DNA of 18,291 nt from an uncultured Acidobacteriota bacterium (lineage in GTDB: Bacteria > Acidobacteriota > UBA6911), in NCBI GenBank assembly GCA_963843575.1, contig CAWJKZ010000001.1, positions 1 to 18,291 of the forward strand, given 5' to 3'. Both the position numbers and the translations under genes were made by a program. Below are positions 1 to 18,291 of the stretch, in pieces (within the stretch, counting starts at the first letter, position 1; each line of letters opens with the position of its first letter). Under the pieces are notes generated by a model. The model searched no databases. It was given only the letters and a program-made list of their open reading frames with translations, and was not told where the DNA came from.

Positions 1-50
1 GCTCTAGTCCCAGCCGCGCGCGCGACCCGCACCCCCCCCTCGCTCAGGCA

Positions 51-281
51 GGGGACGGACCAGAGCAAAGATCTTAAATTCAATAGTTTAACTGGATTTC
101 AAGCCTGAAAAGGGGCCTTATTTTGGATTTTTGGGGCCCATTTTGAGAAATAGGGAGTGCTGGGCCAGCCCCACCGTCTTATTTCAATAAAATCCGGGCA
201 AAAAATCGGAATAAGGCCCCTTTTGGTGGCATAATTTTCTATAATCATATGGAAAATAAAGAGTAGCCCAGGTCCGTCCCC
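51..281. repeat. 231-bp AT-rich palindromic element, copy 1 (MITE-like or recombination-site-like)
   Basis: Perfect 11-bp terminal inverted repeats GGGGACGGACC (51-61) / GGTCCGTCCCC (271-281). Internal 15-bp inverted repeat AAAAGGGGCCTTATT (108-122) / AATAAGGCCCCTTTT (210-224), each 57 bp in from its end. A homologous copy lies at 1929-2159. Confidence 0.92.
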
Positions 282-291
282 ATCGGAGGGG

Positions 292-1955
292 GTGCGCTTT
301 GAGGAGCTGCACGGAGTCATACTCGCTCTCGCCTCGGTGTTTTTGTGTTCCAGTCCCAGGCTTGCATCGCCCGACGCAGCCCCCGGCAAGACGACGTCCA
401 TCAAACTGGAACCGGGAGAGGTGTGGTGGGGCGGAGCGGTCAACGAGGGTCACAAAATGCCGTTCGGCCGCGAGCCATACACGATCGACCTCTATGGCTC
501 CAGCTATGGCAACCAGTGCGCCCCCCTGCTGGTGTCGACCAGGGGACGCTTCGTGTGGAGCGAAAAGCCCTACCGCTTTCAATTCCGCAACGGCAACCTG
601 ACCATCTCCTCCCCCCACGGGACCGTGGCGGTGGAGAAGGCGGGGAACACCCTCGCCGACGCCTACCGCTCGGCCGCGAAGAGGTATTTCCCGCCGAGCG
701 GGAAAATGCCGGATCCTCTCCTGATTGAACGCCCCCAGTTCAACACCTGGATCGAGCTGGTCTACAACCAGAATCAGGACGACATCCTGAAGTACGCACG
801 TGCGATCGTCGACAACGGGTTCCCCGCCGGAGTGCTGATGATCGACGCGAACTGGCAGCGGTATTACGGGAACTTCGAGTTCAAGGCGGAGCGGTTCCCG
901 GACCCGAAGGGAATGGTCGACCAGCTGCACGAACTCGGGTTCAAGGTGATGCTCTGGGTTTGCCCGTTCGTCAGTCCCGATTCCGAGGAGTATCGCAAAC
1001 TGGCCGAGCAGAGACTCTTCCTCCTTCAACGTGCTCCCCGGGGCGGGCAGCTTCCTGGAAGGACGCACCGAAGCCCGCCATCATCGAGTGGTGGGACGGG
1101 TACAGCGTCGTGCTGGACTTCTCCAATCCCGCCGCCGTGGCGTGGTTCAAGGGGCAACTGTCCGACCTGCAGAACAAGTACGGAATCGACGGATTCAAGT
1201 TCGATGCCGGCGACAGCGATTACTACCCCGATTCGGCGATTTCCTATCGGCCGGCTTCTGCCCAACGAGCACACGGAGCTGTTCGGCAAGGTCGGGCTCG
1301 ATTACCCGCTGAACGAATTCCGGGCGATGTGGAAAATGGGTGGGCAGGCCCTGGTGCGAGCGCCTCAGGGACAAGAACCACACGTGGGAGGACCTTCGGA
1401 AGCTGATTCCCCACACGTTCATGGAATCGCTGATGGGGTATGCCTTCAGCTGTCCCGACCTGATCGGGGGAGGCGATTACGTTTCGTTCCTCAACCTCTC
1501 CTCGTACGACAGGGAACTGGTGGTCCGCTCCGCCCAATGCCAGGCCCTCATGCCCATGATGCAGTTTTCCGCCGCCCCCTGGCGGGTGCTCGACAAGACG
1601 GGGCTCGACGCGGTTAAGCGGTGCGTCGCAACCAGGCAGCGATTCATCCCGCGCATCATGGAACTCGCCGAAAAAGCCGCCCGCACCGGCGAGCCGATCG
1701 TCGCCCCGCTCGAATACCACTTCCCGAACCGCGGCTACGCCGGGATTGCCGACGAGTTCATGCTGGGACCCGGATATCCTGGTCGCGCCGGTCCTGAACC
1801 AGGGCCAGACCCGTAGAACGGTCACCCTGCCGGAAGGAAAGTGGAGAGCCGACGACGGCAAGCTCTACGAGGGCGAAACCACCATCACAATCGAAGCCCC
1901 CCTGCCAAGGCTACCCTACTTCCAAAGGGGGGACGGACCAGAGCAACAATTTTAG
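292..1955 (+). CDS. Glycoside hydrolase family 31 protein with signal peptide, split by about 4 frameshifts
   Basis: GTG start after GGAGGG. Motifs PQFNTWIEL, LMIDANWQRYYG, RFPDPKGMVDQLHELGFKVMLWVCPF, LDFSNP, GIDGFKFDAGD (nucleophile), PDLIGG (acid/base), MQFSAAPW and DEFMLG/DILVAPV are spread over ORFs 292..1617, 960..1406, 1340..1816 and 1746..1955. Shifts are near 1045, 1255, 1355 and 1770. The stop TAG at 1953-1955 lies inside element copy 2. Confidence 0.9.
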
Positions 1956-2159
1956 GTTCAGTAACTTATCCTGAATTTCGACCTCAAAAGGGGCCTTATT
2001 TAAGATTTTCGAGCCCTTTTTTCCTGCATAAGGAGCGACGAGCCCAGAGCGACTCGTTAGTTCGAAAAAATGAGGGCCAAAAGGCGAAATAAGGCCCTTT
2101 TTGAGGGGCAAATTTCCTATAAGTCTCAATAAACAAAATATTAACCCGGGTCCGTCCCC
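1929..2159. repeat. 231-bp AT-rich palindromic element, copy 2 (same orientation as copy 1)
   Basis: TIRs GGGGACGGACC (1929-1939) / GGTCCGTCCCC (2149-2159). Internal IR AAAAGGGGCCTTATT (1986-2000) / AATAAGGCCCTTTTT (2088-2102). Aligns ungapped to 51-281 at about 68% identity (hand count 158/231). Confidence 0.92.
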
Positions 2160-3368
2160 ATGAAAACTGCGTGGTTGGTGCTGTGTTTGGCTTTCGTCGG
2201 CGGGCAGATTACGGAAAGGAACATACGCTTTGTCGAGTATCCGGATTTTCCCGAGGCGCACTCCACCTGGGGGTCGATCGGGTACAGCGCCCCCCATGAC
2301 AAGGTCTTCGTCGGGGTCACGAACCACCGCGACCGCGTCGGCCTCTTCGAATACGACGTGAAGTCTCAAAAGATGCGCCTCTGCGGCTTCGTCCCGGAGT
2401 TGGCCAACCTCCGCGCATACCAGTGGCAAGGCAAGATCCACTCCCAGATAGTCGAGGGCCCCGGCGGCTCGATGTACTTCGCAACGGACGGCGGCGAGAG
2501 CAGAGAAGAGTACCTCATGGAGCACCCGCACGGTTACAGCGGCGGGTTCATGATGAAGTGGGACCCGGCACAGAACCGCCTTACCAACCTCGGCGTCGGC
2601 TTGCAGTACGAGAGCATCAAGGACCTGGCCGTGGATCGCACGACCGGCCGCATCTGCGCGATCACCTACCCGCAGGTGCACTTCCTGGTCTATGATCCCG
2701 GCAAGAACGACTTGCGCGATCTCGGCCGCCTGGGCAGCGATCACGTGCCTCGAGTCCTGTTCCAGGACCGCTGGAGCAATGCCTACTACGTCGACTGGCG
2801 GCAGCGCCTGGTCAAGTTCGAGAGCAAGTCGGGCCGCCTCGTGTTCGCCCGCGAGAGCCTGCCGGCGTTCCCGGGAACGCCGGGCGAGTATATCGTCACC
2901 GGAGTTACCGCATATGCTTCCGATCCGGACGGCGGGGCGATCTACCTCATCACCTACGGCGCCAAGATGCTCGTGTTCAGGCCGCAGCAGGAGGGGATCG
3001 GAGCCGTCGAAGACCTGGGCGGCATTTTCGACAGCCCGCAGTCCCCGCCATGGAAGTACTACTGCCCCAACCTCGCGCTGGGCGCGAACGGCATGCTCTA
3101 CTACTTCCTCGGCGGCCACGGCATGTACGCCGTCCAGGGCGAGAGGGTTGCGCTCATGGAATTCGATCCCGGGCGTCGAACCAAGCGCGTAGTCCTGACC
3201 TTCCCAACCAGCGTCATCAACGAGGTGACGGGCTCGAACGTCAAGGACCGCCAGGGGAACCTCTACTTCGCGGGACGACGCTCGGACCCGCGAGCCGAGG
3301 AGCGAGGCGAGTCGGGATCCAGCCGCCCGTTCATGATCATTTTCAATCCGGGCAAGGAGGTCCGATGA
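2160..3368 (+). CDS. Secreted hypothetical protein, probable beta-propeller (402 aa)
   Basis: N-terminal hydrophobic signal MKTAWLVLCLAFVGG. Repeated blade-like units (LFEYDVKSQK, MKWDPAQNRLTNLG, FLVYDPGKNDLRDLG, LMEFDPG). GC3-rich codons. Confidence 0.8.
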   Translation: MKTAWLVLCLAFVGGQITERNIRFVEYPDFPEAHSTWGSIGYSAPHDKVFVGVTNHRDRVGLFEYDVKSQKMRLCGFVPELANLRAYQWQGKIHSQIVEGPGGSMYFATDGGESREEYLMEHPHGYSGGFMMKWDPAQNRLTNLGVGLQYESIKDLAVDRTTGRICAITYPQVHFLVYDPGKNDLRDLGRLGSDHVPRVLFQDRWSNAYYVDWRQRLVKFESKSGRLVFARESLPAFPGTPGEYIVTGVTAYASDPDGGAIYLITYGAKMLVFRPQQEGIGAVEDLGGIFDSPQSPPWKYYCPNLALGANGMLYYFLGGHGMYAVQGERVALMEFDPGRRTKRVVLTFPTSVINEVTGSNVKDRQGNLYFAGRRSDPRAEERGESGSSRPFMIIFNPGKEVR

Positions 3369-4549
3369 GCAGGCACCTTCTCACGGCCGTCCTGTTGCTG
3401 TCAGTGATCTGCGGCGCCGGTCGGGCCGAATACACCTTCTTCTCGCCGCCAGGCGCTTTCACCGTGGAGGTGTCGCTGGAAAACTCCCCGCATCTCCGGC
3501 TGCCGGCCTATAGGAACGCGATCGCTTCGCTGGTAGTAGTCGGGGACTATGCGGTCGGGGGCACCGCGGCCGCGCCCGGGCAATCTCCGTTCGTCTTTGC
3601 GGTGTCGCTGTCGAAAAAGAGGCTCGTCGCCGCGGTGGATCTGGGAAGCGTCGTCGCCGGCCAGCGTGCTATCCAGAGCGGGTTCGGACGCGGCAACGGC
3701 GACGCGCTCTATGCCGGCACCATTCCCGACAGGCCGGGCGACAGCGGACATCTTATCGAGGTGCGGCTGGCGGGCGAACAGCTCCAGGTGACCGACAAAG
3801 GCGTCCCGGTCGAGCATGAAGGGGTTTTCTCGCTCGCCGCGGATCCCGCCCGCGCATCCATTTACGGTGTAGCCTATCCTTCCGGACGCTTTTTCCGCCG
3901 CGACGCCGGAGGCGCCTCCAGGATTTTTGAAGACACCGCGCCGTCTCGACGGACACTCTCGTTTTTGCATTCCTATGCCGTTGGTGCAGAGGAGGTGCTG
4001 AGCCGGCGCCTGGCCCTCGACCGCGGCGGGCGCGTCTACGGTTCGCTCCCCCTCGGGAAGATCTTCCGCTATGATCCATCAAGCGATGCAATCGGGATAC
4101 TCGACGCCGAACTGCCCGAAACGTGGGGCCGCAAGCCCCTCGCGCGCATCGACGCCTGGGCTCTCGCCCCGGACGGGTCCTTGTACGGCGGCAACGCCGG
4201 GGACGGGCAGCTCTTCAGGCTCGACCCGGACAGCGGGCAGATCGCCAACCTCGGCAAGCCCGCAATGATGCCGCGGCTGCGAGGTCTCGCTTTCGCCGCG
4301 GACGGCCGCCTGTATGGGGTCACCGGCGCGGCGCCGGGATACACCCACCTGTTCGTCTACGACCCCTCGGGCCGCGGCTTCAGCGACCTGGGGAATCCGA
4401 GATTCACGATGACCGCACCCGGCATCGAACAAGGCATCGCCTGGAGGGGCTTCCAGATCGGCACCCTCGCCGCGTCGGAAGACGGCCGCTACATCGTAAT
4501 GGGAGAGGACGAGTCGCTGAGCCAGCTGATGGTTTTCCCGGTTCGCTGA
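3365..4549 (+). CDS. Secreted hypothetical protein, probable beta-propeller (394 aa)
   Basis: True start is likely ATG 3365 (ATGA overlap with the upstream stop), giving signal peptide MSRHLLTAVLLLSVICGAGRA. Blade-like repeats IFRYDPSSD, LAPDGSLYGG, LFRLDPDSGQIANLG, FAADGRLYG, LFVYDPSGRGFSDLG. Confidence 0.8.
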   Translation: MSRHLLTAVLLLSVICGAGRAEYTFFSPPGAFTVEVSLENSPHLRLPAYRNAIASLVVVGDYAVGGTAAAPGQSPFVFAVSLSKKRLVAAVDLGSVVAGQRAIQSGFGRGNGDALYAGTIPDRPGDSGHLIEVRLAGEQLQVTDKGVPVEHEGVFSLAADPARASIYGVAYPSGRFFRRDAGGASRIFEDTAPSRRTLSFLHSYAVGAEEVLSRRLALDRGGRVYGSLPLGKIFRYDPSSDAIGILDAELPETWGRKPLARIDAWALAPDGSLYGGNAGDGQLFRLDPDSGQIANLGKPAMMPRLRGLAFAADGRLYGVTGAAPGYTHLFVYDPSGRGFSDLGNPRFTMTAPGIEQGIAWRGFQIGTLAASEDGRYIVMGEDESLSQLMVFPVR

Positions 4550-4580
4550 CCTGCGGCTCGTGCCGGGCTGCCGCCGTTCA

Positions 4581-4740
4581 TCACGCGCGATCCGCGCAGC
4601 GGCTGGTCGTCTTGATCTCGTCCTGCCACCGGTCAGGCGGCGGCCAGCTCAGGTCCGAGTACGGCAGCGCCTCTTTGCCCACCAGCTGCTTCAAATGGTG
4701 TTCCAGGTGCGCCGCATAATCGAGCGCCAGCTGCTGTGCA
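4581..4740 (-). pseudogene. 3' remnant of a DinB-like protein
   Basis: QQLALDYAAHLEHHLKQL resembles the C-terminal HxxHHxxQ metal-binding helix of DinB/YfiT proteins. Sequence upstream of about 4740 does not look coding and has no clear start. Confidence 0.5.
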
Positions 4741-4860
4741 GCCTGGGATGAGTGGGGCCGCCGATAAGGCAACCCGCGCATCCTCACCCCACATCGTGCA
4801 ATTGCGACACATGTGTGCCCCGCCGGCACGCCTGCAGGACGAGCCCGCCAGTTCAAACCC

Positions 4861-4872
4861 ATTGATATCAAT
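4861..4872. promoter_or_regulatory. Perfect 12-bp palindrome ATTGATATCAAT upstream of the ECF sigma gene
   Basis: AT-rich palindrome about 50 bp before the start codon. Function unassigned. Confidence 0.35.
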
Positions 4873-4920
4873 CACTTTTCATTCTGGTCCGCAGTTTGCT
4901 GAAGGTGCGGAAGAAGAAGG

Positions 4921-5529
4921 GTGATGATGGAACTCGTCAGCTCAGGGTACGACGTCGCAGCCGGGACCTCCTTTCCCGGTCAGAAAGAACTCGTGGCCGC
5001 ATGCCTGAGAGCGGATTCAACGGCGTGGGAGGTCATGATCAGGCACCATGGGCCGCGGATAGCCAGCCAGGTGTATCGCTACGCCTCGCTGCGAGGGGAA
5101 GCGGAGGACATAAAGCAGGAGGTATTTCTCAAGGTCTTCCTCAATTTGAGCACTTTCCGGGTAGACGACGGGAACCTGGGCTGCTGGATCAGCCGGGTAG
5201 GCAGAAACCTGATCGTCGACCGTTTGAGGCGGGGAAAGCCCCGGAACTCCTTCGTCAGCGAGGAACTGGAATCGCTGGGCTTGAGCGATCACCGGGGCCC
5301 GAATCCGGAGTCGGCGGCGATCAGGAACGAGGCGTCAGGAATGCTCCGGAAAAGCATACGATTCCTCTCACGGGAACTGGAAGAAGTGCTCACGCTGCGC
5401 TACGTGCGGGAGATGAGCTACGACGAGATTGCGGAAGCGCTGCAAGTGCCGTGCGGGACTGTAAAGAGCCGTCTAAAACGCGGCCGCGAAAAACTCGCGT
5501 CGGTTTGTCGGTCCGGCGCCCTTTCGTGA
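4921..5529 (+). CDS. ECF-subfamily sigma-70 factor
   Basis: Region 2 (EAEDIKQEVFLKVF, WISRVGRNLIVDRLRR) and region 4 (LRYVREMSYDEIAEALQVPCGTVKSRLKRGREKL). Purine-rich RBS-like stretch upstream. The start could be 4921, 4924 or 4927. Confidence 0.93.
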   Translation: MMMELVSSGYDVAAGTSFPGQKELVAACLRADSTAWEVMIRHHGPRIASQVYRYASLRGEAEDIKQEVFLKVFLNLSTFRVDDGNLGCWISRVGRNLIVDRLRRGKPRNSFVSEELESLGLSDHRGPNPESAAIRNEASGMLRKSIRFLSRELEEVLTLRYVREMSYDEIAEALQVPCGTVKSRLKRGREKLASVCRSGALS

Positions 5530-5556
5530 CCTTCGAATCAGGTTCGGGTTACAGGC

Positions 5557-5754
5557 TCAGGAGAAACAGCCCGCACCGGGAGGGAATTCGCACCTGTCCT
5601 CGGCCAGCCGCTCCCAGCGGGGGGGCGGCGCCGGTTCACCCCGAAACCACGCGCGGTGATTCATGACGAAGGTCGACCCGGCGTACAGGAGCACCCAGGG
5701 GCCGAGAAACAGTGCAAGATACAGGTGAGTGCTGCGGATCAATCTGGAAATCAC
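5557..5754 (-). pseudogene. 5' fragment of a PepSY-associated TM-like membrane protein
   Basis: GTG start at 5754, then ISRLIRSTHLYLALFLGPWVLLYAGSTFVMNH, which matches the RxxHxYxxLF...NH first helix of PepSY_TM-like proteins. It ends after 65 aa with no further TM helix. Confidence 0.6.
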
Positions 5755-5833
5755 TTTCCCTAGAGTCCCTACAGTCAAATTGCAGCCCGCCGACGTCGAA
5801 ACCGGCAAATCGATCGCAGGCTGCCAACGCTAT

Positions 5834-7519
5834 CTATGGACGCCTTTGGAGGAGCAACGCCCAATCCAGCCAACCGGGAGGAGTCGGCAGAGTCCATGAG
5901 GATCCCTGCACCTGCGGAAGCTCGACGACCTCCCCGGTGAAGGCGCTGAACCACTTTGCGTCGTAGGTCCCGGGCTCGAGCTTGATCCTGACGGCGCCAC
6001 AAGCGGCTTCGTACCCGAAGTGCTCCCTGTTTGCGCACAGGGGGCGAACCGGCAAATACACCGCATAGATCTCCCCGGGTTTCGCAAGACAATAGGCGCC
6101 GTTGTCCACCAGTTCGTCGTGCGGTTCGGTCTTCCACCACTCGAAGCTGGTGAAGAAATCCACCATGTGCTCGTAGCCTTTGAGCATCACCATGGTGTCG
6201 TCGCCTCGTCCGTTGATCCACCCGCCCCCGGTATCGGGCCAGATGTTCGTGCCCCGTCGGGCGCTCTCGCCGGCGCTGCCGTATGCGCCGGCCATGGCGA
6301 TGTCCCAGGCCATGCGGCGCAGCGTTTCCGCCGATTCTTCGGGCGGAGCCGGCGCCCAATGAGGGTAGTGGTCCTCGTATCCGTACTCTTCGTTCGCCTG
6401 CGGGATGATCCGACCCGTCTTCTTCTGGATCTCGCGCTCCTCGAGCATGAGGGCGTGCTGCTGGTGCGACCAGTTCTGGATGGAGGTGAAGCCGAACCAC
6501 GGGGAAGCGCGGTCCTGATGTTCGCGGTGCACGGGGTGACTGCTGGCGAGATGCTTGTAAGGATCCCAGGTCTGGATCAAGGTACCCGTTTCACGTGCCC
6601 ACTTCTCATCGCGGAAGCTGTCGAGGTCGTCTCCCAGGTCGTAGGTGATGTTTGAAAAAGCGCCCAGGCGCGCAACCGCATACCGGAAATATCGCCGTTC
6701 GTCTTCACTGCCGGCGGCGGCCTGAGCAGGGTGGGTGGAAATGTCCAGGATTACCGAAATGATCATGTCGCGCTCCCGCGCGAAGCGCAGCATGCGATCC
6801 CATTTCTGCCAGTACGGGACGTTGAAACGGGAGAAATCGATTGAAGGACTCGCGAGGTTTTCGGGATTGGCGGCGACCCAGGGCCGCAGATAGAAGGTGA
6901 AATTTTGTCCCGGCGTGACTGCTTCGCCCCAGTACATGTCCGTCGCGCCGGCAAGCAACACGCGCAGGCGGTTCACCTTGAGTTTGTGCAGCCTCTCGAT
7001 GCAGTAATTGATGACCCGATCATCGCGCCAGCCCATGAGCCAGAAGGCCGTGGTGCCGTGAAAGAAGTAGTGCTCGCCCGTGCCTTCCCATATAAAGTGC
7101 CATGGATAATTCGGGTCCACACGCACGGGCCCGCGCCGATGTCCGGCCGCCGCGTGGAATGTTCCGGTAAAGGACTTGGTGTATTCGCCCTGACGGTAGC
7201 TTACCGAATAGGAATAGTCGCCGGCGGCGGCGGGCATGAAACGGATGCGCAGGATGCTGCCGTCCGCCGAGTCGCAGAAGCCTTCGACCGTCGTCCGTTC
7301 AGCCGCGCCCGCCTTCCCGAATGAACCGCTGAGGACGACGTCCGTGAACGGATTGCGCGTGTCGGGACCTTCCACCCGCACGGTGACCTCGACAAAGTCG
7401 TAGGCGTCGACGCTCTGCGACGATTGCGCAAAGGAAACGCTCCGGGGCGCCCCCGGCAGCACCACGGGCATTGCGAGGATCAACAACCAGGCGTATCTGC
7501 AGGCGGTGCGTCCAGGCAT
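5834..7519 (-). CDS. Secreted DUF5060 / DUF4038 (apiosidase-like) / putative collagen-binding domain protein
   Basis: Signal peptide and GGGAGGA RBS. N-terminal NPFTDV...GFCDS...RIRFMP (DUF5060), catalytic-like barrel FFHGTTAFWL, RFNVPYWQKWDR, RYAVARLGAFSNI, NEEYGYE, and C-terminal YCLAKPGEIYAVYLP...WFSAFTGE...DWALLL. Confidence 0.85.
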   Translation of the reverse strand: MPGRTACRYAWLLILAMPVVLPGAPRSVSFAQSSQSVDAYDFVEVTVRVEGPDTRNPFTDVVLSGSFGKAGAAERTTVEGFCDSADGSILRIRFMPAAAGDYSYSVSYRQGEYTKSFTGTFHAAAGHRRGPVRVDPNYPWHFIWEGTGEHYFFHGTTAFWLMGWRDDRVINYCIERLHKLKVNRLRVLLAGATDMYWGEAVTPGQNFTFYLRPWVAANPENLASPSIDFSRFNVPYWQKWDRMLRFARERDMIISVILDISTHPAQAAAGSEDERRYFRYAVARLGAFSNITYDLGDDLDSFRDEKWARETGTLIQTWDPYKHLASSHPVHREHQDRASPWFGFTSIQNWSHQQHALMLEEREIQKKTGRIIPQANEEYGYEDHYPHWAPAPPEESAETLRRMAWDIAMAGAYGSAGESARRGTNIWPDTGGGWINGRGDDTMVMLKGYEHMVDFFTSFEWWKTEPHDELVDNGAYCLAKPGEIYAVYLPVRPLCANREHFGYEAACGAVRIKLEPGTYDAKWFSAFTGEVVELPQVQGSSWTLPTPPGWLDWALLLQRRP

Positions 7520-7628
7520 GGCTTCCTCCCTCGACTTCGCGTGCTTCTGTGGAGTGCGGCGGCTCGACGCCGTGAGCCAACGTTACATGAAGCAACAACG
7601 CCCCGTCCACTGCTCGATCAGGCGTATG

Positions 7629-10175
7629 TCAGCGTGCGGAGAGGTATTCAGCAGCCCGCACGCCGACGGACGCCCCGGAAGCGCCGGCGAGATATGCGCG
7701 GGGAAGTGCGTAGGCGGCGAGGGTGTCGGAAACCGTGTTGCTGAAGTAACCGCCGCCGCCGGCGGCCACGACGACGAACTGCCGGCCCTTTGCCATAAAG
7801 GTCGCGGGGGTCGCGTGGCCGCTCGCTTCCAGTCGTGCGGCCCACAGTTCCCTGCCCGTCGCCGAATCGAACGCGCGGAAGCGGCCGTCGTTGGTGCCGG
7901 CGATGAAGATGAGTCCTCCCGCGGTCGCTATGCTCCCACCGATGTTGGAAGTGCCCGTCGGCGGGATGCCTTTAGCGACGAGGCTGTCAACCACCCCCAG
8001 CGGCACCCTCCACGCGATCTCGCCGGTATTCAGATCGATCGCATTGAGCGTGCCCCACGGCGGTGCCGCGCACGGGATGTGCGTTTCCGGATCCCAGAAC
8101 CGGGCATACTCGCCCCAGGGGCTCGACCGCCGGAAACGGCGGGACGGGTCGGGCTGCATGGCCCCTATGGCGCCGGTCTCGTTGACGTTCACAAACAGGT
8201 ATCGGCTGCCGGGATCGAACGACGCGCCCGACCAGGTGGCCCCCCCGAGGGTTCCAGGCATCACCAGCGTGAGTTCCTGACCATACGGCGTAAAAATCGA
8301 ACCTCCCTTGAGCCGCGTGAAGATCTCCCGGCAACGGTTTCCGAGCTCGTCGGTCACCTCGTTCAGCTGATCCCCCGTGATCGAGGTCCTGGCGAGGGCC
8401 GGCGGCTTGACCGGGACCGGCTGCGTGGGCCAGGCAGATTCCCCGGGCACGTCCGATGGCGGGGCTGGCCGCTCTTCAACCGGGAAGAGAGGCTTCCCGG
8501 TGAGCCGGTCGAGCACGAACGCAAAACCCATCTTGGTGACCTGGACGACGGCAGGGATGGTCTTCCCGTCGCGCACGATCTCCACGAGGACCGGCTGAGC
8601 GGGCAGATCGTAGTCCCAGACATCGTGATGGACCATCTGGTAATACCACCGCATCCTGCCCGTGGCCGCGTCGAGCGCGACGAGGCAGTTGGCGTACAGG
8701 TTCTGCCCCTTGCGGTCCCCGCCGTAGAAGTCATAGGCCGGCGATCCCACCGGGAGAAACAGGATTCCGCGCTCCGTGTCGACACTCATGATGGACCAAA
8801 CGTTCGCGCCCGTCCTGTTCTTCCAGGAATCCCCGTCCCAGGTTTCGTGCCCGGGCTGGCCTGGCGGCGGAATTGTTTCAAAGCTCCACTCCAGCCTGCC
8901 GGTCCGCACGTCGAAAGCCCGGACGACGCCGCTCGGCCCCAGTGCAGGGCCTTCGGGCACGAGGGCGCCGGTGATGACGAGATCCCGGTAGATAGCCGGC
9001 GGCGACGTGACCGCGTATTCCGACTCGGGCCAGCGATCGGCCGCACCCTTGCGCAGGTCGACCGCACCGTGGTCGCCGAACCGGGGATCGGGCCTGCCTG
9101 TGGCGGCGTCGAGCGACATCAACCGCCCGTCGCCCGTGCCGAAGAGGATGCGCCGTTCGCCGCCCCGCTCCTGCCGCCAGTAGGAAACGCCGCGGTGCTG
9201 CGTGAAGGTCCTGTCGCCGACCCTGCCCGCCTGCGTGTCGAAGCGCCAGATCTCCTGCCCCGACTCGGCGTCGAGGGCAACGATCCGTCCGCCCGGGGTC
9301 GAAAAGTACAGCACGCCGGCCACGACGAGCGGCGTCGATTCGAACGCAACCTTCCGGGGGTTGTCCGATTCGCCCGTGTGATAGGTCCAAGCCCGCTCTA
9401 GCCGGGCTACGTTGCCCGTGTTGATCTGCTGCAGCGGCGAAAAACGCGCGCCCCCGGCGTCGTGTCCGTAGGCGCCCCACTCCTGGTCCTGCCGGATTCC
9501 CGGTGACCCCTGGCTGCCCGCAACCTTGCCCGGACTCACCCGGTAGATCCGGAAGAAGTTACCCGGGACCGTGTCGAACTCCGCGGCCTTCGTGTAGCCT
9601 GCGGCCGCCGTCCAGCGATCCAGGTCCGCGAGCTCGAACCTCATGGATTCGTGCCCCGCCGGCCAGTCTTCCTTGAAATCGATGATGGCAACCCTCCCGC
9701 CGGGTTTCATGCACGACCGGAGATTTGCCAGGTACTCCTGCCGGCTCCCGATGTGGTGGAGGGTATCGCAGATCAGCGCCACGTCGAGGGAGGCGGGCGC
9801 GAGGCCGGGAGCCTCCTCCGGGGCGAGCACGGTCGTGATGTTTGAAATGGACGCAGCCTTCGCGGTCCTCTGAACGTGCTTGAGAAGGTCCGCGTCGATG
9901 TCGACGGCGTACACGTGCCCGCCCGGCTGGACGGCCTGGGCCAGCGGGCGTGTAAAGAGGCCTGACCCCGACCCGATGTCCGCCACGACGTAGCCGGGCT
10001 TCAGGTCCAGCTTCCGGATGATCTCGGCCGGGTTCAGCCGCTCGATCCGGTGCGGGTCCTCCAGGATCTTGATGTACTGCTCGGCCTGCGGCTGATGGTA
10101 CGGCTGCTGCGCTGCGGTGACGGTGGCAATGAAAGACAGAGTCAGGCTCAGGAGCAAGATGCGGCGGCTTGCCAT
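7629..10175 (-). CDS. Fusion of signal peptide + class I SAM-dependent methyltransferase + PQQ-dependent (glucose/quinate-type) dehydrogenase, 848 aa
   Basis: Likely start ATG 10175 after GGAGA (MASRRILLLSLTLSFIATVTAA). Methyltransferase motifs VVADIGSGSG, VYAVDID, LKPG/MKPGGRVAIIDF. PQQ-DH motifs WGAYGHDAGGARFSPLQQIN, FESTPLVV, HHDVWDYDLPAQP, APPWGTLNAIDLNTGEIAW. Confidence 0.9.
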   Translation of the reverse strand: MASRRILLLSLTLSFIATVTAAQQPYHQPQAEQYIKILEDPHRIERLNPAEIIRKLDLKPGYVVADIGSGSGLFTRPLAQAVQPGGHVYAVDIDADLLKHVQRTAKAASISNITTVLAPEEAPGLAPASLDVALICDTLHHIGSRQEYLANLRSCMKPGGRVAIIDFKEDWPAGHESMRFELADLDRWTAAAGYTKAAEFDTVPGNFFRIYRVSPGKVAGSQGSPGIRQDQEWGAYGHDAGGARFSPLQQINTGNVARLERAWTYHTGESDNPRKVAFESTPLVVAGVLYFSTPGGRIVALDAESGQEIWRFDTQAGRVGDRTFTQHRGVSYWRQERGGERRILFGTGDGRLMSLDAATGRPDPRFGDHGAVDLRKGAADRWPESEYAVTSPPAIYRDLVITGALVPEGPALGPSGVVRAFDVRTGRLEWSFETIPPPGQPGHETWDGDSWKNRTGANVWSIMSVDTERGILFLPVGSPAYDFYGGDRKGQNLYANCLVALDAATGRMRWYYQMVHHDVWDYDLPAQPVLVEIVRDGKTIPAVVQVTKMGFAFVLDRLTGKPLFPVEERPAPPSDVPGESAWPTQPVPVKPPALARTSITGDQLNEVTDELGNRCREIFTRLKGGSIFTPYGQELTLVMPGTLGGATWSGASFDPGSRYLFVNVNETGAIGAMQPDPSRRFRRSSPWGEYARFWDPETHIPCAAPPWGTLNAIDLNTGEIAWRVPLGVVDSLVAKGIPPTGTSNIGGSIATAGGLIFIAGTNDGRFRAFDSATGRELWAARLEASGHATPATFMAKGRQFVVVAAGGGGYFSNTVSDTLAAYALPRAYLAGASGASVGVRAAEYLSAR

Positions 10176-10360
10176 GGATTCTCCGATTCCGTTGCTGGGG
10201 CTGGGGGGTACCCGAGTGACCGGATTAAATGTAGCATATCCGGCCGGAATGGCGGTGACGACCACGGCTGCCGGATAAGCCGGGTGGATCGGCGACGATC
10301 CGCGTCCGTGAGCAGGACGCAGAACAACACGGGCGATGAAAAACAAAAGCCAAAACAGAA

Positions 10361-10449
10361 CGCAGATTCCGCGGATCCAACGGATTCACGCGGATCGACC
10401 GCGGCCTGTCGCCAGGTCGATCTGTGGGGATCCGTGCGCATCCGCGTCC
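10361..10449. repeat. REP-like imperfect inverted repeat built from C(G/A)GAT units spaced 9-10 bp apart
   Basis: Left arm CGCGGATCCAACGGATTCACGCGGATCGACC (10370-10400) pairs with GGTCGATCTGTGGGGATCCGTGCGCATCCGCG (10415-10446). Confidence 0.65.
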
Positions 10450-10495
10450 TGACAAATACGTTGGCCCATTTCACCAGGCTCAACCTGCACGAACT

Positions 10496-10876
10496 TCAGT
10501 CGCCGCCCCAAGGGTGGTCTATGACGTACCGCCATGACCCGTCGGGCTGGCGCTTCAGAACCTCGATACTGCTGCCCCCGACCGATTCGGTCGCGCCGGT
10601 CGGCCCGGTACTGGTCAGCTTCCACTGCCCGCGCGCTAGCGCGATGTCGCCCGACACGAACAGATAGGTGTGCTCGAACTCCATCACCGGATGACTGGCC
10701 AGGAATCCCGCGAGGGTTTCCCGGAGCGCGGCGGCGCCGGTCACGGGTGCCGCGGCACCGGCGCCGCTGACGAAAACCGCGTTGGGGGCGTAAAAATCAG
10801 CGACGGCATCGAGATCGCCGGCGTTGACCGCCCTGGCGAATTCCGAACATACCTTTTCGAGATCAGACGCTGCCAT
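10496..10876 (-). CDS. SnoaL/NTF2-like (YybH/DUF4440-type) protein
   Basis: FARAVNAGDLDAVADFYAPNA, SGDIAL...W, and EVLKRQPDGSWRYVIDHPW. Strong RBS GAGGAGG. Confidence 0.9.
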   Translation of the reverse strand: MAASDLEKVCSEFARAVNAGDLDAVADFYAPNAVFVSGAGAAAPVTGAAALRETLAGFLASHPVMEFEHTYLFVSGDIALARGQWKLTSTGPTGATESVGGSSIEVLKRQPDGSWRYVIDHPWGGD

Positions 10877-10923
10877 AGTCCTCCTCTTTAGATATAGGAA
10901 ATTACTTTCAACTCGCTCGCATG

Positions 10924-10951
10924 ATATTACCCCGGCTCCTATTTATGTCAA
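10924..10951 (-). promoter_or_regulatory. Putative sigma-70 promoter for the SnoaL-like gene
   Basis: Minus strand TTGACA (10951-10946), 16-bp spacer, TAATAT (10929-10924), about 50 bp upstream of the ATG. Confidence 0.5.
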
Positions 10952-11179
10952 CCGTCTGCCGGGCACCGATTGACAAAACAGAATGCCATCATGGATCGTC
11001 GGGTCGAGTAGGCCGGTACCTCTCGGGGCTACAGGACGAGCTTTGTCTTCTCCGTTTGCCGCCTGGTTTCCCGGCGGTGCCACAATATTTCGTCCATACA
11101 CCGATGGCGTCCGGCCCCTCCTGGAACCGTGCGTGGAATCCGTGGCTGGCTTTCGGGCAGGCTGCCTGCGGGCAGGTTC

Positions 11180-11563
11180 TCAGTCCGGCGAAAAGAAGCG
11201 GATCGTCTTCATCGGATAGTGTTTTCGGTTGAGGGTCCAGAGCGGCATGCCGTGAATCTCAGCGGAGGCAGCGATCAGGGCATCCGCCAACTCCACGCCA
11301 TGTGACCGCGAGTAGGTGTGCAGATAGGCGCCTGCCCTCTTGCCGATCTCGGGTGTGAGATTCAGAGCGCCGAGCACAAGAAACAGGGTCTCCACCTGCT
11401 TCTCCTCAGCGTGGCGCACGCCGGCAAAGATCTCCGCAACCGACACCGGCGTCCAGAGCAGCGAGTCACCGTGCGCGAGCAGGTTCACCACGGCCGCGGA
11501 GACTGAAGGCGATCCTCTGAGCCAGTGAATGATGACGTCGGAATCCAGGAGGATCTCAGCCAT
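11180..11563 (-). CDS. vapC: PIN-domain toxin of a type II TA system
   Basis: PIN acidic motifs ILLDSDVII, SVAEIFAG, ADALIAASA, TLNRKHY. Overlaps the upstream antitoxin by 8 bp. Confidence 0.93.
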   Translation of the reverse strand: MAEILLDSDVIIHWLRGSPSVSAAVVNLLAHGDSLLWTPVSVAEIFAGVRHAEEKQVETLFLVLGALNLTPEIGKRAGAYLHTYSRSHGVELADALIAASAEIHGMPLWTLNRKHYPMKTIRFFSPD

Positions 11564-11816
11564 CGTCGCGCCCCTTCAACCGCCTGCCCCTGCGCAGCCG
11601 CCTTACGACGGCATCAATCCGGGCGAGATCCTTTCGCCCGGCCCAGATTCCGGTGAGCTTTTTGGCGAGCTCGGCACGGTCCAGCTCGGTCCCGGCCCCA
11701 TACTTCTCCCGGATGGACTCCCGCACAAGCTCGGAAATGGTGGCTCCCTTTTGGCGACTCAGCGCGGCCAGCTTCTTTGCCACAGCCTCGTCGAGGTACA
11801 GCTGCGTTCGCCTCAT
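11556..11816 (-). CDS. vapB: Ribbon-helix-helix (CopG-like) antitoxin
   Basis: MRRTQLYLDE...LAALSRQKGATISELVRESI is an RHH pattern. 86 aa, directly upstream of the PIN toxin. Confidence 0.88.
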   Translation of the reverse strand: MRRTQLYLDEAVAKKLAALSRQKGATISELVRESIREKYGAGTELDRAELAKKLTGIWAGRKDLARIDAVVRRLRRGRRLKGRDDG

Positions 11817-11839
11817 AGTGATGTATATTATACATCACT
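11817..11839 (-). promoter_or_regulatory. vapBC operator palindrome overlapping the -10 box
   Basis: Perfect 11-bp IR AGTGATGTATA-T-TATACATCACT abutting the antitoxin ATG. It contains minus-strand TATAAT (11832-11827). Confidence 0.8.
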
Positions 11840-12094
11840 GTCCGATTCGGCGATTGGGTTTGTAGTCGTAGTCGCCAGGAAGGTCGACGAGATCGACCGT
11901 GACTTCGCGCCCACGGCAGCCGTCGATGCGGAGGTAGTACCAGTTAGCCTGGCGGTTCCGTCCATCCTGATCGGACTGGCCCGCCACGCCGCAGCGGAAG
12001 TGGCCAGGCGCGACCTGTTCGACGCGGCCCAGGCGGCCTCCTTCGAAGTCCGTGTGAATCGTGATGGCGGCAACCACACGAAAACGGGCAGCAT
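11835..12094 (-). pseudogene. 5' fragment of a secreted M14-family zinc carboxypeptidase (N-terminal domain only)
   Basis: AITIHTDFEGGRLGRVEQ...NWYYLRIDG...EVTVDL fits the DFEGG...W(Y/F)YF N-terminal domain of M14 carboxypeptidases. A short signal-like MLPVFVWL from ATG 12094 needs one frameshift near 12070. No catalytic domain follows. Confidence 0.7.
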
Positions 12095-12213
12095 GAGCGT
12101 GAATCCAGCACGCTGGGCGACGCGGATCTGCACATTTCGGCATCGGCTGAGACCCCGGGCAATCCGAGAAATCCGTGGCTGCGGTTTTGCCGCCGTACTA
12201 TGATCTCGCGGAA

Positions 12214-12621
12214 ATGCACCCGCACATCCACGTCACATGCGCGATCATCCGGCGCTCCGGCCGCATCCTCGCCGCCCGGAGGAGCGCGGCGATGGCCATG
12301 CCGCTCAAGTGGGAGTTTCCCGGCGGCAAGATCCACCCCGGCGAATCGGCGGAAGACTGCCTGCGCCGCGAGCTGCTCGAAGAGCTTGGGATAGTCGCGA
12401 GTGTCGGTCGTGCGCTGCCTGCGTCCACCCACCGTTACCCGGCCTTCACGATCACGCTTTACCCTTTCCTCTGCGCCGTCGAATCCGGGGAACTGGTCCC
12501 GCGCGAGCACGAGCAGATCGCGTGGCTGAATCCTGGTGACCTGCCCCGTCTCGACTGGGCTGAAGCCGACCGCCCGATCGTCGACGCGCTGCTGGCGATA
12601 CCGTTCGAGGACGACGAATGA
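12214..12621 (+). CDS. MutT/NudG-like Nudix (d)NTP pyrophosphohydrolase
   Basis: Nudix box WEFPGGKIHPGESAEDCLRRELLEELG and C-terminal LDWAEAD. ATGA overlap with the next gene. Confidence 0.93.
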   Translation: MHPHIHVTCAIIRRSGRILAARRSAAMAMPLKWEFPGGKIHPGESAEDCLRRELLEELGIVASVGRALPASTHRYPAFTITLYPFLCAVESGELVPREHEQIAWLNPGDLPRLDWAEADRPIVDALLAIPFEDDE

Positions 12622-15600
12622 CCCGCCCTCTGCATTACGGGATTTACGAAGCCCTGCTCGACCGCGATCTGAAGGAGGCGCTGGACCGCCACCCCGAGCT
12701 CCGGTCCGTGCTGGGAAAGATCGATTTCGAGGAGCAGCCGGCGCGCTATGCCGCTTTCCTGGCCGCGGTCATCGAGCAGGCGCTGCGCCACGAAACGGAT
12801 CCGGCTTCCCGGCTGGCGTTCTGCAACCGTCTCATCGAGATCATCGCCCGCCTGCCCGAGCGAGGGCACATCGAGCGGAAAACCCTGGTAGACGCCGAGA
12901 AACCGCTGCTCCTCGAGATCACTCCACCAAACTACGCCGCCTCGGGCCTGCCCCGCCCCGATTCTCCGCTGACCGAAACGAGCCTGTTTACGGGTTCCCC
13001 GAGCGAACCTCAGCTCGCCCACGAGCTGCAGGCGGAGATGCTCTCGGCCGACGCGGTGGACATACTCGTGGCGTTCATCAAGTGGTCCGGCCTGCGGCTT
13101 CTAATGAAAGCGTTTGATGATTTGCGCAACCGGGACATCCCGGTCCGGGTGATCACGACGGCCTACATGGGCGCCTCGGACGCGGCCGCGGTGGAGTGGC
13201 TTGCAGGGCAGCCCAACGTCGAAGTCCGGGTGTCCTACGACACGGAGCGAACCCGTCTGCACGCCAAGGCCTATCATTTCAAGCGCCTGTCGGGATTTTC
13301 GACCGCGTATATCGGTTCCGCCAACATGTCTCACGCGGCCATCACCAGCGGCCTGGAATGGAACCTGAAGGTCACATCCCAGGACATGGCGCACATCCTG
13401 GAGAAATTCGCCGCGGAGTTCGAGACGTACTGGAACAGCCGCGAATTCATTCCCTTCGACCCGGCTCGTCCGCAGCGGTTCCGGGATGCGATCGACCGGG
13501 CCCGCAACACAGGCGCCAAGGCGCCGACGGTGTTTTTCGATCTCGCGCCGCACCCATTCCAGGAGCGGATCCTGGAAGCTCTCGACCGCGAACGGAAAAT
13601 CCACGACCGCTGGCGCAACCTGGTCATCGCCGCCACCGGCACGGGCAAGACCGTCGTTGCCGCATTCGATTTCAAACGCTTCTACGAAGGCCGGGGCCGG
13701 CAGGCCCGCCTGCTCTTCGTGGCGCACCGGCAGGAGATCCTGGAGCAGTCCATCGCGACCTTCAGGAATGTTCTGCGCGACGGTACCTTCGGCGAGCTCT
13801 GGGTCGGCGCGCACGAGGCAAACCGGCTCGAGCATCTCTTCTGTTCTGTGCGGATGCTGGTGAACGCAGGCCTGTGGGAGAAGGTCGGCTGCGATTTTTA
13901 TGATTTCATCATCATCGACGAAGCCCACCACGGGACTGCGGACAGCTATCGCCCGATCTTCGAGCACTTTTCCCCCACGATCCTGCTGGGCCTGACCGCG
14001 ACTCCCGAAAGGATGGACGGCAAGAGTGTCGCCGCGGACTTCGGCAACCGTTTCGCCGCGGAGATACGCCTGCCCGAGGCGCTGGAGGAAAAGCTGCTCT
14101 GCCCGTTTCATTACTTTGGCGTCGCCGACCCGGTACACCTCGATCAAGACAGGTTCTGGCGCAATGGCAAGTATGACCTGGGTGAACTGGAGAACGTGTA
14201 CACGGGCACGGATGTCGTCGCGCGGCAGCGCGTCGATGCCGTAAGTGAAGCGCTTCGCCGTTATGAGCCCGATCTGACCACGGTAAAGGGCATCGGCTTT
14301 TGCGTCACCATCAATCACGCCCGCTACATGGCACAAATGTTCAACGATCAGGGAATTCCGTCGGCCGCCCTTGTTTCCGGCGTGGAGGAAGGCGACCGCG
14401 CCGCCATGCTCTCGGACTTCAGAGCCGGAAAGCTGACTTTCCTGTTCACCGTCGATGTCTTGAACGAAGGGCTGGACGTTCCGGAAATGAACACTGTCTT
14501 GTTCCTGCGCCCGACGGACAGCCTGACGGTCTTTCTGCAGCAGCTGGGACGGGGATTGCGCCATGCTCCGGGCAAGGACTGCCTGACCGTACTCGATTTT
14601 GTCGGCCGTGCGCACCGGCGCTACCGCATCGACAGCAAGCTCAAGGCGCTTCTCCCACGCCACCGGCTTTCGATCGACCGCGAGGTGGAATCTGATTTCC
14701 CGCATCTTCCCGCCGGCTGCTCCATTCAGCTGGACAAGCTGTCGCGCGAGTACGTGCTCGACAACATCCGCGCGAACCTCCGCAACCTCGCCATCCAGGT
14801 TCCCGAACGCCTGCAGACGTTCGAGAGTGAGACCAAGCAGCCACTGAACTTCGCGAATTTCGTGACCTACCATGATTACGAACCTGAGCTTCTGCTTGTG
14901 AAGGAGACATGGACGGGCTGGAAGGCGAAGGCCCGGTTGTCTCCACCTCCCACGGATCCCGACATGAACCGGCTGAAACAGGCCCTGGTCAGGGCCGCAT
15001 TCATGTCAGGTCCGAGGGAGATCCAGTCGCTCCGTCACGCACTGGAGCATCTGCGCGCGGACGATGTGCCCGCCGCACTCGAAGCCGTCGGCGAAGCGGC
15101 GATGCTGGCCCATTACCGGATCTGGGGCAAGCCCGGTAGATATGCTCGGGATCGGGAGCATGGAGGATTCCTTCCGGCGCCTGTGTCAGAATCCGTCGAT
15201 TCTGGACGACCTCCTCGAAATCCTCGAATGGGCCGGCTCGGAGACAACCGTCAGCCGATGAACCTGTGGAACTGCCCTTCGCCTGTCCCCTCGAACTTCA
15301 CGCTCAATACGGAATCCGCGACATCCAGGCGGCGTTCGGCCGGGCCACGCTGGAGACTGCGGGCAGACCGGCGTCGGCGTGCTCCATTTCCCCTCGATCC
15401 GCACGTATGCGCTGCTGATCACGTACCAGAAGACGGAGCGGGAGTTCTCCCCGAGCACGATGTACGCCGACTACCCGATCAGCCGAGATCTCCTCCACTG
15501 GGAGTCGCAATCCAACACAACGAGGGAATCAGAAACCGGCCTGAACCTACGGAGCATGCGGCGCGCGGCTACACGATTCTAATCTTCGCCCGGGATCGTA

Positions 15601-15749
15601 AGAAGCGGAACGGCTGCACGGCTCCCTTTACATATCTCGGCAACGCCGATCGAGTGAGCGATGAGAGCGAAAGGCCAATAAAAGTGGTGTGGCGGCTCCG
15701 CCACCCAATGCCGGTCGACATGTTCGAAATAAACCGCAGAGGCGGCTAA
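12618..15749 (+). CDS. PLD-nuclease / SF2 helicase / DUF3427 protein (SauUSI-like type IV restriction enzyme candidate), with compensating frameshifts near the 3' end
   Basis: PLD motif LHAKAY...IGSANMS...LEWN, Walker A ATGTGKT, DEAHH, TATP and QQLGRGLR. The DUF3427-like C-terminus (FSPSTMYADYPISRDLLHWESQS) is in an alternative frame between about 15138 and 15550. Confidence 0.9.
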   Translation: MTRPLHYGIYEALLDRDLKEALDRHPELRSVLGKIDFEEQPARYAAFLAAVIEQALRHETDPASRLAFCNRLIEIIARLPERGHIERKTLVDAEKPLLLEITPPNYAASGLPRPDSPLTETSLFTGSPSEPQLAHELQAEMLSADAVDILVAFIKWSGLRLLMKAFDDLRNRDIPVRVITTAYMGASDAAAVEWLAGQPNVEVRVSYDTERTRLHAKAYHFKRLSGFSTAYIGSANMSHAAITSGLEWNLKVTSQDMAHILEKFAAEFETYWNSREFIPFDPARPQRFRDAIDRARNTGAKAPTVFFDLAPHPFQERILEALDRERKIHDRWRNLVIAATGTGKTVVAAFDFKRFYEGRGRQARLLFVAHRQEILEQSIATFRNVLRDGTFGELWVGAHEANRLEHLFCSVRMLVNAGLWEKVGCDFYDFIIIDEAHHGTADSYRPIFEHFSPTILLGLTATPERMDGKSVAADFGNRFAAEIRLPEALEEKLLCPFHYFGVADPVHLDQDRFWRNGKYDLGELENVYTGTDVVARQRVDAVSEALRRYEPDLTTVKGIGFCVTINHARYMAQMFNDQGIPSAALVSGVEEGDRAAMLSDFRAGKLTFLFTVDVLNEGLDVPEMNTVLFLRPTDSLTVFLQQLGRGLRHAPGKDCLTVLDFVGRAHRRYRIDSKLKALLPRHRLSIDREVESDFPHLPAGCSIQLDKLSREYVLDNIRANLRNLAIQVPERLQTFESETKQPLNFANFVTYHDYEPELLLVKETWTGWKAKARLSPPPTDPDMNRLKQALVRAAFMSGPREIQSLRHALEHLRADDVPAALEAVGEAAMLAHYRIWGKPGRYARDREHGGFLPAPVSESVDSGRPPRNPRMGRLGDNRQPMNLWNCPSPVPSNFTLNTESATSRRRSAGPRWRLRADRRRRAPFPLDPHVCAADHVPEDGAGVLPEHDVRRLPDQPRSPPLGVAIQHNEGIRNRPEPTEHAARGYTILIFARDRKKRNGCTAPFTYLGNADRVSDESERPIKVVWRLRHPMPVDMFEINRRGG

Positions 15750-15808
15750 GGGTTCGCGCAAGAATAAGTTCACATTAATTACCTCGACCAGATGAGATTG
15801 CAGCGGTC

Positions 15809-17635
15809 CTAGCCTGGTCATATAGCACATCACACCCGCGAGCGGCAGGTGGATCCAGGTTTCAGCGACCGAGAGGCCTTGGGCTTCCAGGATTTCGCGG
15901 TAGGCGGCGAGCTGGCCGGAGAATTCTGCGACCGATTCGGCGGCCAGCGCGGCCGGAATCGGGCGGCTCTTGTGGTCCACCACCAGGTACTGGCCGTTCG
16001 CGAGCTCGACCAGCAGATCAATCGCTCCCACCCACTGGCCGCCGGCGGAGCGCGGCGCCGTCACCGGAACCTCCGTCAGGCGGATCACGCCCGCCTTTGC
16101 CGCGCACCCAATTCTCGAGCACGGGTGCCGCAGGCGACCAGCGCCGGCGGTGTGATCAGTCCCTCCACCTCCATGGTCTTCAGGCATTTTTCGACGCAAT
16201 CTCCAGTTTGCGCGATTCAGGCGCATTCGCCAGGCTCGGCAGGGCTGCAAGGTAGGCGTGCACCGCGTTCCCGAGAGCTTCGTACTGATCCGTCTTGACC
16301 GACGGGAACGGATGGGGGCCAGGCAGCTCTTCGACGATCGCCTGCGTCGCGGCCGGGCCGGGCTCCTGCAGGCTTGGGCTGTGGAAGCGCTCCGTCACAA
16401 TGTCGGAAATCTCTCCTCCGGCCACCGCCAGCCACTTCTGCGCTTGCGGCACCGGCTGCCGGCAGGAATCGAGCACGTCCGCCGCGAGCTCGCGCACGAT
16501 CAGCGAAGTCCCGAGCCCGGCCAACCGATGCTCTCCGGGCGGCAGCGGCGGCGGAAGCAGCGCGTCCACCTCAGACAGGCGCTTCAGCCAGTCGTATTTG
16601 TCCGGGCGGTGGGCCAGAACCAGCTTTCGCTTCGCCCGGGTCATGCCTACGTACAGGAGCCGCCTGGATTCCTCCAGTTCGAGATCGGAGACCCGGACTC
16701 CCTCCTCGGAATTCAAAGCGTCCTGCTCGAGGTTCGACCCGGTGATCAGCTGCCCGAACAGACCGCGGCCGAACGGCCAGGGCCAGAAACGCAGGACGCG
16801 GCCTTTCAACGGCTCGCCCTGCTCCACCGCGCCGCCCGAGACCCGCGGGCTCCAGAGATCGGGATCGCGGCTGAAATTCAGTCCCGTCAGGATCACCACC
16901 GGCCATTCCAGGCCTTTTGCGGAGTGCCAGGTCGTGGCTGTCACGGCCTGAATCCCTTCGGGGTGGACGATCTCGTCTTCCTTGCCACGCCACAACCGTT
17001 CGAACCAGGAGATCATCCCCGTCAGGGTGGCCGCCATCCCCAACTCGGCAGCTTCCTCTTCGTACTGCGCGCCCAGCTCCAACAAGCTGTCCAGGTGGCC
17101 GCCGCGCCGCGACGGTTCCTGCCACCGGCCGAGCACTCCCGCGAGTTCCAGGACTTCGATCACCCGGCCCAGCGTGGCGATCGGCGAAGACGTAGGTACA
17201 TTCAGCTGCTGGAGACTGTTCAAAATGGCGTGCTCAGGCCACGGAGGTTTGCCGCCATCCGGCTCATGCTCCTTGACCGCGCGCAGCCGCTCGTCGATCC
17301 AGGCCGGGGTTCCCCCGCTCTGTTCATCGAGGAGGTGGATGATGGTGGCGGCCGCCAGGCTGTCTCACCGGTCGACTGCAACGCGCAGGCCGGCCAGGAC
17401 GAGGGCGCATTTCCGCGAGGTCGAAAAGTCCGGGCGTCTCCGTGACACAGGGGATGCCGATGTCTTTCAGAGTCCGGGCGACCTCACGGCCGTCTTCCCA
17501 CGTCCGGGTCAGAATCGAAATGTCGCCCGGATTCGAGCCTTCCCGCAGGAGCTGCGCCACGCCGGCGGCCAGGGCGGCGCTGTCCTCGTCCTTGTTGCGC
17601 GTCTGCAGGAGCCAGCGCTCGCCCGGACCATCCTG
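15809..17635 (-). pseudogene. 5'-truncated, frameshifted UvrD/AddA-like SF1 helicase with C-terminal PD-(D/E)XK nuclease
   Basis: GDISILTRT (17324..17725 frame), TWHSAKGLEWPVVIL and EESRRLLYVGMTRAKRKL (16180..17223 frame), GAIDLL...VVDHKS...QLAAY (15579..16250 frame). The Walker A/B half is absent. The 3' end is approximate. Confidence 0.85.
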
Positions 17636-18031
17636 GGAGACGAGGTCATTCGGTGGTACCGGGGGCGCTGTGGAAAGTGTGAGGAAGTCCATGCGGTGAT
17701 GAAGAACGACCTGGCTGGCGGACATCTGCCTTCGGCTCAGTTCGGCGCCGATGCCGCATGGTGGGGGATCACGGTACTGGCCTACAATCTCAATTCAATG
17801 ATGAAACGACTGGCTATGCCTGAGGGGTGGGCGCCGAAGCGACTGAAGGCGATACGTTTTGGCCTCATCAACATCGCGGGAAGGGTGGTCACACATGCTC
17901 ACCGTCTCATCATCCGCTTGAGCCAGAGCCATCCCGCCTACAGGCTGCTGGTAGAAGTCAGACGGCGCATCCACGCCCTCTCCCATCCTTCCGCTGAAGG
18001 AGGTTTGACCTTAGCCCAAGGACCACCGTAA
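17636..18031 (+). pseudogene. C-terminal fragment of an IS1380-family transposase
   Basis: GDEVIRWYRGRCGKCEEVHAVMKNDLAGGHLPSAQFGADAAWWGITVLAYNL...RLKAIRFGLINIAGRVVTHAHRLIIRL is typical of IS1380 (DDE_Tnp_1_4) C-termini. Confidence 0.88.
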
Positions 18032-18275
18032 CCACCACTTACAGCAACTCGTTGCCCGGCGAGGTAGTGGCATCCTTGGGGAAAAGGAAGCCGCTCAAGA
18101 TAAGTTTGTCCCCTTTGGCACGCATAAAGGCTTCCCTCGGCCATTTCCGGCTGTGGAGACCTTCACTCCCACACTTCGCATCGCTCCAATGACTTGCGAA
18201 AGAGGCTGAGTTGCTGCTCGGCTGTCCTACTAACCCCATCACAGCCCCACCACCAAAACAGATGGTGGATTCTGG
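17636..18275 (+). mobile_element. Partial IS1380-family element (3' part and probable right end)
   Basis: Transposase tail, then a lower-GC non-coding stretch ending in GATGGTGGATTCTGG (18261-18275), which resembles IS1380-type right ends. No left end is visible. Confidence 0.65.
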
Positions 18276-18291
18276 TACAACGCGTCACCAG

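What the first reader, a model, noticed from the sequence alone, without database searches (positions are those of the whole stretch)
51..2159. Fixed-length 231-bp self-symmetric element in two diverged, indel-free copies
Seen: copies at 51-281 and 1929-2159 are both exactly 231 bp and only about 68% identical (hand count), yet they align with no gaps. Conservation concentrates in the 11-bp TIRs (GGGGACGGACC) and a 15-bp internal IR pair placed exactly 57 bp from each end, while the centre is most variable. There is no target-site duplication and no cognate transposase or recombinase in the window. Inference: many substitutions with zero indels implies selection on spacing, as in a protein-bound recombination site or a MITE with strict geometry. 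I cannot match it to attC, dif, Tn3 IRs or CRISPR repeats, so it may mark an undescribed mobile or recombination system.
Basis: partly seen in the sequence, partly recalled or inferred. Interest (0 to 1): 0.85.

Follow-up and report, generated by a model that had tools for sequence, protein, structure and literature searches.

The report
Ends-only copies of tyrosine transposon
The two 231-base elements are gene-less copies built from the two ends of a small mobile element whose tyrosine-transposase gene lies elsewhere in the same Acidobacteriota genome; this kind of element was first described in 2013, so the finding is real but fairly ordinary.

Summary
Window 51-281 and 1929-2159 are both 231 bp, align without gaps at 158/231 identity, and carry the 11-bp inverted ends GGGGACGGACC.

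The genome has about 95 copies of a ~107-nt "arm": 26 inverted pairs of 223-335 bp and 43 solo arms. Total length is therefore not fixed. What is fixed is the spacing inside each arm.

One 921-bp copy on contig 27 has the same ends and encloses a 246-aa Y1/HUH tyrosine transposase related to RAYTs. Of the 80 best relatives of that protein, taken from many phyla, 51 are flanked on both sides by inverted GGGG[A/T]CGGACC-like ends. Their arm layout is the same, and 55 of 62 complete elements are 921-983 bp.

This matches the published TIRYT/TIRtron class (Di Nocera 2013; Quentin 2018 subclass 2.1; TIR consensus GGGGWSAS). That class is known to leave families of single and paired TIR repeats, including in Acidobacteria.

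The window elements are thus non-autonomous, REPIN/MITE-like derivatives. Comparison with a congeneric genome shows some copies inherited in place and others gained or lost.

I found no solid evidence of secondary structure, promoters or terminators. The mechanism of mobilisation is inferred, not shown.

The parts
51..281 (.). Copy A: 231-bp paired element (two inverted arms plus a short centre)
51..157 (+). Copy A left arm. Terminal GGGGACGGACC at 51-61; CCTTATTT block from about 116.
   Evidence: nhmmer arm profile, E 1.2e-22, model positions 1-107
173..281 (-). Copy A right arm. Terminal 11-mer at 271-281, read on the minus strand.
   Evidence: nhmmer E 4.4e-19, model positions 1-109
158..172 (.). 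Copy A variable centre
   Evidence: Lies between the two arm hits. Centre identity between the copies is 6/17 over element positions 108-124.
1929..2159 (.). Copy B: 231-bp paired element
1929..2036 (+). Copy B left arm. Its first bases replace the last codons and stop codon of the upstream GH31-like gene.
   Evidence: nhmmer E 4.9e-22; junction compared with G001
2050..2159 (-). Copy B right arm. Its outer end abuts the ATG at 2160.
   Evidence: nhmmer E 2.4e-20; ORF 2160-3368
108..133 (+). Internal conserved block (AAAAGGGGCCTTATTT...) of copy A's left arm. It forms an inverted repeat with 199-224.
   Evidence: the repeat finder I3: 26 nt, 85% complementary
199..224 (-). The same block in copy A's right arm
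292..1928 (+). GH31-like gene enclosed by the two copies. It is a pseudogene here and is context, not part of the element.
   Evidence: Pfam Glyco_hydro_31. There are four frameshifting insertions relative to the intact 544-aa G001 orthologue.

Best explanation
Each 231-bp element is a non-autonomous derivative of a roughly 0.93-0.98-kb transposon. That transposon carries a Y1 (HUH) tyrosine transposase of the TIRYT type, a relative of RAYTs. The derivative keeps the transposon's two ~107-nt ends (arms) in inverted orientation and has a short variable centre in place of the gene.

Each arm has a terminal GGGGACGGACC and a subterminal block (AAAA-GGCCTTATTT ... TTTT ... AAATAAG). The distances between these parts are fixed. 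The autonomous elements of many phyla show the same layout at both ends.

Inferred: the transposase recognises the terminus together with the subterminal block, which would explain why spacing is conserved while the sequence between drifts. Inferred: it moved such ends-only copies, and perhaps single arms, in trans without making target duplications, as HUH enzymes do.

The genome's only gene of this type lies on contig 27 inside a copy with the same ends. It has an out-of-frame stretch just after the catalytic tyrosine motif, so present-day activity is doubtful.
For: Shown:
1. The family has 98 arm-profile hits. Of these, 95 start at the arm terminus, giving 26 inverted pairs and 43 solo arms.
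2. Contig 27, 63852-64772 (921 bp), has a full left arm and a right terminal 11-mer. It encloses a 246-aa ORF with Pfam Y1_Tnp (40 bits, cut-off 23). Its best NCBIfam hit is REP_Tyr_transpos (42.6 bits; intact relatives 68-75; cut-off 80). The IS200 model scores only 19-22 bits.
3. Relatives of this protein at 36-48% identity occur in other genera and another family of the same class. They are flanked by inverted GGGG[A/T]CGGACC.
4. Of the 80 best of 560 relatives in public genomes (Acidobacteriota, Verrucomicrobiota, Kiritimatiellia, Planctomycetes, Desulfobacterota, Gammaproteobacteria, Aminicenantes and others), 51 have such a terminus (2 mismatches or fewer) inverted on both sides, 18 on one side and 11 on neither.
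5. Of 62 elements with both ends, 55 measure 921-983 bp.
6. Both ends of these elements carry the same arm layout at the same distances as the window arms.
7. There is no target duplication.
8. Compared with the congeneric genome G001, two copies are shared in place. At least six G000 arms or pairs, including both window copies, have no counterpart next to the orthologous flank. Two G001 copies are missing from G000.
9. The class is published: TIRYT/TIRtron with a GGGGWSAS motif and repeated single, dimeric or grouped TIRs, including in Acidobacteria (PMC3733652 passages; PMC6006769 section 15).
Against: - No biochemical or direct evidence of movement exists, and no clean empty site was recovered. 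At contig 13, 306375, G001 has about 96 nt of unrelated spacer where G000 has the element.
- The G000 transposase has about 35 residues out of frame relative to eight relatives, so it may be dead. G001 and G006 have arms but no match to this protein (completeness 81% and 94%).
- HUH transposases normally read hairpins in single strands, but I found no solid support for a hairpin.
- The terminus fits the published GGGGWSAS at 7 of 8 positions only.
- The Y motif reads YIDLNM, whereas class 2 is defined by Y---NP.
- No C-terminal HTH domain was detected by Pfam at E up to 1.
Confidence: 0.8

Rival explanations
1. The mobile or functional unit is the single ~107-nt arm. 'Pairs' would then be two arms that settled independently at the two edges of an intergenic spacer, and the variable G+C-rich centre would be native spacer rather than part of an element.
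For: - 43 of 95 arms are solo.
- Centres vary from about 10 to more than 100 nt and are G+C-rich like the host.
- Outer termini abut coding ends on both sides.
- At contig 13, 306375, the G000 centre and the G001 spacer share the 10-mer ATCCCGGGCC in collinear position. My own rough estimate of that by chance is about 0.01.
- Di Nocera 2013 lists single, dimeric and grouped TIRs (PMC3733652 passages).
Against: - The three 231-bp copies are each other's nearest relatives over their whole length, centre included, in the same orientation and at the same length. This points to copying of the pair as one unit.
- The solo arm at contig 27, 124892, continues into a centre-like sequence resembling that of the trio, as a truncated pair would.
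- The autonomous element itself has two arms.
Confidence: 0.2
2. The arms are retained by the host for a function of their own, such as a protein-binding or insulating site, or a transcript-end or stability element at gene boundaries. Their transposon origin would then be only history.
For: - In the two copies shared in place by G000 and G001, the arms are 70-79% identical while the centre between them is 39-49%. The flanks are 75-90% (n = 2).
- The terminal 11-mer is exact in most arms although non-motif positions differ by about 40%.
- Arms fill the space between stop codons, start codons and promoter-like sequences exactly.
Against: - The conserved positions are the same ones conserved at the ends of autonomous elements in other phyla. 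Recognition by the transposase explains them without a host role.
- There is no orientation preference relative to genes. Of 92 arms, 48 face an incoming gene end, 30 an outgoing start, 12 are unclear and 2 are at contig ends (using my own crude gene calls).
- No promoter-like or terminator-like site lies in either window copy.
- There is no folding excess: mean z -0.52.
- Copies are gained and lost between congeners.
Confidence: 0.12
3. One reading: the sites belong to an undescribed site-specific recombination system (attC-, dif- or Tn3-like) with fixed length.
For: Strict internal spacing and a palindromic layout. Several arms lie at breaks of synteny with G001.
Against: - Length is not fixed.
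- The linked enzyme is a Y1/HUH transposase of a described class.
- No tyrosine or serine recombinase association was seen. I did not search for recombinases systematically.
Confidence: 0.03

Closest known systems
TIRtrons / TIRYT-associated TIR repeat families (Di Nocera, De Gregorio & Rocco 2013, BMC Genomics 14:522). Probably TnpA-Y1 subclass 2.1 of Quentin et al. 2018, given there as Bertels' RAYT group 1.
   Same: - A Y1/HUH transposase related to RAYTs and about 240-265 aa long.
- The gene is flanked by long terminal inverted repeats that begin GGGG[A/T][C/G].
- The TIRs also occur as a moderately abundant family of single and paired copies in the same genome.
- Acidobacteria are among the named hosts.
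- The clade has a patchy, multi-phylum distribution.
   Different: - The terminus is GGGGACGG/GGGGTCGG, which is 7 of 8 against GGGGWSAS. A few relatives read GGGGTCAG, which is 8 of 8.
- The Y motif is YIDLNM, not Y..LNP.
- No Pfam HTH was detected in the C-terminal part.
- In the passages I read I saw no mention of the ~107-nt arm with a subterminal block at fixed distance, shared across phyla. The figures and supplements of both papers were not visible to me.
REPIN-RAYT systems (Bertels & Rainey 2011; RAYT groups 2 and 3)
   Same: - One transposase gene per genome, flanked by its own repeats.
- Many gene-less inverted doublets and singlets in intergenic DNA.
- No target duplication.
- Some copies are inherited vertically between species.
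   Different: - REPs are 20-40-nt hairpins with a GTAG head. Here the units are ~107 nt, have no GTAG head and show no demonstrated hairpin.
- The protein is below the NCBIfam RAYT cut-off (42.6-74.7 against 80 bits).
- Copies are far more diverged from each other (median 58%) than, from my recollection, typical REPIN populations are.
IS200/IS605 family
   Same: HUH/Y1 catalytic core (Pfam Y1_Tnp). No target-site duplication.
   Different: - IS200/IS605 elements have no terminal inverted repeats and have different left and right subterminal hairpins.
- Their TnpA is about 150 aa with a Y---Q motif.
- The NCBIfam IS200 model scores only 19-22 bits (cut-off 55).
- A genuine but broken IS200-type gene on contig 21 has no such arms.
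Classical bacterial MITEs (for example Correia/NEMIS, RUP, ERIC)
   Same: Size of 70-300 bp, terminal inverted repeats, no coding capacity, positions next to genes.
   Different: Those are tied to DDE transposases and usually carry target duplications. Neither is seen here.

Membership tests
TIRtron / TIRYT TIR-repeat family | Transposase with HUH motif and catalytic tyrosine, related to RAYT rather than to IS200 TnpA | tested here: met
   - Pfam Y1_Tnp 40 bits (cut-off 23).
- NCBIfam REP_Tyr_transpos is the best model (42.6-74.7 bits); IS200 scores 19-22.
- NH[VT]H and YIDLNM are seen in the alignment A3.
TIRtron / TIRYT TIR-repeat family | Gene flanked by long terminal inverted repeats instead of REP hairpins | tested here: met
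   G000 contig 27 copy. 51 of 80 relatives have the terminus on both sides. 62 elements have both ends.
TIRtron / TIRYT TIR-repeat family | TIR motif fitting GGGGWSAS | tested here: inconclusive
   GGGGACGG and GGGGTCGG fit 7 of 8 positions, with G at position 7. GGGGTCAG in L132, L140 and L143 fits 8 of 8. The consensus is taken from PMC3733652 and PMC6006769.
TIRtron / TIRYT TIR-repeat family | The TIRs recur in the genome as single, dimeric or grouped repeats | tested here: met
   26 pairs and 43 solo arms, clustered on contigs 11, 12, 13, 19, 24 and 27.
TnpA-Y1 subclass 2.1 (Quentin 2018) | HuH NHVH/NH[YF]H; Y motif YIELNP/Y[IV]HLNP; median 238 aa; C-terminal HTH-like domain (Bac_DnaA_C, HTH_23, HTH_28) | tested here: inconclusive
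   NHVH and length (242-265 aa) are met. The Y motif is YIDLNM, with M for P. No HTH family was found at E up to 1 in three proteins. The authors' own HMMs were not available.
Acidobacterial TIRYT group of Di Nocera 2013 (T. saanensis, K. versatilis, A. capsulatum, G. mallensis) | Sequence clustering with those proteins | not tested
   Those sequences were not fetched. The alignment is in a supplement that I could not see.
REP/REPIN-RAYT | Short (20-40 nt) palindromic REP with a conserved GTAG head | tested here: not met
   - Units are ~107 nt.
- The bases just outside the terminus are TA in 19 of 81 arms and GTA in 5 of 81, but there is no fixed GTAG.
- Hairpin tests are not above controls.
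REP/REPIN-RAYT | Protein reaches the curated RAYT equivalog score | tested here: not met
   42.6, 68.1 and 74.7 bits against a cut-off of 80.
IS200/IS605 | No TIRs; short TnpA with Y---Q; curated IS200 model | tested here: not met
   TIRs are present. The IS200 model gives 19.4-21.7 bits against a cut-off of 55.
DDE-type MITE | Target-site duplication and a DDE parent element | tested here: not met
   Only 2 of 24 pairs have an abutting repeat of 2 nt or more, against 2.7 in the control. The parent carries a Y1 enzyme.
Rfam RNA families | Match at gathering score | tested here: not met
   Only Cyano-2 at 17.1 bits (gathering score 40), E 0.25.

The most novel reading that the evidence does not exclude
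A TIRYT-type (group-1-like) tyrosine transposase, a type treated as IS-like and not REPIN-forming, has founded in this acidobacterial genus a long-lived, vertically inherited population of about 100 gene-less arms. These arms are kept intact in place: 70-79% identity between species, next to a centre at 39-49%. They sit exactly at gene boundaries and at breaks of synteny. This would be a second, independent REPIN-like symbiosis, with much larger units and with a role in intergenic architecture or genome rearrangement.
Probability: 0.25. Interest if true: 0.55.

Novelty: new member of a known kind. Interest (0 to 1): 0.33.

Why it matters
The finding explains a conspicuous A+T-rich repeat in a G+C-rich, uncultured Acidobacteriota genome. 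It ties that repeat to its enzyme.

It also adds detail to a class that has had almost no follow-up: only three papers in the searched library contain the word TIRYT. Across many phyla these elements share one terminus (GGGG[A/T]CGGACC), one size (about 0.94 kb) and one ~105-nt end layout with fixed spacing. That gives a concrete substrate for the first biochemical test of how a TIR-flanked HUH transposase works.

For annotation it is a practical warning. The arms abut or overwrite gene ends, as copy B does to the last codons of a GH31 gene. They also coincide with breaks of synteny between congeners.

Tried and rejected
**Secondary structure**
- The CCTTATTT/AAATAAGG hairpin on 44 G000 arms (A2) had 64.6% of cells paired against 64.3% in shuffles (232 of 500 shuffles as high).
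- The A-tract/GC-stem/T-tract hairpin on A2 gave 59.9% against 60.1%.
- RNAalifold found no consensus on my hmmalign alignment of 81 arms in either direction (only two pairs, -1.5 kcal/mol, inward; none outward). It also found none on 69 ends from other genomes (A4).
- On A4 my CTTA...TAAG and TTTT/AAAA helices gave a covariation score of 0.146 against 0.119 +/- 0.010 (4 of 500 shuffles). The version slid by +1 scored 0.155, so I do not count this as support.
- A4 held 69 of 134 distinct ends. I had first kept 71 by the presence of the T-run, TAAG-like and CTTA-like motifs. I then dropped 2 that were more than 85% identical to another.
- DNA folding of arm positions 57-114 gave a mean z of -0.52, with 4% below -2 (n = 81). 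Positions 1-56 gave +0.12.
- All of these alignments are MAFFT or HMM alignments, not structure-aware. A real but register-shifting stem could be missed.

**Other negative or uninformative searches**
- Rfam: nothing near threshold.
- Promoter and terminator scan of 1-2400: 0 promoter-like sites. The 3 terminator-like sites are all outside the copies and no more than in shuffles.
- Sequencing runs: no RNA holder was listed. Six DNA rows held shares of 0.05-0.06 only. I did not lay reads.
- Literal terminus strings in papers: 24 papers held one of the four strings. The 15 listed were all unrelated (primers and the like).
- A search for later work on RAYT, Acidobacteria or TIRtron found nothing beyond the two papers used.

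- ISfinder could not be queried; there is no tool for it.
- Paper figures and supplements were not visible. Figure 9 and Additional file 5 of Di Nocera 2013 may show TIR lengths and the acidobacterial group.

**Corrections and limits of my own work**
- My first inference that many upstream genes 'stop at distance 0-2' from an arm was an artefact of frames left open at the boundary. One search replaced it. Its gene calls are my own crude GC3-based ones.
- Match counts are inflated by overlapping variable-gap matches. I use them only as present or absent per genome.
- Genome G034 is marked unpublished. It enters only the tallies and one tblastn row (L074).
Full report
**The observation**

Window 51-281 and 1929-2159 are both 231 bp. 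Both ends are exact (GGGGACGGACC and its complement, 11/11). The blocks at element positions 58-83 and 149-174 agree at 23/26 and 21/26. The centre (108-124) agrees at 6/17. The internal inverted repeat 108-133 / 199-224 begins 57 nt from each end. Both copies are 44-45% G+C in a genome of 64%.

**The family in the genome**

The window is the start of contig 1 of a 6.68-Mb assembly in 27 contigs, 88% complete.

- The exact 11-mer occurs 86 times on both strands against 15.4 expected.
- A profile built from 48 arms finds 98 hits at E up to 0.01.
- Of the 98 hits, 95 start at the terminus. They form 26 inverted pairs and 43 solo arms.
- Pair lengths are 223, 224, 228, 231 (four), 232, 240, 241 (two), 242, 243 (two), 244, 245, 250, 251 (two), 252, 253, 254, 279, 280, 297 and 335 bp.

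Total length is therefore not fixed. The variation lies in a G+C-rich centre.

What is fixed is the arm. It runs: GGGGACGGACC, then AA at 17-18, TTA at about 38-40, AAAA at about 58-61, CCTTATTT, TTTT, a second T or A run, and AAATAAG. CCTTATTT starts at arm position 66 in 60 of 81 full arms and at 64-67 in 76 of 81.

The two arms of one copy are no more alike than arms of different copies. The element is therefore two instances of one unit, not a maintained long hairpin.

**Why the two window copies have the same length**

Among 325 comparisons of 26 pairs, the median identity is 58%. The window copies and contig 27 128096-128326, also 231 bp, are each other's nearest relatives at 72-74%. They match in the same orientation and over the centre as well. 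A solo arm at contig 27 124892 belongs with them (82% over the arm). Equal length is thus mostly shared descent within a small subfamily, on top of a real constraint on arm length.

**The enzyme**

Contig 27 63852-64772 (921 bp) begins with a full arm and ends with the inverted 11-mer. It encloses a 246-aa ORF.

- The ORF matches Pfam Y1_Tnp at 40 bits.
- Its best NCBIfam model is 'REP-associated tyrosine transposase', below the curated cut-off (42.6 bits; 68.1 and 74.7 for two intact relatives; cut-off 80). The IS200 model gives 19-22 bits.
- It is the only gene of this type found in the genome. The second Y1_Tnp hit, on contig 21, is a broken classical IS200 TnpA without such ends.

Aligned with eight relatives, the G000 protein departs over about 35 residues right after YIDLNMV. 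Another frame there reads AGTVGHPRDWKWCGYPELMG..., which matches the relatives. The gene therefore has two compensating frameshifts. I cannot tell whether they are real or assembly errors.

**The link between enzyme and ends outside this genome**

Eight relatives (36-48% identity over at least 211 residues) were found in 41 genomes of the same family and class. They are flanked by inverted GGGG[A/T]CGGACC and weakly match the arm profile on both sides.

A wider search found 560 relatives. The best 80 come from Acidobacteriota, Verrucomicrobiota, Kiritimatiellia, Planctomycetes, Omnitrophota, Aminicenantes, Desulfobacterota, Gamma- and Zetaproteobacteria, Thermotogota and others. One of these records, identical to G014's copy, is titled as an Acidobacteriota MAG. 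This places the window's family in that phylum.

- Of the 80, 51 have the terminus (2 mismatches or fewer) inverted on both sides, 18 on one side and 11 on neither.
- Over 89 loci, 62 elements have both ends. They measure 921-1225 bp, and 55 of the 62 fall in 921-983 bp.
- Both ends carry the same layout: terminus, about 55 nt, CTTA/CTAT, T-run, A-run, TAAG. CTTA/CTAT sits at position 67-68 in 82 of 131 ends. That is the same distance as in the window arms.

The window elements are thus the two ends of such an element without its gene.

**What is already published**

Di Nocera et al. 2013 (PMC3733652; I read the passages around TIRYT, MITE and terminal inverted) named RAYT-like genes flanked by long TIRs 'TIRtrons' and their enzymes 'TIRYT'.

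- They noted the shared motif GGGGWSAS.
- They found moderately abundant TIR families present as single, dimeric or grouped copies.
- They singled out an acidobacterial group, in which the Koribacter versatilis ORF1552 TIRs form a repeat family.

Quentin et al. 2018 (PMC6006769; I read the abstract, section 15 part 1 and passages) place 20 of the 26 TIRYTs in subclass 2.1. That subclass has a 238-aa median length, HuH NHVH and Y motif YIELNP/Y[IV]HLNP. Its table equates it with Bertels' group 1. They add that further analysis is needed.

Bertels et al. 2017 (PMC5581495, passages) found only groups 2 and 3 tied to abundant flanking 16-mers. Group 1 had 12 occurrences on average.

My case fits the class in four features and deviates in three:
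- the terminus fits 7 of 8 positions of the motif
- the Y motif ends NM rather than NP
- no Pfam HTH was detected

**Mobility and age**

I compared ten G000 arms or pairs with G001, the same-genus genome (81% complete).

Shared in place:
- Contig 10 442550. Arms 79% and 70% identical, centre 39%, flanks 75% and 90%.
- Contig 13 321026. Arms 71% and 77%, centre 49%, flanks 81% and 77%. There is a 9-nt deletion in one G001 arm, so indels in arms do occur.

No counterpart next to the orthologous flank:
- Both window copies. The enclosed GH31 segment (285-1927) is 89% identical to G001 contig 10 and lies there in a different neighbourhood without arms.
- Contig 13 306375. G001 has about 96 nt of other sequence between the same stop codon and the same TTGACG-17-TAAAAT promoter-like sequence.
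- Contig 11 138182, contig 11 142211 and contig 24 447068. The genes beside the last two are neighbours in G001.

Unclear: two cases on contig 12.

G001 in turn has an arm and a pair that G000 lacks at the corresponding flank.

A looser pattern finds the family in 14 of 41 related genomes and never in the reversed control. The exact G000-type pattern is confined to G000 and G001.

The population is therefore old enough to be partly shared between species, and it has turned over since.

**Where the arms sit**

Of 92 arms, 48 face the 3' end of a gene that reads into them, 30 face a gene that reads away, 12 are unclear and 2 are at contig ends (crude gene calls).

Stop codons often lie at the junction. 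TA plus the first G of the element makes TAG. The dinucleotide just outside the terminus is TA in 19 of 81 arms against 1.35 expected. Starts lie 0-16 nt beyond the terminus in many cases.

Copy B replaces the last two sense codons and the stop codon of the GH31 gene (G001 ...PYFERL*; G000 ...PYFQRGDGPEQQF*). Its other end touches the ATG at 2160.

There is no target duplication.

**Mechanism**

Shown:
- the enzyme family
- its physical link to these ends across phyla
- the fixed geometry of the ends
- the absence of target duplications
- gain and loss between species

Inferred:
- the transposase binds the terminus and the subterminal block together, which would account for the conserved spacing
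- it moves gene-less copies in trans

I could not show a hairpin, which HUH enzymes normally need. No promoter, terminator or RNA family was detected.

Whether pairs or single arms are the unit that moves remains open. The 231-bp trio argues for pairs. The 43 solo arms and the contig 13 site argue that single arms, or decay of pairs, also matter.

**Verdict**

This is a real, non-random element family, correctly observed. It belongs to a described but little-studied class, so it is a new member of a known kind, not a new system. Its main residual interest is the arms' apparent conservation in place (n = 2) and the uniform architecture of the parent element across phyla.

Noticed in passing
window 292-1928: The GH31-like gene between the two copies is a pseudogene in this genome. 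Relative to the intact 544-aa orthologue in G001 (89% DNA identity), it has frameshifting insertions at 1039-1040, 1247, 1357 and 1769. Its last codons are overwritten by copy B. In G001 the gene lies in a different neighbourhood.
   Followed up: yes
G000 contig 27 64006-64746 (L033 1207-1947): The genome's only TIRYT-type transposase gene keeps an open 246-aa frame. About 35 residues after the YIDLNMV motif are out of frame, from two compensating frameshifts. Whether this is real decay or an assembly error is unknown.
   Followed up: partly
G000 contig 21 301573-301866, minus strand (L031): A classical IS200-type TnpA (MREWQSLSHVRWYCRYHVVFVPKYRK...) interrupted by a TAG stop and not flanked by the arms.
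   Followed up: partly
G000 contig 13 about 317715-317795 (L166 13215-13295) and contig 19 about 420990-421080 (L165 9490-9580): Two abundant G+C-rich palindrome-containing repeats of about 60-75 nt, with 111 and 132 BLAST hits in G000. They share a GGAGTGCGGCG.../...CGCCGCACTCC core, so they may be one REP-like family in two orientations. In G001 they occur in arrays spaced about 117-157 nt. None lies in the window.
   Followed up: partly
G000 contig 13 312521-312933 (L166 8022-8434): A tandem repeat of about 117 bp (about 3.5 units) fills an intergenic region where G001 has a solo arm instead.
   Followed up: no
G000 contig 11 142211 and contig 24 447068, compared with G001 contig 20 16020-20755: Genes that are neighbours in G001 lie on different G000 contigs, each next to an arm. 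The window copies also sit at breaks of synteny. The arms may mark rearrangement points.
   Followed up: partly
G000 contig 15 310890 and contig 20 67123; contig 16 7099-7339 and contig 24 507072-507311: These arm copies share their flanks. The first two are identical over at least 420 nt. The second two are 85.5% identical with near-identical flanks. They are segmental duplicates or duplicated contigs, not separate insertions.
   Followed up: no
outer flank of arms, genome-wide: The two bases just outside the terminus are TA in 19 of 81 arms (1.35 expected), and G is avoided at position -1 (4 of 81). This is found per arm, not as a duplication on both sides of a pair.
   Followed up: partly
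G001 and G006 (relatives): Both carry many arm-pattern matches, but no match to the TIRYT protein was found with this query (completeness 81% and 94%). They may hold orphan arm populations.
   Followed up: no
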